A model generated the notes under the pieces. The model worked only from the letters and a program-made list of their open reading frames with translations. It made no database searches and was not told the DNA's origin. The translations under genes and the position numbers were made by a program. Positions 1 to 64,000 of a stretch of DNA of 64,000 nucleotides are shown here, one piece after another (position 1 is the first letter of the stretch; the number at the start of each line of letters is the position of its first letter). Location: IMG/VR virus record IMGVR_UViG_3300022555_000009. One strand, given 5' to 3'. This DNA is from a virus.

Positions 1-2
1 AT

Positions 3-1718
3 GCACAGGGTAGCCTTCTTAGCTATAATGTTGAACAAGATACTTGGGCTACATCAAACGTATTTGACTTTGGCACCGTAAGACAGGCATACATATCAGT
101 TCCCGGTGCTACAGGGTGGCCAGCGCAGCAGGAGCCTATTGGGATTACATCCATAGTAAGAGTAACTACAGGTATACTATCTGGAGTTATAAATGTGGCT
201 GGAACGGGGTACACAATAGGTGATATAGTAACATGTTCAACCTCTGGTACTTTGGGAACATTCATCATAACAGCATGTGCTACTGGCGGTATACCTTCAG
301 CCATAGCACTATGTGCCTCAGGTTCTGGATATGGTGCTGGATCTTCAGCGACCACTGGAGGTACAGGGTCATCATTGACAATAACCCTTACGGTAGGAAC
401 AACTGGACTCGTAACCACAGCAATAAACCATGGTCTTGTCTCTGGTCAGTCAATAGTCATTGGTGGCCTTGCCACTGATACGTGGTGGAACAAGTCCTTT
501 ACTATCCTAGGTGTTGGAGGAACGGCAACATTTTCTCTGGATGGTACAGGAAGCACAGCAACCCCAGCGCTTACAGGAACCCTTAATGCAACCACAGTGA
601 TAGATATGTCAAAGAACTGGTCAGCAACTGGAAACGGTGAGCATGCTGGAAGGCTATGCCTCCTGCAGGCGGCTGGACCAACCCCCGCTGCTGGTACTGG
701 CTTGATGGCAACAAGGATAACATCAAATACAGCGAACACCCTTACAATACTTACCAATAATGCCCCTACAAACGGTACGTGGCGGTACATGATTGTGGAC
801 CCATGCTGCTTTGGCCCCATGACAGTCTACAAGGATACTGGAGGAAGGACCACAGGATATGTAACATCTTCTTCTTCAACTAGCATTACTGATTCCTCAC
901 AAACATGGAACACATCATTAGCTAATGGAAGGTGGGTGGGATATAGGGTTAGGATAGAGTCAGGTACGGGTGTAGGCAGTGAGGCCGCAATAACATCCAA
1001 TACAGCGACTACATTGAATGTAGCCTCTTGGCCCAATGGAACCCCGGATACTACCTCAAGGTACCGGATAATGGATAGCTTCGGGACATTCACCTCTGGT
1101 GCTGCTGGTGTAGGAACAAACACAGCAATGAACCTACCTGCATCTCTATTGGTAAACAAAAGGCTACGTGTATGTGGAGGATCTGCGGCACCTTATGGAC
1201 AGGAAGTTGTAATAACAGCAAATACAGCTACAACAATAACAACAGCCATTGGTACCCCTTCAAATGTCAATAGCTATACTGTTCTAGAGCCCCCAGCTTC
1301 AGGTACAAATTGTGGTCTTCAATGGATATTCGGTGGTACCTCCAACTATAAGGGAAGAGGAATAATAAAAGCAAGAGGAAACCAGCAGCAATTTGACATG
1401 TATGATATTCCAACTGAGAAATGGGATATATCCTTGCAGTTGGACCCACAGCCAGAGACATTGGTGGTAGGTTCTATGTATGCCTACGATGGTGGCAACA
1501 AGCTATACTTCACTGTAGGAGCAACAGGACGTGTATATGTTATAGACATACCAACATGGATGATACGCTCAGCATCATTGACACCATATGCCCAAGGTGT
1601 AGGCTTGGCTGGTAATAGGATGGAAATAGTAACTACTGTGGATAATCTTGATTACTTATATATAATGAGACATACTGGACAGGAGTTCTGGCGATCATTG
1701 ATATACTGGGAGAGTTAA
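3..1718 (+). CDS. Virion structural / tail fibre-like protein (5'-truncated by the window edge)
   Basis: Frame is open from position 3; G/T/S-rich beta-strand repeats (ITSNTATTL) and a propeller-like C-terminus; lies upstream of the neck gene. Confidence 0.6.
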   Translation, partial: AQGSLLSYNVEQDTWATSNVFDFGTVRQAYISVPGATGWPAQQEPIGITSIVRVTTGILSGVINVAGTGYTIGDIVTCSTSGTLGTFIITACATGGIPSAIALCASGSGYGAGSSATTGGTGSSLTITLTVGTTGLVTTAINHGLVSGQSIVIGGLATDTWWNKSFTILGVGGTATFSLDGTGSTATPALTGTLNATTVIDMSKNWSATGNGEHAGRLCLLQAAGPTPAAGTGLMATRITSNTANTLTILTNNAPTNGTWRYMIVDPCCFGPMTVYKDTGGRTTGYVTSSSSTSITDSSQTWNTSLANGRWVGYRVRIESGTGVGSEAAITSNTATTLNVASWPNGTPDTTSRYRIMDSFGTFTSGAAGVGTNTAMNLPASLLVNKRLRVCGGSAAPYGQEVVITANTATTITTAIGTPSNVNSYTVLEPPASGTNCGLQWIFGGTSNYKGRGIIKARGNQQQFDMYDIPTEKWDISLQLDPQPETLVVGSMYAYDGGNKLYFTVGATGRVYVIDIPTWMIRSASLTPYAQGVGLAGNRMEIVTTVDNLDYLYIMRHTGQEFWRSLIYWES

Positions 1719-2228
1719 GTGGCTATTACTATTATCGCTTTAATGACGAGCGGGGGTAGCCCATATAACGGGTATACCCCTCTGATTGATATATACAAGG
1801 TGTCTGATGGCACCCATGTAGTCACCGCAACCTCAATGACCCAGATCGGGTCTACAGGAATATACAAATATGATTTCACTGGGTTTCTATATGGAATAAA
1901 CTATACATACCTAATAACTGGAAACTCGTCAGTTCCTCCAAATGAAAGGTACCAATGGGGCTCGGTCATGCAGGATGTCCCTGACAGGACAGTAGGTACT
2001 GTGCAGACAGATGGTGGTAACTCGGCTACTCAGTTCAAGTCAGACCGTTCCGAGACTACGGTTGACTTCTGGAAGGATGCATTATGCCTATTATTCATAA
2101 ATGGGGCTACCGTACCAGAAGTAAAAAAGGTAACTGCATATGATGGCTCTACAAAGATACTAACCTTCACCAATGGATATACAGGAACACCCTCCAATGG
2201 AGATACTTACGCACTTATAAGCTTCTAA
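1719..2228 (+). CDS. Hypothetical virion protein
   Basis: Abuts the upstream gene; beta-rich, T/G-rich composition. Confidence 0.55.
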   Translation: MAITIIALMTSGGSPYNGYTPLIDIYKVSDGTHVVTATSMTQIGSTGIYKYDFTGFLYGINYTYLITGNSSVPPNERYQWGSVMQDVPDRTVGTVQTDGGNSATQFKSDRSETTVDFWKDALCLLFINGATVPEVKKVTAYDGSTKILTFTNGYTGTPSNGDTYALISF

Positions 2229-2238
2229 GGGGTATTGA

Positions 2239-3594
2239 ATGTCAAGGATACTATTTGATGCGTTTGACACTCAAAGCCCTGTAACCTACCCTGTCTCCAT
2301 AACAGAATCAATATCAAACTCCTCTGACACCTCAAGTGCGGCTACTGGCTCAGCTACCTGGCCAGTAGCCATTGTTGAATCTGGTATAACTTCTGGAGAT
2401 TCTCAGTCCTCTCTTCTGACGGCAGCAGTAACGATTCTTGAAAATGGAACCGTATCTGGCGACTCACAATCCAAGATACTAACGACTTCCGTATCTATTA
2501 CGGAGTCCGGTACTGTTTCAGGCGACTCCTCTTCAGCGATTGCCGGCTCGCCGGTATCTATTACTGAGAGTGGTACAGTATCAGGGGACTCTCAATCCTC
2601 CTCCCTAACAGCCGTGGCGACTATAACGGAGGCTACGAATAGTTCTGATACTGGCGGTGCTACTAGGTACGTACCTGCTTCAATCACAGAGAACGGAGTA
2701 ACCTCAGGGGACTCTTCGACCGGGGTAGCAGGATCTCCTGTTTCCATAACAGAGAGTGGTGTTACTTCCGGTGATACACAATCTAGTTCTTTAATCAATG
2801 TTGTAGCTATCTTAGAAAATGGCACAGTGTCAGGGGATTCCCAGTCAAATACTTTAACTACCACATCTGCGATTGTAGAGCCTACTTCTAGCTCGGATAC
2901 TTCTAGTGCGATCAGATACATTCCTGCCGCTATATCTGAGAGTGGAACTGTGTCAGGAGATTCCTCAACTGGGACCTCAGGTACTCCAGTTGCCGTCGTA
3001 GAGTCAGGAACTGTATCCGGCGATTCTAGCTCAGCTAAGCAAACATTTGTAGTCTCCATTTTAGAAACTAATAATCTTTTAGACTACCCATCTTCTGGTA
3101 GTATTCTAGCTTCAATCGATGAATTTTCTCCTCTCAATGATTCTAGTCAAGTTTATGGCCCTAATAGATTAACTCTCCTAGACGCCGCATCTATTTTTGA
3201 TGTTCTCTCTCATTACCATCGAGGTATTGAAAATTACACAAGATTCTTCGCAGACTTAGTATCTCCGAGGTCTTCTTTGATTGTCTCCAGGATCTTACAC
3301 AGATATGAAAACGATAGCCATGGCGTGACTGATGCTTTATCGCACCCTCCATTATCTCCAAAAAGTCTCATAGCGAGTACAGAATCGATTTATGATGTTC
3401 TTACTTCCTCAAAGTATGGATTAAGCCGAGCTCAGCAAGATAAGGAATCATATACAGATTTTGTTACAGCGTTAAAAATCACCTCATTAAATAGATCTAT
3501 TCACGATACCGAGTCATCTACGGATCGAATGAATAAATCTAACATTATACAGGTGAACCTGTCTACTAATTTAAGTATCAAGGATAACAAATAA
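2239..3594 (+). CDS. Ser/Thr-rich tandem-repeat virion protein
   Basis: About 12-13 repeats of VSITESGTVSGDSxS with ~22-24 aa period. Confidence 0.6.
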   Translation: MSRILFDAFDTQSPVTYPVSITESISNSSDTSSAATGSATWPVAIVESGITSGDSQSSLLTAAVTILENGTVSGDSQSKILTTSVSITESGTVSGDSSSAIAGSPVSITESGTVSGDSQSSSLTAVATITEATNSSDTGGATRYVPASITENGVTSGDSSTGVAGSPVSITESGVTSGDTQSSSLINVVAILENGTVSGDSQSNTLTTTSAIVEPTSSSDTSSAIRYIPAAISESGTVSGDSSTGTSGTPVAVVESGTVSGDSSSAKQTFVVSILETNNLLDYPSSGSILASIDEFSPLNDSSQVYGPNRLTLLDAASIFDVLSHYHRGIENYTRFFADLVSPRSSLIVSRILHRYENDSHGVTDALSHPPLSPKSLIASTESIYDVLTSSKYGLSRAQQDKESYTDFVTALKITSLNRSIHDTESSTDRMNKSNIIQVNLSTNLSIKDNK

Positions 3595-4739
3595 TGACCA
3601 AGCTGGACTTGCTTTTCACGTATACTTTAGCTCAAAGAAGAGACTCTTGGATCCAGATGGGACAAGCGGAGTCTGTTAATACACAAAAAAGCTTCACTAA
3701 TGGGACCTTCCTTCGAGTTGTAGAGCCAGGCGTTCCGCTCAATGGTGCAGTGATATATGTAAATGAAGACTTTACTGACACGGGATTTTCCTGGAATAAT
3801 TACTATGTCAGTAATTTAGCGACCGGGACTATCCAAAGCGCCAACATCATCTCCCCTTATCTTTATATTATATTGACTCAGGCGCAGTTTCAATCCATAA
3901 CTGATCCTTTTAATCCAGCATGGATTCCTTTCACTGAACTAGAAAATCAAAACGACATTACATCTACAATAACTATTACTACTGATGAACTAAATATGAT
4001 TTTCTCAGAGGCTGGAGTTCCCTTCATTAAATTCGAGGAGTTAGAATTTACACAGGAGGAATTCTTAGATAATGTCGTTCGTCCCTGTCTCTATGAGTAC
4101 TACAAATGGTTTCCCATAATAACGATTGGCAAGTACCCTATGACGACACAGGGCTTCGAAATCCCATTTCCTGATCCAGTGGGAGCTCATACGACATTCG
4201 GAGTACATCGTGCTTATGTGAATCCAGGGTATCCTATTTCTATGGACAAGGGTAATCCCATATCTCGTTACTTTGATGAAGTTATTTTATCTACTTCTTC
4301 CCAGGGATCCTTCGCAAACCCCGCTATCAATTGGAAAAAGAAGCAAGGGTATGCTAATACAGGCTCCTTTTCCACCTTTATTATGGAAAGGGCTGTGAGA
4401 CAAGGAGTCATTAATTATGGTGCGAGAACTCGAGTACGGACAGATATTCAAAACGGAAAGGTTATAGGTTACGCCAATAAAATGGGCCTCCTTGAAATAG
4501 AGTGGGCTACTCTTTCTACTGACTGGGACGACATACCTTTTAATCGTCGAAGTGAGGCAAGAGAGCTAGCTACCGCTAAAGTACTAAGAACACTTGCAAT
4601 GTTGAGATCACAAGTCAAGACTACGGATATGGGGACAATTGATTATTCAGGCTTCCTGGCAAGAGCAGACAAACTTGAAGAAAAAGTTATCGCGCTTTGG
4701 CAGGCCGCAAGCAAGGTCATCATCATCCGCGGCAATTAA
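3594..4739 (+). CDS. Neck / head-completion protein (T4 gp13-like)
   Basis: GVPFI-ELEFTQEEFLDNVVRPCLYEY segment resembles the gp13 N-terminus; preceded by ACTAAT late motif at 3565. Confidence 0.5.
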   Translation: MTKLDLLFTYTLAQRRDSWIQMGQAESVNTQKSFTNGTFLRVVEPGVPLNGAVIYVNEDFTDTGFSWNNYYVSNLATGTIQSANIISPYLYIILTQAQFQSITDPFNPAWIPFTELENQNDITSTITITTDELNMIFSEAGVPFIKFEELEFTQEEFLDNVVRPCLYEYYKWFPIITIGKYPMTTQGFEIPFPDPVGAHTTFGVHRAYVNPGYPISMDKGNPISRYFDEVILSTSSQGSFANPAINWKKKQGYANTGSFSTFIMERAVRQGVINYGARTRVRTDIQNGKVIGYANKMGLLEIEWATLSTDWDDIPFNRRSEARELATAKVLRTLAMLRSQVKTTDMGTIDYSGFLARADKLEEKVIALWQAASKVIIIRGN

Positions 4740-4792
4740 TAATATAGAAGAGGATGATAGCCTTAATTACATAAATAGACTTGTATTTATAC

Positions 4793-4821
4793 TAAGGGAT
4801 GCTCGACTAGAGCATCCCTTA
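4793..4821 (+). terminator. Inverted repeat / terminator
   Basis: TAAGGGATGCTC-GACTA-GAGCATCCCTTA hairpin. Confidence 0.6.
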
Positions 4822-4964
4822 ATATTCATATATTTTTATATTATTTATTTTTATATTAATAGATATCAGGATTTCGCAACTCTAGATATGCGAATTTCGC
4901 AGATCTAGGGGTAAAACAATATAATTAGAGCCTAAGTGCTATAATAAAAAAGGATGAAAATCAA

Positions 4965-6236
4965 ATGAACGAAGTCTTTAAGACAGTAATGAAATTCATT
5001 AAGGCAGAGCCATCAAGTCACCACACAAATCCCTGGTTTAGAAGACTAGGATTCCTAGCTGTAGGTCTCGTGGATGTTTTAATCGGGGTGAACTTTTTCT
5101 CTTCATTGGGAGAATCTTGGATTATGCCTTTTGCTGGCGCAATTCTTGTATTCATGAAAATCTGGCAATGGATATCTGCAAACCATGAGAAAAAAAGCCT
5201 CTTCAAAAAGAGGCTCCACTACATAACCTGGTTTACTATTGCAGTAATGTCCATCATAGCTGCCATATCTTTTGGATTGGCTATTTCGTATGCTACAAAT
5301 AGTGATGTCACAAAAATTGTAGGACTACAGTCCGTCAAAGACCAGGCTATAACAACTCAACTTCAGTCTTTAGCAGTTGAGAGAAAATCGATACAAACCC
5401 AAATAGATGATATTCTCGTTAAAGAAAGTCAGTTAACTCAATATGATACCAAAGCAAGAACTGCGATGGAAACTCAGTTAAAGGATGTGCGTAGTCGCGC
5501 AGACTCTTTGGATGCTAAGATTAATGCTTTCAATAGCGGCACAGCATCGGATATTGCTAAGCAGAGGGTGGCAGTGAATGCGCAGTTAATATTCAGCCAA
5601 ATATTCTCTGAAGCTGGAGCCAGACCCGCAATTATGATATTCTTCTTATTGTTCGGTTTAGCAATTGAGTTAACTCTAGCCCTATCTGCTATACCGGCTG
5701 CAGGAGAATTAGAGGTAGTCGTAGAAAAATCACAAAAAGAAACCACAGTAGATTTTATGTCGGAGTTAAGCAAACTTCAATTTCAAATTGAACAACAACA
5801 AAAAGAAATCGAAGCAAGGCGAGCTGAAGCCATGGCGGCACCAATAAAGAAACCTAAAAAGGTATATAATAAGAAGATAAAGTTGAATCAGGAGGAAATG
5901 ACTACATTTGTCGCAAACATTAGTAATCCTCCGGAGCCTTCTGAGGCCTTGAAAGCCATATTTAATCCTCCTGTAGTTGAAGAAGAGCCTGTAATGATAC
6001 GGTTTGCGATGGAGTTATTTGAAAATGGGGTCCATCCATATCTGAAGACCGCAGAAGAGACATCGGATATTCTTAAGATATCTCGAGAAGACGGAAATAG
6101 AATGTTTAAGTTTTTATCTGAATTAAAGGGACCAACTGGCTTTACTCTATTAGAGTTCAGAAAAGAAAGCCAAGCGTGGTATCCTAATTATACTAGTGAA
6201 GTAACAAAGCATTGGCTCAAAGAACTAAAAGATTAA
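4965..6236 (+). CDS. Membrane protein with coiled coil
   Basis: About four hydrophobic segments flanking a coiled-coil region. Confidence 0.6.
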   Translation: MNEVFKTVMKFIKAEPSSHHTNPWFRRLGFLAVGLVDVLIGVNFFSSLGESWIMPFAGAILVFMKIWQWISANHEKKSLFKKRLHYITWFTIAVMSIIAAISFGLAISYATNSDVTKIVGLQSVKDQAITTQLQSLAVERKSIQTQIDDILVKESQLTQYDTKARTAMETQLKDVRSRADSLDAKINAFNSGTASDIAKQRVAVNAQLIFSQIFSEAGARPAIMIFFLLFGLAIELTLALSAIPAAGELEVVVEKSQKETTVDFMSELSKLQFQIEQQQKEIEARRAEAMAAPIKKPKKVYNKKIKLNQEEMTTFVANISNPPEPSEALKAIFNPPVVEEEPVMIRFAMELFENGVHPYLKTAEETSDILKISREDGNRMFKFLSELKGPTGFTLLEFRKESQAWYPNYTSEVTKHWLKELKD

Positions 6237-6252
6237 GCATGAGGAGTACTAC

Positions 6253-6612
6253 ATGGCCAATTTGAGGTTATCTGATTTCGAAAGAAATCTGGTAAATGAA
6301 ATATCAACAATATCAGGCTACCCAGTTTCTATTGTAAGGGAGGTCCTTGAGTTCACTTTTCTTAGACAAATAGAACAGTATATGGACAAAGAGGAGCTAA
6401 TGATTCCTTTTCTAGGGAAAACAAAAGTTGTATATAAAGGAGACACCTTTATCTCTGGGGCTAAGATGGCCGAGATAGATGTTCTATTTCAGCCATCTGA
6501 CCTTTTGAAAAGAGTCATAGGCGATGTAGAGGACGACGAGCCAGGTATTATAGAGGGCTTGTTACAAAAGAAAATAAGAAATTCTTTACAGAATATATTA
6601 GAAGAGAAATAA
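6253..6612 (+). CDS. HU/IHF-like DNA-binding protein
   Basis: LVNEIS..SG....VREVL....I......E.L.IPFLG pattern typical of the HU fold; GAGGAG RBS. Confidence 0.45.
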   Translation: MANLRLSDFERNLVNEISTISGYPVSIVREVLEFTFLRQIEQYMDKEELMIPFLGKTKVVYKGDTFISGAKMAEIDVLFQPSDLLKRVIGDVEDDEPGIIEGLLQKKIRNSLQNILEEK

Positions 6613-6626
6613 GGAGAATAGATTAT

Positions 6627-7115
6627 ATGGTTTTTAATAGTGAGCATGTAATGAAGTGCTTGATCGATCCTCAGGGCTGGGCGACGCCTCAACAGCACGG
6701 GGTTGATCTTAATGTTATCGGCATTATGAAAGTTAATGGTGGACAAATTCTAAAGGAAAAGACTGCGTTGCAGACAGCCACACCCGTTGGTGTCAGCCGA
6801 GATGAGCAGACACATATTACTTATTGGGACTTGGAACCAGGTTATATGTACGCTATAACGTTCTCTCAGGGAATTGAAGTACCAGCTAACGCTAAAGCTA
6901 ATATTATTCATCGTAGTTCTGTGCTTCGAGCAGGCGCAATGTTATTCAGCGCTGAATACGATGCCGGGTTTAAGACGAATAATATGGGGGCATTTATGAT
7001 TACGACTGCGCCTTTGCGTATTGAGCAGCAATCGCGATTGGCTCAGGTCGTAATGTGTGAGACCGAAGAGACATCGAGTCTTTATGACGGCCAATGGCAG
7101 GGTGGGAAGAATTAA
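6627..7115 (+). CDS. Trimeric dUTPase / dCTP deaminase-like protein
   Basis: GVDL, HRSSVLRAG, YDAGF and RLAQVV motifs and C-terminal YDGQWQG. Confidence 0.75.
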   Translation: MVFNSEHVMKCLIDPQGWATPQQHGVDLNVIGIMKVNGGQILKEKTALQTATPVGVSRDEQTHITYWDLEPGYMYAITFSQGIEVPANAKANIIHRSSVLRAGAMLFSAEYDAGFKTNNMGAFMITTAPLRIEQQSRLAQVVMCETEETSSLYDGQWQGGKN

Positions 7116-7504
7116 TGGAATCCCCGAATGTAGATTACAAGAAGATTATGGAAATTCAGAAAGAAAATCTCCCTGACTGGCCCGGGATATACGAGAGTGG
7201 TATCGAGGGTATCGAAAGAGACCTAGATTTCTCAATGGACGTGAGAAATATTTTGCATACTAGGCGTATTTTTGGTCTAGAGAAGTATGGTGAAATGTCT
7301 TACGAGAGCTCCCTTGCAAATACTTTGGTAGCGCCCACAATTGCTTTAGCAAAGGAAGAGCTGCAGGATTGTTTGAATTATATCATGCATGAGATATATA
7401 AGAATGGCATTACAGGTGACTCCGAATTGATAGTGGAGTTAAAGAGAAGCGCCAGACTAGCTTATGCAGTACTGCACGACTTAAATAAATTCTATCCAGG
7501 CTAG
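7115..7504 (+). CDS. All-alpha (MazG-like) nucleotide pyrophosphohydrolase-like protein
   Basis: R..FGLEKYG ... AKEELQDCLNY (EExxD) motif; translationally coupled to the upstream gene. Confidence 0.45.
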   Translation: MESPNVDYKKIMEIQKENLPDWPGIYESGIEGIERDLDFSMDVRNILHTRRIFGLEKYGEMSYESSLANTLVAPTIALAKEELQDCLNYIMHEIYKNGITGDSELIVELKRSARLAYAVLHDLNKFYPG

Positions 7505-7531
7505 CATATTATATCTCTATAAAGGATTAAA

Positions 7532-8365
7532 ATGAATATCGCACATGAGGCACCTCTAAATTACTTAGAGGCAGTAAGAGCAGTAACTGACTACGATTAC
7601 TGCCTTGTACACCGTTTGTCTAACCTCAGATACTTTAATTTCTTTAAGAAAAGTGTGGAGGCTGGAAGAAGAGTTATCCTAGATAACTCTCTGTTTGAGT
7701 TAGGCACCTCCTTCGATCCAGAGCAGTACTTGGAGTGGATTGAAAAATTAGGCCCAACGGAAGTTATAGCTCCTGATGTGTTTAATGATTTCCAGAAAAA
7801 CCTGAATTCTTTAAAAAGTTTCAATCTTATTTTTCGAAAAAGATTTCCACACACGAAATTAATCGGAGCTATTCACGGAGTTTCCAACATAGAGCTCTTG
7901 CATTCATTCGAGACTGCTATACATTATTGTGATAAGATAGCAATACCTTTTGGGTCTAAGGCCTTTGAAGGGCCTGTGTTGGAAGACTTAGACTCCGAAT
8001 TAAGCAGAATGAAAGACGACCTTCTATATAGGAAGTCGATGAATAGAATTTTATTTATTAAAAATGACTTGAAGAAGCGGTATGACTTATCAGTATTTAA
8101 AAAGTTTCCACTGCACCTACTCGGGTGTCACTATGGAATGGAACTCAAGCTATATAAGTATAAAACATCAATGTTTCCCTTCATCGAAACTGCGGATACC
8201 TCTCATCCCGTAGCTGCTGCATTGGAGAATAATTACTACAAAGAAAACTTATATTATTACAAACCTAAGGTCAAGATAGATGAGGTATTTGAAATTCCCT
8301 ATATCGATTCTAGGAAGGACTTAATGGTTATGAACATCGGCCGTTTTAGGAGAGAATTCTTATGA
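7532..8365 (+). CDS. TGT/DpdA-like TIM-barrel guanine transglycosylase
   Basis: ILDNSLFELG, APDV, LHLLG and DTSHP motifs of the TGT fold; sits in the queC/folE2 cluster. Confidence 0.65.
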   Translation: MNIAHEAPLNYLEAVRAVTDYDYCLVHRLSNLRYFNFFKKSVEAGRRVILDNSLFELGTSFDPEQYLEWIEKLGPTEVIAPDVFNDFQKNLNSLKSFNLIFRKRFPHTKLIGAIHGVSNIELLHSFETAIHYCDKIAIPFGSKAFEGPVLEDLDSELSRMKDDLLYRKSMNRILFIKNDLKKRYDLSVFKKFPLHLLGCHYGMELKLYKYKTSMFPFIETADTSHPVAAALENNYYKENLYYYKPKVKIDEVFEIPYIDSRKDLMVMNIGRFRREFL

Positions 8366-8913
8366 TGAAGAGGATTGCTATTTCAGGCGCACAGTGTACA
8401 GGCAAAAGTTCTCTTATAGCAGCCTTGAAGGAAGATAAAGCTTTTAAGGCTTACAAAGTAAGATCCGAAGGAGTGCGATCTCTAAAAGAGAATTTCGGGT
8501 TCGATATCTATTCCGGTAACGCTGAAGTGCAGCTAGCTGTACTAGCTCTACAAGCTAAGGATTCTGGAGAGAACGGTATTCTACTGGATAGAACTGTCTT
8601 GGATTCTTTGACATACGCGCTGTATTATCATGAGCGTCAGAATCCCAGGCTACCGGAACCTATACTTAATTTTCTTACTCACGAGTCTACAGTAATAGCA
8701 AGCAGAATAGATCACTTTATCATTATTCAACCGTCCTTTAATATGATTTGGGATGGGACTAGAGTTATTGACACTGATCAGCAAAATGATATATCTTTAG
8801 GAATGATACGAATGCTGAGGATCCTAGATATTCCAGAAGAGAAAGTCTTCTTTATTCACGGCGGCTCTATTCAGGAAAGAGTCGAGTGGGTAAAAGCGGA
8901 AATATTTAAGTAG
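8362..8913 (+). CDS. P-loop nucleotide kinase (AAA_28 / NadR-Ttd14-like)
   Basis: GAQCTGKS Walker A and LLDRTVLD motif. Confidence 0.75.
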   Translation: MMKRIAISGAQCTGKSSLIAALKEDKAFKAYKVRSEGVRSLKENFGFDIYSGNAEVQLAVLALQAKDSGENGILLDRTVLDSLTYALYYHERQNPRLPEPILNFLTHESTVIASRIDHFIIIQPSFNMIWDGTRVIDTDQQNDISLGMIRMLRILDIPEEKVFFIHGGSIQERVEWVKAEIFK

Positions 8914-8949
8914 TCCTTTGTATATATTACATTCAGAGGTGCAATCAGG

Positions 8950-9273
8950 ATGACTCTTAAAATAGGGTACAAAGACTATAAACTTAAGTTCTTGACGACC
9001 ATCACTAGAGATAAGACAGTGTGTGATGGTCTTTGTTTAAACGATGAGTCGGAAATTCATATAGAGTCTACGATTCATGAAATGGATGCCAGGCAAGCTC
9101 TGTGGCATGAAATATTCCATGCGTTCGAAAATACGAATGGAATACAAATAACGGAGCAAGAAATAGGCGCTCTCGCAAGAGGGATGACTCTATTTATACT
9201 CAACAATCCGGAATTTATGAAGAGGATGATGTCTAGTAAATCTATAAAGGATATGGGAGATAAGAATGCATGA
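8950..9273 (+). CDS. HExxH metallopeptidase-like protein
   Basis: LWHEIFHA motif. Confidence 0.55.
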   Translation: MTLKIGYKDYKLKFLTTITRDKTVCDGLCLNDESEIHIESTIHEMDARQALWHEIFHAFENTNGIQITEQEIGALARGMTLFILNNPEFMKRMMSSKSIKDMGDKNA

Positions 9274-9505
9274 TTTCTTCGGAGCCTTCCAACTACTGAA
9301 GGATGGGCAAAAAGTAACTAGAGGTTTGTGGTCGGAGACCTGGAAGGACGCGTGGATATCAATGACGTATCTTCCTGTACCTGGGGATCCTGATAAGGCC
9401 AAGCGACCTTTTATATATTTTTATAAGAATGGAGAAATGAATCCCTGGGTAATTACTCAAGCAGACGTCTTCGCTGAAGACTACGAAGTAATGCCAATCA
9501 CTTGA
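9266..9505 (+). CDS. DUF2829 / Tad2-like cyclic-nucleotide sponge
   Basis: F..A...LK.G.KV.R..W ... PW...Q.DVFAEDY signature. Confidence 0.65.
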   Translation: MHDFFGAFQLLKDGQKVTRGLWSETWKDAWISMTYLPVPGDPDKAKRPFIYFYKNGEMNPWVITQADVFAEDYEVMPIT

Positions 9506-9518
9506 AAAAGGAGTTTAG

Positions 9519-10238
9519 ATGAAGGAGTACAAGTATCTTAGTTGGTTTGTTACGGCATTCGTAACAATCCTTCTTATCTCAAACGTTATAGCTGGTAGGC
9601 TCGTACAAATGGGTCCATTTGTGGTAACAAGCGCAATGTTCTTATTTCCCCTGTCATACATCCTCTCGGACGTATTCACCGAGGTTTATGGATTTGCAGC
9701 TAGTAGGCGAGTAGTGTGGTACGGAGCTTTGGCAAACGCTATCATGCTTGTTATGTTCGTATTCGCTTCAGCTCTTCCTGCTCCTGGCTTTTTCGCCGAC
9801 GGCAAGAAGGCTTATGACGCCGTGCTCGGGGTAGTACCAAGAGTAGTTCTATTCTCTATCTTAGCGTACATTGTCGGTTCTTTCGCTAATGATGTCTTTA
9901 TGTCCAAGGTGAAGAAGCTCATGGTTGATTGGGATCCCACCCATAAGCATCTCTGGGTCCGTACTATCGGTAGTACTGTGGTGGGCCAGATTTTCGATAG
10001 TGGAATTTTTATCTTCGGCGTATTCCTCTTTACTATGCCTTTCCTCGCAGTTTGTGGAATGTTCATAGTACAGTATATCGTCAAGGTCCTAATTGAGGCT
10101 GTGATGACTCCCGTCACTTACGTGGTTGTTAAGACCTTGAAGAAGAGCGAGGGCATCGACGTAGTAGCTACTGATGCATCTAGTCACACTCCCTTCAGCC
10201 TTGCTACCGAAAATGCAGAAGTGAACTTGAAGTCCTAA
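9519..10238 (+). CDS. yhhQ: Queuosine-precursor (preQ0/preQ1) transporter
   Basis: FPLSYILSDVFTEVYG and RTIGSTVVGQIFDS motifs; about six TM helices. Confidence 0.9.
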   Translation: MKEYKYLSWFVTAFVTILLISNVIAGRLVQMGPFVVTSAMFLFPLSYILSDVFTEVYGFAASRRVVWYGALANAIMLVMFVFASALPAPGFFADGKKAYDAVLGVVPRVVLFSILAYIVGSFANDVFMSKVKKLMVDWDPTHKHLWVRTIGSTVVGQIFDSGIFIFGVFLFTMPFLAVCGMFIVQYIVKVLIEAVMTPVTYVVVKTLKKSEGIDVVATDASSHTPFSLATENAEVNLKS

Positions 10239-10267
10239 AATAACTCATAGCCAAAAGCTATATACTG

Positions 10268-10300
10268 ATAGGGAGGTCAAAGCAGACCTCCCTATTTTTT
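10268..10300 (+). terminator. Rho-independent terminator
   Basis: ATAGGGAGGTC/GACCTCCCTAT hairpin followed by a T-run. Confidence 0.8.
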
Positions 10301-10310
10301 AAAGGAAAGT

Positions 10311-10523
10311 ATGTTACAAGTACTAGATAAATATAGAAAAAGATTCGAGAGGGAGACAGGCAAGTCGCACAGGACAGCTTTGCCCGGTATTCCAAATCAT
10401 CTAACGGAAGAGGAAGCTACTAGATTTCTAACAAATCCCGCGTGGGATTACGTAGTGTGGCTTGAGGCAACACTTCAGGAATATGAGAATGCCTATTTTG
10501 CTTTAAAAGAGGAAGGATTATAA
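10311..10523 (+). CDS. Hypothetical protein
   Basis: AAGGA RBS; adjacent to queC. Confidence 0.55.
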   Translation: MLQVLDKYRKRFERETGKSHRTALPGIPNHLTEEEATRFLTNPAWDYVVWLEATLQEYENAYFALKEEGL

Positions 10524-11342
10524 ATGAGCATGTATGAATCAGTTATCTCGGGAACGGAAAATATTGACAAAGTCCATAAGGTTGTAGTTAGTCTTTCTGG
10601 CGGACTTGATTCCACAACGCTTCTATACTTTATGGTAAAGAAACTTGGTAGAGAAAATGTAGTCGCACTAAGCTTCGATTACAATCAGAGGCACGGTGAT
10701 GTGGAACTCAAGCAGGCATCTAAGACATGTGAGAAGCTCGGGGTCAAGCATAAGATTATTAATCTCTCTTTCCTCGGAGAAATCGCTGCAAACGTATCAG
10801 CGATGGTCAAGGGGTCGGTTGCAACCCCAACAATGGGTGATCTCGACGCTGAGAAGACTGTGCCAACGTATGTACCATTTCGTAATACAATTCTTACGGG
10901 GATCACTTTAGCTTACGCTGAAGCCAATGGAGCAGATGGTATCGCTCTCGGCGTCCAGTATGGTGATTACGAGAACAATGAAGTCTACTTATATTGGGAT
11001 TGTCAGGAAGTTTTCACCAAGGCTATGCAGGCTGTAGCTGATCTCAATAACAAGCACAAGATTACTTTTATCGCTCCCTTCGTTAAATTGAAGAAAGTAG
11101 ATGAGATACAACTCGGCTCAGAACTAAGTATTCCCTACGAGGATTCTTGGACCTGCTATAATCCCACCATAAAGTTTGAAAGAATGGATTATTCTTTCGA
11201 CCCCATGGGAGGCAGAAATGGCCACTCAAGGAATCGATATATCCCTTGTGGCATTTGCCCATCGTGCGCTGGTCGAGCTGATTCTTTCAAGGAGCTCAAG
11301 ATGAAAGATCCTCTCGTAGAGCAGGACGGGGTTGTATATTGA
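10524..11342 (+). CDS. queC: 7-cyano-7-deazaguanine synthase
   Basis: SGGLDSTT, YNQRH, TYVPFRN, SWTCY and CGICPSC motifs. Confidence 0.95.
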   Translation: MSMYESVISGTENIDKVHKVVVSLSGGLDSTTLLYFMVKKLGRENVVALSFDYNQRHGDVELKQASKTCEKLGVKHKIINLSFLGEIAANVSAMVKGSVATPTMGDLDAEKTVPTYVPFRNTILTGITLAYAEANGADGIALGVQYGDYENNEVYLYWDCQEVFTKAMQAVADLNNKHKITFIAPFVKLKKVDEIQLGSELSIPYEDSWTCYNPTIKFERMDYSFDPMGGRNGHSRNRYIPCGICPSCAGRADSFKELKMKDPLVEQDGVVY

Positions 11343-12319
11343 GTCTTCCTGATATGCAAAAATGTACCGACGGCTTTCCTAAGATCCCTATTAGTAAGGT
11401 AGGTATTAGAAATATAGAACTACCAATAAAGGTATACACGAAGGACTCTGTAGCATCGCGATCTTTTTCCACTATAGCTACCATATCCTCATACTGCGAC
11501 TTAGTCGAAGGCGTGAAAGGTATTAATATGTCGAGAATATCTAGAACGATATTCGACATATTCAAAGAGCCTAGAGGATTCATTTTAGATATGGCAGAAG
11601 AGTGCGTATATGCACTCCAGAAGGCGCACGATACGGATGACATTTACCTTAAAGTAAAATTCAAGTATCCCTTCATTCATAATTCGCCGATATCCAAGGA
11701 TCTCAAGTCCCCAGAAATTGTCGACGTGGAAATTGAAACCACGCTTGTGAATAATATTTTGAAGAAGTACTTGACTGTGGATGTAGTTGGTATGTCCTTG
11801 TGTCCGTGTTCTAAGGAAATGAGCCTTCTCATTAATAACCTGACCGAGGAAGAGAGAACTCTATTCGACGTCTGGGACAGTAACGCCGACGACCTCTGGC
11901 CTACTATGAAAAGTCTCGTTAGCAAATTGAAGAAGGCTGGCTTCGGCGCTCATAATCAAAAGTCATTTGTTAAAATTAAAGTAGAAGTAAGAGATGACAT
12001 CGTATGGATAGAAGACTTGGTCAATCTTGTGTATCGATGCACTTCCGCCCCAACCTTCTCGGTTTTAAAGAGACCAGATGAAAAGTGGGTTACAGAGGTA
12101 TCTTATATGGGCGGGTATTACGATGATAATAAACAATTTGTAGAAGTACCTGACGCTGGGCCTAAATTCGTGGAAGATATTTCTCGTCAGTGCGCAGAGA
12201 AGCTGAATGAGATGTGTGCAGTGAAAGATTATGTTGTCGTAGTTCGTAATCAGGAAAGTATTCATAGCGGCGACATAGAAGCAGTCGCCGTGTTGTCAGC
12301 AGGAAAAGAATTACGATGA
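11339..12319 (+). CDS. folE2: GTP cyclohydrolase IB
   Basis: KGINMSR, SLCPCSK, AHNQ, LKRPDEK, FVED and ESIH motifs. Confidence 0.92.
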   Translation: MSLPDMQKCTDGFPKIPISKVGIRNIELPIKVYTKDSVASRSFSTIATISSYCDLVEGVKGINMSRISRTIFDIFKEPRGFILDMAEECVYALQKAHDTDDIYLKVKFKYPFIHNSPISKDLKSPEIVDVEIETTLVNNILKKYLTVDVVGMSLCPCSKEMSLLINNLTEEERTLFDVWDSNADDLWPTMKSLVSKLKKAGFGAHNQKSFVKIKVEVRDDIVWIEDLVNLVYRCTSAPTFSVLKRPDEKWVTEVSYMGGYYDDNKQFVEVPDAGPKFVEDISRQCAEKLNEMCAVKDYVVVVRNQESIHSGDIEAVAVLSAGKELR

Positions 12320-12579
12320 GTAAATGTAAGCATTGTGAATCAACTAGCCATGGCCCTGGATGCCAATATGGGCCTAAGAGAATGCACGAGCACATTGCCG
12401 ATGACGAAACATGCGTATACTGCGGCTCAACAAGTAGAGGCCCTGGATGTCAGTATAGTCCGCACGAACCATATCATGTTCATAAGCATGGCCAAAGCGA
12501 CAACAAGTGCATTTGGTGCGGTTCGACCAGTATTGGACCTGGTTGTCAATATAGTCCAAATCATATACACGAAAAATAG
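12316..12579 (+). CDS. Cys/His-rich triple-repeat (Zn-binding) protein
   Basis: Three copies of CxxC-x-STSxGPGCQY(G/S)P..H.H; ATGA overlap with folE2. Confidence 0.7.
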   Translation: MSKCKHCESTSHGPGCQYGPKRMHEHIADDETCVYCGSTSRGPGCQYSPHEPYHVHKHGQSDNKCIWCGSTSIGPGCQYSPNHIHEK

Positions 12580-12601
12580 AACAAAAGAATCCTCTTTTTT
12601 C

Positions 12602-12643
12602 TTGCCACCGAGCGGTTTCACCGCCTTATATTATATATGTAAG
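12602..12643 (+). promoter_or_regulatory. Putative early promoter (TTGCCACCGA...CTTATATTATATATGTAAG)
   Basis: Conserved motif repeated eight times in the window. Confidence 0.7.
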
Positions 12644-13083
12644 GTGGTGAAACCTTGAAATACAGCAAAGAATTCCTGCGGAGCATGAAAGAGTCCATTG
12701 ATCGGACCGGAATGTACATGCCGCTCGAATACTGGGTTGCGTACAAGGATCTGCGGGAAAAATATCCCCTGGTCAACACCGGATTTGCCGATAAGAATAT
12801 GGCACAGTTCATGCAGCTCGAGGACGCACTATGATTCATAAACTCACAATTCATCTGGGTGAAGATGGTAATCTATATGATACCATTGAATGCAACGCGA
12901 ACCTCAAGCTAAGCTGGGGATCGCGTACCGGAGCCGATACTGATTGCCCCAAGTGTCTTGCTATTATGGCTGCACAGGAGAAACATAATGAGCACACCAA
13001 AAAGTAGTGACGTAGCTTGGCTCTGCTTTTTCTACACCATCGTCATCATTCTACTCGTCGCGCTTTTCTGAAAGGACACCTAA

Positions 13084-14373
13084 ATGAACGAAGACCTTAA
13101 AATTCTCGCTAGGTTCGTGGATGAGGTGAATAAGACCAACTCCTCGAACGAGAAGATCGAGATCCTGCAAAAGTACGAATCCCTCCGGAGGATGTTCAGG
13201 TACGTTTACGACGAGCAGATTCAGTTCGGCGTGACGAGCAAGAATGTCAAGAAGCAAGGTATCTGCAACCGTGTACGGTATAAGGATATTTACGCTCTTC
13301 TTGACGATCTCGCTTCAGGCGAGCTCTCTGGGCACGATGCTCTTGGTCAGGTCAACGGATTCATCGAGGCGAACGGCTTTGCCGATTTGATCTATTGCAT
13401 TCTCGACAAGGACCTCAAGACTCGGACAGGATCTACCCTCATCAACAAGGCTCTTCCCGACTGCATTCCTACTTTCGACGTCGCTCTCGCGCATGTGTAC
13501 GAGGACCGCGCTAAGAAGGTGTTTTTCGGAAAGGAGCCTTGGTACGCGTCGAGGAAGATGGACGGACTCAGGCTCATCACGATCGTAGACAAGCACTCCA
13601 ACGCCAAATTCTTTTCAAGGACAGGCAAGGAGTTTCTTACTCTGTCCAAGATTGCAGCCGAGATTAAGAAGTCCGGAATTATTGATATCGTTTTCGACGG
13701 CGAGCTCTGCATGGTCGATTCCGACGGTATGGAGACCTTTAAGGGCATCATTAAGGAAGCCCGACAGAAAGACCACACCATCGAAAATCCCATGTACATG
13801 ATCTTCGACTGCCTCGATCCCGAGGACTTCTGGTCGAAGAACGGCAAGCAGGTCCTCTCTGAGAGGTACCATGTTCTACAGGCCTTCATGGCTGGGAGGA
13901 CCTTCAAGCATATAAAGAAGGTTGAGCAGACCCTTGTGCGAGATAATGCTCACTTTGAGGAGCTTCGCAAGACTGCCCTCGCCAACCATTGGGAGGGCCT
14001 GGTTATTAGGAAGAACGTCGGATACGAAGGTAAGAGGACCAACAATCTTCTCAAGGCTAAGTACTTTCAGGATACTGAATTGCGTGTCAAGGGAATCATC
14101 ACTGGTCCTTTCCGCATCATCAATAAGGAGACGGGCCTCGAGGACTCTATTACGACCCTGTCCGCAGTTGTTGTGGACTACAAGGGCTTCGAGGTCAACG
14201 TCGGATCCGGCTTTACCCTGGCCGAGAGAAACGAGTTTTATTGGAATCCTAAGTCGATCGTCGGCAAGATGATTAATGTTAGGTACTTCGGTGAGACCAC
14301 TAATGATAAGGGAACGCTTAGTTTGCTGTTCCCTACCTACTGGGGTCTCTATGGCGATGAAAGGGATGTATGA
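13084..14373 (+). CDS. lig: ATP-dependent DNA ligase
   Basis: KMDGLR, FDGEL, EGLVIR, LLKAK and VGSGF motifs. Confidence 0.93.
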   Translation: MNEDLKILARFVDEVNKTNSSNEKIEILQKYESLRRMFRYVYDEQIQFGVTSKNVKKQGICNRVRYKDIYALLDDLASGELSGHDALGQVNGFIEANGFADLIYCILDKDLKTRTGSTLINKALPDCIPTFDVALAHVYEDRAKKVFFGKEPWYASRKMDGLRLITIVDKHSNAKFFSRTGKEFLTLSKIAAEIKKSGIIDIVFDGELCMVDSDGMETFKGIIKEARQKDHTIENPMYMIFDCLDPEDFWSKNGKQVLSERYHVLQAFMAGRTFKHIKKVEQTLVRDNAHFEELRKTALANHWEGLVIRKNVGYEGKRTNNLLKAKYFQDTELRVKGIITGPFRIINKETGLEDSITTLSAVVVDYKGFEVNVGSGFTLAERNEFYWNPKSIVGKMINVRYFGETTNDKGTLSLLFPTYWGLYGDERDV

Positions 14374-14547
14374 AGAAACGAACTAAAGAGGAAATGCTGG
14401 CAGCCGCAGTCTCTAATTCCGAGCGGCGCAGAATAGAGAGGCAAGTTCCTGACGACTCGTGTGCCACGTGCGATGAGTCCGTCGATGGATCTCCCTCTGC
14501 CTCTTGTGTTGGGCAGTGTGCAAAAAGATAAGTGAGGGTAGTATATC

Positions 14548-14937
14548 TTGAGCAAGCTCATTCTAGTCCGAGGTTTGCCGGGCAGCGGGAAGTCCACTTG
14601 GGTCCGCACTAATTTCCCAGGGATATTCCATCTCGAAGCCGACATGTTTTTTATGAAGAACGGCATGTACTTTTTCGAGAAGTCCAAGCTTGCCCAGAAT
14701 CACCTGACCTTACAGCGCATTGCAAAGATGATCTTAGATGAAGGCGCGGATGTCGTTATTTCCAACACATTCGTACATACCTGGGAAATCACAAGCATAA
14801 TCTACCACCCTTCTGTCACGGAATCCGTAGTCTATAGGATGACTTCAATGTACGGCACTACACACGGAGTGCCTGAGGAAACCGTTACTCGAATGAAGGC
14901 TCAGATGGAAGATTGGCCCGGAGAGATACTCATATGA
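14548..14937 (+). CDS. AAA_33 / polynucleotide-kinase-like P-loop protein
   Basis: RGLPGSGKST, EAD, VISNT and HGVP motifs. Confidence 0.8.
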   Translation: MSKLILVRGLPGSGKSTWVRTNFPGIFHLEADMFFMKNGMYFFEKSKLAQNHLTLQRIAKMILDEGADVVISNTFVHTWEITSIIYHPSVTESVVYRMTSMYGTTHGVPEETVTRMKAQMEDWPGEILI

Positions 14938-15251
14938 ACACCGATGGCATGTACGAAGCCACTATGGTTCTTGTGCGCAATTTGCGCGAGTATCCTGCTG
15001 AGTGGCATGACTATGTCAAAGCCTTTCTGAGCAGAATTATGGCTCAGTTTCTCAACGACGGTATTTCACGAGACGATAAAGACTGTAACGAGTATGCCTG
15101 TAACTGCCTGGAAGCCATGCAAGACTGCAATATAAAACCTTCGATTGATAGCCTCATATCCGATCTGGAGTATTTCTCTGATCGGTGGTCATGGGAGCGA
15201 GTTATGTGGATAATGGAGTTAAGCAGGATAGTTAGAGATTCGGAGGAGTAG
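14934..15251 (+). CDS. Hypothetical protein
   Basis: ATGA overlap with the upstream gene. Confidence 0.5.
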   Translation: MNTDGMYEATMVLVRNLREYPAEWHDYVKAFLSRIMAQFLNDGISRDDKDCNEYACNCLEAMQDCNIKPSIDSLISDLEYFSDRWSWERVMWIMELSRIVRDSEE

Positions 15252-15255
15252 TGGA

Positions 15256-15870
15256 ATGCTCATCATAGATAAGAATACAGATTACTACGACCACCTCGGA
15301 AAAATCTACGGGGTGGACAAAAATATAGTATATGATCGAAGGGGGTCTGTTGCTCTATCGGAGAAGGATCTTCTCGTCATCGCAGACAATTCCCATCCAT
15401 TCGGCAATCCCAGAGATTCGTACATCATTGTTGAGATTGGTTATACTCAATATCTTTTCAGTGTTTCCGATTTCAAGTACAGAAAGATTTATTCGGCGTT
15501 TAATGACATAGAGGAACCTTACGCAGCTACTTTTAAACTCATTAAGACCTTTAAGGATCAGAAGCATTACGGAGAGGCCTCGATGTCCTTGATTCCTGTC
15601 GAGAAAGAGTATAGAGGCTGGAGAACATTTAACAAAGTACCTACTTCTTATTCTGAGCTCAAAAAGAGAGGTGGCCCTGTTCTAAATCCTATTTTGAAGG
15701 ATACATCCTTTACAAGCCTTCTAAGTCAACAGGATATTTGGGTGGATTTGTCTAATTACATTTCGTCGAAGTACAACGACAAGACTATCACTATCAAGAA
15801 TACGGATGTTGACAAACTTGTCAATCATGGGTTTGATAAGAGGACTTCTTTTAGACACCCTGTAAAGTAG
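15256..15870 (+). CDS. Conserved phage hypothetical protein
   Basis: GGAGGAG RBS; MLIID...DYYD N-terminus and HGFDKRTSFR C-terminus. Confidence 0.6.
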   Translation: MLIIDKNTDYYDHLGKIYGVDKNIVYDRRGSVALSEKDLLVIADNSHPFGNPRDSYIIVEIGYTQYLFSVSDFKYRKIYSAFNDIEEPYAATFKLIKTFKDQKHYGEASMSLIPVEKEYRGWRTFNKVPTSYSELKKRGGPVLNPILKDTSFTSLLSQQDIWVDLSNYISSKYNDKTITIKNTDVDKLVNHGFDKRTSFRHPVK

Positions 15871-16068
15871 GAGAAAAATGAATACGCCAGAACCCTGTAG
15901 CCGTTGTGGATTTCTTTACTCGGATTGTATGCAACGGGATAATTCCACTTATACGGCAGAATGCATCAAGGAATTGAGGATGGGTGATCTAAATTGTCCA
16001 AGCTTTAAAGACTGGAGACTGGTCACCATGGGAGAGAAGTGGAATCTTCAAAAATAATTTAATTATTT

Positions 16069-16112
16069 TTGCCACGATTGAAGTAGAGATTGGTTATATT
16101 GTATCTGTAGGG
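16069..16112 (+). promoter_or_regulatory. Putative early promoter variant
   Basis: TTGCCAC-N-TTATATTGTATCTGTAG. Confidence 0.55.
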
Positions 16113-16162
16113 AATAAACCCGCGTCAGCAACGGGCAAAAATACACAAAGGAGAATTGAAAG

Positions 16163-16423
16163 ATGGAAATCGTAAAGTACATCCGCAACAGGGACAACCA
16201 GAAGGTCGGAGTGCTCGTTTCAAACGGGTATAATTCGGTTGGTTGGTCGCTCTGCCATATTGGCCTCGAGAGGTTCAACAAGGAGAGGGGCATTGAGATC
16301 GCTCGCGGTCGTGAGGCCAGGGGGACTGAGACTATGATGCCCGTGTCGATCGCAGAGGACTACGCTGAGTTTCTGGAGCGGTCCAGGCGCTACTTCGGTA
16401 AGGATGGTTCAGGCGCTCTCTGA
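16163..16423 (+). CDS. Hypothetical protein
   Basis: AAGGAG RBS; followed by a terminator. Confidence 0.6.
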   Translation: MEIVKYIRNRDNQKVGVLVSNGYNSVGWSLCHIGLERFNKERGIEIARGREARGTETMMPVSIAEDYAEFLERSRRYFGKDGSGAL

Positions 16424-16446
16424 ACTATAATTTAGAATAATATAAG

Positions 16447-16474
16447 CCCCCTTTGTAAAATAAAGGGGGTTTTT
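16447..16474 (+). terminator. Rho-independent terminator
   Basis: CCCCTTT/AAAGGGG hairpin followed by a T-run. Confidence 0.65.
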
Positions 16475-16492
16475 ATTTTATATATTAAAGAT

Positions 16493-17110
16493 ATGCTAGA
16501 AATCAAGAATACAGAAGTCTGCTATCTCGGTCGAGCTATTAAAGCCTCAGGTAATCCTATGACCATAGGAGAAATAGATACAATAACTAATGACGTGAGT
16601 GCCCTAGTTGGCGCTCATATGGGGCGAGCAAAAAAGCTTGGACGCGTCGACGCAGGCTTCGGTCACGATAACTTCCTATCCGGAATCGATGTAATGTACG
16701 ACGTGAAGTACTCGATGTACTGGTCGATGGAATTCCAAAGATACCATTTCAACCAAATAATTTCTTCACAATCAAAAATGCATCGACTCACGACGATGGG
16801 AAAAGATTGGGATAGCTTCTATGCTATGTTTAATGAATATGTAGATTTAGACTGCATTAGAAAAGTATTTGGATTAATTCAAATGTATAATGATGAAGAA
16901 AATTCTGAAATAAAATATACTTTATTTATGAGAATAATTAGTTCTCTTCCTATGGGCTTCGAGATGTGGATGACAGTAAGGACAAACTATTTGCAGCTTA
17001 AAACTATGTACCACCAACGGAAGAACCACAAGCTCAGGGAAGACTGGGGCCCGTTCTGTGAGTGGTGTGAAGGGCTACCTTGGTTCAAAGAACTGGTGGG
17101 AATTGACTAA
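16493..17110 (+). CDS. ThyX-fold-like phage protein
   Basis: GHDNFL, EFQRYHF..ISSQSKMH and NYLQLKTMYHQRKNHKL..W motifs. Confidence 0.5.
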   Translation: MLEIKNTEVCYLGRAIKASGNPMTIGEIDTITNDVSALVGAHMGRAKKLGRVDAGFGHDNFLSGIDVMYDVKYSMYWSMEFQRYHFNQIISSQSKMHRLTTMGKDWDSFYAMFNEYVDLDCIRKVFGLIQMYNDEENSEIKYTLFMRIISSLPMGFEMWMTVRTNYLQLKTMYHQRKNHKLREDWGPFCEWCEGLPWFKELVGID

Positions 17111-17493
17111 TGGAATATAACATAGGACAGCACATTGAGACCCCGGAAGGTGTCTATGTCAGGGTCTTCGCATCTCACGATGGCTCCTACCTTTGTCCTA
17201 AATGCAGCGCAAGCGTCGACAAAGACAGCATCGTAAGACATAATCATGAACACTGGACTGAGCAAGGGTTTCTAGGACTGCCCGAGAGCCGAGATAGTGA
17301 TACGGCTATATATAAATGTAAAAATTGCGGCCACGAAGCAAGCGACGATGATGTTATACAAAAGACCATATTAATTCCACTTAGCGAGTACGAAGAAATT
17401 GAAGAGAGAATTAGAAAGCATAGTGAGGGTATGCTCAAGCTAATTAAGCTAGCATATAGCGGTAAAGAAGATAAACTTTTTAGAGGTATGTGA
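17110..17493 (+). CDS. Zn-ribbon protein
   Basis: Two CxxC pairs. Confidence 0.5.
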   Translation: MEYNIGQHIETPEGVYVRVFASHDGSYLCPKCSASVDKDSIVRHNHEHWTEQGFLGLPESRDSDTAIYKCKNCGHEASDDDVIQKTILIPLSEYEEIEERIRKHSEGMLKLIKLAYSGKEDKLFRGM

Positions 17494-17672
17494 AATGACC
17501 AAGGAAGAGAGCTTACGAATACTCGCGGGAGTATTAGAGAGAATAAAAAATATGACTCAAGAGGAATTTAATATAAGGAGTTTCCTTAGTGTGCATGAAA
17601 CTATGGAAATAAGATACAGAGAAAAAATTGATTTATTTTTATACCAGACAAGGAGCAAATAAAGATATGAGA

Positions 17673-18354
17673 ATGGACCTAGCAGAACTAGTAGTAGTAA
17701 TGGATAAGTCGGGATCAATGGCAGGCGCGCAGAGTGACGCTATTGGTGGAATTTAATCAGTTTTTGAAGGAGCAGAAGGAAGCTCCAGGAGAAGCAAAGC
17801 TTACCGTTGAGCTTTTCGATTCTCAGTGTTCCTTCTATGTCTTGAACGCGGACATTAGGAGTGTTGATCCTCTTAACGAGAAGTCATATAGCCCCAGTGG
17901 TAATACGGCTCTCTACGATGCCATCGGTAAAGCTATCGATGAAACAGGTACTCGCTTGGCTGCCTACGAGGCCGAGTCTCGGCCTGCAAAAGTCATCTTT
18001 GCTATTCTCACTGACGGAGAAGAGAACTCCTCACGAGAGTACGACAAGAAGAAGATTTTTGATATGATTAAGAAGACTCGCGATACCTTGGGCTGGGAGT
18101 TTATCTACCTTGCCGCTGGAGCCGAGGCATTCAAAGGCGGCGCCGATATTGGTATGAACGTATCCAAGATGGCTCTGTACAGGAATGACAATGCTGGTAA
18201 TACTGGAACATATACCGCAACATCTTCTTATGTGACTTCTTTGAGAAGCGCTGTCGATATGGATCAATTCAAGGAATTTTCTATGTCTAATAATATGCAG
18301 GCTGAAGTCAACGCAGCAGTTCTCTCCGAGGAAAACAAAGATCCAGCACCATAA
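17673..18354 (+). pseudogene. vWA-domain protein with a +1 frameshift near 17751
   Basis: MDLAELVVVMDKSGSM (MIDAS DxSGS) ends at TAA and continues in the next frame as FNQFLKEQK...TALYDAIG...LTDGEENSS. Confidence 0.75.
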
Positions 18355-18366
18355 AAGGAGTAGTGG

Positions 18367-18549
18367 GTGAAATATCTTATAGTCTTTGAGTTAGACGACT
18401 CTGAAATGAACTTAGGGCTCGATGAGGCAACAAATAAAACTAGGCTAGTGCGGCATCATCTCAATGAAGGAAATTTAGTCCTGAGTGAAATGTCCTTGGA
18501 AGGTGTTTATGATAGTGAGAACTATGAAGTTGCTGCAACGGACTACTGA
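18367..18549 (+). CDS. Hypothetical protein
   Basis: AAGGAG RBS. Confidence 0.45.
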   Translation: MKYLIVFELDDSEMNLGLDEATNKTRLVRHHLNEGNLVLSEMSLEGVYDSENYEVAATDY

Positions 18550-18588
18550 ATGAGAAATCACACTAAATAAATAAGGAAATTAATAAGA

Positions 18589-19020
18589 ATGTATCCAGCA
18601 GGTATGTTTGACCACGAAGGTGATTTATGTCCGGTTTGTAGTAAGGCTCCGATGTCTACATTTACTTTTGTAGAAGAGCCCTACCCCCATTATGTATGCC
18701 CTTTGTGCGGAGAAGAATTTCCATTGGATCCCGATCAAATGGAACTAGAGGAAGATGCGACAGGTATTGTTAGGCCAGTAACGGCTGGGCCCCCTGTTGC
18801 ATCAGGAGTCTTATCCACTACTCCGGGAACTATGCCTGCTAACTCTGGAACACCTGATCCTACACAAGGGAAAAGAGTGGCAATACAAACAATGCTAGGA
18901 GATGAACAATTAGATTTGAGTCGAGTTCCCGATAATCAGTTAGATGGTATGATAGGTTCTTTAGGGAAGTTGAAAGTGAATCAATCTAGTCCTTTAAATA
19001 CCGGAGCGATGGGTTCATGA
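18589..19020 (+). CDS. Zn-ribbon protein (probably late)
   Basis: Two CPxC motifs; ACTAAATA motif upstream. Confidence 0.55.
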   Translation: MYPAGMFDHEGDLCPVCSKAPMSTFTFVEEPYPHYVCPLCGEEFPLDPDQMELEEDATGIVRPVTAGPPVASGVLSTTPGTMPANSGTPDPTQGKRVAIQTMLGDEQLDLSRVPDNQLDGMIGSLGKLKVNQSSPLNTGAMGS

Positions 19021-19268
19021 GTCCGACGACAGAGGCTTACAAAATGATTTTTGTAAATAAGCCAGTTTGGATCCCAGGAACTCAAACACCCGGGACTCTC
19101 GTCGATATAAGAGAACTCCCAGAGCTGCCCGGTCGCGATGTTGGTATTGTAAGTCACTCTGGAATATCTCCAGTAGACTTTCCAGTTAATTTAACGATTT
19201 TAAAAGTGAGAGGCAAAGACGGATCATTACAGAGTTTTGAACAATATCAAATGGCTGGTGAATTTTAG
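19017..19268 (+). CDS. Hypothetical protein
   Basis: ATGA overlap with the upstream gene. Confidence 0.5.
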   Translation: MSPTTEAYKMIFVNKPVWIPGTQTPGTLVDIRELPELPGRDVGIVSHSGISPVDFPVNLTILKVRGKDGSLQSFEQYQMAGEF

Positions 19269-19291
19269 TGTAATAATGTAAAAACTATACT

Positions 19292-19331
19292 AAAAAAGAC
19301 CACCATATGAAAAGAAAGGTGGTCTTTTTTT
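19292..19331 (+). terminator. Terminator (possibly bidirectional)
   Basis: AAAAAGACCACC/GGTGGTCTTTTT inverted repeat. Confidence 0.65.
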
Positions 19332-19393
19332 ATCGGCAATATTGAATGTGATGACTTTCTATATTGAAAATAAGGAGTTAGATAAACTAACAA

Positions 19394-19684
19394 ATGAGTA
19401 AAAGGAATTTGACCGTGTCTAGTGCTGCAGAGTATCTGAAGAAGATGGGTTTTGAAGTCGACATGAGTCGCAAACTTCTCTGTATGCCCTCTTCTCCCGC
19501 TTTTGGCATTCACACTCTAGGGGTGATGGATTTTCTCGTCCTCGAGGCTCCTGGTCGAAATCATGGATTTCACCTCGTAAATGAGATTCCAAAGATCAAG
19601 TTGGACAAACTTGAGTCCGCTAAGATTGGGGTTTCCAAGGGAACCCCCGTAAAAGGGGTGGGAATCGCAGAAAAGAACATATAA
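19394..19684 (+). CDS. Hypothetical protein
   Basis: ORF with TAAGGAG upstream. Confidence 0.5.
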   Translation: MSKRNLTVSSAAEYLKKMGFEVDMSRKLLCMPSSPAFGIHTLGVMDFLVLEAPGRNHGFHLVNEIPKIKLDKLESAKIGVSKGTPVKGVGIAEKNI

Positions 19685-19718
19685 GGTCTGAAAAAATCGG
19701 GAAATTCCCTGTTTTTTC

Positions 19719-19760
19719 TTGCCACCGAGTTTAAAGTCAATCTTATATTATATACGTAAG
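19719..19760 (+). promoter_or_regulatory. Putative early promoter
   Basis: TTGCCACCGAG-N-CTTATATTATATACGTAAG. Confidence 0.7.
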
Positions 19761-19888
19761 GAAAACAAAAAACGGTCAGAGCGACAGTACAAAACAGGGG
19801 TAGGACAGAGTCCGAATTACCGACGGTGATGCCTAGGTAAACCCACTCTCCTTTAAGAGAGCAAAACTTCCGAGTTGAGGAGCCTAAA

Positions 19889-20257
19889 ATGGCGATATCG
19901 AAAGAGATTTGTGAGAGCTTCAGGACAGACTTTGCGGCCATGTCCAAGCTGTTCGAGGCCAAATACGGGCTTCGCCTCGATCTCGGCAGGATCACGTACA
20001 ACATGACGGAGCTTCGGGTCAAGTTGACCGGCACCGATATGTCCGCACAGCCAGCGAAGACTTCGGTCTACGGCGTCGCTGTCCATGTTCCTGCAATCGG
20101 CATCAAGTTCAAGTTTCCCGGTAAGCAGGCTGTCTACACGGTTATGCGTATCAACGAGCGAGCTTCGAAGAACAAGATTCAGGTCCAGACGGACCGCGGA
20201 GCGCGGTACGTGCTCTCCCTGGAGCAGTATCAGCGGGCGATCATCGTAACTAAGTAA
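19889..20257 (+). CDS. Hypothetical early protein
   Basis: GAGGAG RBS; GC-richer codon usage. Confidence 0.65.
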   Translation: MAISKEICESFRTDFAAMSKLFEAKYGLRLDLGRITYNMTELRVKLTGTDMSAQPAKTSVYGVAVHVPAIGIKFKFPGKQAVYTVMRINERASKNKIQVQTDRGARYVLSLEQYQRAIIVTK

Positions 20258-20393
20258 AGAAAAATATAAGGGATGCAAACGCCTTAGGTGCCCGAGTAGC
20301 CTCCGTGAAATAGCGGTAAGGGGCGGGACGAACACCTCAAACGGATAGCCTGTGGATAGCAATCGTCCACTCCGGTACGAGTAAGCCGGGTAG

Positions 20394-20469
20394 TTCTTGG
20401 GGTTGGAGGCGCAACCGCTCAGCGAGGATTGATCATCTCGCTGAGAGACACGTTCGAGTCGTGAAAGAA
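20394..20469 (+). ncRNA. tRNA-like RNA with an extended anticodon stem (loop TTGATCA)
   Basis: CTCAGCGAG/CTCGCTGAG stem and CACG-TTCGAGT-CGTG T-arm. Confidence 0.45.
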
Positions 20470-20761
20470 TTGTCTGACAACATGTACGGGCCACCCACTG
20501 CATGCGTAAGGTTTTGGTCGGTGGATAAAGTGCTAAAGGGGATCGCCGTCAGAAGCGTAATCTCTGCATAAAGTTGGGTGTGAGTCCTGATGCGTGTCTA
20601 CGAGTACGGTAGGAAACTCGTAGGGCAGATCGCGTGTACTAAGTCAGCGACGGGAAGGTGGAAGGCCCTCGTATTTTTCTGATGAGGTCCTAGCTGAAGG
20701 AGCTAGAGACATACTCCCAAAATCGGCGATAGCCCATCATACTAATTACTATATTAAACAT

Positions 20762-20830
20762 AGCAGGGAGAATGGGATTCAGTGAGGTCTCATAAGCCTT
20801 ATCTCGTCGGTCCGACTCCGACCTCTGCTA
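20762..20830 (+). tRNA. tRNA-Met(CAT), short D-arm
   Basis: AGCAGGG/CTCTGCT acceptor; CT-CAT-AA loop. Confidence 0.75.
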
Positions 20831-21183
20831 TAGGTACTAGCGAGTTTTGACCTCGCCATCAGACCGAAGGTAGCAACTCGCCTCAAGTAGTTGCCATCGT
20901 AGGTACCGGATGATTACGGTTCGCGAGTCCTTCTTCTTCGTTTCTCTCCTTTGAAGCTGGCCAGCTTCTCTTTTTCTCAAATCTGTTTTCTAAGGAATGT
21001 ATCGTGGTTACTAAGGAACTTGGTGAGTGTAAGATTTGTGGCGTGCCGCTTTTTGCTGAGGGGCTTAGTCCTCGCCAGCTTGAGGCTTTCGGGGCCACAG
21101 GAATGTGTCCTGATTGCAGTCGCAAGACGTACAAGTCGATGAAGGATGATCCCTACCCTGATTGGGACGATTAAACGAACGAA

Positions 21184-21305
21184 GGGGGTGTGTTGATTCG
21201 AAGCTTATGAAGATTAGATCCAACGGAAATGCCTAAAACACGAACGGATCTGTACCTTAAACGGTTGCTTTGTAAGTTGACGGGGAGTCAAATCCCCCAC
21301 CTCCA
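21184..21305 (+). ncRNA. Miniature tmRNA-like RNA (tRNA-like domain with almost no mRNA domain)
   Basis: GGGGGTG/CACCTCC-A acceptor with G3-U70, GATTCGA, long P2 helix, GAC then T-arm. Confidence 0.7.
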
Positions 21306-21315
21306 CTATTACTAT

Positions 21316-21388
21316 GCGTCATTCGTATAATGGCTAATTATTCCATCCTTCCAAGTTGGAGATAAGGGTTCAATTCCCTTATGACGCT
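21316..21388 (+). tRNA. tRNA-Gly(TCC)
   Basis: Cloverleaf; CT-TCC-AA loop. Confidence 0.85.
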
Positions 21389-21389
21389 T

Positions 21390-21897
21390 TCACTGATTTG
21401 TTTTCGAGGGTCAATACCTGAAGGCCCGCCAAAGATGACTACTAAGCCAGGTAGAGAGATCGGAGCTGCTCAAATCGTGCAGCGGTGATGATTGAACTCT
21501 ATTTGAGGCCATCTAGATTATGAATCAGAATCCTCGCATTCGTGTGAGACTAATAATTTGTAAAAGAAGGTGTAGGCTACATAAGATCGGTCGTCGAAGT
21601 TAGCCGAAACAAACTATGTGCATGACCCGTCCCACAGAGAACGTTGTTCTCTACCGGAAAGCTCGCGTGGCAAGCGTTAATCGCGAGACGGTTTCAATCA
21701 CCGTAAAGTGTTGTGAGCCTTAGAGTATTGAGGCAAGAGTGATATACTAATATCGACTATTATGGTACAATCTCCCTCGTGATTCATGGGGACTGCCTTA
21801 GCGAGCCTACTGAGGAGGAAGCAGTATTTTGGGGAGAATCACGTAACACTTATTGACAACCATATCTAAGTGCACCCGTACGATAACCGGGTTCTTT
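21390..21897 (+). ncRNA. Candidate large structured ncRNA (~500 nt)
   Basis: No ORF of 60 aa or more in any frame, many hairpins, inside the tRNA array, ends in hairpin plus T-run. Confidence 0.45.
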
Positions 21898-21912
21898 TTA
21901 AGGTAGCAATAA

Positions 21913-22395
21913 TTGAAGTCAAAAGATGTATCTAAGTTCGATATTGATTGGCAAGTTTTTAGGGTTAGCTTAAAGAAGCTAACAACGAATATAGATAAGG
22001 CCGAGGCGTCCGCCGAATACTTAATGGAGCATCCTAACCGAGCAGATCGGGAAAGGATACTGAATTACTTGCAGGGACTCGCGATCGCTTATCGAGGCCA
22101 AGAAAGGAAAGATGTAGAGGATATTGCCGAATCTTTATCTGAATTACCCGTATCGGATGAGAACAAGATAAATGTAGACTTTAGTAAGTATGATAAGAAA
22201 ACTCTGCTAGGTGTTGCACGTGATCTAATGTCTCGTACAGTAAAGTGGTTGAAAAAGGGATATAGACACGAGGAGCAAATATCGTTTTTGAAGAGTCTTC
22301 TTAAGTATATTGGTGCTACCAATATTGAAGACGAGTTAGATGATCAGATACTACTTTCAAAGACTGTGCCAAACACACATAAGTTTCTATTTTAA
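21913..22395 (+). CDS. Hypothetical protein
   Basis: 160-aa ORF with TAAGG RBS. Confidence 0.6.
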   Translation: MKSKDVSKFDIDWQVFRVSLKKLTTNIDKAEASAEYLMEHPNRADRERILNYLQGLAIAYRGQERKDVEDIAESLSELPVSDENKINVDFSKYDKKTLLGVARDLMSRTVKWLKKGYRHEEQISFLKSLLKYIGATNIEDELDDQILLSKTVPNTHKFLF

Positions 22396-22397
22396 AT

Positions 22398-22469
22398 GCA
22401 GTATTAACTCAGTGGTAGAGTACGTGCTTGCCAAGTACGAGGCCAAGGGTTCAAATCCCTTATACTGCT
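22398..22469 (+). tRNA. tRNA-Gly(GCC)
   Basis: Cloverleaf; TT-GCC-AA loop. Confidence 0.9.
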
Positions 22470-22475
22470 CTCAAT

Positions 22476-22546
22476 GGCCCATTCTTCTAAAGGTAGGAAG
22501 GGAGACTTTCAATCTTCAAACGTCGGATCGTTACCGGCATGGGCTA
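22476..22546 (+). tRNA. tRNA-Glu(TTC)
   Basis: Cloverleaf; CT-TTC-AA loop. Confidence 0.8.
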
Positions 22547-22570
22547 TATCTACAATGTGAGGTTCTCTAA

Positions 22571-22750
22571 ATGAAGACTAAATTGTACAAAATTGTTACT
22601 GCAAAGGACGACCAGTGGCTTGAATCGAAGGTCAATGATCTTCTGCCAAAGGGATGGGAACCCCTGGGGGCCCCTTTTGTGGGCCAGAGTTACGCCCATC
22701 AGGCAATGGTTATGATCTCCGAAGATTCTTGGACAGGCGGCCCGAGATAA
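22571..22750 (+). CDS. DUF1737-like small protein
   Basis: YKIV....LESKVNDLL.KGWEPLG......HQAMV pattern; GAGG RBS. Confidence 0.6.
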   Translation: MKTKLYKIVTAKDDQWLESKVNDLLPKGWEPLGAPFVGQSYAHQAMVMISEDSWTGGPR

Positions 22751-22760
22751 TATAATTTAT

Positions 22761-22834
22761 GGCTCTGTAGTGGAATGGTTAACACACCTGTTTCTCAGAC
22801 AGCGAGAGTCCCGGTTCGAATCCGGGTAGAGCTA
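22761..22834 (+). tRNA. tRNA-Glu(CTC)
   Basis: Cloverleaf; TT-CTC-AG loop. Confidence 0.8.
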
Positions 22835-22883
22835 AATTCTATAATAGCTAAGGCGATATCTCCGACTAATTAATTTAGGAGCG

Positions 22884-23219
22884 TTGAATAAAATGGGTAA
22901 GTTTGATATTGGAGTAAACCAGGAACTTTTCGATCCTGAGGATATTACAGGACATATTGACGAGAAATCATATCTCAAATATATCAGGAAATTCCAGGGA
23001 CTCGGTCACAGATACGGAGATGAAATTTCCGATCAGATTATGTCGGACGCTTTAGATATTCTCACTGCAACTGCTCGAGCGAAAAATTGGGAAGGTGTTT
23101 TGGAAGACCTGGCTGAATCCGATGCCTTCTATGAGATCACTACAGTACTAGCGCAGAATTTTATCGACGGCATCGAGGATAATTGGATCGGTCCTATTCA
23201 GGGATCCAATAGTCGCTGA
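22884..23219 (+). CDS. Hypothetical protein (late motif upstream)
   Basis: ACTAATTA at 22865 and AGGAG RBS. Confidence 0.55.
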   Translation: MNKMGKFDIGVNQELFDPEDITGHIDEKSYLKYIRKFQGLGHRYGDEISDQIMSDALDILTATARAKNWEGVLEDLAESDAFYEITTVLAQNFIDGIEDNWIGPIQGSNSR

Positions 23220-23281
23220 AAATAGAAAATAGTATGGAGCTCGACGCTCTATATTGTATACATACAAAGGAGAACCTATAT

Positions 23282-23467
23282 ATGAAGGCAAAGAGAACGA
23301 ACCGCAAGGGGCGTATTGCGGGATCGACCTCAGTCACTATTGATGAGGCGGAGACCATCGAGAAGATGTATGCGAAGGCTCAGGCGACTATCGTCCGAGA
23401 CATCGCGAGGGACACCGATCGATCCGTCAGTACTGTCAGGCGCGTAGTTTTCGGCACTCTCGGTTAA
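23282..23467 (+). CDS. Small HTH-like protein
   Basis: IVRDIARDTDRSVSTVRRVV helix-turn-helix-like segment; AAGGAG RBS. Confidence 0.5.
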   Translation: MKAKRTNRKGRIAGSTSVTIDEAETIEKMYAKAQATIVRDIARDTDRSVSTVRRVVFGTLG

Positions 23468-23500
23468 ATTACAAACAAGGGGCTTAATCGCCCCTAATAT

Positions 23501-23574
23501 GACTCCATCGTTTACGTTGGCTAAGACATCACCCTGTCACGGTGAAGTAGGCGGATCGACACCGCCTGGGGTCG
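23501..23574 (+). tRNA. tRNA-Asp(GTC)
   Basis: Cloverleaf; CT-GTC-AC loop. Confidence 0.85.
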
Positions 23575-23914
23575 TCAAAGTCCAACCGCAGTCGGGAAAC
23601 GCGGCACTGGCAGCTACAGAGTGTATCCTTCACTCATAAGGATGTAGTACTTTCAAACCGGCAAAGAGTTCAAAGCTTGAGAAAGGGATCGGATCCCCGG
23701 AGGCAGGAAGAGACGTACGTCGGTATTCCAGACTCTTTTTTTAATTAAAACAATTAAGATTAAATAAATAAGGTTGCTGGTTGATTCTACCTCGCGCCTA
23801 AACCAACATATGAGCGGGGTTCGTTGCAAAGAATCGGAAAACCTTGAGGAGCATAATGCTCACGAAGGAAACAAGATGTGGTTTTCGAAGTTTCCATTCC
23901 AGTAATTTTCTTAT

Positions 23915-23996
23915 GGGTAGGTCACCTAGTGGCGATGGTAGCGGTCTGTAAAACCGTGACGTAGAAACACCGAAGGTTCGAGTCCTTCTCTGCCCA
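23915..23996 (+). tRNA. tRNA-Tyr(GTA)
   Basis: Cloverleaf with variable arm; CT-GTA-AA loop. Confidence 0.9.
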
Positions 23997-24210
23997 GTAC
24001 CAGTCTAATTCACTGCGGACTTAAATTCAAGTGACGTCATGATGCCCGAGAATTATCCGTTCAAATTACTGCTGGTCAAAACGTAAAAAGAAAAGCAGCG
24101 CATTGTGGGTCCCTGCGTCATGTGCCCATAAAAAAAGAGGTGGTTGTCAGGCGCCTCGTCCGGTAGAACTGATACGAGGGTGGTTCCTTGTGCAGCTGAC
24201 TATTTTTTAT

Positions 24211-24290
24211 GCCTCGGTGGTGGAATGCATACATGCTGGTCTTAGAAACCAGTGCCGAAAGGATTGAGGGTTCAAATCCCTCTCGGGGCA
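24211..24290 (+). tRNA. tRNA-Leu(TAG)
   Basis: Cloverleaf with variable arm. Confidence 0.9.
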
Positions 24291-24454
24291 ATATAAGGTT
24301 ATCCGATCGACTAGTATACAGGCCAAGAGAGGTCGAGTCCAGGTTCGGATTAAAGCGATTACTCGTGGCGAGGCCTTGCTAGCTTCCCGGGTGCTTGAGC
24401 GTAAGGGGGCCAGAACACAGCCCCGCAGCTTGTATATGGTAACCTTTTGTTTTT

Positions 24455-24571
24455 CGGGTGGTGGCCCAGCGGTAGAGGCGGAAGTTATAAAAATGTGTCT
24501 CGTTCAGTAGACATTAACCGCAGCATAAAATAAGGAACTTCTAGTCGTAGGTTCGAATCCTACCTGCCCGG
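24455..24571 (+). tRNA. tRNA interrupted by a ~44-nt hairpin element; spliced anticodon probably AAG (Leu)
   Basis: CGGGTGG/CTGCCCG acceptor, GAAGT/ACTTC anticodon stem with a 51-nt loop; removing 24487-24530 leaves TT-AAG-GA. Confidence 0.7.
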
Positions 24572-24575
24572 CCTA

Positions 24576-24633
24576 TAGACACTTGCAGCAATCAAATAAA
24601 AACAAATCTGTAAAATTTGAAAAAGCGTGTCTA
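24576..24633 (+). ncRNA. Permuted hairpin element enclosing an isolated Tyr(GTA) anticodon stem-loop
   Basis: TAGACAC..CAGCAA..[CAAAT-CTGTAAA-ATTTG]-AAAAA..GTGTCTA. Confidence 0.65.
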
Positions 24634-24655
24634 GTTTTTAAAGTAAGGAGTACAT

Positions 24656-24826
24656 ATGGGAATTGGTGATATGGTTAAACTGAAGAGCGGTGGGCCTAAT
24701 ATGGTGGTGGTATCCTCAATAACCAGAGATGGCTTATGCTGGGTCACAACTAATTGGTTTGGGAAAGATTCAGACGTTAATGTTTACGAAGATTCCTTCC
24801 CAGTAGACTGTCTTTATACTCCATAA
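24656..24826 (+). CDS. YodC / DUF2158 family protein
   Basis: GDMVKLKSGGPNMVV...WF motif; TAAGGAG RBS. Confidence 0.75.
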   Translation: MGIGDMVKLKSGGPNMVVVSSITRDGLCWVTTNWFGKDSDVNVYEDSFPVDCLYTP

Positions 24827-24832
24827 GATTAC

Positions 24833-24905
24833 GGCGTCGTAGCCCAAAGGCAGAGGCAATGGACTTAAAATCCATACAGTTTGGGTTCGAGTCCCAATGG
24901 CGCTA
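24833..24905 (+). tRNA. tRNA-Leu(TAA), short variable loop
   Basis: Cloverleaf; CT-TAA-AA loop. Confidence 0.85.
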
Positions 24906-24909
24906 TTGT

Positions 24910-24982
24910 GGCTTCTTAGCCCAAAGGCAGAGGCGATAGTTTCAAAAACTATACAGTCTGGGTTCGAGTCCCAGAGGAGCTA
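24910..24982 (+). tRNA. tRNA-Leu(CAA), short variable loop
   Basis: Cloverleaf; TT-CAA-AA loop. Confidence 0.85.
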
Positions 24983-25020
24983 TTTTTAGCGGTTCCGTCA
25001 GAAGATGATTGTTGTAAAAC

Positions 25021-25105
25021 GACCCCCGTTCTGGACATCGGTCTTCTAAACCGATTCCATTAAATAGTTCAGCGGAGGTGTGAGGTTCAACTCCTCCGGG
25101 GGCCA
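25021..25105 (+). tRNA. Atypical D-arm-less tRNA-Arg(TCT)
   Basis: Acceptor, ATCGGT-CTTCTAA-ACCGAT arm and T-arm present; no D-arm; long variable region. Confidence 0.6.
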
Positions 25106-25180
25106 TCGAGAGTAAATGAAATTAGGGTTCGAGTCCCTTCGAAATCACTGAGAACTAATTACATTACAAAAGGAATACTA

Positions 25181-25771
25181 TTGAAGAAATTCACCTGTGT
25201 TTTCGTATTGATCTTTGCGTTATGTAATGGTTATGCAGCTCCGTTCTTTCCTGATTTTCAATGGCCCATGGGAAACGGATATGGTAATGATGTAAAGATA
25301 ACTAGTCCTTTCGGTTACAGAAGCGATGTCTTTTTACCTGGTCAAGGCGGCGATGATAGCTCAATGCACTTCGCCTTAGACATGATTCCGAAGGATGGAT
25401 CGTATAAAGTAGTACCTATCCTGGCAGCTTACGACGGTACAGCAGTTGATGTGTACCCTGCACCAGGCGGCAAGTTTAGAGGTCATCCCACTTTCGGTGG
25501 ATGTGTACTTCTGAAGCATGATTTGGGTATTGTAGATGGTAAGCATATATATGCATACACCTTCTATGCTCATATGAAAGAAGTAGATATTTCTACGAAA
25601 GAGAAAGTTAAGAAAGGCGAACTTATAGGAGTTATGGGTAGTACTGGTAAGTCTGACGGAGCTCACTTACATTTTGAGATCAGGTTTGATCCACGGAATT
25701 TCCTGCAGGTTACCTCGCCTCCTAAAATATTCATGACATGCACGTCTCTTATACAGTTTAATAGGAAATGA
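25181..25771 (+). CDS. M23 family peptidase with signal peptide (endolysin-like)
   Basis: ITSPFGYR, HFALD, YAHM and GSTGKSDGAHLHFE motifs. Confidence 0.88.
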   Translation: MKKFTCVFVLIFALCNGYAAPFFPDFQWPMGNGYGNDVKITSPFGYRSDVFLPGQGGDDSSMHFALDMIPKDGSYKVVPILAAYDGTAVDVYPAPGGKFRGHPTFGGCVLLKHDLGIVDGKHIYAYTFYAHMKEVDISTKEKVKKGELIGVMGSTGKSDGAHLHFEIRFDPRNFLQVTSPPKIFMTCTSLIQFNRK

Positions 25772-25772
25772 A

Positions 25773-25967
25773 ATGGATGAAGTGAAAGATGTACCTATTG
25801 TACCCCCTAAAGAAGAGAAGGTAACGTACACCGTCTTAGGATCGACAGGTCTTTTCAGAGAGGAAGGTATTGTCAATGAGCGATGGACTTATAATGGAAT
25901 GACTTTAGTATCCTTTAAAAATAAATCTATTGTGGTGAATTCTGATATTTGCGTTCCTGTAGAGTAA
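25773..25967 (+). CDS. Hypothetical protein
   Basis: ORF directly after the M23 gene. Confidence 0.45.
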   Translation: MDEVKDVPIVPPKEEKVTYTVLGSTGLFREEGIVNERWTYNGMTLVSFKNKSIVVNSDICVPVE

Positions 25968-25973
25968 TTACAA

Positions 25974-26044
25974 TCTTCCTTAGATCAATGGTAGATCGCA
26001 GGCCTTTGGATCCTGCTACGCTTGTTCGATTCAGGCAGGGAGAA
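25974..26044 (+). tRNA. tRNA-Gln(TTG)
   Basis: Cloverleaf; CT-TTG-GA loop. Confidence 0.8.
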
Positions 26045-26058
26045 TTAGCTATTTTCGA

Positions 26059-26289
26059 TGTTCTGTAGCTCAACTGGAAGACCAGAGACTTCGAGTCTCA
26101 CTTAGTCTGATCCAATTAAGAGAAATCAATCCTCGTTCGTATAAAAGTGGTACAAGGGTCTCTGAAACCCTAGGAGGTTGGTCAGTACAACCACGGGGAA
26201 TAAATTGAACTTCGCCGAAAAGTAACTACCAATTATAGTAGAGGTTCAATATGAAATGTTTGAAGTTAGGTTCAAGCCCTAGCAGGACA
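26059..26289 (+). pseudogene. Split tRNA-Arg(TCG): 5' part 26059-26100 and T-arm/acceptor 26262-26289, with tRNA-Gln nested inside
   Basis: TGTTCTG/CAGGACA acceptor halves about 220 nt apart. Confidence 0.6.
26130..26200 (+). tRNA. tRNA-Gln(CTG)
   Basis: TCCTCGT/ACGGGGA acceptor; CT-CTG-AA loop; atypical T-loop. Confidence 0.75.
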
Positions 26290-26297
26290 ATCAACAT

Positions 26298-26370
26298 CTA
26301 GATGTAGCTCAGTTGGTAGAGCGGGTGGTTTGGGACCATCAGGTCGGAGGTTCGACCCCTCTTATCTAGA
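26298..26370 (+). tRNA. tRNA-Pro(TGG)
   Basis: Cloverleaf; TT-TGG-GA loop. Confidence 0.9.
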
Positions 26371-26396
26371 CTAAGTATTTATATGAGGGTAGAGTT

Positions 26397-26735
26397 GTGA
26401 TTATAAGAAAATTCTTGTTAGGAGCAGAGAAAGAGGGAGTTGCCTTAGCCAGCGGCATCAGTGATTTTATCACTGGTCTTGAGTCGACCCCTGGAGTCAA
26501 GGTTCTTGAAAAGACGACTAAGCATATCGTCGTGGCTTTAGAAGCCAACATCGATATTATTTCTTCGCGGGCGCCTTTTCAGAAGGCATTCGATGACTTG
26601 GAAGCTAAGGTCAAGAAAGACATCGAGGCTTTAGGTAACGTTACTGTGAGGGACGTTGTGGACTTTGACATTAACGTGGTGAAGCGTCTGTACTTGTTCG
26701 TCAAAAAGGTAGTCCAGAAGATTTTTAAAAAGTAA
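26397..26735 (+). CDS. Hypothetical protein
   Basis: ACTAAGTA motif and GAGG RBS upstream. Confidence 0.55.
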   Translation: MIIRKFLLGAEKEGVALASGISDFITGLESTPGVKVLEKTTKHIVVALEANIDIISSRAPFQKAFDDLEAKVKKDIEALGNVTVRDVVDFDINVVKRLYLFVKKVVQKIFKK

Positions 26736-26745
26736 AGTCCAATAT

Positions 26746-26859
26746 TAAGACACCTACAGCATAAAAGTTCCGGTTTCGGAAAGTAGCTCAGCAGGTAGAG
26801 CACAGGACCTCCATAAGTACTGGGTCGTTGGTTCGAATCCAACCTAAAAAGGTGTCTTG
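26746..26859 (+). tRNA. Circularly permuted tRNA (anticodon loop contains CAT/CCA) inside a permuted hairpin element
   Basis: 3' acceptor piece TTCCG-G precedes 5' CGGAAAG; gene body ends at CCAAC-CT; flanked by TAAGACACC/GGTGTCTTG. Confidence 0.7.
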
Positions 26860-26878
26860 AATTTAAATCGAAAAATAT

Positions 26879-26920
26879 TTGCCACGGATCTATCATATAA
26901 TCTTATATGATATACATAAG
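26879..26920 (+). promoter_or_regulatory. Putative early promoter variant
   Basis: TTGCCAC-N-CTTATATGATATACATAAG. Confidence 0.5.
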
Positions 26921-27084
26921 AGTGGGAAAGCACACTAATTAAACATGGGAGGAGAAAGTACAATGAAAAAGTCCGAGACTATAGTCACAGCAACTAATAC
27001 AAGTTTCTCTTTCTGGGCCAATCATAATAAAGGATGGGTGTCTACGGATATAGCATGATAATATTTCATGTACAGACCGAAGAC

Positions 27085-27111
27085 ACCAGAGACTAAAATC
27101 TCTGGTTTTTT
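27085..27111 (+). terminator. Rho-independent terminator
   Basis: ACCAGAGA/TCTCTGGT hairpin followed by a T-run. Confidence 0.6.
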
Positions 27112-27114
27112 AAT

Positions 27115-27187
27115 GGGCTTATAGTATAACGGCATATTATGGTAGCCTTGCAAGCTTCAGATCAGAGTTCGACTCTCTGTAGGTCCA
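27115..27187 (+). tRNA. tRNA-Ala(TGC)
   Basis: G3-U70 pair; CT-TGC-AA loop. Confidence 0.85.
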
Positions 27188-27196
27188 CTTTTTCAT

Positions 27197-27270
27197 TTCA
27201 CAGTAGTTCAGCTGGAAGTAACGTCTGACTGTTAATCAGAAGGTCCCTGGTTCGATCCCAGGCTGTGGAG
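27197..27270 (+). tRNA. tRNA-Asn(GTT)
   Basis: Cloverleaf; CT-GTT-AA loop. Confidence 0.9.
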
Positions 27271-27281
27271 CTCTTTTTTTT

Positions 27282-27357
27282 GCGAGCATATCCCCTCACT
27301 CTGATAAGGTGTTGAAAGGGTAGTTGGCGCAGGGAGGTTCAATTCCTCCGGCTCGCA
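27282..27357 (+). tRNA. Atypical D-arm-less tRNA-Ile(GAT)
   Basis: GCGAGC/GCTCGC acceptor, CACT-CTGATAA-GGTG arm, TAGTTGG in the variable region, T-arm. Confidence 0.6.
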
Positions 27358-27400
27358 TCAGGGAGGTAAGCGGGCACGTACGGGCAGCGCACTCCCGCAT

Positions 27401-27471
27401 AGGCCTTTGGTGAAATGGTATCACTTCGGTTTCCAAGTCCGACGTTGTGGGTTCGATTCCTACAAGACCTG
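27401..27471 (+). tRNA. tRNA-Trp(CCA)
   Basis: Cloverleaf; TT-CCA-AG loop. Confidence 0.8.
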
Positions 27472-27486
27472 TCTCAGTTTTTCATC

Positions 27487-27557
27487 GCCAGATTAGTATA
27501 GTGGCATTACGAGTGACTTGTAATCTTTAAACAGGGGTTCGATTCCTCTATCTGGCT
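27487..27557 (+). tRNA. tRNA-Thr(TGT)
   Basis: Cloverleaf; CT-TGT-AA loop. Confidence 0.8.
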
Positions 27558-27565
27558 TCTTCATT

Positions 27566-27640
27566 GCTCGGTTCGCCTAGCGGCTATGGCACCACCCCTA
27601 CAAGATGGCAATACCGGAGGTTCGAGTCCTCCACCGAGCA
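27566..27640 (+). tRNA. tRNA-Val(TAC)
   Basis: Cloverleaf; CC-TAC-AA loop. Confidence 0.8.
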
Positions 27641-27883
27641 CTACGAGAGGGATTATAAATGGACATTGAAGAGATCCGAAACTTTATAGATAGGTACGAA
27701 GCAGGCCTTGTCGACGCTGCTGACTTTGTTGATAATTGTAATGAAATAATTGATGTGTTTAAAAGATATATTGATTTATACGCAGCAACACATAGCTAAT
27801 AAAAGGTAGGTATAGGAAATGGTAATTTTCCGATTAGGTAAACGCCCTAGAAAAGCAATCGTTAAGCGACCTTAAATTCTAGG

Positions 27884-27932
27884 GCCTATTACGGATAGCA
27901 TGGTCGAATCCAGAAGACTTTTAATCTTCCAC
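27884..27932 (+). pseudogene. Truncated tRNA-Lys(TTT), no T-arm
   Basis: GGAT/ATCC D-stem and GAAGA-CTTTTAA-TCTTC arm, then runs into an RNA-ligase fragment. Confidence 0.55.
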
Positions 27933-28031
27933 AAACGAAAATTAGCAACGGTCCAGGTAATCAAGACCGTGGAACCTATTGAAAATGCTGACAGCATTGT
28001 TAAGCTCACCTTTGAAAGCATGGGTTGATCT
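27933..28031 (+). pseudogene. Dead 5' fragment of the RNA ligase gene
   Basis: KRKLATVQVIKTVEPIENADSIVKLTFESMG*S aligns with KRKLATIQSIDKVIPIEGADNIVKITFKNIGWS of 28828. Confidence 0.85.
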
Positions 28032-28087
28032 TTTCTCGGTCTCCTACTAATTGGTTAGAGATTGATACCAATTTAGCAGGAGACATA

Positions 28088-28819
28088 ATGTATAACATTC
28101 TTTATGAAACTACGAATTTAGCAAATAACAAGATCTACATTGGGGTTCATTGTACAGATGACCTCGAAGATGGATATTTCGGCTCTGGCACCGTGTTACG
28201 ACGCGCCATAAAAAAGTATGGCTTAGCTTCTTTCAAAAGACGAATTTTGGAACAATTTGAAACTATCGAAGCTGCGTTTGTTAGAGAAGCAGAAATTGTA
28301 AATATGTCTTTTCTTGCAAGAAAGGATATCTACAATATTCGATTGGGCGGGGACGGAGGGGATTATCTCGGGTGGCTCAGAACTGCAGACCCTCAAAAAT
28401 ATGAGAATATACGACAAAAGCTTAGAGAGGCTGCTCCTAAAACAAAATCAGAAGCTCACAAACGAGCAATCAGCAAAAGTAAAAAGGGTAAGCCGAGAAC
28501 TTGGAAGACAAGAGGTAACACAGGGAACAAGCATAGCGAAGAATTCAAAGCATGGCAAGCAGAGAGAACTAAAAATAGAAGATGGTATACAAACGGAATA
28601 GACAATCTCTATTTATGGCTTTCGGATATCCCTCCTGAAGGTTTCTATCCCGGTAGAAAAGTAACTTGGGATCACCCAAGCCCGCCGTCGAGCAAGGGGA
28701 TACCGAAATCAGAAGAATCAAAAAAGAAGTTGTCCGAAACACGAAAAGCAAAACATATCGTGCCAGGTAATAAGGGAAAAAAGAAGATAATTATAGATGG
28801 TGAAATCCACTATCTATAG
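28088..28819 (+). mobile_element. GIY-YIG (Seg-like) homing endonuclease with NUMOD3-like repeats
   Basis: ILYETTNLANNKIYIG.H......GYFGSG; KHSEE/KSEESKKK repeats; AGGAG RBS and ACTAATT upstream. Confidence 0.88.
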
Positions 28820-28827
28820 GAGAAGGT

Positions 28828-29874
28828 ATGAGTGAAATAAAAAGAAAGCTGGCGACAATTCAAAGTATTGACAAGGTGATTCCAATTGAAGGAGCGGACA
28901 ATATCGTCAAGATTACCTTCAAGAATATCGGATGGTCTTGCGTAACTAATAAAAATTCCAATCCATATGAAGGGAAACAAGTAGTATATCTGGAAGTCGA
29001 TTCCGTTCTCCCTCTTACGAATTCCGCTTTCGCTTTCATGGAGCCTTATCACTATCGCGTTAAGACTATTAAGCTTCGAGGCCAGGTTAGTCAGGGACTT
29101 ACTTTGCCTCTGTCGGATTTCGTTGGAATGTTAACAAACTTCGACCTCGAGGAAGGATATGACCTCACTGATGCACTTGGAATCATTAAATACGAAGCGC
29201 CAGAGCCTGGTCAGCCAGGTATGTGCAAGGGGTCTTTCCCCGGATTCATTATAAAGACAGATGAGGAAAGGGCTCAGAATCTGGGTAACAAGACTATAGA
29301 GAGACTTCTTGCTGAGCATGAATTCGACGCCACTGTTAAGATGGACGGAACAAGCGTCACCTTCTATATCAATGGTATTACAGACGACCCTACTTCCGGA
29401 GAGTTCGGTGTCTGTAGTAGGAATCAGGAACTAAAAAATACAGAAGGAAACGTGTACTGGGGAATGGCTCGTAAATACAACATCGAGGAGCGCCTTCGGG
29501 GCTTGGGCCGAAATCTTGCTATTCAAGGAGAAGTTGCAGGCCCTGGAATTCAGGCTAATAGAGCTAAGCTTAAAGAAGTACAGTTATTTGTTTTTACTGT
29601 CCAGGATATTGATAAGACAACGAGATTCAGCAACGACGAAATTGAACGAATTCTTACCACGATGAATGAATTTGCTGATGGGGAAGAACTTAAGATGGTC
29701 CCTAGGCTAGCAGTACCAACCCTGGCTACCCTTGATGACATTGCGACCCTCGCAGAAGGCACCTGTGTCGTATCTGATTCTATCCGAGAGGGAGTTGTAT
29801 TGCGGGCTAAGGATGACGCAAGTATTAGCTTTAAATTCATTAATCCGAAATATCTCTTGAAACACGATCTATAA
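28828..29874 (+). CDS. ATP-dependent RNA ligase (DRB0094 / Rnl2-like family)
   Basis: N-terminal RKLATIQ..IEGAD OB-like module; KMDGTS, IQGE, EGVV and SFKFIN motifs. Confidence 0.9.
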   Translation: MSEIKRKLATIQSIDKVIPIEGADNIVKITFKNIGWSCVTNKNSNPYEGKQVVYLEVDSVLPLTNSAFAFMEPYHYRVKTIKLRGQVSQGLTLPLSDFVGMLTNFDLEEGYDLTDALGIIKYEAPEPGQPGMCKGSFPGFIIKTDEERAQNLGNKTIERLLAEHEFDATVKMDGTSVTFYINGITDDPTSGEFGVCSRNQELKNTEGNVYWGMARKYNIEERLRGLGRNLAIQGEVAGPGIQANRAKLKEVQLFVFTVQDIDKTTRFSNDEIERILTTMNEFADGEELKMVPRLAVPTLATLDDIATLAEGTCVVSDSIREGVVLRAKDDASISFKFINPKYLLKHDL

Positions 29875-30557
29875 TATAAGAGAATAAAAAACAGCAAGAG
29901 CCGAGCTAAAGCGAGGAAGTCGGTTGTTAATCCTAGTGCTAGCCTAGGTTGAGACGCGGATGTGGGCGGAAGTAGACTTGCAAGGCTTAGCGGCTGAACA
30001 AGACTCATACCCAATTCATAAGACGGTGCATTGCCGCGTCAAAAAGAGAATCTATCCGATAGGGATCAAGGAGCACCTCTTTTCAAGTTCTCTCTTCATA
30101 AGGAACGAAAATGGCTATCATATTTATTCTTTTAGGGATACTTGCTTTTGGGATTTTTTGTGCGGTATTCTTTTCGTGCTTATCTGATGGCTGGTCTGCG
30201 GGAGAGATAGTCGGCGTAATTTTTGTTTCATTTTTTGCATAGCACTACTTCTAGTTCCTCTTATTCGTAATGGAGAAGTTCGATCTATAGATAACAGAAC
30301 TATAACTACCGATTACTACGAGGGAATAAAGTATAGCAAGCCTGTGATAATTCGTACCACCAGGATTAATCACCATTGGTGGACTTACGCTGCCTTATCT
30401 GATAACCAGACCCAGACTTATGAAGTGGATGTAGGTAAGTAAAATGCCTGAGTATCCTTTCGGAGTTTTCGTGCTCCTCGTGTGTCTACTTCCTCTCACT
30501 ATTTGGAAGATAATAGAGATCATCATTTATATGTGTTCTCACATAAGGATTATATAA

Positions 30558-30776
30558 ATGGGTCACTACGATAGTTCATACGCTTCAGATGACTACAGAG
30601 AATTGTCAAAGAAAGGCAAATCAGAACTTCATAAGTCCTTCCGCGCAGAACTTAAAGAGCAGGGTTGTGTTTGGGGTACTTATGATGATGTACACGGGAT
30701 AGCTTTAGCTCACTGGGCTGAAGAGAAAGGATATAGAATAGAAGGAACTCATACATTTTTAGTATACAAAAAATAA
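30558..30776 (+). CDS. Hypothetical protein
   Basis: TAAGGA RBS. Confidence 0.45.
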   Translation: MGHYDSSYASDDYRELSKKGKSELHKSFRAELKEQGCVWGTYDDVHGIALAHWAEEKGYRIEGTHTFLVYKK

Positions 30777-30782
30777 AATTAC

Positions 30783-30854
30783 GTGGAGATGGTGTAACTG
30801 GTAGCACCTCTGATTGAAGGTCAGACTGTCCGGGTTCGAGTCCCGTTCTCCGCA
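30783..30854 (+). tRNA. tRNA-Phe(GAA)
   Basis: Cloverleaf; TT-GAA-GG loop. Confidence 0.85.
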
Positions 30855-30856
30855 AT

Positions 30857-30926
30857 GTGTCATTAGCTCAGTGGTAGAGCGCTTGACTGTGAATCAAGAG
30901 ACAAGGGTTCGATCCCCAATGACACC
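30857..30926 (+). tRNA. tRNA-His(GTG)
   Basis: Cloverleaf; CT-GTG-AA loop; C discriminator. Confidence 0.85.
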
Positions 30927-30994
30927 CTGAAAAAAAGGAGAACACGATGTATTAGGTTTGAAAAAGATATAGAAATTATACCAATATACAACAC

Positions 30995-31071
30995 AGGAGC
31001 CTAGCTCATCGTAGGTCAGTAGCGCAATCCTTATAAGGTTGATGTGCCGAGTTCAAGCCTCGGGGCTCCTA
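30995..31071 (+). tRNA. tRNA-Ile(TAT)
   Basis: AGGAGCC/GGCTCCT acceptor; CT-TAT-AA loop. Confidence 0.8.
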
Positions 31072-31072
31072 T

Positions 31073-31188
31073 TGAACGATAGCTCAGTGGGTAGAGCACG
31101 AAAAAATTAGGTCTTGACAAGACCTAAACTGCAATCCAAAATTAGCCTATTAAGCTCGTGGTCGTGGGTTCGAATCCCACTCGTTCAA
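31073..31188 (+). tRNA. tRNA-Asn(ATT) interrupted by a 43-nt hairpin element in the anticodon stem
   Basis: Removing 31102-31144 restores CGAGC-CTATTAA-GCTCG and a full cloverleaf. Confidence 0.75.
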
Positions 31189-31376
31189 AGTGGGGTCTTG
31201 TTTTACGCGTCATTACGAAGAATTTGTCAGAATAGAAGGTTCGACAGTAAAGCGAAAGCTTTTCATTCTCTCCGTAAAAGAAGCATGATATGCGTAATGA
31301 CGCTTTTGAAAATGGAAGGGTCGGATAATGGTATTCCAGTAGATTGACTTCTGGTATTCCATCAGACTAATTATAT

Positions 31377-32000
31377 ATGAATTGTCGATACTGTGGAAGA
31401 GAGTGTAAGAATCCTAATAGTTTACGTAACCATGAAAGGTTATGTAAGTCTAATCTAAATAGGCAGCAAACTAAAGGGAACGTGGGGGGAGTTCCTTGGA
31501 ACAAAGGACTTACGATAGCCTCTTCGGAAAAACTTAAATTCCTTAGTGAAAGACTTTCGTTAAAATATAAGAATCAAGAACTTCAACCCTCCTTTAAAGG
31601 GAAAACACATACGGTGGCTTATAAGGTTCGTATGTCGGATCTTATCAAAAGTAGGTACGAGGATGGATGGCAACCCAAAGCTGGCCGATGTAAGAAAATT
31701 AAGTATGAAAGCTCAATTGCGGGGTCAATAAGTGTGGATGGTACCTGGGAGTTGGCAACAGCAAAGTACCTTGATACCCTTGGGGTTCAGTGGATCAGAA
31801 ACACAAAGAGATTTGATTATGTTGATGATGTAGGAGTAAGCAGAAAATACACTCCCGACTTCTATGTGAAAGATTGGAGTTCTTACCTCGAAGTAAAAGG
31901 GTATGAGACTGATCTGGATAGAGCTAAGTGGAGGGGTTTTCCAGAGAAGCTTATTATCTGGAAAGAGAGAGAATTGAGAAACTTAAATATATTGGAATAG
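31377..32000 (+). mobile_element. PD-(D/E)xK homing-endonuclease-like gene
   Basis: C2HC Zn finger, PWNKGL / FKGKTHT NUMOD-like motifs, YTPDF...YLEVKG nuclease core. Confidence 0.8.
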
Positions 32001-32078
32001 AGAAGCATTGGGGAAATGCACGAACCCGCTAAGTTCGAGGCTGGGCAACCGGCAGTGGATCGTAACCACCTTATTCCG
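31994..32078 (+). tRNA. tRNA-Ser(GCT), divergent, nested inside the split tRNA-Ser
   Basis: GGAATAG/TTATTCC-G acceptor, CGAAC-CCGCTAA-GTTCG arm, GCTGG-GCAA-CCGGC variable arm. Confidence 0.7.
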
Positions 32079-32179
32079 GCGCAACAGCAGTGGGGCATAC
32101 GAGTTCGAGTCTCGTTCCTTCCGTAATTTAACAATATATTAATTCATGACCTTATATTAATAATGATATAGGAGTTACC

Positions 32180-32401
32180 ATGAGTACACGTCTAAAAGTA
32201 GTATTTAATTTTAAGCAGCCTTCCGAAAGAAATGGCACCATCCTTCAGTTCACTCCCGTTACTATGGGCAGCTCCGAAAACGAAGCTTTCTTCAAATTCA
32301 CTCCCGGCGGTCAGATTTCTTTCTATTGTGCCAATCCTGTTGTAGCCGATGAGTTTGAGATGGGAAAGCAGTATTACGTAGATATTACGCCTGCTGAGTA
32401 A
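32180..32401 (+). CDS. Conserved small phage protein
   Basis: SENEAFFKFTPGGQI......F..GK.YYVDIT motif; AGGAG RBS. Confidence 0.6.
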   Translation: MSTRLKVVFNFKQPSERNGTILQFTPVTMGSSENEAFFKFTPGGQISFYCANPVVADEFEMGKQYYVDITPAE

Positions 32402-32603
32402 TCTATGGAATATGCACTAGAAAAAATCATAGGCACGGCATTTGAAATTCTCATATCGGGATTTCTTTAGCTTGTCTTGCTAAGTACTTGTGGAATATAT
32501 GGAGGAATTCATGACCTTTTGGTCTGAAATCTTAGCAATAACTCTGGGATGTTTGGGAATGGAACTCGCTCGCAGACTTGAGAAAAATCCAACCTAATTA
32601 GGT

Positions 32604-32975
32604 ATGAATAAAAGAACCATTCTTCTTGTCGAGGCTGAAGCAACAAGCATCGTAATACAGCGAAATCTTTTAGAGAGCTGTGGTTACAGCGTGGTAGTAG
32701 CGGAATCAGGGGAACAAGCTATAGAAATAACCAACGTCCTAAATAAAATAGATCTTATTTTAATGGACATATTTCTACCTGGAATAGGTGGGATAGAGGC
32801 AGCTAAGAAGATTTTACAAAAGAAAAAAATTCCGCTTGTGTTCCTTTCTTTTCATCCTCAGAGTTTGATGATAGAACGCCTAGAGTGTCTTTCTTATCAG
32901 GGCTATATAGAAAAGCCTTTATGTCGAAATTCGATTTGCGCCTGCATTGAGAGAATTTTGAATCGACCCCACTAA
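32604..32975 (+). CDS. Stand-alone response-regulator receiver (CheY-like)
   Basis: ILLVE, DLILMDI.LPGIGG, PLVFLS and YIEKP motifs. Confidence 0.85.
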   Translation: MNKRTILLVEAEATSIVIQRNLLESCGYSVVVAESGEQAIEITNVLNKIDLILMDIFLPGIGGIEAAKKILQKKKIPLVFLSFHPQSLMIERLECLSYQGYIEKPLCRNSICACIERILNRPH

Positions 32976-32994
32976 TTAAAAAGAAGAGGGCCTT

Positions 32995-33432
32995 ATGTTA
33001 CATACCGCTATTTCAAAGTTAACTATGAATTTTCCATCGCACCGTATTTACGCGGAAGGCGAAGGGGCATATGTTTTGAATATCGATGGTATTCCTTCAG
33101 GAGTATCATGGACTCAGACTCTTGAGCAGGAGCTGGAATCCGCTTTGGGTAAAGACCTAGCTAATAATCAGCTGTGTACTTATTTGACTTCTCTGGTATA
33201 TGAGTACTTTAACAAGTTGAGAGAAAAAGAGAAGTCTACCGCCCCTGTTCAATTTCAGACTTTTGTGCCTACGCCTTTGGAAATGAATTTGAAAGGTATG
33301 GACCAAGAAATATCAGTTAACGCCCTAACGTCCTCAGATGTTGTAACTACTATGGCTGACATTAAGAAGGACGAGGTTGTTGTAGAGGAAGTTCAGGTAA
33401 AGGATACGTCGACTTCATCTCGCAAGGGCTAA
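32995..33432 (+). CDS. Hypothetical protein (late motif upstream)
   Basis: ACTAATTA at 32971; N-terminus similar to ORF 42192-42467. Confidence 0.55.
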   Translation: MLHTAISKLTMNFPSHRIYAEGEGAYVLNIDGIPSGVSWTQTLEQELESALGKDLANNQLCTYLTSLVYEYFNKLREKEKSTAPVQFQTFVPTPLEMNLKGMDQEISVNALTSSDVVTTMADIKKDEVVVEEVQVKDTSTSSRKG

Positions 33433-33453
33433 AGAGTAGGCTTTTGGAAAATA

Positions 33454-33482
33454 AAAGCCTACTTGAGAAAGTAGGCTTTTTT
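33454..33482 (+). terminator. Terminator
   Basis: AAAAGCCTACTT/AAGTAGGCTTTT inverted repeat. Confidence 0.65.
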
Positions 33483-33485
33483 AAT

Positions 33486-33570
33486 GGAGCAGTATGCTAG
33501 CGGCTATGCACGCGGCTTTGAATACCGTTTATCTCGCAAGGGATCGCAGGTTCGAGTCCTGCCTGCTCCG
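33486..33570 (+). tRNA. tRNA-Ser(TGA)
   Basis: Cloverleaf with variable arm. Confidence 0.85.
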
Positions 33571-33580
33571 CGGATGACTT

Positions 33581-33666
33581 GGAAGTGTGTGATAATTGGT
33601 AGTCAGCTTGATTCGAAATCAAGTGCTCCGTAAAAGGGGTTGGGGGTTCAAGTCCGCCCACTTCCG
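33581..33666 (+). tRNA. tRNA-Ser(CGA)
   Basis: Cloverleaf with variable arm. Confidence 0.85.
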
Positions 33667-33905
33667 TAAAAGGATTGATATGCTTGCTGTAAAAAAGTTC
33701 ATCCCCGTAAAAGGTATTAAAGTTCTACTCTATAGGCCTGATCGTCCTTGGTGGAAGTGGGAATTGGTTACTCCTTCTACCTGGTGGTGGTACCAAAAAT
33801 ATTACTTTACGAATTTTGTCAAACAATCCTCCCTGTATTATAAAATCTGGTTTTACTTTCATATTCAAAGAAAGCGTAATAAAACCACCAATTGAACATA
33901 AATCT

Positions 33906-33977
33906 GCTGATATCGTATAAAGGCTATTACGAGTCCTTGGTAAGGATTAAATCATAGTTCAATTCTATGTATCAGCT
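33906..33977 (+). tRNA. tRNA-Thr(GGT)
   Basis: Cloverleaf; TT-GGT-AA loop. Confidence 0.85.
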
Positions 33978-33983
33978 TTCAGT

Positions 33984-34059
33984 GCCCGTATAGTTTAACT
34001 CTTTGGTAGAATTGCTGTCTCGTAAACAGCGGGTCTCCGGACAATGCGGAGTGTGGGCT
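33984..34059 (+). tRNA. tRNA-Thr(CGT), atypical T-loop
   Basis: GCTGT-CTCGTAA-ACAGC arm. Confidence 0.7.
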
Positions 34060-34069
34060 TTTGGTTTTT

Positions 34070-34154
34070 GGAGCTGTATGTTAGCGGCTATACAACTTGC
34101 TTGGAAAGCAAGAGCTATCGTAAGGTAGCGCAGGTTCGAGTCCTGTCGGCTCCG
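34070..34154 (+). tRNA. tRNA-Ser(GGA)
   Basis: Cloverleaf with variable arm. Confidence 0.85.
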
Positions 34155-34253
34155 TCGATTCAAATCTATAGTGGGGATTGACTGTAATCAATACCCTTAG
34201 CGTTACAGAGCTAACCCAAAAGGTCTTTAGAAAGTAGATCAAAGTTTTTTAGT

Positions 34254-34331
34254 AAGCATGTAAGTTCTTGGCAGAACGTCGCGCGGATGTAAAGCCTGGT
34301 GGAGGAGGGGTTCAATTCCCCTGCGTGCTTC
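34254..34331 (+). tRNA. Atypical tRNA-like RNA, irregular anticodon arm (loop contains GTA)
   Basis: AAGCATG/CGTGCTT acceptor, D-arm and T-arm present. Confidence 0.45.
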
Positions 34332-34336
34332 TTCTT

Positions 34337-34408
34337 AGGTCCGTAGCCAAGTGGTAAGGCAGTTGACTGCAAATCCTCTATACATCGGTTCAATTCCGAT
34401 CGGGCCTT
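34337..34408 (+). tRNA. tRNA-Cys(GCA)
   Basis: Cloverleaf; CT-GCA-AA loop. Confidence 0.8.
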
Positions 34409-34416
34409 TTCTTTTT

Positions 34417-34492
34417 GGGAGTATATCGGCACTGTCTTCGAAACAGGAAGCACGTAATTGGATGAATGCAGGTTCGAGTCCTGTTACTCTCA
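34417..34492 (+). tRNA. Atypical D-arm-less tRNA-Arg(TCG)
   Basis: GGGAGTA/TACTCTC acceptor, CTGT-CTTCGAA-ACAG arm, TAATTGG in the variable region. Confidence 0.6.
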
Positions 34493-34554
34493 TATAGTAA
34501 ATCTCATATCTTTACAACTCTGTTCTAAAAAATCAACAAAAATTCGCCTTTTTC

Positions 34555-34597
34555 TCGCCACCGACATATGGGTGTCTTCTTATATTATATACGTAAG
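34555..34597 (+). promoter_or_regulatory. Putative early promoter
   Basis: TCGCCACCGAC-N-CTTATATTATATACGTAAG. Confidence 0.7.
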
Positions 34598-34617
34598 CAC
34601 AAGAAAAGGAGCGCGAG

Positions 34618-34791
34618 ATGCTCGATAAGGCAATCGAACATGGCAAAGAAAGGCGCAAGCCCTTCTACCGTGCAGGTAAATTCGACAGGACTTGTCGGTG
34701 TCACGGTGGATGCCCATACTGCGAGAGCAACCGCTTTCATAGTACTCGAATTCGTGAAATGAAAGCGAACGACCAACTAAAGGAAATATAA
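34618..34791 (+). CDS. Small conserved Zn-binding phage protein
   Basis: MLDKAIEHGKERRKPF....DRTCRCHGGCPYCESNR; AAGGAG RBS. Confidence 0.65.
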   Translation: MLDKAIEHGKERRKPFYRAGKFDRTCRCHGGCPYCESNRFHSTRIREMKANDQLKEI

Positions 34792-34792
34792 A

Positions 34793-37033
34793 GTGCAGCT
34801 ACATTCTGCAGACAAGAATACTGTTCAGACCAATGTTGGTAACTCCCGCGAGTTCACCATCAAGGCGTCTGGTAAGGCGTTCGAGATTCTGTCCGCCAAT
34901 CTGTATAAGGATAAGATTGGCGCCCCGATCCGGGAGCTAGCCTGCAACGCTCTCGACGCGCACGCGATGGCGAAGAACAAGGATCCCATCGTCGTTCATC
35001 TTCCCACTACGTTTGAGCCCTACTTCAGCGTTGAGGACAAGGGCACCGGTATGACTCCTGATCAAATCGAGGACCTATACACTTCGTACTTTTCTTCTTC
35101 CAAGGAGCACAGCAACAACCAGATCGGCGCTCTTGGCCTCGGTTCGAAGTCTCCTTTCGCCTACACCGATACGTTCTCTGTGGACTCGGTCTGCGAGGGC
35201 GTGCATACTTCCTATAGTGCCGTTATCGCAAAGAACGGCACTCCTACAATCATGACTCTGAATTCAAAGCCGAGTGATGCTCACCCCGGCGTGAAGATTA
35301 CTTTTCCTGTCAAGGAGCAGGACTTCCGCACTTTCGTGAATCGCGCTGTGCACATTTTCTGGGCTTTTGACAAGAAGCCTACGTTCATCGGCGCAGTCAA
35401 GACTTACGAGGAGTATGTTAGGTCCGACAAGTCCTCCACCATCTACGAGGGCCGGGGCTGGAAGTTCTACAAGGAGTACCCCTCTTGGTGGAACGGTACT
35501 TCGAATTCGCTCATTAAAATGGGCAATATCCTGTACCCATTCAACCCTCCAGGCGACATCAGAAGTAAGCTCGCGACCAATTATGGTCTGTACCTAGACA
35601 ACAAGTTCATCATTGAGATGAAACTCGGGGAGTGCGATATCGCTCCATCCCGCGAGGAGCTCTCCTACGATGAACTTACCGTCTCTAACATCGAGAGGCG
35701 CCTTCAGATCATCAATGCTGACTTCGATGAGAAGCTTAGGAAGACCTTGGACGAAAGCCCCTCAGAGTGGGTTGCTGCACAGAAAGCTTTCGAGTTTTAC
35801 AACTCGTTCGGCTCCAGAAACTCGTATAAAGATAAAATAGTCACTTATCCTTTCACTTACAAAGGAGCTAATTACAAGTACGGCGAGGCCTTCAAGGTAG
35901 CTTTCCCAGAGAGCTATACTCAGATTACTCCTTTTAGGAGAAGGAGAGTGGCGACTTCTCTCACTGCAATAGCTATCGTCGCCGGTCAAGTTGAACTGAA
36001 GTTGGGCTCAAACGTATTCATTATTCTCGAGCCCAGGAAAGTCATTGACTGGAACTCTGCGAATACTAGGAAGAGGGTCGGCAAGTATATTACTAACAAC
36101 AAAGTATCTACTTCCGGGTTGGTCATTTACGCGATGAGGAGTCTCCCTGAGTCTCTGCGAAAGCAGCTTCATGGAATTCCTGTCGTCAATTACGATGACC
36201 TCCCGAAGAATCCCAACAACAATTACGTTTCAAAGAAATTGAGGGCGTCGAGTACCAAAATAAGGGTGACGAATTGGGAATCGGGACCGGGACCGATTTG
36301 CGAAGAGGAGTCCTCTGAGCTCAGTCAAGACAAAAAGATTTTCATCATCTCCAAGGCCAAGAAGTACTATGTTGATTGGGAAGCCCTCGAGGATGCGAAT
36401 GCCAATGCCGATCTCAAAACGTGTCAGTACCTCCGAAAACCTCTGAATGCGTTCGGAATTAGTTTGGCAAAGGTCTATGTTGTGACCAGCCTTGAGTTTA
36501 AAAGGACTCGATTGGATCTTAGTACCGATTGGATTTCCTTCAAGGATTTCATCGCTCAGAATCTTAAGGTTCTTGATGATAAGTATAAAGAATCTTACAT
36601 AGCGCGGACTAAAAATCATATCCTTAATAATTTCTACAGCCGCCTTTTGAATCAGAAAGACTCCGCTATACAATATATTAAAAGGGGTGTTGGACCCGAC
36701 AGCGACTTCACCAAGAAGTACGATCAGATTGCGCTTTTGGGAAAGATCGACAAGATGACAGAGCAGTATGGTGAACTAAAGAAATGTGTTACCGCGCATA
36801 ACTTGGTCCCTTATACTATCACCTCCAACACAATCGTCGAAAAGGATACCATAGGAATGTATGCTAAGTACCCTATGCTGAAAGTTATGCTGGAAGTTAT
36901 CCGGTACGAGAGCGATCTGGGGAGTGGGACATTACAGGTCCTTGTGACGGAAAAGAATACTTCAAATATAAAATATCTTGATCTAGTCGTTGACTATATT
37001 AAAATGGTAGACACTCGGGTCGTATCCGAGTGA
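34793..37033 (+). CDS. rIIA: rIIA-like protein (GHKL ATPase N-terminus)
   Basis: LYKDKIGAPIRELACNALDA, DKGTG, IGALGLGSKSPFAY and APSREELSY motifs. Confidence 0.88.
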   Translation: MQLHSADKNTVQTNVGNSREFTIKASGKAFEILSANLYKDKIGAPIRELACNALDAHAMAKNKDPIVVHLPTTFEPYFSVEDKGTGMTPDQIEDLYTSYFSSSKEHSNNQIGALGLGSKSPFAYTDTFSVDSVCEGVHTSYSAVIAKNGTPTIMTLNSKPSDAHPGVKITFPVKEQDFRTFVNRAVHIFWAFDKKPTFIGAVKTYEEYVRSDKSSTIYEGRGWKFYKEYPSWWNGTSNSLIKMGNILYPFNPPGDIRSKLATNYGLYLDNKFIIEMKLGECDIAPSREELSYDELTVSNIERRLQIINADFDEKLRKTLDESPSEWVAAQKAFEFYNSFGSRNSYKDKIVTYPFTYKGANYKYGEAFKVAFPESYTQITPFRRRRVATSLTAIAIVAGQVELKLGSNVFIILEPRKVIDWNSANTRKRVGKYITNNKVSTSGLVIYAMRSLPESLRKQLHGIPVVNYDDLPKNPNNNYVSKKLRASSTKIRVTNWESGPGPICEEESSELSQDKKIFIISKAKKYYVDWEALEDANANADLKTCQYLRKPLNAFGISLAKVYVVTSLEFKRTRLDLSTDWISFKDFIAQNLKVLDDKYKESYIARTKNHILNNFYSRLLNQKDSAIQYIKRGVGPDSDFTKKYDQIALLGKIDKMTEQYGELKKCVTAHNLVPYTITSNTIVEKDTIGMYAKYPMLKVMLEVIRYESDLGSGTLQVLVTEKNTSNIKYLDLVVDYIKMVDTRVVSE

Positions 37034-37068
37034 GAAACAAGGTTTCCAACAAAATGGAGGTTGGTACG

Positions 37069-38115
37069 ATGCGTATTCCCTTTGTGACTTCTAATAGTGG
37101 CCTGACGGCCTATGTCGGTGGTGAGGCCAAGATGGTCGCTAAGGACCACATCAAGTATGAGCTGATTCTCAGTAGTCTGCTCAATGACGTTCTTGACGAG
37201 GACTCGTTCAATCTCATGTACGACGCGGCATCGGCTATATTTCAGTTCTCGGATGGCAAAGTCAAGGTCGGGGGCGACAGGCTCTTCTACGACGGTGTCG
37301 AGATGCACAACGCCCTTGTTACGAGGACTATCGATTTAATCAAGAAGAATCAGTCCATTCAGAGCCTCGTCAATTTCATGAACAACCTTGTCGACAATCC
37401 GTCGTTCAGGGCTGTTACAGAGCTCTTTGACTTCCTTGACGCCTGCAGTCTGCCAATCACACCTAGTGGTTGCTTCCTCGCGTATAAGAAGGTTAACGGG
37501 GAGTATAAGTCCATTCACGCGAACCCTGACGGCACGTATCTCGATAACTCGATCGGCAAGGTCGTGGAGATGAGGCGTAATTTGGTCGACGAGAATTCCG
37601 AGCAGACCTGTTCCTCTGGCCTCCACTGTTGTTCCTTCGACTATCTGAAGAACTATGGTGACTCTTCTTGGGATAAGGTCGTTATCGTTCAGGTCAATCC
37701 TCGTGATGTTGTCGCCGTTCCTAAGGATTACGGCAACCAGAAGATGCGCGTGTGCAAGTACGTGGTTGTAGGAGAGATTCCTAACGACCAGGTCACCCAG
37801 CTTAAGGATAAGTACTCCACCTCTGACTACTCCGATGAGGATTACGATGAGGACGAGGATTATGACTGCAATCCTTGCGAGTGCGACGATCCTTGCGATT
37901 GGGTTCCTCCTGTGCCAAAGAATATTCCGCCCAAGACTCTTCCTGCTCCTGTCTCTACAGGAAATTGGATCTGCTCTGATGGTGGATTCGAGGATAAGTA
38001 CGGTAGCTGGACGACTATGGAGTACTACGGCGTTACCAAGAACCAGGCTAAGGCTGCATTCGCAAAGGAATTTGACATCGATTATATCGATGTAAGGGTG
38101 AGGAAGATTCGATAA
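37069..38115 (+). CDS. rIIB: rIIB-like protein
   Basis: NPSFRAVTELFDFL, LPITPSGCFLAYKKV, CSSGLH, VNPRDVVAVP.DY...KMRVCKY. Confidence 0.88.
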   Translation: MRIPFVTSNSGLTAYVGGEAKMVAKDHIKYELILSSLLNDVLDEDSFNLMYDAASAIFQFSDGKVKVGGDRLFYDGVEMHNALVTRTIDLIKKNQSIQSLVNFMNNLVDNPSFRAVTELFDFLDACSLPITPSGCFLAYKKVNGEYKSIHANPDGTYLDNSIGKVVEMRRNLVDENSEQTCSSGLHCCSFDYLKNYGDSSWDKVVIVQVNPRDVVAVPKDYGNQKMRVCKYVVVGEIPNDQVTQLKDKYSTSDYSDEDYDEDEDYDCNPCECDDPCDWVPPVPKNIPPKTLPAPVSTGNWICSDGGFEDKYGSWTTMEYYGVTKNQAKAAFAKEFDIDYIDVRVRKIR

Positions 38116-38396
38116 TGAAGAAGCACGTAATGGTGCTGATGATGGCCCTGCTTATCGTGGGGCCATCATTTGGCAAGGGTGGAAGTTCCGGTGGTCATGC
38201 AGCTAGTGCGCACTCTAGTTTTAGTGCTCACCCCTCTTCGGGCATAAGTTCTAGTCGAAGTTCAAGTATCAGTTCCAGTAAGAGTTCGGGATTCAGCAGC
38301 ACCTCTCACAGCTCTTTTACCGCTACGAGTAGTTCATCTACGAGTAGCGCCTTCACTATGTCATCCCCTTCTAAACAGAACCAGGTGAGTACCTGA
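38115..38396 (+). CDS. Secreted Ser/Gly-rich small protein (possibly truncated)
   Basis: Signal-peptide-like N-terminus followed by low-complexity Ser tract. Confidence 0.4.
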   Translation: MKKHVMVLMMALLIVGPSFGKGGSSGGHAASAHSSFSAHPSSGISSSRSSSISSSKSSGFSSTSHSSFTATSSSSTSSAFTMSSPSKQNQVST

Positions 38397-38637
38397 AAGA
38401 GCACAGGTGTTGTATGAATGGCGGGTGGAGTCTAGGCAAAACGAACTTTGAATGCTCAAAGAGAAACAGAGAAAGCTGCTGGGGATGGGTGTTGAGTCAT
38501 CCTCTTCCTAAAGATAAGTAGAATCAACTAATTCTATATTAAAAGAAAGGAGGTTAACTCATGACGTAGGGCAAATCCAGAAGTCCTCCAAAGTATGTAA
38601 ACAATTTCAATTTTATATAACTCAAAGGAGGCAACAA

Positions 38638-39108
38638 ATGAGTGATACAATTGAGACTACAAGGAATTGGATTGTCGATCGAGATACTTATCTTACGATG
38701 CGTCAAGACCAAATAGCAATCATGGACGACGCCAGGCATAATACCCTGACGGATATATACACGGGCCTTCTCCATACTTGGATGATCTCTCAGTCCGCTC
38801 AAGTAGTGAGATTCATAGAAGGATCCAGGGGTGAAAATCCTCGTTACGCAGATTATCTTGCGAAATATAAGGCGTGGGGAGAGCTGCGACCTAAGCAACC
38901 AATTTTTCTTGGTTGGCCTAGAGAGATGAACATTGTCTACTCTATTATCAGAGGCAAGCCTTACGAAAAGATTGAAGCAAAGGTTAGAGAGCATAACGGT
39001 CCTTCACGGTATGGATTGAAAAAACTCTGTGAATATTACAAGATTGACTACGCCGCTATTGAGGCCCAGATTCAACTAGTGTTTGATTCGCGGAGCCAAG
39101 AATGGTAA
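38638..39108 (+). CDS. Hypothetical protein
   Basis: AAGGAGG RBS; YSIIRGKPYEKIE motif. Confidence 0.6.
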   Translation: MSDTIETTRNWIVDRDTYLTMRQDQIAIMDDARHNTLTDIYTGLLHTWMISQSAQVVRFIEGSRGENPRYADYLAKYKAWGELRPKQPIFLGWPREMNIVYSIIRGKPYEKIEAKVREHNGPSRYGLKKLCEYYKIDYAAIEAQIQLVFDSRSQEW

Positions 39109-39458
39109 AGCAACTGATAGTAGTCAATATGGCTGTACCGATGGGGTTCTCTCAGCTTACGGTACAAATAGCTCACGCTTCTATGCTAGGCATATTACAT
39201 CAGGGATCTTGGGACGACGGTACATTTTGGCTCCAAGCAGATGATAACCCAGAGCTGCAAACTTGGCTCAAAGATCACTTTACATTGATTGTCTGTAAGG
39301 TTTGGGCTAAAGAAGCCATTATGAAGCTTAAAGAGGAAGCGGAGAGCTTAGGTTTAGCTACAGCGGTTATGGAAGACTACGGTATGGTAACTGCTTTATC
39401 AATAGGACCAGCAGAAGAAGATAAGCTAAAATCATTTAAGAGACTGACATTGCTCTGA
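39102..39458 (+). CDS. pth2: Peptidyl-tRNA hydrolase, Pth2 type
   Basis: KQLIVV, QIAHAS, W.....LIV and TALSIGP...LTLL motifs. Confidence 0.8.
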   Translation: MVKQLIVVNMAVPMGFSQLTVQIAHASMLGILHQGSWDDGTFWLQADDNPELQTWLKDHFTLIVCKVWAKEAIMKLKEEAESLGLATAVMEDYGMVTALSIGPAEEDKLKSFKRLTLL

Positions 39459-39489
39459 AAGAATAGGGGGTTCATCAGAACCCCCTCCT

Positions 39490-39560
39490 GTATCCATAGC
39501 CTAGTGGCAAGGTGGGGATCTCTAAAATCCCACACGCGGGTCCGATTCCCGCTGGATGCA
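39490..39560 (+). tRNA. Amber suppressor tRNA (anticodon CTA)
   Basis: GTATCCA/TGGATGC acceptor; GGGAT-CTCTAAA-ATCCC arm. Confidence 0.8.
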
Positions 39561-39561
39561 T

Positions 39562-39927
39562 ATGAAGTATATTTTTGATTTGTATAAGATAGATAAAAGG
39601 TGGTTCTTTGATGACCCGTCGAAAAATATTTATCAAGAAGAATTTATTGACGGCGTACCAGAAATTATAGAAGCATATGTAGGCGATAAAGCAGTCACCG
39701 CTAAAATCATTCTAAATGATTCTGTTCCCGACGATGCCTCTGGAGAAATTCAGTACCACAGCCTTCATTATGCGGGATCTCTAGGGGAATGGACTAGATA
39801 TGAGGATACGGATTTCGATGGCAGCGAGGAGATAGTTTATGGTGAAGGTTGGTTCTGTCCTACCTTCTGGAAGTACTTTTCAAAACCCGCGCCTGAAGTC
39901 CTTTATTTCAGAATCATGGCGATGTAA
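39562..39927 (+). CDS. DUF6717-like protein
   Basis: WFFDD...EEF..G..EII ... GWFCP...KYF..AP.VLY pattern. Confidence 0.55.
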   Translation: MKYIFDLYKIDKRWFFDDPSKNIYQEEFIDGVPEIIEAYVGDKAVTAKIILNDSVPDDASGEIQYHSLHYAGSLGEWTRYEDTDFDGSEEIVYGEGWFCPTFWKYFSKPAPEVLYFRIMAM

Positions 39928-40490
39928 GCATCTCGTGATCAAACACGAGAAAACTAATATAATCACTTGACACACGGCTATCGCCGGTGAGTAATTCCCA
40001 CCCCATCTTCTTTGCTATTAATCTGGAGAACCTCTCATAGAGTAGTAATCGCCCATGATCTTCTCTGGAAGAGAAAAATTCTACTCCGTCGATATCTTGC
40101 TCTTTTCTCTCAAAGAAGAGTGTCACGGCCTCAATGACTGTGTTCATAATGGTTGTGGAGGACTTGCGATCCCCTAGGTCTAGCATAGAATATTTGCCGT
40201 TAGCACTAAAGAAGATTTCCCAGATATTAAATTCAGGCTCTTCCTTATATAGCATCATTTCTAGTAGCTCGGGGTAAACAACTGACTGATAATCTACAAA
40301 CAAACCGAGAAGATCCCTGGGATCCTTTTGAGGTAGAGCTAAAGTCTACCTCAAATACCAGTATTTGATAAGCAAACGGCCCCGTCTCCGGCATAACTGT
40401 AAATGTATACATTTGCTTGAACTTTTCGTCTACTGCCAGCTCTAGATCATCGGCTTTCAACTCACCCATTTCTAATAATTGTTTTAGCAT
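39914..40490 (-). pseudogene. Hypothetical gene with a +1 frameshift near 40342
   Basis: Two overlapping minus-strand ORFs join if one T is removed (FEVD|LALPQKDPRDLLGLFVDY). Confidence 0.5.
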
Positions 40491-40702
40491 CGTATCTAAT
40501 TAGTCAACTAATTATATTATGGATAAGCTATACAATGATTTGAATCCGGTTATGATACGTATTTTACAATTAGACGCCAATTATACAAAATTACCAGCTG
40601 CAAAGAAAGCTATGGAACAAATTGAAACTCGACAAGAGATGGACAAAGTATTCGCGGACTACCTAGGGAGGCATTTCGACGCTTTTGCTTGACTAATTAT
40701 CA

Positions 40703-41038
40703 ATGAGAGCAAGAGATACAAGCACCGACCAAGTAAAGAAACTCATATACTTTTTAGACGAGACTACTGTATTCGTCGTATCAGTGGTATCCATCATTTT
40801 TTCAGATGTGCTACAAAAAAGTATCCAAGGCGGAGTCCTAGTTGCACAAGATTTTAGTCATCTTTCCTGGACAAAGATAATAGTTGCTTCGTTTATTTCT
40901 ATAATATTATATGGAAACACGAACGAGAGCTTCAAGTACAACGATCGCCATAAGCCACCCTTTATGAAAAGAGTGTACAACGCAATCCTACACGGACTAG
41001 CTTGGAAGACAATCATTGGAATCGCGGGAGTTGGATGA
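40703..41038 (+). CDS. Small membrane protein (holin-like)
   Basis: Two to three hydrophobic segments; ACTAATTA upstream. Confidence 0.45.
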   Translation: MRARDTSTDQVKKLIYFLDETTVFVVSVVSIIFSDVLQKSIQGGVLVAQDFSHLSWTKIIVASFISIILYGNTNESFKYNDRHKPPFMKRVYNAILHGLAWKTIIGIAGVG

Positions 41039-41372
41039 TATGGTGGAGTTAGATGAGATCTCATTTTCCTTCCTTGCATTTGACGATAAGAATAGGTTCT
41101 TAGGACTCAGGTCGGCCATAATAGAATTTAGCGCGCCTTGGTGTGGTCCATGTAAAGTCTTGACTCCTCGCCTAGAAGAATTGTCCAGGAAATACCAAGG
41201 TAGAGTAGACATTTATTCCGTAGATGTTGATGCACATCCCGATTTAGCGAGTCGTTTCAATATCTTTTCTATACCGACAATGCTGTTCATACCGCTAAGC
41301 GGGGAGTATAAGATTACTGTGGGTTCAGTAGCAACACAGGCTATTGAAGATTTGATACAAGAAATCCTTTAA
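41039..41372 (+). CDS. Thioredoxin
   Basis: FSAPWCGPCK and SIPT motifs. Confidence 0.9.
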
Positions 41373-41842
41373 GGATACAAAGTATTCATTAGATTAATGA
41401 GTCCTTGTTTATCCGCATCAGTCATCTGATCAAGAGGCTTTAATTTGCCTGCTTCAATTTCCTTGTATCGCGTACTTTCTTTTATAGCTTGAGCAGTCTG
41501 CCCTTGCATGCTAGCCACGTCTTTTCTAACATCTAAATTAGCTTCTTTAAAGTTTCCAGCATGACCCAAAAGAAGATGATGATTATCCGCGGGATGTCCT
41601 TTCTCATCCTCACATAGAGTAATGAGATTTCGATCATCCAACTCAAGTTCAGGTCGTCCGAGAGCTATGACATAATGGAAGGGTATGACATGATGTACTT
41701 GTACTTTTATGTTCTTATCCATAGTGGGCCCACAAGCTTCACAATAAGGGTGTTTTAACAGATGCCTTTTTTCAGCCAATGGCCAGTGAGGGGATCTTTC
41801 GACTCCGGCTTTTTTAATTTCTTCGTTTATTGTTACTGACAT
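41369..41842 (-). CDS. HNH-endonuclease-like protein
   Basis: CEACG, VHHVIP, NLITLCE and HHLLLGH motifs. Confidence 0.75.
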   Translation of the reverse strand: MSVTINEEIKKAGVERSPHWPLAEKRHLLKHPYCEACGPTMDKNIKVQVHHVIPFHYVIALGRPELELDDRNLITLCEDEKGHPADNHHLLLGHAGNFKEANLDVRKDVASMQGQTAQAIKESTRYKEIEAGKLKPLDQMTDADKQGLINLMNTLYP

Positions 41843-41925
41843 ATTAATCTCTTCTTACTAAGTTAGTAAGAGGATACCCAAAAAGGAGGACACAATGTTA
41901 TGTTTTAAGTAAAGGAGCAAACATT

Positions 41926-42219
41926 ATGTCTCGTTCACGAAAGAAGAATTGGTTCGCTAGCGTTAATTCCCGACGGGCAAAAACCTTAGCGAATAGAATC
42001 AATCGGAGACAGCTTATCTTAGCAAGGAATGGCGAAGATGAGAATTATCTCTGTGGCAAAAACACCAAGTATAAGAGGTCCTACGACAGGTGGAATATCA
42101 GAGACTATGGTGGGAGCTGGGGAGTCATTTCTTTCACTCATAATTTTGTAGATAGGAGGGACTCCCCTTACTGGGACGAAAGAAAGAAAAATTGGCACTA
42201 CTTGATGTGGATGAAGTGA
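41926..42219 (+). CDS. Basic hypothetical protein
   Basis: MSRSRKK..K..ANR..R; AAGGAG RBS. Confidence 0.55.
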   Translation: MSRSRKKNWFASVNSRRAKTLANRINRRQLILARNGEDENYLCGKNTKYKRSYDRWNIRDYGGSWGVISFTHNFVDRRDSPYWDERKKNWHYLMWMK

Positions 42220-42566
42220 GGAAAAATATGGAGAGTGGTACTTGTGCTCTGTTGAAGGAGCGATTCCCGGGTCATTATTTTTGGATTATCATGAGTTCTA
42301 AGAAAAGAGACCTCGTGGTAGACGGGAGTATGCCAGGAATACAATGGGAAGTTGCAGAGGAGCCTAACGTTTCTTTATTGGAAGGCGTTGTGACTTCTTT
42401 CGTAGATCAAATCTCTCCGTTGTTGCAAACCTATATTTCTTTTAAGGAGAAGAAACGCGATGTATAAGTTTTTCAAGACAATTGGACTAATTATCAAAGA
42501 TGTCTGGTTTGGCGAAGACTCGCATTCCGCTAATAGATATCGCAACCAAAAGAATTTTCACTTTCC

Positions 42567-42610
42567 TCGCCACATGTGGCTCCCCTAAACTTATATTATA
42601 TACACGTACA
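42567..42610 (+). promoter_or_regulatory. Putative early promoter
   Basis: TCGCCAC-N-CTTATATTATATAC. Confidence 0.6.
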
Positions 42611-42626
42611 AACGCGGAGGACATAA

Positions 42627-43079
42627 ATGCCTAAGAAAGGTCGACCTCTCTCTAAGGACCATAAAAAGAAGATGGCTGACGGGCGAGAGAAAGCGAAGTC
42701 CAAGAAAGTTTTCCAGGAGAAGGAAGTCATAACGATGGCAGGCGAAAAGCCCACCGTTATCATAACTGGCAAGGAAATGAATGGCTTCGACTTTTGGCCT
42801 TGTCTCCGCGATGCGCTTCGACCGATACATCAGTATAGGTCCTGCCGCTTGATCGAACGCGAAATCGCAGATCCCGCTGTGTGGAACAATCTTGACCTCG
42901 TCAAAAGTATGCTCTCCAAGTATGTCGTTCTTCAGGTCGGTCCTACGGTGAAGCCGAAAAAAGCGAAGAAAGAAAAAGAAAAGAAGCCAAAGAAGCCTAT
43001 GTCTGATGAGAGAAAAGCACAACTTGTGTCTCAAATGGCGAAGGCCCGCGCGGCAAAAATCGCTAAAAATACCATATAA
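42627..43079 (+). CDS. Basic hypothetical protein
   Basis: GGAGG RBS; Lys-rich. Confidence 0.6.
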   Translation: MPKKGRPLSKDHKKKMADGREKAKSKKVFQEKEVITMAGEKPTVIITGKEMNGFDFWPCLRDALRPIHQYRSCRLIEREIADPAVWNNLDLVKSMLSKYVVLQVGPTVKPKKAKKEKEKKPKKPMSDERKAQLVSQMAKARAAKIAKNTI

Positions 43080-43102
43080 GTTCTAAAAAATCAGCTTTTT
43101 CT

Positions 43103-43145
43103 TTGCCGCCGACGTTTAATGCGGTCTTATATTATATATGTAAGC
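43103..43145 (+). promoter_or_regulatory. Putative early promoter
   Basis: TTGCCGCCGAC-N-CTTATATTATATATGTAAG. Confidence 0.7.
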
Positions 43146-43179
43146 ACGGAAAACGAAAGAAATACGAGCGGAGGACCGA

Positions 43180-43653
43180 ATGGATATGAAGATGGCGAGG
43201 AAGCTGGCCGAGGTTCTGGACGATGTCTCCGGTAACGGTGATCTTGGCAGGGCCGAAGCGGCCGCAGTCCTCCTTCTTATTGAGGTCAAGCGTCTTGAGA
43301 GGGAACTCGCTCAGAAGAACGATCGCATCGAGGACCTTTCAGAAAAGGTTGCTCGCGCCCGATACGCAATAAACGCAATAAAGGTTGCGGTTCCAGTTCG
43401 AACTCCCGAGCAGTGTGCACTCGATTTCAGTAAGCAGGTCTATGAGGATCTTTGCAGGCGATACCCTTCCGGCACCGTACCCATGGAGGTTTTCAATCGT
43501 CTCGAGAACCAGATTCGTCCGTACATGCGTTCAAAGGGTCTCCGGGTCATCTATCGCGGTCCGCGCAAATCAAATAACGTCCATTCGTGGTCGAAGCCTT
43601 CAATGACTAGGCGCTGTGATGCGACTGGCGCGAGCATCGTTTACTCGAAGTAA
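43180..43653 (+). CDS. Hypothetical early protein
   Basis: GGAGG RBS. Confidence 0.6.
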   Translation: MDMKMARKLAEVLDDVSGNGDLGRAEAAAVLLLIEVKRLERELAQKNDRIEDLSEKVARARYAINAIKVAVPVRTPEQCALDFSKQVYEDLCRRYPSGTVPMEVFNRLENQIRPYMRSKGLRVIYRGPRKSNNVHSWSKPSMTRRCDATGASIVYSK

Positions 43654-43664
43654 GGGAGAGATAC

Positions 43665-43865
43665 GTGCTGACTAAGCTTGACAAGCGCACTGGACGCAGA
43701 GTTGTCATCGAGGATGGAAGTGTCTTCAGTATGACTCGCATAACTTGTTTCTGCGGCTCCGAGTTCGATCTTATTTCCGAGTGTTCTTGTCCCCGGTGCG
43801 GGGAACGGTTTAATATCTTCGGACAGAATCTCAAGTCCGATGAAGACTACGATGAGGACTACTAA
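43665..43865 (+). CDS. Small Zn-ribbon protein
   Basis: CFCG and CPRCG motifs. Confidence 0.55.
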   Translation: MLTKLDKRTGRRVVIEDGSVFSMTRITCFCGSEFDLISECSCPRCGERFNIFGQNLKSDEDYDEDY

Positions 43866-44506
43866 GATGAAGGAAGAGAAAGACATCACGATATGGCGGG
43901 CGGCTCTGGAGCTTATCTCTTTCTTGTTTTGTGTGCTCGTCATCTTCTCATTCGCACTATTTAGGTAATAGAAAAATTGTCTATCACAGTGACGCTCCGA
44001 CCGTGCAGGAAGGAGATGATGGTTTCCCCATAAGGAAGGCCCAGCCAAAGTAGCTCTTCTGCAAAATGGTTCACCGTGATAGATTGTTTTAAGTTGGAGA
44101 TTTTACATCGAAGCCTAGGCTAACGCCCATCAGGCAGAGCGATCTGATTTTGACGAATCGACGTCAAGAGCTTTGGTGCGAAATCTTCAAACTAGGTCCC
44201 CGTTACACTTGCTGTGGTTACACTTGCTGTGTGGCGGAGAGCAGGACTAATCACCCTGGGGCCTGGGAGGCTGATTACCTCATGAAGCGGTCTTGGTTTC
44301 CCACTTCCCGTTCTGCGCAGAAGAATGGAAAGTGGCTGAAAATACTTTGAGGCTTAGTAATCTTGTTGTGTATATCGGTACCGTAGTGCACGACCGGGTG
44401 ATAGGTGGAAATGCTGAGAAGTCGACCAGCCTAAGCCTCTGAGTATTTTCAAAGGGTAAGACGTAAAGGAGGTATCCGGGTTCAAATCCCGGGGAATAAC
44501 ACATAG

Positions 44507-44590
44507 GGGAGATTAGTGTAAGGGCAGCACGGAGGATTATGGCCTGTCTAGACGTCCACCTCCAGAGCCGGTTCGAATCCGGCACTCCCA
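44507..44590 (+). tRNA. Atypical tRNA-like RNA with enlarged anticodon arm
   Basis: D-arm GTGT/GCAC, T-arm GCCGG-TTCGAAT-CCGGC, GGAGG/CCTCC stem enclosing ~23 nt. Confidence 0.5.
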
Positions 44591-44686
44591 CATTAGACGG
44601 GTCTTATTTTCTATCCCTGGCAGGAAAAGGAGATGAGTATCGTCCTACTTTAGTTCAGAGACATGCCAGTGTTGAGAACGGAGCAG

Positions 44687-44757
44687 ATTCGCTTATTGTT
44701 AATGGTAGCAAACCTCCGGTTCAGGGGGTAGAGCAGGTTCGATTCCTGCAGCGAATA
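44687..44757 (+). tRNA. Atypical tRNA, anticodon unassignable (loop GGTTCA)
   Basis: ATTCGCT/AGCGAAT acceptor, D- and T-arms present. Confidence 0.5.
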
Positions 44758-44769
44758 GAGATTACTTAC

Positions 44770-45006
44770 ATGACTGAGAAAGAAAAGAATATTCAGTTGA
44801 AAAAAATCCGCGCTAAGATAGCCAATCTTACCGAGGCGTATGAGAAGTCTGTAGGCTCCTTAGAAGATCAGCTTTATACCCTCGAGGCTGTGGTGACCGA
44901 AGAAGAAAAAGTCAGGATAGAACTTGCTGGGGTCGCCGAGGCCTACTATGATGAAGTGAAGTGGCGAAAGCACGTCGAAGAAAACCAGATTCATAATCTT
45001 TGTTAA
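44770..45006 (+). CDS. Hypothetical coiled-coil protein
   Basis: Start moved to the ATG after the tRNA. Confidence 0.45.
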   Translation: MTEKEKNIQLKKIRAKIANLTEAYEKSVGSLEDQLYTLEAVVTEEEKVRIELAGVAEAYYDEVKWRKHVEENQIHNLC

Positions 45007-45016
45007 CATTATTTTT

Positions 45017-45090
45017 GGCCTTATAGTATAACTGGATAGTACGGCAGTTTCCTAAACTGTCAAGTGGGGGTTCGAGTCCTCTTAGGGCTA
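45017..45090 (+). tRNA. tRNA-Arg(CCT)
   Basis: Cloverleaf; TT-CCT-AA loop. Confidence 0.88.
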
Positions 45091-45092
45091 TT

Positions 45093-45494
45093 TTGGGGGA
45101 TTTGATGACAAGCGAGAGAGAACAATATCTTGTCGAAATGTACTCTAAGCTTTTTCCTCCTATGCCAAATATCCGACGGTTTGGTTTCGAGCATGGCGAC
45201 GGCTGGTTTGGACTTATCGAAGGTCTCTGTAAGGAGATCGATTCCTTGGGCGATATCGGCTTCGAATTCGACCAGATCAAGGAAAAGTTCGGCTCCTTAC
45301 GCATCTACTACCACGGCGTAAATGATATGCTCAGAAGCCGACTCGTGGATTACCTAATTGATAAGTATGAGAACATGAGCAAGTCAACCTGCGAGGAATG
45401 TGGTGATGTTGCCCAGATAGAAAATGTCAACGGTTGGCTTACGACATTGTGTCCGTGTCATCTTGAATCGTTCAAGAGGGAGAGCCTCAAATGA
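45093..45494 (+). CDS. Conserved phage hypothetical protein
   Basis: GDGW..LI, QIKEKFGSLRIY, CEECG and GWLTTLC motifs. Confidence 0.65.
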   Translation: MGDLMTSEREQYLVEMYSKLFPPMPNIRRFGFEHGDGWFGLIEGLCKEIDSLGDIGFEFDQIKEKFGSLRIYYHGVNDMLRSRLVDYLIDKYENMSKSTCEECGDVAQIENVNGWLTTLCPCHLESFKRESLK

Positions 45495-45817
45495 AGCGGT
45501 TGTTTTTAATTCTTACTATATCTCTTTTCTCCATGTACCTGTTTGCTCAAGATCCCTTTATCGGTAAGACATTTCGCGTAGAATGTATGCCGCCAGATTT
45601 GGTCACAGCCACGCTCATAAAGGTGTATCCAGATTGGATGCGCTTTTTGAATGACAAAGGTGTGACCAAGTCTTATCCTTATCGAGTCAGTGAAAACTTG
45701 GTGTGGATCAGCAATATGGCGTACAGGTTCAAGACTCTGAAGACAGGGGTTGAACTGGTGCCATGTTTTGATTTCGCGGAGTACAAATCTCTGAAGCTTA
45801 TTGAGGTAAAGAAGTGA
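45491..45817 (+). CDS. Secreted hypothetical protein
   Basis: Signal-peptide-like N-terminus. Confidence 0.5.
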   Translation: MKRLFLILTISLFSMYLFAQDPFIGKTFRVECMPPDLVTATLIKVYPDWMRFLNDKGVTKSYPYRVSENLVWISNMAYRFKTLKTGVELVPCFDFAEYKSLKLIEVKK

Positions 45818-45991
45818 TCAAAGCTACTATCATTTTCGACAATAAGATGGCCTCGAGCATGGGGCATTATTACTTAACTGCAGGTCAATATGAAAATCTA
45901 GACCTACTATAAATAAAGGATTTTCAGGATGGCAACCTTAACTCGCCAGAGTTCTTTTCCAGTAAGACTTAAACCGTGTCTAGGTTCTAAA

Positions 45992-46027
45992 AATCCCGCT
46001 TCCCCTAACACGAGGCGGGATTTTTTC
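45992..46027 (+). terminator. Rho-independent terminator
   Basis: AATCCCGC/GCGGGATT hairpin followed by a T-run. Confidence 0.7.
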
Positions 46028-46053
46028 TTTATACTAATTCAAAGAGGGTGTAA

Positions 46054-46482
46054 ATGCGAATATCTGCCGGATTGATCCTATATACAAAAAATAAAGAGAT
46101 GTTGGCATGTATACCTTACGGTAAAGCTAAGTTTAATCATAATAACCTTGACCTTCCTAAGGGTGGTATTGAACCAGGAGAATCTCCTAAGGAAGGTGTT
46201 GTTCGAGAGGTCAAGGAAGAGACAGGATTGGACGTATCGAAGTGGGACCTCGTAGACGTAGGTGAATTTCCTTACATGGAAGAGAAAAGGTTACATCTAT
46301 TTATTTGTAAGGTGCCCAATTTAAACTTTGTGTCGGCCTTGAGTTGTCACTCCACCTTTAGTTACTTTGGTCGTATAGTTCCGGAGCATGTAGGCTACCG
46401 GGTTATAAAGTTTGAAGATATAAGGACCTCCTTCTATCGGAAGTTAGTTCCTATTTTAGAGAAAATATGTCAGAAGCTGTGA
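46054..46482 (+). CDS. NUDIX hydrolase
   Basis: PKGGIEPGESPKEGVVREVKEETG Nudix box. Confidence 0.9.
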   Translation: MRISAGLILYTKNKEMLACIPYGKAKFNHNNLDLPKGGIEPGESPKEGVVREVKEETGLDVSKWDLVDVGEFPYMEEKRLHLFICKVPNLNFVSALSCHSTFSYFGRIVPEHVGYRVIKFEDIRTSFYRKLVPILEKICQKL

Positions 46483-46497
46483 GGATATAATATATTT

Positions 46498-46782
46498 ATG
46501 AAGCCCATACACGACGTCTACCGCGATTTTATCAATGACCCCAGAACCCTGACCAACTTGACAGCCATGGGATTCTCCCATGTGTGTGAACAAAAGCAGC
46601 AGGGGTTTACTACTATGGAATTTGTTCCAGGACAAGGATTGGTGGAAGTAACGTCCTTCGATTATGGGAGTAGATATAAAGCCTTAACTTCGATGCTGTT
46701 GACTCTTATTCAGACCGAGTACCCGGAGTTCCTTGTATCTCCAGAGGATTTAAAAAGTGACAGTTCTAATAGATCTGGATAA
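46498..46782 (+). CDS. Hypothetical protein
   Basis: ORF within the operon. Confidence 0.45.
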   Translation: MKPIHDVYRDFINDPRTLTNLTAMGFSHVCEQKQQGFTTMEFVPGQGLVEVTSFDYGSRYKALTSMLLTLIQTEYPEFLVSPEDLKSDSSNRSG

Positions 46783-47308
46783 TACTTGTAATGATTTCAC
46801 CGGCTTGTTTATCAAGTGGGTCGAAAAATTAGGTTACGAGTTTGATTATGATAAATACGATTCCTGGGATATTGAGGATGCTATCGTCGCAGATAATCCC
46901 AGGAAAGTTTTAGCTGAGATTCTTGACAATCTTAAGTTCTGGGATGAGCTGACGCCCCTGCCTGGGTGTGTCGAAGCCATGAGAAAAATCAATAGCAAGT
47001 ATACTGTAAAAATAGTCACGATCCCCTGGAAGCCTGAATCTGCGTTTCAAAATCAAAAGAAAAAATGGGTCCGCAAGTACTTCCCCTTCATATCAAATAA
47101 TCAAATCTCTTTCGAATCTAAAAAATGGTTAGTAGATGGCGATGTCATTATAGACGATAAACCTGCTATTCTTAAAAAATCTGCCGACCTAAAACTAACT
47201 ATAAAGCACATACAGCCTTACAACGAAGATACTGACACGGACTATGAATTTTCTAACTGGTCTGAGGTTCCTAGCATTCTAAGAAAAGCTGAGAAGGACT
47301 TGGCATAA
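46757..47308 (+). CDS. 5'(3')-deoxyribonucleotidase (HAD family)
   Basis: IDLDNT, KKKWV, IIDD and PYN motifs. Confidence 0.85.
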   Translation: MTVLIDLDNTCNDFTGLFIKWVEKLGYEFDYDKYDSWDIEDAIVADNPRKVLAEILDNLKFWDELTPLPGCVEAMRKINSKYTVKIVTIPWKPESAFQNQKKKWVRKYFPFISNNQISFESKKWLVDGDVIIDDKPAILKKSADLKLTIKHIQPYNEDTDTDYEFSNWSEVPSILRKAEKDLA

Positions 47309-47352
47309 TTTTCTACAAATCTCTCTATATTAAAAATTAAGAGGATATACTC

Positions 47353-47628
47353 ATGGTCAAAGACAGCTCCGGTATGCACTTCGATTCTTGGGATCGAGCT
47401 ATAGATTACTTATCTCAAAATAACATAGGGCTAAAAATCAATAGAAATAAGTACTTATGGGTATGGAATGAAAACACTGAGTCCATAAGTTACTTAGGTG
47501 AAGAAGGGGACGACGATAATCTCCTACGAGCTCTGGAAAGAGCTATAGACAACCTCTTCTATAAGGTAGAAACAGGTCGACTAGGAAAAACAATTGGTGA
47601 AGATATTTCAGGAGAAATAAATGTATAA
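47353..47628 (+). CDS. Hypothetical protein
   Basis: GAGG RBS. Confidence 0.5.
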   Translation: MVKDSSGMHFDSWDRAIDYLSQNNIGLKINRNKYLWVWNENTESISYLGEEGDDDNLLRALERAIDNLFYKVETGRLGKTIGEDISGEINV

Positions 47629-48166
47629 TATTACGAAAGAGTTTGAATTCGCCTACGCTCATAGAATCTGGAATCAGAAATTAAATGGCCCACAAAGTCT
47701 CAATGCTAAGCCTAAGTGTAGAAACATACACGGACATAATGCTAGAGTTATTGTGGCCCTAAGTTCGCCAGGACTACAAAGCCATGGTGTGGTCCTGGAT
47801 TATAACGAGCTAAACTTCTTCAAGAAGTTCCTAGATGAGGTTCTTGATCACAAGTACATCATCGATGAGTCAGACCCTCTTCTTCCTCAAGATGTGCTTA
47901 TGAGAAATAAGTCTTCCTACAAAGTATTCGACACCTCTAATTTTCGAGAGAGCTGGGGGCGTGATGTAGATGATTTCGATCAGCCCCATCTAGAGTATCT
48001 CGAGTCCTTTGTAATTGTTCCTTTCGTTCCTACCTCTGAAAACTTGGCCAAATGGTTGTTTGAGAACATTGAGCAGTATTTGGGCAAGATGGTGGCTAGT
48101 GTTACGTTCTCTGAGTCTGCAAAGACGACAGCAACTTACTTCAAAGATATATCGGCAGGAGCTTAA
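47621..48166 (+). CDS. queD: 6-carboxy-5,6,7,8-tetrahydropterin synthase
   Basis: FAYAHR, CRNIHGHN, LDH, PTSENLA and ES motifs. Confidence 0.9.
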   Translation: MYNITKEFEFAYAHRIWNQKLNGPQSLNAKPKCRNIHGHNARVIVALSSPGLQSHGVVLDYNELNFFKKFLDEVLDHKYIIDESDPLLPQDVLMRNKSSYKVFDTSNFRESWGRDVDDFDQPHLEYLESFVIVPFVPTSENLAKWLFENIEQYLGKMVASVTFSESAKTTATYFKDISAGA

Positions 48167-48167
48167 A

Positions 48168-48449
48168 ATGAGTAAAAATACAGCAGATCAACTAGTGAAG
48201 TGTCCTGTGTGCAACGCGATGTCTTATCCCTTGGTTAATAAATCTCAAATAGATTTTCTTAAGGATGGCGAAGAGATTCTTCTTATGTGTGGAGCCTGTA
48301 AGCGGATCATGAATCCCTTCTTCAAATTGTTTCAGAAGTATGCTGCAGAGTTTGAGGAGCTGAAGAAAGCAACAGATCCTGAACCAGAGGAAAAGCAAGA
48401 GGAATTTGAAAAGACCGAAGAGGCAAAGGTAGCTACTACCGATGTTTGA
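48168..48449 (+). CDS. Small Zn-ribbon protein
   Basis: CPVC and CGAC motifs; AGGAG RBS. Confidence 0.55.
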   Translation: MSKNTADQLVKCPVCNAMSYPLVNKSQIDFLKDGEEILLMCGACKRIMNPFFKLFQKYAAEFEELKKATDPEPEEKQEEFEKTEEAKVATTDV

Positions 48450-49269
48450 GCATAATATGCCTCCAGTGAGGTTTGCATTCATAGAGGGATATGAATCTTT
48501 TCCTCCTAGAAGAGGAACACCTGATTCTGCAGGGATGGATGTATATATTCCAATGTTTAACGACGCTTTCAATTTTGAATTCTTGGACAAGAATCAAGAT
48601 CACAATAAAAGAGCTTTAATCGTTTCTTCAGCCGACAAGATTATAGTAAAGGCTGGTGGACATATTCTTATCCCCACAGGGTTGAAATTAGATATTCCCA
48701 AAGGCACATATATTGACGTGTGCACCAAGTCAGGTCACTTCGCTAATTTCGGGATGAAGGTTGGCAGTCATGTTATCGATGCCGACTACCAGGGACAAGT
48801 TTACATATCCTTGTTTAATACCAACCCATACGAAGTACTTTTAGTACCAGGCAAAGCATGCGCCCAACTTATACATAAGCCCTGCATTATTCAAGACTGG
48901 GAGTTTACCACTGAAGACCACTTACATGAAGTCACGTCAGTGAGAGGCACTGGGGGTTTCGGTAGCACAGGAGAATCGGGCGGGAACGATGGAAGTTTCG
49001 ATCCTTCAGCTTTACCAAATCACCTGAGGCGAGCGCCGTCTCTAAAGAATACTCTCGGCAAACCAGTGAAAGAACAGCGAGAAACTCCTGCTGACAAATT
49101 AAGACCTCCTCCTGATACTCCGGAGGAGATTCGAAAAGCCCTCGCGAATAAAAAGGGATCTAATATGGTTGATGGGGTTGATATTAGTTCGTGGGAAGGT
49201 TCGTGGGAAGAGGAAGATCAGCTAAGCCAAGATATAGACTGGGCTGACGAAGCTCGTCGGGTACTCTGA
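48442..49269 (+). CDS. dut: dUTPase with C-terminal extension
   Basis: AGMD, PTGL, KSG, VIDADYQG, AQLI and RGTGGFGSTG motifs. Confidence 0.9.
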   Translation: MFEHNMPPVRFAFIEGYESFPPRRGTPDSAGMDVYIPMFNDAFNFEFLDKNQDHNKRALIVSSADKIIVKAGGHILIPTGLKLDIPKGTYIDVCTKSGHFANFGMKVGSHVIDADYQGQVYISLFNTNPYEVLLVPGKACAQLIHKPCIIQDWEFTTEDHLHEVTSVRGTGGFGSTGESGGNDGSFDPSALPNHLRRAPSLKNTLGKPVKEQRETPADKLRPPPDTPEEIRKALANKKGSNMVDGVDISSWEGSWEEEDQLSQDIDWADEARRVL

Positions 49270-50072
49270 TGGGAGCTTCCTACAGCTACAGTAAGATAGG
49301 AACTTTTGAGTCTTGCCCTCTTGCCTATGATCTGCAGTACGTCAGAAAAATTAAGTTGCTAAAAGACTTCGACTACGACGTCATTAAGGGAATAATCTTT
49401 CATCATTACGCAGAAGTATACAAGGGAAATTCTAGGGAGGCAGCAGATAAAGCTTTCCATGAACCAGAAGAAGTAAAGCCAGAGTTTCTTCAAATGATAA
49501 CTCCAGTACAGCACAAGGCTATACAAGAAGCATTCGCCTCTTTTAATCACTTTTATGATACCTTCTTAAAGTCCCGAGAAAACTTTACCATGAAGGAATT
49601 TAGAATTTCTAGTAAGACTCCAAAAGGTCATACCTTCACGGGCTTCTTAGACCTAGTGGTCTTGCAGCCTAAGGAATACTGGATTATAGATTATAAGACT
49701 CCGAAGGGGTCAAAAGCTTCCTTTTATTCAGGCCAGCTGTACACGTATATCCATTACATTATGGAGAAGTATAAGATACCAGTAGAAGAAGTGCGAGCTG
49801 GAGTATTCTTTCCTTTCGCTACGGATGTCAAAAGTGATGATGATAGATTTAAAGAAATAAAAGTCACAGGCAAAAAGATAGAGGAGCAGATAACCAAATT
49901 AGACGACACCATTGCTTTATTGGAGTCGCCCGATAGATCCAAGGAAGCTAATATGCAATGGCTTTGTAACTACTGCCAGTATAAAGGTGTCCAAGAATTG
50001 TGTCCTCTATCAGTAATCGCAGGCGCCAGGCCTGTGAAGCACTATGACGAAATTACAAAAACTCTAACCTGA
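49269..50072 (+). CDS. PD-(D/E)xK / Cas4-RecB-like exonuclease
   Basis: SYSK...CP, GFLD, IIDYKT, QLYTY and C..C motifs. Confidence 0.8.
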   Translation: MGASYSYSKIGTFESCPLAYDLQYVRKIKLLKDFDYDVIKGIIFHHYAEVYKGNSREAADKAFHEPEEVKPEFLQMITPVQHKAIQEAFASFNHFYDTFLKSRENFTMKEFRISSKTPKGHTFTGFLDLVVLQPKEYWIIDYKTPKGSKASFYSGQLYTYIHYIMEKYKIPVEEVRAGVFFPFATDVKSDDDRFKEIKVTGKKIEEQITKLDDTIALLESPDRSKEANMQWLCNYCQYKGVQELCPLSVIAGARPVKHYDEITKTLT

Positions 50073-50100
50073 TTTGTACTGTCGCACTGGCTAAGTCAGG

Positions 50101-50130
50101 AAGGTCCCTAGCAATACTAGGGACCTTTTT
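50101..50130. terminator. Terminator between convergent genes
   Basis: AAGGTCCCTAG/CTAGGGACCTT hairpin. Confidence 0.7.
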
Positions 50131-53100
50131 TATGCTGGTGCTCCTTCCGAAAGAACAAATCCTATTTTAGATATAAAGGCCTGAGCGCTATCTTTCAATT
50201 GTTTGGGAGTCAAAATAATATTATTGTCATCCCACACCTGAGTTAAACATCGAGGTTCCGTCGCTAATTTCATCCTAGCCAAGTACACTGCCCCGGCTAC
50301 AGCGTCTGAGACGTCCTTCGCATTTATACCTAAAAGTGAGGTGTCCCAGTTTGTATCTGCGCCATTGGGATTAATAGTATCTCCTGGAGTATGATCTACT
50401 TTTAAAGTCCTTGTTTCCTTTCGCTGGACAATACGTAAGCTACGTAAATTATTCTTAAAGAAAATATTACGCCCTATTTTTAAATTACCTTGTTCGATTA
50501 ATTGAGTCAAGAACAAGTAAGGATCCATAGTCTTATCTACTGACAACTGTTCCATCTCTACACCATAACGCTCCAGGAACTGAATATTAGCCTCTGACTG
50601 AAAACTATCAAAGGAACCAAATTCTATTGGCATATTGCCTTCAGATATAAAATCAGTTATGCATTCCTTAATGGAGTCCAGATTAATTCGGCCACCAAAA
50701 GGATGGATAGGTATAACAGCATCAATAACATATACGAGATCAGTTAATAAATCAAAAGCTTTTCCAGTAACTGCAGAGTCATATTTCTTTTCGACATGAC
50801 AAAAAGCTATGGCTGCCATGTCTCCCGATATAGCTTGGTCAACATGAAATACTCTGGGAATTGTAGGCTTATAGTAGAAGTAATATCTATCACCAGATTT
50901 AATGAAGAAGGTATTTTTGACCTGATTCCATATCAATTTCTGCGGTGCCATTTTAGCATCGGATTTGATACAGGTATAGAGAGATTTTAATTGGTCAAAG
51001 AAACAATTCTCTATCTTATCCACTTGATAGAATAATTTATCTATGGAGCCTTGAGGAATACCTGCAGTGTTCTTTAAAGCCTCGACTATATTATCCTTAA
51101 ACAACTGCTCAATCTCTCTGGGCACCATTATAATGTCAGAAGGGTCGTATCCTTCTGTTGAATATAGTATCTCTGGCGGCTTACCATTACTACCCTTAAA
51201 TACAGGGAACTTGTCATCTAAGTTTTTAAAGTCCTCAGGGGCCCATTCCCATCTAGACCCCTTCACTACGTAATTGGTTTTATCTTTGCTCGCTTCAAAC
51301 ATGCAATACTTATCAATAGGAGACTCGAGATCGTTAGGAGAGGAGTCCAAGATAGACCGGCCCCAGAATTTACCGAGAGGCGTCTTATCCATACGAGAAC
51401 CAATACGTTCTTTTAATGACGTATAGAATTTCATTATGTATTCGTCACTGTTGGATGTAACAATAAAGTCATTAGCTAAAAATAGATGATCTTCATCCTC
51501 TATAGTGATGCATTGAGTTTCTTCCGACTCAATCTCTTTAATAGAGGAAAGTCTTAAGATCTGGCGATGACTCCGCTGCTTGCCTCTCCAGTACTCATCT
51601 ATCCTTTTTTGTTTTCTACTCATCTTGAATAGAGGGATAGAGTTATCTTTAAAATGAATACAAACATGGTAGCCGTCGAAAAATATCTGCTCTCTTTTCT
51701 TTTGCATACTTAAAGTTGCAAAAGCCCCCAAACTTCTAGCTAAATATACCACGTCTTCGGCCAAGGTTTTTGATACTGAGGAGAATACACCGCCTCCCTT
51801 GTTGACAGATCCATCGGTATCCATTAAGCCCTGCAATAATTCTATTCGATTAAGAATGGAATCATATAGATATTCTTTGGGGATAAATTTATCATTGCTT
51901 CTCTTGTCGACCAGCCCTAATTTAATTATTTCTTCAGCATACAAATTTTTAATCTTAGTATTTTTTTCTTTTTTAATTATTCTAATATATCTACTAGGAT
52001 ATCCGCTGAAAGACCAGGTATAGTCTTTATTCAGGTCTTTTGATACATTTAAAATACTCTCTTCCCTATCACCGTCAGAGCCCACGGACAAGATAAAAGT
52101 ATTGTGTCTAAAACTCCCGTCTCCTAAGGCAAACCCCATAATATATGGGGCTATGAAGTGACTTTTTTCGTTAAAGGGGGCGGGCTTAGACAGAGGAATA
52201 CCCCACATATTTTTTAGGTTTGTAGATCCTTCAAATATTTCTTGAGTTGTTTTTTTATACCAGTATCTATCTTTTTTTATTATCCACTCGTGTTCTGGAT
52301 TTGCTTTTATTTCTCTTCCATCTGAAAATACTAGTTTAAAGACTCTCGTTTTTCCCTGGGGGATTACTCGGGAAACTTTTGAGACAGTACCCTTATGGGT
52401 AAGAACACTGTCTCCTACTTGTATATCTCTCATCAATGTAAATCCAGACGGAGTGATTACTTCACTATCCATTGATAGTGCTTTGCCTGCCTCCCTGAAG
52501 AAGGCTAACTCCGTCATTGTTCCTGCGACAACCGTCAATCCTAAGAGATTATGTACGGATGATATGAGTTTAATATTTGTATTGTTGCTAAATTGTATAG
52601 CTGAAGTACCATTAGGAGAAGCTGTTGTCCAATAGATTCTATCGATAGAAGTTTTTCGCTGATAATCCTTTTCCATCTTAATCATGTCTTCTTTTGTTCT
52701 TACTTTTTCGAAGAAATCAGATACTTCTAGAAGACTTGTAAATGGCTCCAAGAGTACTTCTGAGGCCTTCTTCAGGGAGTAAGACGCTAAGACTATAGCT
52801 AGCTGAGCAGAGGGTGCCTGAGCGAATGTCCTCTTAGCGTCTCTCATCATAGAAAGATGTGTTATGATGTATAAGTTTATAAGAACGGCGAGGGTAGAGT
52901 TATGTGTTACGGTATAATCGTCGACAAGAAATAGTTTTTCGTCTCCGCTTACCTCTATGCACAGACCCTCATCGTTAGGAGTTCGCTCAATCTTTTTTAG
53001 ATAAAGATACATAGGCTTTCTTTTAATTCGGCTTCTATTGAAGTGATTGTCGATCAGTATTTGCTTTCTAAGAAGTGAGAAGATAGGAAAACTATTAGTT

Positions 53101-54371
53101 GGAAAAGTAATAAAAATTACATACCCCTCTTTTCCATTTTCACAGTGGGGCCGCTTTCTGCTGTCTACATGATATGAAGATTTGCCTCCGAGGCCTCGAA
53201 CCAAAGTAAGCATATTATCTCTTAAAAAGGGACTGGTAGTATAATAAGAGGCGAGTCCTGATCTCTTCGACACAGTTCCATCTGTGTCCATCAGACCTTG
53301 TAATAGTGCTATTCTATTGGCTAGGCTATCATACAAGTATTCTTCGGGAATAAACTTAGTATGACTTCGAGTACGCCTCAAATCCAATCTCTCTAGTTCT
53401 ACTTTATAAAGATTCAGAGTAGATTTTTCCTGAACCAAAGTTGTTATATAATTACAAGACGCATTAGGTCGCGTGTGAGTAAAAACTCCCTCAGGCACTT
53501 CAGATTTGATTCTAGAATGGATTTCCAGGTCATCCCCACAAAGAAATAGCGTGTTACCAAAATGACCGCCACCGAGGAGTGCTCCTAGGGTGTAAGAAGG
53601 TATGACGTGAATCCGCTGCTTATGTTCTACAGGATTCGTGAGAGGAATAAACCACCGTGCCTTGGGATTTTTTTCAATATCTTTTAGGATTTCACGAGAT
53701 GATATTATTTTCCAACAAGGTTCCGGATACGCTGTTTTTATATATTTTTTTTGAGATGAGTCCCATCTCTTTGTATTATATGATTTTGCGGCTTTCCAAT
53801 AGTGATCCAGTCCCGATGAGACCGATCGCCCATCTGCAAACTGCATATCGCAGAACTCATCATTAGACCAAGTCGCCCTGTTTATAACTCGGGCGATGTC
53901 GCCAGCAGGGGTACAAACTTCATCTCCCACACGTATATCATCTGCGATCTTATAGCCCTCAGGAGTACAAATCTTTGTCTTATAACGATTTATTTCTTTC
54001 CCCCAACCGATGTGAGGATACAAGACAGCATTTCTATATGAAGATTTAGGGTCCAAGAATTCTTGGAAGCATCTACTGATCTTAGGTTGTACCATAGGAG
54101 CCATTCTACCGATATACTTATCGGTAAGAAATTCCTCTGGCGCTGGTGGCCTATCTCTATAATTGATTCTCCAACTATTAGACATCAGGTATAACTTTTG
54201 CTGATTTGATAATTTGGGGTTATTTAGTATAAAATCTAAAGCTAATCCTATTTTCCTAAGATCCACGTTTTCAAATACTTGGTATTTATCAAGTAAACTA
54301 GTATCTCCAGATATAACATCTATTAAAACAGGAATGAGTTCTTTTTTATTGGTAATACGAGAAGCTTCCAT
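50130..54371 (-). CDS. Terminase large subunit with two inteins (~703 aa after splicing)
   Basis: Walker A GWGK|S split by an intein; RNase H-like HVDQAISGD, SFDSFQS, KVDH and KDVSDAVAG motifs. Confidence 0.85.
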   Translation of the reverse strand: MEASRITNKKELIPVLIDVISGDTSLLDKYQVFENVDLRKIGLALDFILNNPKLSNQQKLYLMSNSWRINYRDRPPAPEEFLTDKYIGRMAPMVQPKISRCFQEFLDPKSSYRNAVLYPHIGWGKEINRYKTKICTPEGYKIADDIRVGDEVCTPAGDIARVINRATWSNDEFCDMQFADGRSVSSGLDHYWKAAKSYNTKRWDSSQKKYIKTAYPEPCWKIISSREILKDIEKNPKARWFIPLTNPVEHKQRIHVIPSYTLGALLGGGHFGNTLFLCGDDLEIHSRIKSEVPEGVFTHTRPNASCNYITTLVQEKSTLNLYKVELERLDLRRTRSHTKFIPEEYLYDSLANRIALLQGLMDTDGTVSKRSGLASYYTTSPFLRDNMLTLVRGLGGKSSYHVDSRKRPHCENGKEGYVIFITFPTNSFPIFSLLRKQILIDNHFNRSRIKRKPMYLYLKKIERTPNDEGLCIEVSGDEKLFLVDDYTVTHNSTLAVLINLYIITHLSMMRDAKRTFAQAPSAQLAIVLASYSLKKASEVLLEPFTSLLEVSDFFEKVRTKEDMIKMEKDYQRKTSIDRIYWTTASPNGTSAIQFSNNTNIKLISSVHNLLGLTVVAGTMTELAFFREAGKALSMDSEVITPSGFTLMRDIQVGDSVLTHKGTVSKVSRVIPQGKTRVFKLVFSDGREIKANPEHEWIIKKDRYWYKKTTQEIFEGSTNLKNMWGIPLSKPAPFNEKSHFIAPYIMGFALGDGSFRHNTFILSVGSDGDREESILNVSKDLNKDYTWSFSGYPSRYIRIIKKEKNTKIKNLYAEEIIKLGLVDKRSNDKFIPKEYLYDSILNRIELLQGLMDTDGSVNKGGGVFSSVSKTLAEDVVYLARSLGAFATLSMQKKREQIFFDGYHVCIHFKDNSIPLFKMSRKQKRIDEYWRGKQRSHRQILRLSSIKEIESEETQCITIEDEDHLFLANDFIVTSNSDEYIMKFYTSLKERIGSRMDKTPLGKFWGRSILDSSPNDLESPIDKYCMFEASKDKTNYVVKGSRWEWAPEDFKNLDDKFPVFKGSNGKPPEILYSTEGYDPSDIIMVPREIEQLFKDNIVEALKNTAGIPQGSIDKLFYQVDKIENCFFDQLKSLYTCIKSDAKMAPQKLIWNQVKNTFFIKSGDRYYFYYKPTIPRVFHVDQAISGDMAAIAFCHVEKKYDSAVTGKAFDLLTDLVYVIDAVIPIHPFGGRINLDSIKECITDFISEGNMPIEFGSFDSFQSEANIQFLERYGVEMEQLSVDKTMDPYLFLTQLIEQGNLKIGRNIFFKNNLRSLRIVQRKETRTLKVDHTPGDTINPNGADTNWDTSLLGINAKDVSDAVAGAVYLARMKLATEPRCLTQVWDDNNIILTPKQLKDSAQAFISKIGFVLSEGAPA
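51450..52481 (-). mobile_element. Intein 2 (LAGLIDADG, class-3-type; begins with Ala, ends Ser-Asn)
   Basis: ALSMDSEVITP...EHEW...LLQGLMDTDG...QCITI...VTSN|S. Confidence 0.85.
52899..53996 (-). mobile_element. Intein 1 (LAGLIDADG, class-3-type; begins with Glu)
   Basis: EINRYKTKICTP...DHYW...LLQGLMDTDG...LCIEV...VTHN|S. Confidence 0.85.
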
Positions 54372-54380
54372 TTAATGTCC

Positions 54381-54400
54381 CACTAATTATATAGTTAGTG
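54381..54400. promoter_or_regulatory. Back-to-back putative late promoters
   Basis: CACTAATTATATAGTTAGTG gives ACTAA(T/C)TA on both strands between the divergent terminase and scaffold-like genes. Confidence 0.55.
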
Positions 54401-54527
54401 ATTCTTTTATTCCGCCTCATATAGGCACATCTAAATCTCAAATTATCTATATATGACTTGAGAAGAGCAATGTCTTTTATTTAAGAATTGCGAGAAGCAT
54501 AACAAACAATCTAAATGGAGGATTGCA

Positions 54528-56093
54528 ATGTCAGGTTATAGAACTTTTAAGCGGAAGCTTGAGTGGTGGAGAGAGGCGGGCGAGAGGCCGGCCGATACAA
54601 GAATTACAGAAGGAACTAATACGGATAGTCATCCCTTGAGTGTTAATGAAACTTATAGTGGTGTGGCTACGAAACCTGGTTGGGACGGAGTAGGCGGTGC
54701 CAAGCTCAAGTATGCAAGTGGCAAGGGCGCTGTCAGAGGGTCCGGCCAGCCTAGTTTCGGCAAGGATGGATACAACGCTTCTAAGGGTGTGGATATGAAA
54801 GACAACACCAAGAAGAAAGTTTCCTTGAAGAAGAAAGTAATCAAAGAAATGTTCGGAGATGAGGAACCAGAAGAGGACGAGTTTGAGCCTGCTGGTGGTG
54901 AATTTGAAGATCCCGATATGGGTGGAGATATGGAAGGGATGGAAGGGATGGAAGGCGGCGATGAGCTTCCTCCTGATCTAGAGAATCCCGATGAGCTCGA
55001 GGGCGGCATGGGCGACGAAGTTAATCCAGAAGATATCGTTATTACTATTAACGGCGTGGATTACGGAGTTACTCCTCTTCCTGGAGCTGGTGCAGAAGGC
55101 ATCGGCGGAGAGGGAGAATTCGAGGACGGGGGCGAGATGCCTGGCGAGGATATGGGTATGGGCGATGAAGACGACATGCCTGGCGAAGGCGAGGAAATGG
55201 AGTCTCCTGAGGAAGAAGAAGAGGAGCATCAGTTCGAGTCTCGCAAGAAAGTACAGAAGAGAGTTAAGGAAGCTAACAAGGTTGCTGAACTTCCCGACGG
55301 CGCACTATCAGGCACTGGTGACGGCCAGGTTCCCGAAGTTGCGGTTATGGGTAACCAGGCCTCAATGACTAAAGAATCAAGGAAGATTCTCATAAAGAGG
55401 AAGCTTGAGACTATTAGGAGAAAGAAAGTCCTAGAGAAGATCGCTCGGGCTAAGGAAGAGCGAGATACTCTGGGCGGCAAGAGAATCATGATATCTACAG
55501 AAGATGATACTCTTGAGAATGATACGGGTAAGCATGGCGATTGGGGCCAGGCGCCAAGAACACAAGGCGCGGCTTCCAAGAGGTCTGCTGTAAAGTTCTC
55601 TAAGTCCTCAGGTCAGCAAGAGCCCGGTGGAAATGGTGTTGGTCAGAAGGCCTCCGAGTCCACGAAGAAGCAGACTGCTGAGCAGAAGGAATTCAATGAG
55701 GCCCTTGCTAAGATTCGAGCTCGCAAGGCTCTGAAGGAGAAGGATCTAGATAACCTGGAGCTGAGGGATGGCAACGGCACCGGAACTGTTAATAATAAAC
55801 TTCTTCACCAGTTAGGCGATCTTCCTTTCGACGTGGGAGCAGATCAGGGAACAGTAACAACACCTAAGAGTGCTTCCGGTGGAAATTATGCTGACTCTGA
55901 TACAACTGTGAGGCACATGGTTACCGAGGCTAACTTCGATATGCGCGTAGATCCCAGCGTTGCTAGGAGAATCGAGAATATTCGAATTCGTCGAGAGCAG
56001 AGAGTCACGGAATCCAAAGCTGCCCCTAAGGCTGAGGAGACTTTGAACTTCAAGAAGCTTTTAGAGAACGGTTATAGCGGCTCAAAGAGATAA
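54528..56093 (+). CDS. Acidic prohead core / scaffold-like protein
   Basis: E/G/M-rich low complexity with recurring xxE|S/A motifs typical of T4-like head-maturation substrates. Confidence 0.5.
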   Translation: MSGYRTFKRKLEWWREAGERPADTRITEGTNTDSHPLSVNETYSGVATKPGWDGVGGAKLKYASGKGAVRGSGQPSFGKDGYNASKGVDMKDNTKKKVSLKKKVIKEMFGDEEPEEDEFEPAGGEFEDPDMGGDMEGMEGMEGGDELPPDLENPDELEGGMGDEVNPEDIVITINGVDYGVTPLPGAGAEGIGGEGEFEDGGEMPGEDMGMGDEDDMPGEGEEMESPEEEEEEHQFESRKKVQKRVKEANKVAELPDGALSGTGDGQVPEVAVMGNQASMTKESRKILIKRKLETIRRKKVLEKIARAKEERDTLGGKRIMISTEDDTLENDTGKHGDWGQAPRTQGAASKRSAVKFSKSSGQQEPGGNGVGQKASESTKKQTAEQKEFNEALAKIRARKALKEKDLDNLELRDGNGTGTVNNKLLHQLGDLPFDVGADQGTVTTPKSASGGNYADSDTTVRHMVTEANFDMRVDPSVARRIENIRIRREQRVTESKAAPKAEETLNFKKLLENGYSGSKR

Positions 56094-56113
56094 GTCCAAA
56101 TCTCTTTAAATAT

Positions 56114-56147
56114 AAAGTCCTCTCGAAAGAGAGGACTTTTCTTTTTA
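56114..56147 (+). terminator. Rho-independent terminator
   Basis: AAAGTCCTCTC-GAAA-GAGAGGACTTT. Confidence 0.8.
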
Positions 56148-56183
56148 TTTGCAATTAAAAGTTGGACTAATCATATATTATAT

Positions 56184-56963
56184 ATGAGAGGTAACATGAC
56201 ACTTATACTGACATCAGATATACACTATGGCCACAGCACTCTCGGCGATAAGTCCTTGTTTAAGGTGATCGATGAAATCAAGACTAAAAGTCCAGATGTT
56301 CTTATTATAGCGGGTGACTTTGGGTCCTCCTCCGAAGCAGAGCGAGCGGACTTTCTCCGAAGAATGAGAGAGGACCATGAGTTCAGTGCTCCTGTAGGTA
56401 TTGTAAATGGGAATCATGATTTTTGGGACTGGGATGGAGTTCGAACTAGCGCTGAAGAAGTATCGGCAATAAATGATTCCTTTTTTCTTCATAGGAATAT
56501 CACTCATCTTCAAGAGAAGGATATGGTTACCGGTAATGTAGTCATTACCGGATTCGACGGTTGGTACTCGAGTGATCCTCCCGTCAACGACCCCAGGTAT
56601 ATTCCAGGCTATTCTCGAGGAGGAAAGGAGTGGCTTAGGACTCGGGCTGAGACGGGCTTTGCTAGATGCCTAGGTACTTGTGCGGCAGCTAAGGCAGGTG
56701 GAAAAACTACTGTCATAGTTACGCACTTTGGATTCTTCGATCACATAAAGGATTGGAAGTCTGGAACTATGAGAAACTGGGGCGCCGAGCCTGACTGGTT
56801 TGGGGGAAATCCCAAGTGGGAAGATTTCCTGGGGGACGTCGATTATGTTCTCTTTGGGCATTCCCACCGAGCTTTCGATGGTCTTTCTAAGAATGGTCAC
56901 ACACGGTTGATCAATTGTGGTAGCGATTATAATAATCCCAAGTACGTAGAGATTAAGATGTGA
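56184..56963 (+). CDS. Calcineurin-like metallophosphoesterase
   Basis: SDIH, AGD, GNHD, TH and GHSH motifs. Confidence 0.88.
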   Translation: MRGNMTLILTSDIHYGHSTLGDKSLFKVIDEIKTKSPDVLIIAGDFGSSSEAERADFLRRMREDHEFSAPVGIVNGNHDFWDWDGVRTSAEEVSAINDSFFLHRNITHLQEKDMVTGNVVITGFDGWYSSDPPVNDPRYIPGYSRGGKEWLRTRAETGFARCLGTCAAAKAGGKTTVIVTHFGFFDHIKDWKSGTMRNWGAEPDWFGGNPKWEDFLGDVDYVLFGHSHRAFDGLSKNGHTRLINCGSDYNNPKYVEIKM

Positions 56964-57232
56964 AGGAAAATTAGATGACAGACAAAGAGTATGCTGAGGA
57001 AGCAAAGAACATAGAAGTTCATATCGATATGATGGTCGATGATACTATGAGGGCAGCTGCTTTTTGTTCTGTTGAGCATGATCTGCACTTCCAGGTATTC
57101 CGGCTTATTCAAGGTTACCGTGAGGCTCTTGAAGAGCTTGCTGAGTTGAAAAAGACCGTAAAAGATACGGTATAGAATTTCATATATACGGAAGAAAAAG
57201 AACAAAATAATTCCAAAAAATTCGACTTTTAG

Positions 57233-57274
57233 TTGCCACCGAAGGACTTCGTAAACTTATATTATATATGTAAG
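57233..57274 (+). promoter_or_regulatory. Putative early promoter
   Basis: TTGCCACCGAA-N-CTTATATTATATATGTAAG. Confidence 0.7.
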
Positions 57275-57560
57275 GGGGTCAGGAAATGAAAGAGTTCACG
57301 ATTCAGTCCTTGACTGGTTGTACGCGCGGCATGGTTCAGAAAGTGTACGGCAACCGCGATTGGGTTCCTGGGCAGGAAGTCAAGCTCAACGCACTTCCGA
57401 CCGCCATTCTTTACAAAGTCATCAAGGTGGCCCAAGCATGAAACTTTACTCAATCCGGTTCGTAAAGCCCTATAAGTGGAGCATCTGGTATGAGGGATGA
57501 CTCTTGTAAAAAGGAGTTCTTCTCCATCGATCTCACTTCCATCCATAACGAGGAGCCACT

Positions 57561-57833
57561 ATGAACTCACGCAAAGGCGACTGCCCTGAGACCGACGAAG
57601 AGCTGTACCGCACTCTCGACAAAAGGAATAAGAAGCCTATGAAAATCAAGCCGTCGAAAATGTCTTTGGAAGAGTTTCTCGGGACTCTTGTTCTCGAGCG
57701 CGCCAAGTACAACGAGGACTTTAAACTCTCGGAGGTCGGATTCTGGATTGACCAGTATGAACTCTACCAGAGGGGTTTCAGGGACGGGGACATGCACGAC
57801 AGCACCCTCGTCATTCTTTCGAGAATGGAGTAA
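57561..57833 (+). CDS. Hypothetical early protein
   Basis: GAGGAG RBS. Confidence 0.5.
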   Translation: MNSRKGDCPETDEELYRTLDKRNKKPMKIKPSKMSLEEFLGTLVLERAKYNEDFKLSEVGFWIDQYELYQRGFRDGDMHDSTLVILSRME

Positions 57834-57836
57834 ATT

Positions 57837-58046
57837 ATGAACGTGGCCATCACCATAAAAATCCCGTCTGAGGATGTTGCGGAGATACTGCGGACTTACT
57901 TTGCTGGCCAGTACCCAGGGTTGCGGCCGCTCGGAGCTGCGAGGATTGATATCGAGATGGTAACAGCGGACCGCCCAGGGGAGGTCGACAAGGCTATCTT
58001 CAAGGGAATCTCCATTGATTTCACGAAGAATCTTCCCGAAAGGTGA
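57837..58046 (+). CDS. Hypothetical early protein
   Basis: GGAG RBS. Confidence 0.5.
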   Translation: MNVAITIKIPSEDVAEILRTYFAGQYPGLRPLGAARIDIEMVTADRPGEVDKAIFKGISIDFTKNLPER

Positions 58047-58048
58047 TC

Positions 58049-58331
58049 ATGAAAACATGGCTTCACTGTTGGTCAGCCAGCCACAATCGCGATAGGCAGC
58101 GACTCTTACCCTGCAGTCGTTGTAAGGGTTACACCTAAGACAGTCATAGTCCAGCATGTCAAGACCGGACCGAATAAGTGCCAGTGGCCTAATCAGGACT
58201 TCGAGGCCTACCTTGATCAGCCCGATGGATTCGATAAGATATTCTATAAGAACACGCGCGGCGGTTACCAGTCCGGTTGCTACCGACTTTATATTGGTCG
58301 GGCCGTGTTTTATCAGGACCCGGGCTTCTAA
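58049..58331 (+). pseudogene. Conserved phage protein with a +1 frameshift just after the start (missed by the ORF track)
   Basis: ATG AAA a CAT GGC...: HGFTVGQPATIAIGSDSYPAVV...GRAVFYQDPGF*. Confidence 0.55.
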
Positions 58332-58342
58332 GGAGTGGAGAA

Positions 58343-58690
58343 ATGAGTACACGAGCCGTTATCGTTCTCAGGGACTACTCTCAGCACGAATTGAGGTTCT
58401 ACAAACATGGTGATGGTGGCCCGTCGGATACCCTACCTACTCTCGAGAAATTTCTCGACTGGGTTGAAACCCGACGGATTCGCAGCAATCTCCAGCAGGC
58501 GGCTGGCTGGCTCGTAATCCTTGGTAATACTGAACTCGGTGGATTCAGAGAGCCGAATCCCGACGATAAGTTCATGGGCTGGAAAGCCAGTATTTTCGAA
58601 CCCATGCCCGATTATGACAGCGGCGATGATGCTAGGTTCCAGTACATCATCGACCTCGAAAAAAAGACTATTGAAGTAAAGGGAGAATAA
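58343..58690 (+). CDS. Conserved phage protein
   Basis: MSTRA......FYKHGDG.P motif; GGAG RBS. Confidence 0.6.
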   Translation: MSTRAVIVLRDYSQHELRFYKHGDGGPSDTLPTLEKFLDWVETRRIRSNLQQAAGWLVILGNTELGGFREPNPDDKFMGWKASIFEPMPDYDSGDDARFQYIIDLEKKTIEVKGE

Positions 58691-58692
58691 AG

Positions 58693-58896
58693 GTGAGTAA
58701 TGAGACGTCGACCTCGAATAATGGTGGTATTGGATTTACCGGGCTTTTGACGATAGTATTTATCGTCCTCAAGCTCTTGGGTAAGATAGACTGGTCCTGG
58801 TTCTGGGTGCTGAGTCCCCTTATTTTTAGCGCAGGTCTTGTAGTCCTGATTCTTATCATCGCTCTTATCATCGCTCTTCTCATCGAGCTTTCCTAA
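58693..58896 (+). CDS. Small membrane protein
   Basis: GIGFTGLLTIVFIVLKL.GKIDWSWFWVLSPL motif. Confidence 0.65.
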   Translation: MSNETSTSNNGGIGFTGLLTIVFIVLKLLGKIDWSWFWVLSPLIFSAGLVVLILIIALIIALLIELS

Positions 58897-58944
58897 TAAT
58901 AATTCAATAGACGATCTATATTCTTAAGGTACAAGGAGACATAT

Positions 58945-59832
58945 ATGTCAGATGTTCTTAATCGTAGACTGAGGGGTTCAGATCATAGTCTGGACCCCTA
59001 TTTCTCTGTAAAAAGAGAGAGGCTACTTACTTCCAGTGGTGAGTATGTGGGATTCGATGCCCTCATCAATTCAAAACTCAACAAGACGCTCAGTGTCGTG
59101 GGAGAATCCTATCACTTCGTTCCTCACAAAACGGCATCTCAGACGGTGCATGATTTTCTCGACGCGACAAAACTTAACTACGTGATTAAGTTTATTAGAA
59201 CCGCCGCCAACGGAGCTCAGTACTTCGAGGTCATCGAATTCCCAGATCTGAAGTTCGAGGTTCTACCGAAGGGAAAGGATACGTCCTTAGACGCTGACAA
59301 GCATAAGCCAGACGAGTACGTGCCCACCATCACTGTTCGTAGCTCCTACGACAAGTCCTACCCGACTCAGTTTGCCTACGGCGCTTTCCGCTACATCTGC
59401 ATCAACGGGGTAATGGTTGGAATCGATATCAGTAAGCTTTCGATTCGTCATAATCAGAAACTCGTGGTCGGAGACGTCCAGAATAGCTTCGAGGAGAACC
59501 TCGAGAAGTCTATCGAAAGCTTGAAGGTTAGAATTCCTGAGCTCAACGAACTTGAGGGTCAGGAATTCGCTGAAGAGTTCCTTTTCAACAGGACCCTTCC
59601 TGCTAAGTTCAAGAAGGATATTGTAGAGATGGCGGGACCTGCAATCTCTAGCTACTACGACACTATGACTTCACCTTCTGGTCGCACGAAGCAGGTTCTG
59701 AAGTCCATCGATACGGACATGTCTGCTTACGCAGTCATGAATATCATCACCAGCCTTGTTTCCCATAAGGCTAAGAACGCTGCAAAGCAGCAGGGAATGT
59801 ATAATATGGTGGCTAAAGTCTTTGATCTTTAA
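58945..59832 (+). CDS. DUF932-like protein
   Basis: LSVVG..Y..V.H, SSYDKS, FRYICINGV and IRH motifs. Confidence 0.7.
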   Translation: MSDVLNRRLRGSDHSLDPYFSVKRERLLTSSGEYVGFDALINSKLNKTLSVVGESYHFVPHKTASQTVHDFLDATKLNYVIKFIRTAANGAQYFEVIEFPDLKFEVLPKGKDTSLDADKHKPDEYVPTITVRSSYDKSYPTQFAYGAFRYICINGVMVGIDISKLSIRHNQKLVVGDVQNSFEENLEKSIESLKVRIPELNELEGQEFAEEFLFNRTLPAKFKKDIVEMAGPAISSYYDTMTSPSGRTKQVLKSIDTDMSAYAVMNIITSLVSHKAKNAAKQQGMYNMVAKVFDL

Positions 59833-59843
59833 AAGGGGGTAAA

Positions 59844-60161
59844 GTGGGGCCTAACAACTACATAACAGCGAGTACAACGACTTACGCGACAAATACAGGG
59901 TATTACTATGATGCGCAGCCTCAGTATGTTTACTACGTTAATTCGGGCTTTGCAGCAAATAATCAAATATCGCCCGGGCCGATTTTCGAGCCGGTAGAGA
60001 AATCAGAACCAGAAAAACTATCGATTCGACAAACTATGATGGAGGAATTGATAAAGAGGTTGGAGTCTATATACATTAGTATAAGCAGTATTGAAATGCC
60101 TAAGCAGCGCTCAGACCTACGTGCAGACCTACGTGCCGAGCTACTACTTAGGCTAGCTTAA
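59844..60161 (+). CDS. Hypothetical protein
   Basis: GGGGG RBS with GTG start. Confidence 0.4.
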   Translation: MGPNNYITASTTTYATNTGYYYDAQPQYVYYVNSGFAANNQISPGPIFEPVEKSEPEKLSIRQTMMEELIKRLESIYISISSIEMPKQRSDLRADLRAELLLRLA

Positions 60162-60176
60162 AAGTGAGGAGAGAAT

Positions 60177-60485
60177 ATGAAGATGATTGATAAGATTCGT
60201 AAGGCTACGGATGAGGTGATCGATGAGCTCAAGTGGCCTCTTCGTGTAAAGCAGATTGAGAGGGCGGCCGAGTCCTTCCAAGACACCATCGAGAGTGATC
60301 GCCTGACATCAGAGCAGAAGCTGGTCGATCTCCAGAAGAAGCTTACCGAGGTGAAGACCGAGGACGAAGCTCGGAAGATTTGGAAGAGCATCGCAGAGGC
60401 TCGTATTGCCCTCGAGGAGACTGATCGCCTTGCCCAGATCGTTAAGAAGGAGCGTGATCTCCTCTTCGGCACTGTAAAGGAGTAA
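60177..60485 (+). CDS. Coiled-coil hypothetical protein
   Basis: GAGGAG RBS. Confidence 0.6.
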   Translation: MKMIDKIRKATDEVIDELKWPLRVKQIERAAESFQDTIESDRLTSEQKLVDLQKKLTEVKTEDEARKIWKSIAEARIALEETDRLAQIVKKERDLLFGTVKE

Positions 60486-60656
60486 CATGAGGGTGCCTAA
60501 GCATATTAAATTTCAACGCAAGTTGGAAATCTACGCCAAGGTGCTACCTCTTCTCGAGGCCGGCTTGAAGCACTCCGAGGCATATAAGTGTGCTTCTCTT
60601 CTAACAGGGTATTCATACAGTACAGTATATAGATACTGCGAAATACCTAATTACTG

Positions 60657-60689
60657 AAAAAAAACCCCGTCATTGAGACGGGGTTTTTT
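60657..60689. terminator. Bidirectional terminator
   Basis: AAAAAAACCCCGTC/GACGGGGTTTTTT between convergent genes. Confidence 0.8.
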
Positions 60690-60694
60690 ATACG

Positions 60695-63600
60695 TTAAAA
60701 ATCTGTAATTTTTACGAATGGTGCTGATGTGTCAGTATTCTTTTTAGAGGCTATGAGCCACGACGTAGCTAGGTCATCTAATAGATTGTCATTTTTAGCC
60801 TTAGCGAATAATTCTCCATATACTAGGATTTGAAAAGTATTAAGAAAAGTTCTCATTTGATCAGGAGTTACTTTTTTAGGATTTGAGAACTGAGCAAGAT
60901 AGTCTTTCAGATCTGAAGCCTCATAGCGAACTCCCGGAAGCATTTTTTTAACAACTGAGGCTTTTTTAGAAAAATCTATCAGCACTTCTGGCGACAGTGT
61001 TTTCCACTTGGCCGTATCTACTCCATTGGGTTTATGCATCCCATACTTCGCAAACCACTCAGCAACCTCTGGAGATCCCGTTGCCTTGCCTAAAGCAGCT
61101 TGGGCTCCTTTTTTCTTAAACTCTACTGTTACAGATCTGACCTCCGAAGAATTACTACCAATTCTCACGGTGTAGTCTCCGGATCCATTTAAATCTTTCA
61201 TGACACCAGTTACTGTTACTGTTCCTAGATTAATAGGAAAAGAAATGAATTCTAGTTTAGGTAGAATGTGAGACTCTGGATCATCTCCGTACTCTACTTT
61301 TGCGGCCTTTTTAACTTTCTTTAAGCTAACCCCAATAATAGTTTTGCTCTCCAAAGCTTTAGCTAAGAAGTCATTTACTAACTGTAATTTTTCTTCTTTA
61401 GAATCGGTCGAATTTCCTATTCTCTCGAAAACACTGCGAATGTTATCTAGCTTAGTAGATTTACATATATAAATATCCGATGGATTCCAACTATCTGCAG
61501 ATTTAAATCCCAAAGAAGTGGCCATGTGTTTTACTAGGTCGTGTATATCTCCACCGGCAGTTTTTGGGAACGTTGTCCGGCCCCTAGAGTAGATATACTC
61601 TTTTCTATTTCCTATCCATTTAGTAAAAGCTCTAGCAGATTCAGTTATGGAATGATGCCACCCCTTGTCGCAATCAGGAAATAATTTCTGAAGTTCTTTC
61701 AGAGAAGCTTCTACTCCTAATTCGTTTAATTTATATAAAGCAAACGCTGTAGCAGTCTCCTGCTGCTCTGTTCTAGCCGTGGCGTCGCCCATCTTATTTC
61801 CTACTCCAGGGGTTGGTTTAAACTGGAGGGAGAAGGGATCTAAGGAAGGATCTTCTATGACAGGTCTATCACCTATTTTCATTACATGAATATGTAACTT
61901 AGCTGCAACTAAGTCAGCTGCTTCATTTCTATCAATGCCTGCGGTTGACCTAACATTCAATCTGATCTTTCCATCTTTACTATTTACCTTCTTAATAGTC
62001 TGCAGATTGTTCTTTGCTAAGAATTTATCCATTTGGTCTTGGGTCGTTTTTTCCTTTAAAGATTCGTGTACCTGCTGGAAATTCAAGGCAGAGAAAGTCA
62101 ACCTGTCTACCAGTTTTATTATATTTCCGTCGATATCAGATACGGCGAAACCCTCTTGTCCGGTCAGCTTGAATGATCCATCAGGTTCCCGTATGAAGGG
62201 AGTCACTCTAGGTAAATTATTTAACTTACCTATCAGGTAGTTCTTTAATTCAACAAGTCCAGCTTGAAACATAAGTAGGTTGCCGAATTCCTCTCGTTTT
62301 GTTTGTCCAAAGTATTCCTGCACACTCGCTATTTTAGACTTCGCTGAGTAATTTTCTGGTAGCCATTTCAAAAATTCTTCCACATATTTATTGATATCTC
62401 CGAACTGGAAATTCTGGCCTACGCCGTAATTTTCAAATCTGATCAATAGGTCTCTTAAAGTAGGCTTTGCAGCTACCTCATTAGCGAAGTCTTTACACTT
62501 TTCAAAAGCTTCTGATGTCTTGTTCTGCAATCCGACGCACTCATAGGATTCTTCTTCAGTTAAGGTTACTTTGCCAACCAGGGAAGGCAGATTAGAGTCT
62601 ACCGCAAATAATCCTTGCACAGGATTTAATTTAGATATATCTACATCTCCGAAAGACTTTGTTTCGGCTGCTGTCCTTAAGTCATTACCCCTTACGATTG
62701 TATGGAAGGCAACACCGGCATCACTAGATAAGATTCTCTGACCCAGATCCGTGTCTATTTCAACAGCGTACGTTAAGGTGTTAGGTGTAAATATAACCCA
62801 TTGCTTACCCTGCTCATCCGTTCTTTGTTCTAGGTCTTCCTTTGTGAATAAGAAATCGCCGCACCATAACTCGCCATCAGGAATTCCTAATTGAGGAATA
62901 TAATGCAAAGAGATTTTCAATTCATTAGCAAGGTTAGGCTTATCTCCATATCGTGCGTCTATCTCTTCATCAGTTTGAAAAATCTGCGGCTGCTTGGGAG
63001 AAAATGTATTCTTCATACCGACGAAAGGCCCATTGACACCAGGATAATTATTACCGAATACTGTAAAATGAGAACCATCCCATTTCATAGTAGCAGTGAC
63101 TTCTTCTTCAGGGGTGTTGCCTTGTAGCTCCGAAAATAAAGAGCCGAGGTAGCGCATAGCCTTCTCACCGCCAATGGCACCTTCGTTGTATACAAGATCC
63201 TCTATGTGAGGGATATTAGCTCCACCTTTCTCGTTGAGCTCATCTACTTTTCCAAGCCCTTGGCAATAAGAGCATTCGACTACTTCTCCGTTTAATTTTT
63301 GCCGGGTACCTTTGCCCTGGCATACAGGACACTTACCTACCATCTCTGTCAGCCCAATAGGTGCTTTCTGATGCGTCAAGAAATCGTCAACGTAAGCTCT
63401 AAAATTCTCAGCTAGATCAGGGGGGAATGTCTGCTTTACTTTATCCCAAATATATTCTAAGGGCTGCACTAAGTCTGTTGCGGTCCAGGGTTCACTAGAC
63501 TCAGAAGAAATAAGTCCTGCTACCTCATCTGGATTCGTTATCAAAGGGATAGAGGGATCTTTCTTCCCATTCGCATCTCGCTTAAAGACTCCTTGATTAT

Positions 63601-64000
63601 TTATGCCATAGCCTAGTTGTTTCATGATAGCTGCAAGAGCCCCTACTCTTCCAATAGGGCCATACTTAGACTCACCAAGGCCAAATCCAGCATACTTAAA
63701 TGACAACCAGTTAAGCTCACCTAGCATTAAGTCTATCTGAACATGCTTGTCTGTCTCATTACCGGCCTCATCGAATTGAGGAAACAATACACTCACCTGA
63801 TTAAATCCTACAGATGGTGCACACTTAAAGCCTTCTTTTTCAAAAGCTGCCGTTATAGTTTTCAGATCTAAATCGCTTTGTACGCCTAAGTCGATATCTC
63901 CATTGTCAGGTTTCTTACCTGTAGATCCGATAGGCCGGTACTCAACTCCAGGTATGAGTCTTTGAAGAAAAGGGTCGAATTTCTCCAAAGTTGGCAGAAT
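60695..64000 (-). CDS. Multidomain protein (Pol-beta-like nucleotidyltransferase + Zn finger + ligase-like/DUF6267-like + PD-(D/E)xK-like nuclease); 5'-truncated
   Basis: GSTGKK.D.GDIDL; CPVCQGKG..CSYCQGLG; HIEDL..KWDG..GDFLF..EGF..KLVDR; WNPSDIY..GVSLKK. Confidence 0.65.
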   Translation of the reverse strand: MLPTLEKFDPFLQRLIPGVEYRPIGSTGKKPDNGDIDLGVQSDLDLKTITAAFEKEGFKCAPSVGFNQVSVLFPQFDEAGNETDKHVQIDLMLGELNWLSFKYAGFGLGESKYGPIGRVGALAAIMKQLGYGINNQGVFKRDANGKKDPSIPLITNPDEVAGLISSESSEPWTATDLVQPLEYIWDKVKQTFPPDLAENFRAYVDDFLTHQKAPIGLTEMVGKCPVCQGKGTRQKLNGEVVECSYCQGLGKVDELNEKGGANIPHIEDLVYNEGAIGGEKAMRYLGSLFSELQGNTPEEEVTATMKWDGSHFTVFGNNYPGVNGPFVGMKNTFSPKQPQIFQTDEEIDARYGDKPNLANELKISLHYIPQLGIPDGELWCGDFLFTKEDLEQRTDEQGKQWVIFTPNTLTYAVEIDTDLGQRILSSDAGVAFHTIVRGNDLRTAAETKSFGDVDISKLNPVQGLFAVDSNLPSLVGKVTLTEEESYECVGLQNKTSEAFEKCKDFANEVAAKPTLRDLLIRFENYGVGQNFQFGDINKYVEEFLKWLPENYSAKSKIASVQEYFGQTKREEFGNLLMFQAGLVELKNYLIGKLNNLPRVTPFIREPDGSFKLTGQEGFAVSDIDGNIIKLVDRLTFSALNFQQVHESLKEKTTQDQMDKFLAKNNLQTIKKVNSKDGKIRLNVRSTAGIDRNEAADLVAAKLHIHVMKIGDRPVIEDPSLDPFSLQFKPTPGVGNKMGDATARTEQQETATAFALYKLNELGVEASLKELQKLFPDCDKGWHHSITESARAFTKWIGNRKEYIYSRGRTTFPKTAGGDIHDLVKHMATSLGFKSADSWNPSDIYICKSTKLDNIRSVFERIGNSTDSKEEKLQLVNDFLAKALESKTIIGVSLKKVKKAAKVEYGDDPESHILPKLEFISFPINLGTVTVTGVMKDLNGSGDYTVRIGSNSSEVRSVTVEFKKKGAQAALGKATGSPEVAEWFAKYGMHKPNGVDTAKWKTLSPEVLIDFSKKASVVKKMLPGVRYEASDLKDYLAQFSNPKKVTPDQMRTFLNTFQILVYGELFAKAKNDNLLDDLATSWLIASKKNTDTSAPFVKITDF

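What the first reader, a model, noticed from the sequence alone, without database searches (positions are those of the whole stretch)
26746..26859. Circularly permuted tRNA gene opened inside the acceptor stem
Seen order: element 3' half (AAGACACCTACAGCATAAAAG), tRNA nt 68-73 (TTCCG-G, 26768-73), TTT linker, tRNA nt 1-67 (CGGAAAG, D-arm, anticodon arm, T-arm, CT; 26777-26845), element 5' half (AAAAAGGTGTCTTG). Joining CT to TTCCG gives CTTTCCG, the exact complement of CGGAAAG. This is a permuted intron-exon layout. Known: permuted tRNAs are described from algae and archaea. Inference: splicing yields a circular tRNA with a GUUU-capped acceptor end, which is either reopened by RNase P and 3' processing or kept as a nuclease-resistant, unchargeable tRNA mimic. 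The anticodon loop is enlarged (CTCCATAA; CAT or CCA), possibly through an indel error.
Basis: partly seen in the sequence, partly recalled or inferred. Interest (0 to 1): 0.88.

Follow-up and report, generated by a model that had tools for sequence, protein, structure and literature searches.

The report
Phage tRNA mimic in Y-RNA-like handle
The "back-to-front tRNA" is real and recurs in other phages. The two flanking pieces are not intron halves but the two strands of a conserved clamp that marks a widespread family of phage small RNAs, apparently undescribed, which usually sit in genomes encoding a Ro60-like ring protein, so this is most likely a tRNA look-alike and not a working or spliced tRNA gene.

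Summary
Window 26746-26859 holds a tRNA body without a downstream 3' acceptor strand. An upstream TTCCG-GTTT-CGGAA hairpin completes a 7-bp acceptor stem, and a 9-11 bp outer stem encloses everything. Four sequencing runs and three assemblies give the identical sequence, including the 8-nt anticodon loop.

The splicing reading is not supported. The "element halves" are the two strands of a conserved small-RNA handle: 5'-AAGAC-stem, ACAGCA(A/T) tag, cargo, A5, stem-GTCTT-3'. I found this handle in Salmonella phage FelixO1 and in 44 distinct RNAs from viral and metagenome contigs (2.1 expected by chance). Six of them share the loop-closed acceptor hairpin, each with a different, fully compensated sequence. 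Others have no acceptor stem or a degenerate anticodon loop.

A covariance model built only from foreign members hits this element at 55.2 bits, full length. Fifteen of 16 handle-bearing phage records encode DUF2828, and a model of that protein matches Ro60 structures. This phage encodes none.

Best reading: an orphan Y-RNA-like tRNA mimic, possibly opened by RNase P as M. smegmatis YrlA is.

The scan has met this handle family before on other DNA. New here are the acceptor-side attachment, the retained anticodon arm, and the missing partner gene.

The parts
26745..26755 (+). Handle, 5' strand (TTAAGACACCT). It pairs with 26850-26860.
   Evidence: Fold. AAGAC is conserved at the 5' end in 33 of 43 family members. 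Covariance model R1 aligns it to model positions 1-8.
26756..26762 (+). Single-stranded tag ACAGCAT, the family signature (A/T)C(A/T)GCA(A/T).
   Evidence: Tag counts in 43 members: ACAGCAA 27, TCAGCAA 7, ACTGCAA 4, TCTGCAA 3. The same tag is in four FelixO1 RNAs.
26763..26767 (+). A-rich spacer AAAAG between the tag and the cargo.
   Evidence: Sequence. Equivalent A/T-rich spacers occur in the other members.
26768..26781 (+). Acceptor-stem hairpin: TTCCG (tRNA positions 68-72), loop GTTT (G at position 73, then UUU), CGGAA (positions 1-5).
   Evidence: Six other members have a hairpin here with unrelated, compensated sequences.
26782..26845 (+). Rest of the tRNA-like body: AG (positions 6-7), U8 A9, D arm, an anticodon arm with a G.A mismatch and the 8-nt loop CTCCATAA, variable loop, T arm, then CT (positions 66-67) pairing with AG.
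   Evidence: Rfam tRNA, 31.8 bits, model 6-65. ARAGORN on the re-permuted sequence. G15:C48, G18G19 and the TTCGAAT T loop are visible in the sequence.
26846..26849 (+). Unpaired bases of the A tract AAAAA (26846-26850) that leads into the 3' handle strand; the fifth A (26850) pairs with T26755 and is counted in the next part.
   Evidence: The A tract is conserved in all members; it was part of the search pattern and is then always followed by the paired strand.
26850..26860 (+). Handle, 3' strand (AGGTGTCTTGA).
   Evidence: Fold. GTCTT ends 35 of 43 members.
24576..24633 (+). Second open handle in this phage. Its only cargo is a Tyr-like anticodon hairpin, CAAAT-CTGTAAA-ATTTG.
   Evidence: R1 hits it full length at 23.2 bits, E 0.013.
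24487..24530 (+). Loop-closed handle hairpin (A5, GTGTCT, loop, AGACAT, CAGCAT) sitting in the anticodon loop of the tRNA-like gene at 24455-24571.
31102..31144 (+). Loop-closed handle hairpin (A6, TTAGGTCTT, GAC, AAGACCTAA, CTGCAA) in the 5' strand of the anticodon stem of the tRNA-like gene at 31073-31188.
   Evidence: Rfam scores the interrupted gene at 50.9 bits.

Best explanation
Window 26746-26859 is a gene for a small RNA of about 112 nt. Its two ends pair into a 9-11 bp closing stem (AAGACACCU with AGGUGUCUU). An unpaired ACAGCAU tag follows the 5' strand and an A5 tract precedes the 3' strand. This 'handle' defines a large family of phage small RNAs. In other phages the family co-occurs with, and often lies next to, a gene for a DUF2828 protein that has a predicted Ro60-like fold, so the family is a functional analogue of Y RNAs.

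The cargo held by the handle here is a complete tRNA-shaped module. An upstream hairpin of 5 bp with a GUUU cap stacks on 2 bp contributed by the T-arm side, which gives a 7-bp acceptor-stem mimic. The handle branches off between tRNA positions 67 and 68. The elbow-forming nucleotides are intact. The anticodon arm is degenerate, with an 8-nt loop and a G.A mismatch.

The RNA is therefore a tRNA mimic tethered to a protein-binding handle. It is not an intron-flanked exon and not a decoding tRNA.

Inferred steps, not shown here:
- It is cut out of the tRNA-array transcript.
- The handle docks a Ro60-like ring or another protein.
- The tRNA-like module engages enzymes that recognise tRNA.
- With its 7-bp acceptor stem it may be opened by RNase P in the GUUU loop and receive CCA, as M. 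smegmatis YrlA does. That would give a two-piece RNA held together by the handle.

This phage has no Ro60-like gene. Its four handle RNAs must therefore use a host protein, use an unrelated partner, or act as free decoys.
For: 1. Family. The handle appears in four RNAs directly after the FelixO1 DUF2828 gene. It also appears in 44 distinct RNAs from 54 viral and metagenome loci. Among 151 distinct pattern hits, 44 carry the handle against 2.1 expected from shuffles.

2. Formal membership. Covariance model R1 was built from 13 foreign members and not from this element. It hits 26748-26857 at 55.2 bits, E 5e-10, model positions 1-100. Ordinary tRNAs in the window reach at most 39.9 bits; 13 of them match only the body (about positions 25-88), and the full-span alignments that include ordinary tRNAs reach at most 37.7 bits.

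3. Covariation. On the 13-member alignment 95.6% of cells pair. Fifteen of 21 pairs change on both sides, and 0 of 500 shuffles reach the covariation score. The handle shows 21 different inner-stem sequences. The acceptor hairpins are TTCCG/CGGAA, CGCAT/GTGCG, ATCGCT/AGCGAT, CTGGCT/AGCCGG, AATTC/GAATT, TTGGTT/AACCAA and TTCTAA/TTAGAA.

4. Cargo incompatible with a functional tRNA. Members exist with only 2-4 bp in place of an acceptor stem, with no D arm, or with an anticodon hairpin alone. About 16 of 33 distinct anticodon-type loops are non-canonical: C33 or A33, loops of 6, 8 or 9 nt, or a GNRA loop. In L194 a canonical tRNA-Cys(GCA) lies beside the Cys-like cargo.

5. Partner. DUF2828 scores above its Pfam cut-off in 15 of 16 handle-bearing phage records and in 0 of 14 control genomes. 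In several phages of 30-48 kb the RNA lies within about 1 kb downstream of the gene. An AlphaFold2 model of a phage DUF2828 protein matches Ro60 structures over its full length (9kop, 9l5y, 1yvr, 2nvo; E 2.5e-7 to 3e-4; TM 0.5-0.59).

6. Precedent. YrlA Y RNAs mimic tRNA. The 7-bp loop-closed acceptor stem of M. smegmatis YrlA is cut by RNase P and receives CCA in vivo (PMC4201824).
Against: - This genome, complete by its direct terminal repeats, has no TROVE, DUF2828, DUF7788 or vWA_Ro60 match and no homolog of FelixO1 ORF42. A custom 9-protein HMM gives a best E of 0.23, against 1e-224 in a positive control. The proposed partner is therefore missing here.
- There is no RNA evidence. No RNA run holds the locus, so ends, abundance and processing are unknown.
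- Re-permuting the class-A members gives cloverleaves that ARAGORN accepts in 6 of 7 cases. About half of the cargos keep canonical anticodon loops. A pure scaffold role does not explain that.
- Handle-protein binding is inferred from co-occurrence and fold alone.
Confidence: 0.7

Rival explanations
1. The handle is a protein-processed intron-like element. In permuted order it directs cutting at both cargo ends and ligation, for example by the phage RNA ligase at 28828-29874. That would make a circular tRNA, which RNase P and 3' processing then reopen into a working tRNA. The closed handles in the tRNAs at 24455-24571 and 31073-31188 would be true introns.
For: Joining position 67 to 68 restores a perfect 7-bp acceptor stem. 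ARAGORN accepts 6 of 7 re-permuted class-A members. Deleting the closed handles restores regular anticodon stems. An RNA ligase (PF09414 plus PF21189) lies 2 kb downstream. Unexplained short introns in phage tRNAs have been reported in Lak phages (PMC6784885).
Against: - Most handle cargos could not become tRNAs.
- This element's anticodon loop has 8 nt and its stem has a G.A mismatch.
- Removing the closed handles would leave anticodons AAG and AUU (A34), which is odd for a bacterial system, and tRNA-Asn(GUU) already exists in the window.
- The distance from the handle stem to the presumed cut sites varies from 4 to 11 nt, and there is no bulge-helix-bulge motif.
- No splicing endonuclease and no RtcB are found in the genome.
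- The family tracks a Ro60-like protein, not a nuclease-ligase pair.
Confidence: 0.1
2. Same RNA, but its job does not depend on any Ro60-like protein. It would be a decoy or sponge for host enzymes that attack or modify tRNA anticodon arms, such as anticodon nucleases used in anti-phage defence. The handle would serve only to stabilise the RNA ends.
For: The phage lacks the ring protein yet keeps four handle RNAs. One cargo is nothing but a Tyr anticodon stem-loop, and the same CTGTAAA loop recurs in L012 and L189. Loops vary on constant stems, for example TTGTCAC, CAATCAC and ATTTCAC, as expected of a specificity element. That phages counter tRNA-targeting defences with their own tRNAs is my background knowledge and was not checked here.
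Against: No nuclease target is identified. Some cargos have a GNRA loop or no anticodon-like loop. The sequence conservation of AAGAC, ACAGCA and GTCTT exceeds what end-stabilisation needs. Fifteen of 16 other phage records do carry DUF2828.
Confidence: 0.15
3. It is a decaying relic: a handle RNA left behind after the phage lost its Ro60-like gene, or a tRNA pseudogene with fortuitous hairpins, with no present function.
For: The partner gene is absent. The anticodon arm is degenerate. The tag ends in T instead of the usual A.
Against: Four copies keep every handle feature, with perfect stems of 6-11 bp. The acceptor hairpin, D arm, T arm and tertiary-pair nucleotides are all intact. The sequence is identical across the samples checked. 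It gives the top covariance-model score in the window.
Confidence: 0.07

Closest known systems
YrlA-type bacterial and phage Y RNAs bound by Ro60/Rsr (Rfam RF02553; Chen et al. 2014, PMC4201824)
   Same: A small RNA whose ends pair into a protein-binding stem and which carries a tRNA-like module with D and T arms and a loop-closed acceptor stem. The partner is a Ro60-fold ring protein with a vWA domain. A 7-bp closed acceptor stem can be opened by RNase P and receive CCA.
   Different: There is no Rfam YrlA hit and no GNCGAA motif. The handle is AAGAC-stem, ACAGCA, A5, GTCTT. The module order is acceptor hairpin, D, anticodon arm, T, whereas YrlA runs T, acceptor, D. The handle leaves from the acceptor stem (positions 67/68) and a full anticodon arm is kept; in YrlA the Ro stem replaces the anticodon arm. 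The partner family in other phages is DUF2828, not TROVE, and it is absent from this phage.
Circularly permuted tRNA genes of Cyanidioschyzon merolae, other algae and Thermofilum (Soma et al. 2007 and later; recalled from memory, with mentions in PMC4238349 and PMC3400036 listed)
   Same: The 3' acceptor strand is encoded upstream of the 5' strand and joined to it by a short linker, and the leader and trailer pair with each other.
   Different: The break lies inside the acceptor stem (67/68), not in a loop. Leader and trailer form a long handle and not a bulge-helix-bulge motif. The host system is bacterial and shows no splicing endonuclease. Relatives carry cargos that cannot be tRNAs. The anticodon loop is non-canonical.
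Class I RNAs of Dictyostelium (Kjellin et al. 2021, PMC7919456)
   Same: The design matches: the RNA starts with AAG, has a short stem joining the 5' and 3' ends, a conserved 11-nt motif right after the 5' strand, a variable interior, and a conserved 3' end (CUGU there, GUCUUG here).
   Different: Those are eukaryotic RNAs of 42-65 nt with no tRNA cargo reported and a different known binding protein (Rnp1A). The letters of the 11-nt motif are not in the held text, so its identity with ACAGCAA rests on my memory and on earlier scan notes. Homology is untested.
Two-piece (permuted) tmRNA of alphaproteobacteria and cyanobacteria (recalled from memory)
   Same: A permuted gene in which a loop joins the acceptor 3' and 5' ends in the precursor. 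Processing there yields a two-piece RNA held together by pairing.
   Different: Here there is no Ala acceptor identity, no tag reading frame and no ARAGORN tmRNA call. An anticodon arm is present.
'Enigmatic' short introns in Lak megaphage tRNAs (Devoto et al. 2019, PMC6784885)
   Same: Short non-ribozyme inserts in phage tRNA genes, like the two closed handles at 24487-24530 and 31102-31144.
   Different: That paper describes no shared handle motif. The flagged element is an open handle, not an insert.

Membership tests
AAGAC/ACAGCA handle RNAs of phage Ro60-like (DUF2828) proteins (no published name found; defined here from FelixO1 and 43 metagenomic members) | A closing stem made by the RNA's two ends, with (A)AGAC at the 5' end and GTCT(T/A/G) at the 3' end and a covarying inner part | tested here: met
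   TTAAGACACCT pairs with AGGTGTCTTGA over 11 bp.
AAGAC/ACAGCA handle RNAs of phage Ro60-like (DUF2828) proteins (no published name found; defined here from FelixO1 and 43 metagenomic members) | An unpaired (A/T)C(A/T)GCA(A/T) tag 0-2 nt after the 5' strand, and an A-run just before the 3' strand | tested here: met
   The element has T-ACAGCAT and AAAAA. The last tag base is T, where 42 of 43 members have A.
AAGAC/ACAGCA handle RNAs of phage Ro60-like (DUF2828) proteins (no published name found; defined here from FelixO1 and 43 metagenomic members) | A significant full-length match to a covariance model built from other members | tested here: met
   R1 scores 55.2 bits, E 5e-10, model positions 1-100, and is the top hit of the window.
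AAGAC/ACAGCA handle RNAs of phage Ro60-like (DUF2828) proteins (no published name found; defined here from FelixO1 and 43 metagenomic members) | A DUF2828 (Ro60-fold) gene in the same genome | tested here: not met
   There is no match in the 170.6-kb genome with direct terminal repeats, whereas 15 of 16 other records have one.
YrlA / Y RNA (Rfam RF02553) | A match to the Rfam covariance model, and the GNCGAAN0-1G motif near the 5' end | tested here: not met
   Only partial tRNA hits appear, even at E up to 10. No G-N-CGAA motif is present in 26745-26860.
YrlA / Y RNA (Rfam RF02553) | A Ro60 (TROVE) gene within about 4 kb on the same strand | tested here: not met
   PF05731 and PF25045 give no match in the genome.
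YrlA / Y RNA (Rfam RF02553) | A tRNA-like domain with D and T arms and a loop-closed acceptor stem | tested here: met
   The module order and the attachment point differ from YrlA.
Circularly permuted tRNA genes (algal and archaeal type) | The 3' part of the tRNA lies upstream of the 5' part, joined across the acceptor termini | tested here: met
   TTCCGG, then TTT, then CGGAAAG. Re-permutation gives a cloverleaf.
Circularly permuted tRNA genes (algal and archaeal type) | A bulge-helix-bulge motif at the leader-trailer junction and a splicing endonuclease in the system | tested here: not met
   The junction is a 9-11 bp stem with an asymmetric ACAGCAUAAAAG/AAAAA internal loop. PF01974 is absent from the phage. 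The host is unknown.
Circularly permuted tRNA genes (algal and archaeal type) | A mature product that is a canonical decoding tRNA with a 7-nt anticodon loop | tested here: not met
   The loop is the 8-nt CTCCATAA and the stem has a G.A mismatch. The sequence is reproducible.
Circularly permuted tRNA genes (algal and archaeal type) | A circular RNA intermediate | not testable with these tools
   No RNA run holds the locus.

The most novel reading that the evidence does not exclude
The AAGAC/ACAGCA handle is the recognition module of an undescribed protein-catalysed cut-and-rejoin RNA system in bacteriophages. Closed handles inside tRNA genes would be spliced out as introns. Open handles would release their cargo as covalently closed circles. 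This element would then yield a circular or re-opened permuted tRNA, which would be the first permuted tRNA gene outside archaea and algae.
Probability: 0.08. Interest if true: 0.92.

Novelty: new variant of a known kind. Interest (0 to 1): 0.6.

Why it matters
Y RNAs with Ro60 are an RNA-surveillance system whose bacterial and viral branches are still poorly understood. This element belongs to a second, large handle-defined family of phage RNAs. They carry tRNA look-alikes and track a Ro60-fold protein (DUF2828). I found no published RNA partner for that protein: the only five papers that mention DUF2828 are unrelated.

This instance adds three things.
- A conserved subclass in which a whole cloverleaf, anticodon arm included, is tethered through its acceptor stem. 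This is a different permutation from YrlA.
- Closed-handle versions embedded in otherwise ordinary tRNA genes.
- A complete phage that keeps four such RNAs without the protein. That implies the RNAs either work with a host factor or work alone, for example as decoys.

It also warns annotators that "permuted" or "intron-containing" phage tRNAs of this kind are probably not tRNA genes. FelixO1 is culturable, so the RNA-protein pairing can be tested directly.

Tried and rejected
- Exact-word and peptide-pattern searches for close relatives found nothing in IMG/VR. Cultured phages match only the tRNA body.
- The upstream ORF (112 aa) exists only in near-identical strains, so it gives no divergence for covariation.
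- RNA-ligase relatives at 54-64% identity have a different gene context, no tRNAs and no handles.
- Expression: no RNA holder is listed for 24300-31400.
- Laying four DNA runs showed no variant, no indel and no insert-less form. The listed 'joints' have sides of 19-21 nt and come from other organisms' tRNAs.
- Promoter and terminator scans showed nothing specific at the element. The hairpin reads as a terminator only on the minus strand.
- No paralogue was found: the cargo is not a recent copy of any tRNA in the window.
- An HMM search of PDB sequences with DUF2828 found nothing significant. The Ro60 link needed a fold comparison.
- A loose whole-genome scan for a stem plus CWGCAW was uninformative, with 175 mostly chance hits. 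The stricter AGAC...GTCT rules gave only the four copies.
- A possible fifth handle at 26970-27050 (TCCGAGAC...ACAGCAA...GTCTACGGA, bulged, no A-run) was judged too weak.
- A MIDAS-motif vWA-like ORF at 17613-18354 was checked as a possible remnant of a Ro60-like gene. It has no TROVE or DUF2828 signal and no Pfam hit.
- Closed handles were not found in the other fetched loci, but those loci had been selected for open handles, so this says little.

Full report
**Setting.** The window is bases 50701-114700 of a 170.6-kb phage record with direct terminal repeats. The phage uses the standard genetic code. A tRNA array of 26 or more genes lies on the + strand at about 20.7-45 kb. The flagged element sits inside this array, 10 nt after the stop codon of a 112-aa ORF.

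**Observation.**
- Rfam recognises 26782-26845 as tRNA, but only for model positions 6-65, at 31.8 bits.
- Downstream of the T arm only CT can pair with the 5' acceptor strand.
- The five missing 3'-strand bases, TTCCG, lie directly upstream, joined to C1 by GTTT.
- The whole unit is closed by TTAAGACACCT pairing with AGGTGTCTTGA.
- The fold is much more stable than shuffles (-36.9 kcal/mol, z = -4.4).
- Three independent assemblies are identical across the element; over their overlaps with window 24300-31400 two are 100% identical and the third differs at one base in 7,101. The main contigs of four runs from two studies show no differing letters or gaps, including the 8-nt anticodon loop.

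Mis-assembly and indel error are therefore excluded.

**What the flanks are.** I confirmed four copies, all on the + strand within the tRNA array.
- Two are 'open', with cargo between the two strands: 24576-24633 and this element.
- Two are 'closed' hairpins inside tRNA-like genes: 24487-24530 and 31102-31144.

Earlier notes from other genomes pointed to a handle of a stem plus ACAGCAA next to DUF2828 genes. I tested that lead myself. In Salmonella phage FelixO1, four RNAs lie directly after ORF42, which Pfam assigns to DUF2828 plus DUF7788. Each reads AAGACC-nnTT-ACAGCAA...insert...GGTCTGG. This is the same AAGAC/GTCT stem and the same tag as here.

- It gave 151 distinct hits, of which 44 carry a CWGCAW tag upstream plus a stem of at least 6 bp to the GTCT strand.
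- Shuffled upstream sequence predicts 2.1 such hits.
- The ends are AAGAC in 33 of 43 members and GTCTT in 35 of 43.
- The tag is ACAGCAA in 27 members, with minor variants in the rest.
- The inner stem takes 21 different sequences.

**Cargo classes.**
- Class A has an acceptor hairpin followed by D, anticodon and T arms. It comprises this element plus L013, L018, L029, L189, L191 and L194. The seven hairpins share no sequence and are all compensated. Moving the upstream strand behind the T arm in silico gives sequences that ARAGORN calls tRNA in 6 of 7 cases: Ile-tat, Phe-gaa twice, Ile-gat, Cys-gca, and 'ccat' with an 8-nt loop for this element. The permuted topology is therefore real and conserved.
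- Class B (for example L016, L025, L026, L030, L034, L039, L122) has the same body in normal order. Only 2-4 bp stand in place of an acceptor stem, and the handle continues from there.
- Class C keeps only an anticodon-type hairpin and a T arm.
- The second open copy in this phage carries a Tyr-type anticodon hairpin alone, and FelixO1 has inserts unrelated to tRNA.
- Of 33 distinct anticodon-type loops, about 17 are canonical. The rest have C33 or A33, are 6, 8 or 9 nt long, or are a GNRA tetraloop. Loops also vary on otherwise constant stems.

**Formal tests.**
- On a 13-member alignment that excludes this element, 95.6% of cells pair and 15 of 21 pairs change on both sides. No shuffle and no slid register approaches these values.
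- The covariance model built from that alignment hits 26748-26857 at 55.2 bits, E 5e-10, across the whole model. Ordinary tRNAs reach at most 39.9 bits; 13 of them match only the body (about positions 25-88), and the full-span alignments that include ordinary tRNAs reach at most 37.7 bits.
- Rfam has no family for these RNAs. Members are hit only as partial tRNA and there is no YrlA hit.

**Partner protein.**
- DUF2828 scores above its curated cut-off in 15 of 16 phage records that hold a handle RNA, and in none of 14 control genomes.
- In phages of 30-48 kb the RNA lies within about 1 kb downstream of the gene.
- An AlphaFold2 model (mean pLDDT 72) of one such protein matches Ro60/TROVE structures over its full length: 9kop, Thermus phage phiLo Ro60 9l5y, 1yvr, 2nvo and human Ro60, with E 2.5e-7 to 3e-4 and TM 0.5-0.59. 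vWA domains follow in the hit list.
- The family is thus a Y-RNA analogue.
- This phage has no such gene. Pfam TROVE, DUF2828, DUF7788 and vWA_Ro60, the FelixO1 protein, and a custom HMM run without filters all fail (best E 0.23, against 1e-224 for a positive control).

**Against splicing.**
- The cargo heterogeneity argues against it.
- So does the non-canonical anticodon arm of this element.
- The spacing between the stem and the presumed cut sites varies, and there is no bulge-helix-bulge motif.
- The genome has no splicing endonuclease and no RtcB.
- 'Restoring' the two interrupted tRNAs would yield the anticodons AAG and AUU.

An RNA ligase lies 2 kb downstream. Its relatives sit in contexts without tRNAs or handles.

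**Mechanism.**
- Shown: the structure, family membership, covariation, and the association of the family with a Ro60-fold protein.
- Inferred: the handle is the protein-docking site, and the L-shaped cargo engages tRNA-recognising enzymes.
- Also inferred: because the acceptor mimic has exactly 7 bp, RNase P may cut 5' of C26777 and CCA may be added after G26773. M. smegmatis YrlA does this (PMC4201824). The result would be a two-piece RNA clamped by the handle.
- Unknown: the binding partner in this phage, and the biological role. A decoy for anticodon-directed enzymes is an attractive sub-hypothesis, given the bare Tyr anticodon hairpin and the variable loops.

**Verdict.** The intron and circular-tRNA reading is not supported, while the tRNA-mimic alternative is. 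This is a new topological variant of a Y-RNA-like tRNA mimic, and an orphan one. It belongs to a handle family that this scan has met repeatedly on other DNA and that I could not find in the literature searched.

Noticed in passing
window 27900-29874: The RNA ligase gene (28828-29874; PF09414 plus the PHA02142 OB domain) is preceded by a GIY-YIG homing-endonuclease-like ORF (28025-28819). Before that lies a 42-aa ORF (27900-28028) that duplicates the ligase N-terminus (KLATVQVIKTVEPIENADSIVKLTF against KLATIQSIDKVIPIEGADNIVKITF). This looks like an endonuclease insertion that brought a replacement 5' end.
   Followed up: partly
window 31119-31198: AAGACC of the closed handle in tRNA 31073-31188 can pair instead with GGTCTTG (31192-98), just after that tRNA. 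That makes an open handle around the anticodon hairpin and the T arm. Covariance model R1 hits 31120-31198 full length at 30.3 bits.
   Followed up: partly
window 24455-24633: A tRNA-like gene with a closed handle in its anticodon loop is followed 5 nt later by an open handle whose only cargo is a Tyr (GUA) anticodon stem-loop. The same CTGTAAA loop is the cargo hairpin in unrelated phages (L012, L189).
   Followed up: partly
window 17613-18354: A vWA-like ORF with a MIDAS motif (VVVMDKSGSM) is split between two reading frames (17613-17756 and 17701-18354), by a frameshift or a programmed shift. It has no Pfam hit and no TROVE-like N-terminal part.
   Followed up: partly
window 39489-39561: A tRNA with anticodon CTA (amber suppressor type; ARAGORN labels it 'Pyl') is present in a phage whose ORFs read well under the standard code.
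   Followed up: no
window 24833-24983: Two adjacent tRNAs with Leu anticodons (UAA, CAA) are only 73-75 nt long and lack the long variable arm expected of bacterial tRNA-Leu.
   Followed up: no
window 26970-27050: A possible fifth, atypical handle: TCCGAGAC, 7 nt, ACAGCAA, about 45 nt, GTCTACGGA, giving a bulged 8-bp stem with no A-run. It overlaps a 37-aa ORF.
   Followed up: partly
window 11339-12319 and 47621-48166: GTP cyclohydrolase FolE2 (PF02649) and a QueD-like PTPS (PF01242) suggest a 7-deazaguanine (queuosine or archaeosine type) modification pathway in the phage.
   Followed up: no
L194:6051-6633 (-): A ROOL RNA (Rfam RF03087, 278 bits) lies about 1 kb from a class-A handle RNA and a tRNA array in a metagenomic phage-like contig.
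   Followed up: no
contig of P0009 (no DNA held), L005, L006: Relatives by RNA ligase (about 60% identity) carry RlaP, a rIIA/rIIB pair, a metallophosphatase and, in one case, a true TROVE plus vWA_Ro60 gene about 10 kb upstream of the ligase. This phage has its tRNA array in the corresponding region.
   Followed up: partly

Follow-up and report, generated by a model that had tools for sequence, protein, structure and literature searches.

An endonuclease gene joined to a complete tRNA-Ser(GCT) inside a broken allele of the same tRNA: a probable intron-less homing cassette in a phage tRNA array

The window analyzed here is the whole stretch of 64,000 nucleotides and covers bases 50701-114700 of an IMG/VR virus record, 170.6 kb in length, that carries direct terminal repeats. 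The same phage sequence was also found in freshwater and lake metagenome runs. The window uses the standard code and is coded mostly on the + strand. ARAGORN called 26 tRNA genes in the 170.6-kb genome, all of which (26/26) are located inside the window. The genome encodes a tRNA(CTA), and two further tRNA genes of the phage bear insertions of 43-44 nt. An RNA ligase gene is found at 28828-29871, 1.5 kb upstream of the locus described below. As was stated in an earlier note on this DNA, made from the sequence alone, three serine isoacceptors are intact, namely Ser-TGA (33486), Ser-CGA (33580) and Ser-GGA (34069). No second Ser-GCT gene was called elsewhere in the 170.6-kb genome by ARAGORN.

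The locus, all features of which lie on the + strand, is bordered by two pieces of a broken class II tRNA, here termed type A. The 5' remnant (31314..31346, 33 nt) represents nucleotides 1-34 in tRNA numbering and contains the acceptor strand, the D-arm, the 5' strand of the anticodon stem, and U32, U33 and G34. The 3' remnant (32079..32123) represents approximately nucleotides 44-73, comprising the variable arm, the T-arm, the acceptor strand and G73. Its T-arm is canonical (ACGAG-TTCGAGT-CTCGT) and its terminal TCCTTCC-G shows 7/7 pairing (one G.U) with GGAAGGG at 31314-31320, about 780 nt away. nhmmer aligned 32091-32123 to positions 57-89 of the tRNA-Ser profile, one mismatch is present in the variable-arm stem, and the two remnants are also linked by ARAGORN in intron mode. 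The earlier note had described such halves flanking a cassette, and its borders hold to within 1 nt, as the base at 31347 already belongs to the cassette.

To identify the broken tRNA, an exact 24-mer search was used, which revealed a single viral contig (L002) with an uninterrupted tRNA-Ser(GCT) of 87 nt at its positions 5413-5499. The 5' remnant matches positions 1-33 of this tRNA with 97% identity (32/33, E 2e-12), the first 26 nt being identical. The homology stops immediately 3' of G34, where L002 goes on CTAATCTGC... and the window diverges. Contigs from the same lake samples as this phage also contain an uninterrupted type A allele (...GATTG followed, across the break point, by CTAATCTGCCGCCACAG...), the variable arm of which is similar to the beginning of the window 3' remnant. 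The comparison with uninterrupted alleles in relatives that the earlier note had proposed was thus run, and such alleles exist. As the 5' remnant matches an intact Ser-GCT gene up to G34, the broken gene is, judged by homology, Ser-GCT, an identity previously reached by elimination alone. The outer tRNA lacks nucleotides 35-43, that is, two anticodon bases, A37, A38 and the entire 3' strand of the anticodon stem.

The insert begins with a leader of 30 nt (31347..31376), which is its only non-coding part. Within the leader, positions 31352-31366 duplicate part of the tRNA 5' piece as a direct repeat of 15 nt (87% identical), and ACTAATTA is found at 31366-31373. The latter had been regarded as a motif of the cassette, a view that we do not retain: ACTAATTA occurs 12 times in the window, as compared to 3 times expected, mostly 11-27 nt upstream of ORF starts, and is read here as a probable genome-wide promoter-like signal of the phage, not as a cassette component. 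Leaders similar to that of the window, with (AC)TAATTAATT immediately 5' of the ATG, are found at two related loci, L009 and L011, the leader of L011 being 24 nt long and containing ACTAATTAATT. At some homologue loci, a TATAAATA-type motif, which we take to be similar to the T4 late-promoter consensus, lies 3' of the 5' tRNA fragment and upstream of the endonuclease. No obvious Shine-Dalgarno sequence precedes the endonuclease ATG in the window.

The leader is followed by a free-standing, homing-endonuclease-like gene of 207 amino acids (31377..32000), the TAG stop of which lies within the 5'-most 7 nt of the inner tRNA. Read-through of this stop was considered, given the tRNA(CTA) of the genome and a frame without a further stop up to 32126. 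The proteins of homologues, however, terminate at the corresponding position within the 5' end of the tRNA, so that no C-terminal extension need be assumed. Several C-termini in the family are encoded by the 5' end of the tRNA itself. The protein contains an N-terminal CxxC...H...C zinc finger, a NUMOD3-like linker and a C-terminal PD-(D/E)xK nuclease. In an alignment of 33 family members that includes the window protein, the latter keeps 31/31 invariant residues, with C3, C6 and H19 (and the nearly invariant C23) in the zinc finger and D121, E125, P160-D161-F and E172-V-K174 in the nuclease. Pfam yielded sub-threshold zinc-finger and TnsA-like matches only (for PF08722, 16.5 bits, below the cut-off of 26.5), and a homologue, P0085, scores 27.8 bits on PF08722. 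In PHROGs, phrog_15137 ('endonuclease') matches the window protein at 3e-14. At E<1e-5, at least 471 homologues were found, essentially all of them unnamed.

The AF2 model of the window protein has a pLDDT of 88. When the model was aligned against representative structures, which is the basis for all of the Z scores given here, residues 103-207 matched best the TnsA nuclease domain (PDB 1t0f; Z 8.3, rmsd 3.3, 104 residues aligned), with further matches to Bax1 (Z 6.7), I-Bth0305I (6.2), Vsr (5.9) and I-Ssp6803I (4.0). A Foldseek comparison of the model with the PDB gave no match at E<=0.001. According to the model, the C-terminal domain is a PD-(D/E)xK fold with the full catalytic motif, and the protein is a predicted nuclease; the motif, the family alignment and the AF2 fold thus bear out the class assigned to this ORF by the earlier note. 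As the closest structural match is the N-terminal nuclease domain of TnsA, from Tn7, and as PF08722 is matched weakly, the insert might be considered a small transposon, Tn7-like or of another kind, that arrived by transposition. This is extremely improbable, as the cassette holds a single nuclease ORF with no match to a transposase family, terminal inverted repeats are absent at 31347/32078, and, in place of a target-site duplication, 9-15 nt of the target are deleted. The same fold, moreover, is found in the known homing endonucleases I-Bth0305I and I-Ssp6803I. Unlike TnsA, the window protein carries an N-terminal zinc finger, and the cassette is without transposon ends or other transposition genes.

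The insert ends with a complete inner tRNA-Ser(GCT) at 31994..32078, here termed type B, with the anticodon GCT at 32028-32030, a long variable arm and a G73 discriminator. The MFE fold of this segment is a clean cloverleaf, and an uninterrupted copy of the same type is found in L099, so that the complete and divergent inner tRNA reported earlier stands. The type B tRNA nonetheless presents five oddities, namely an 8/9 linker of 4 nt, a D-stem of 5 bp, a T-stem of 4 bp, the T-loop AUCGUAA and C33. U33 is near-universal in tRNAs; the anticodon loop reads CCGCUAA in the window, as opposed to CUGCUAA in L009 and L099. At the elbow, the D-loop contains GG and the T-loop contains UC, the latter loop having A54/U58 instead of T54/A58.

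We compared the three type B copies, from the window, L009 and L099, over 27 pairs. All 79 scorable cells were paired (100%), as compared to 37-49% in slid controls, 10/27 pairs showed a double compensatory change, and none of 500 shuffles was as good (0/500). As the cloverleaf pairing is kept with compensatory changes, type B is a conserved, structured tRNA-like gene rather than a decaying copy and, to the extent that covariation in three copies indicates, is under structural selection. Function in translation is, however, not assured, considering C33, the low Rfam score and the missing ARAGORN call. Against Rfam RF00005, the 31994-32078 region scores 16.5 bits, below the gathering threshold of 29, in an alignment that is chimeric with the outer T-arm, and ARAGORN with default settings missed the window and L099 copies, calling only the L009 copy as tRNA-Ser(gct). 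The composite tRNA implied by the best Rfam alignment, with the inner D- and anticodon arms and the outer T-arm, was rejected, as its acceptor strands would not pair. A pattern search for the type B T-arm in viral contigs returned only a chance coding match (L014). The long variable arm, G73, G1-C72, G2-C71 and A3-U70 of type B are presumably bacterial serine identity features, and type B would thus suit serylation by the known serine identity rules.

Could the outer tRNA be restored in RNA? Bacterial tRNA group I introns sit in the anticodon loop, which is where the insertion is found. The phage encodes the RNA ligase at 28828-29871, two of its other tRNA genes bear the insertions mentioned above, and in Acinetobacter phage Apostate, a homologue cleanly splits a tRNA(CAT) between nucleotides 36 and 37 and leaves the two halves perfect. 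A true intron should therefore be considered, be it of group I or one that is cut out and ligated by enzymes, for example the RNA ligase, from the phage or the host. Nonetheless, a search of Rfam intron and ribozyme families yielded zero matches at E<=10 in 30700-32500 or in 31985-32130, and the non-coding part of the insert amounts to only 30 nt. Nucleotides 35-43 are gone from the window, such that no splicing or exon ligation could restore the outer tRNA. Likewise, 15 nt are gone from L011 relative to L099, the 3' half is entirely gone in L009, and remnants are lost to varying degrees among relatives. ARAGORN in intron mode did propose a 'tRNA-SeC(tca)' at 31313-32124 with an intron of 721 nt. 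This candidate was rejected because the anticodon stem of this sole cloverleaf over the gap is weak (AGTAG/TTATT), makes use of the inner tRNA's acceptor strand and does not align in register with the intact tRNA of L002. RNA-level tRNA surgery may occur in this phage genome but would be unable to rebuild the outer tRNA, and we consider an intron very improbable, in line with the earlier note, for which no group I intron core was evident.

The mobility of such cassettes can be seen in two further metagenome contigs. L011 and L099 differ by the cassette alone: 2476 nt of flank are shared at 99.96% identity and 955 nt at 100%. In L099, the type B tRNA (921-1005) is intact and uninterrupted, whereas in L011, a cassette of 847 nt replaces 15 nt (tRNA nucleotides 35-49) of that tRNA. 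The order in L011 is the first 34 nt of type B, the leader, the endonuclease (249 aa, 47-50% identical to the window protein), a complete canonical tRNA-Ser(GCT) and the 3' part of type B, and the entry point, immediately 3' of G34, coincides with that in the window. By sequence, L011 mirrors the window, with B being invaded and A carried. The phage context of L011/L099 was also found in lake samples that contain the window phage. The window copy also has a relative in a different genomic context, L009, where 22 nt of the type A 5' part, an endonuclease of 57% identity and a type B tRNA are found and the 3' half of the outer tRNA is wholly lost; L009 is assigned to the same cassette lineage as the window.

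For the exact locus in the window, no empty-site variant was found in contigs from five metagenome runs, and no joint across the cassette was found there. A pattern search for the 3' remnant gave zero matches, and the sole contig retrieved with the protein encoded next downstream was an unrelated one (L101) without tRNAs. The missing empty allele, the ATG without a Shine-Dalgarno sequence, and the mismatched variable-arm stem in the 3' remnant, which is consistent with some age, would agree with a fossil, that is, a past invasion whose endonuclease has ceased to be active or mobile and is only inherited vertically. The intact ORF with all of its invariant positions kept, the length and good preservation of both tRNA remnants, and the polymorphism of the sister cassette between the near-identical genomes of L011 and L099 make this reading unlikely.

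We fetched eighty further IMG/VR homologue loci, and 66 non-redundant contexts were compared. In 37 of the 66 contexts, a complete tRNA-Ser(GCT/ACT) starts between -42 and +45 nt from the endonuclease stop, and in 4/66, another tRNA (Ser-TGA, Met, Ile or Glu) occupies that place. At about 17 loci, the 5' part of another tRNA-Ser lies just upstream of the endonuclease and ends at profile position 34-40, typically at ...YTG. A 3' fragment follows the resident tRNA in at least 8 loci. L045 has the complete arrangement of the window, with positions 1-35 and 46-88 of an L062-type tRNA flanking its cassette, and L067 contains two stacked 3' remnants. As far as sequence comparison can indicate, the design of breaking a gene and bringing a spare recurs in many phages. 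The earlier proposal of an intron-less selfish cassette thus gains from an empty/occupied pair (L099/L011) and from a module of endonuclease and tRNA-Ser(GCT) that is found in dozens of phage contigs.

In the nested pairs examined (the window, L011, L045, L017, L019, L020, L037, L052, L040, L072, L010, L063 and L073), the anticodon stems of the remnant and the resident tRNA differ, sometimes by one base. These differences fit target-versus-immune alleles, although this should be taken as a correlation only. As most resident tRNAs beside homologues have ordinary anticodon loops, any immunity would rest on differences in the stem or variable arm. Some carried tRNAs are unusual, namely type B in the window, the D-arm variants in L010 and L022, and the tRNA with A34 in L004.

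Distant homologues (27-32% identity), annotated merely as 'endonuclease' or 'hypothetical', are found in the tRNA regions of cultured Straboviridae and Ackermannviridae phages. IME341 contains a 5' fragment of tRNA-Arg(TCT), the endonuclease and a complete tRNA-Arg(TCT), and PhaxI contains a 5' fragment, the endonuclease and a tRNA-Met. In Apostate, where the tRNA(CAT) is split exactly at 36/37, no spare is present, and in Lazarus and other close relatives of Apostate, the gene is absent and the tRNA(CAT) is intact at the same place. Presence/absence polymorphism at one site between near-identical genomes is thus seen for homologues in both L011/L099 and Apostate/Lazarus. The internal tRNA sequence differs between Apostate and Lazarus, as would be expected from co-conversion.

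Taken together, we consider it likely that the locus is an intron-less homing cassette that carries a nuclease plus a spare tRNA and resides inside a broken allele of that same tRNA. According to this proposal, a gene for a zinc finger and PD-(D/E)xK endonuclease, fused to a complete tRNA-Ser(GCU) such that its stop overlaps the tRNA 5' end, would enter another allele of the same tRNA right after G34, replacing nucleotides 35-43. In co-infecting phages, type A tRNA-Ser(GCU) genes that are uninterrupted would be cut by the endonuclease at the anticodon arm or close to it, and repair of the break from the cassette-bearing genome would copy in both the endonuclease and the type B tRNA, with the retained tRNA halves or longer flanks possibly serving as homology arms. 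The invaded gene would be destroyed and the target site thereby lost, Ser-GCU decoding would be maintained by the spare, and the spare, the anticodon stem and variable arm of which are unlike those of the target, would be protected from its own enzyme. As the uninterrupted type A allele and the L011/L099 context are found in the same lake metagenomes, targets are available. In this scheme, we infer cleavage and its site, the immunity of the spare, its charging and use, and the activity of the window copy.

It should also be asked who benefits. The cassette could mainly be a domesticated tool that shuffles, replaces or amplifies the tRNAs of the array, for example variants that escape host anticodon nucleases, rather than a purely selfish element. 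The entire family is tied to phage tRNA arrays and the tRNAs carried are often unusual, as listed above. The T4 endonuclease SegB is reported to promote inheritance and amplification of tRNA regions, and tRNA variants that escape host anticodon nucleases are reported for it (PMC2330249; PMC13096335). However, one tRNA-Ser(GCU) gene is destroyed for each one brought, giving no net gain, and the decaying remnants and the double 3' stack of L067 suggest repeated selfish invasion. We therefore regard a primarily domesticated role as rather unlikely, although it is compatible with the homing explanation and does not exclude it.

A further possibility, which we offer tentatively and regard as somewhat less probable than its negation, is that two reciprocal gene drives operate among co-occurring lake phages. 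The lineage of the window and L009 would reside in allotype A and carry B, and that of L011 would reside in B and carry A. Each spare would then be the target of the other enzyme, no allele would be safe, and the cassettes would overwrite one another. Remnant halves would stack in the manner of Russian dolls, of which the 3' remnants of L067 and the partial 5' copy at 31352-31366 could be examples.

Among described systems, T4 SegB is the nearest. It is a free-standing homing endonuclease of the GIY-YIG type in the T4 tRNA gene cluster which recognises tRNA-gene DNA and drives the inheritance of itself and of neighbouring tRNA genes (PMC2330249). The window gene resembles it in being a free-standing endonuclease gene within a phage tRNA array, with no intron. 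In contrast to SegB, the window enzyme combines a zinc finger with PD-(D/E)xK. Moreover, SegB recognises a T-psi-C stem-loop motif and is not described in that account as lying inside a tRNA gene or as being fused to a replacement of its target (PMC2330249).

I-Ssp6803I (PDB 2ost) shares the PD-(D/E)xK fold (Z 4.0), and no sequence similarity between it and the window protein was detected. Its target is reportedly the anticodon region of a tRNA gene. I-Ssp6803I rides a self-splicing group I intron of cyanobacterial tRNA-fMet, which restores the tRNA at the RNA level, whereas in the window there is no ribozyme, the target is partly deleted and a second tRNA gene is predicted to supply the function. 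The nuclease fold of I-Bth0305I (PDB 3r3p) matches at Z 6.2 over 75 aligned residues, and both proteins have an N-terminal DNA-binding region and a C-terminal nuclease. I-Bth0305I is, however, said to be intron-encoded in a phage protein-coding gene, with no tRNA link and no spare gene. To our knowledge, the known PD-(D/E)xK homing enzymes are intron-borne.

Intronless homing is reportedly represented by the seg and mob genes, of which mobE is said to split nrdA in phage Aeh1. Intronless homing and genes-in-pieces in T-even phages have been reviewed (PMC2988022). As in those cases, the window has a free-standing endonuclease in or next to a conserved gene, with double-strand-break repair and co-conversion of the flanks being proposed, and function would be kept without splicing. 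The T-even cases reportedly keep function by resistant flank polymorphisms or by reassembling a split protein, whereas in the window, a whole second, divergent copy of the gene is nested in the remnants of the first. In the literature searched, the coverage of which was incomplete, no account was found of a tRNA gene that harbors an endonuclease fused to a spare tRNA, and we rate the cassette as a variant of free-standing ("intronless") homing not described so far in that literature.

Homing endonucleases usually persist in a self-splicing intron or intein, or beside a useful gene. The cassette would represent a third way, with the nuclease located inside the gene and carrying a complete, divergent replacement. 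This would explain the half-tRNAs and odd tRNA-Ser genes in phage arrays that tRNA finders miss or call pseudogenes, and those who annotate genes of this kind should look for nested tRNA remnants around them. It also defines a large unannotated family, with at least 471 members, as tRNA-gene-linked endonucleases. As their targets appear to be tRNA genes, these are candidate site-specific nucleases, for which L011/L099 and the cultured Acinetobacter phages Apostate/Lazarus provide natural pairs. If the reciprocal drives are true, the nuclease, by shipping a spare, would present an intron-free answer to the problem that the intron solves, and such cassettes would continually drive the turnover of tRNA alleles in phage arrays.

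Two repeats lie in or next to the endonuclease cassette at 31347-32078. The cassette leader holds a 15-nt duplicate (31352-31366) of the part of the invaded outer tRNA-Ser(GCT) that runs from the D-loop to the anticodon stem (31329-31343), and this direct repeat may be what is left of a previous layer of invasion. A perfect 11-nt inverted repeat, GCGTCATTACG at 31207-31217 and CGTAATGACGC at 31293-31303 with 75 nt between its arms, lies in the spacer immediately 5′ of the outer-tRNA 5′ remnant.

Stacked tRNA remnants were found at three other viral loci, namely L067 (1652-1737), L077 (1954-1990) and L021 (1759-1873). In L067, the resident tRNA next to the endonuclease gene is followed by two successive tRNA-Ser 3′ fragments, and in L021 the resident tRNA is partly deleted and is followed by another 3′ fragment; these arrangements suggest that cassettes have serially overwritten one another. 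Several of the tRNA-Ser genes adjoining endonuclease homologues are, moreover, non-canonical. Those of L010 (846-936) and L022 (after 1800), in which the D-arm is replaced or shortened, escaped detection by ARAGORN, and that of L004 (3603-3690) has the anticodon ACT and a C·U mismatch within the anticodon stem.

Three lake metagenome runs (X1-X3) were compared with the outer-tRNA 5′ remnant (31314-31346) and with 32045-32078, at the end of the inner type-B tRNA. The runs contain 955-nt contigs that share the downstream context of the near-identical pair L011 (occupied) and L099 (intact type-B tRNA), and that break off inside the type-B tRNA, where the occupied and empty alleles diverge. As assemblers end contigs at polymorphic sites, the break hints that these lake samples contain both alleles.

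The endonuclease stops at TAG, beyond which the frame remains open for 42 further codons (31998-32126), spans both tRNA pieces and ends at a TAA (32124-32126). The window also encodes a tRNA with the amber suppressor-type anticodon CTA (39489-39561, labelled 'Pyl' by ARAGORN). Since homologues of the endonuclease terminate at the TAG position, the pairing of this tRNA with the open frame is probably a coincidence.

The motif ACTAATTA occurs at 12 sites in the window (e.g., 20741, 22865, 25154, 31366, 32971 and 40692) against 3 expected, a four-fold enrichment that none of 100 shuffles reached. The sites are mostly on the + strand, a short distance upstream of ORF or tRNA starts, and the motif is also present in L011 and in L009, whose endonuclease is 57% identical. 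It probably represents a promoter-like signal used by this group of phages.

The tRNA array encloses an RNA ligase gene (28828-29871; PF09414, 1.7e-22, plus an OB domain), and the ORF preceding it (28025-28816), with a weak SegE-type GIY-YIG match (7e-4), may encode a second homing endonuclease. Two tRNA genes (24455-24573 and 31073-31188) carry anticodon-arm insertions of 43-44 nt, although the exact junctions are uncertain because A34 is the first base of each predicted anticodon. The latter gene reaches 50.9 bits against the Rfam tRNA model, in an alignment that contains a 54-nt insert. Both inserts begin with an A-rich stretch, contain a hairpin and a C(T/C)GCA element and close with an AAAAT(A/T)AG tail, and neither matched known ribozymes.

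Among cultured Lazarusvirus phages, a distant endonuclease homologue splits the tRNA(CAT) gene of Acinetobacter phage Apostate exactly between nucleotides 36 and 37, leaving perfectly complementary halves (1417-1453 and 2113-2152) and no spare tRNA. Sister phages are without the endonuclease gene and have an intact tRNA(CAT) (268-342 in phage Lazarus) of different internal sequence. Apostate and Lazarus thereby offer a lab-ready pair for tests of homing and splicing.
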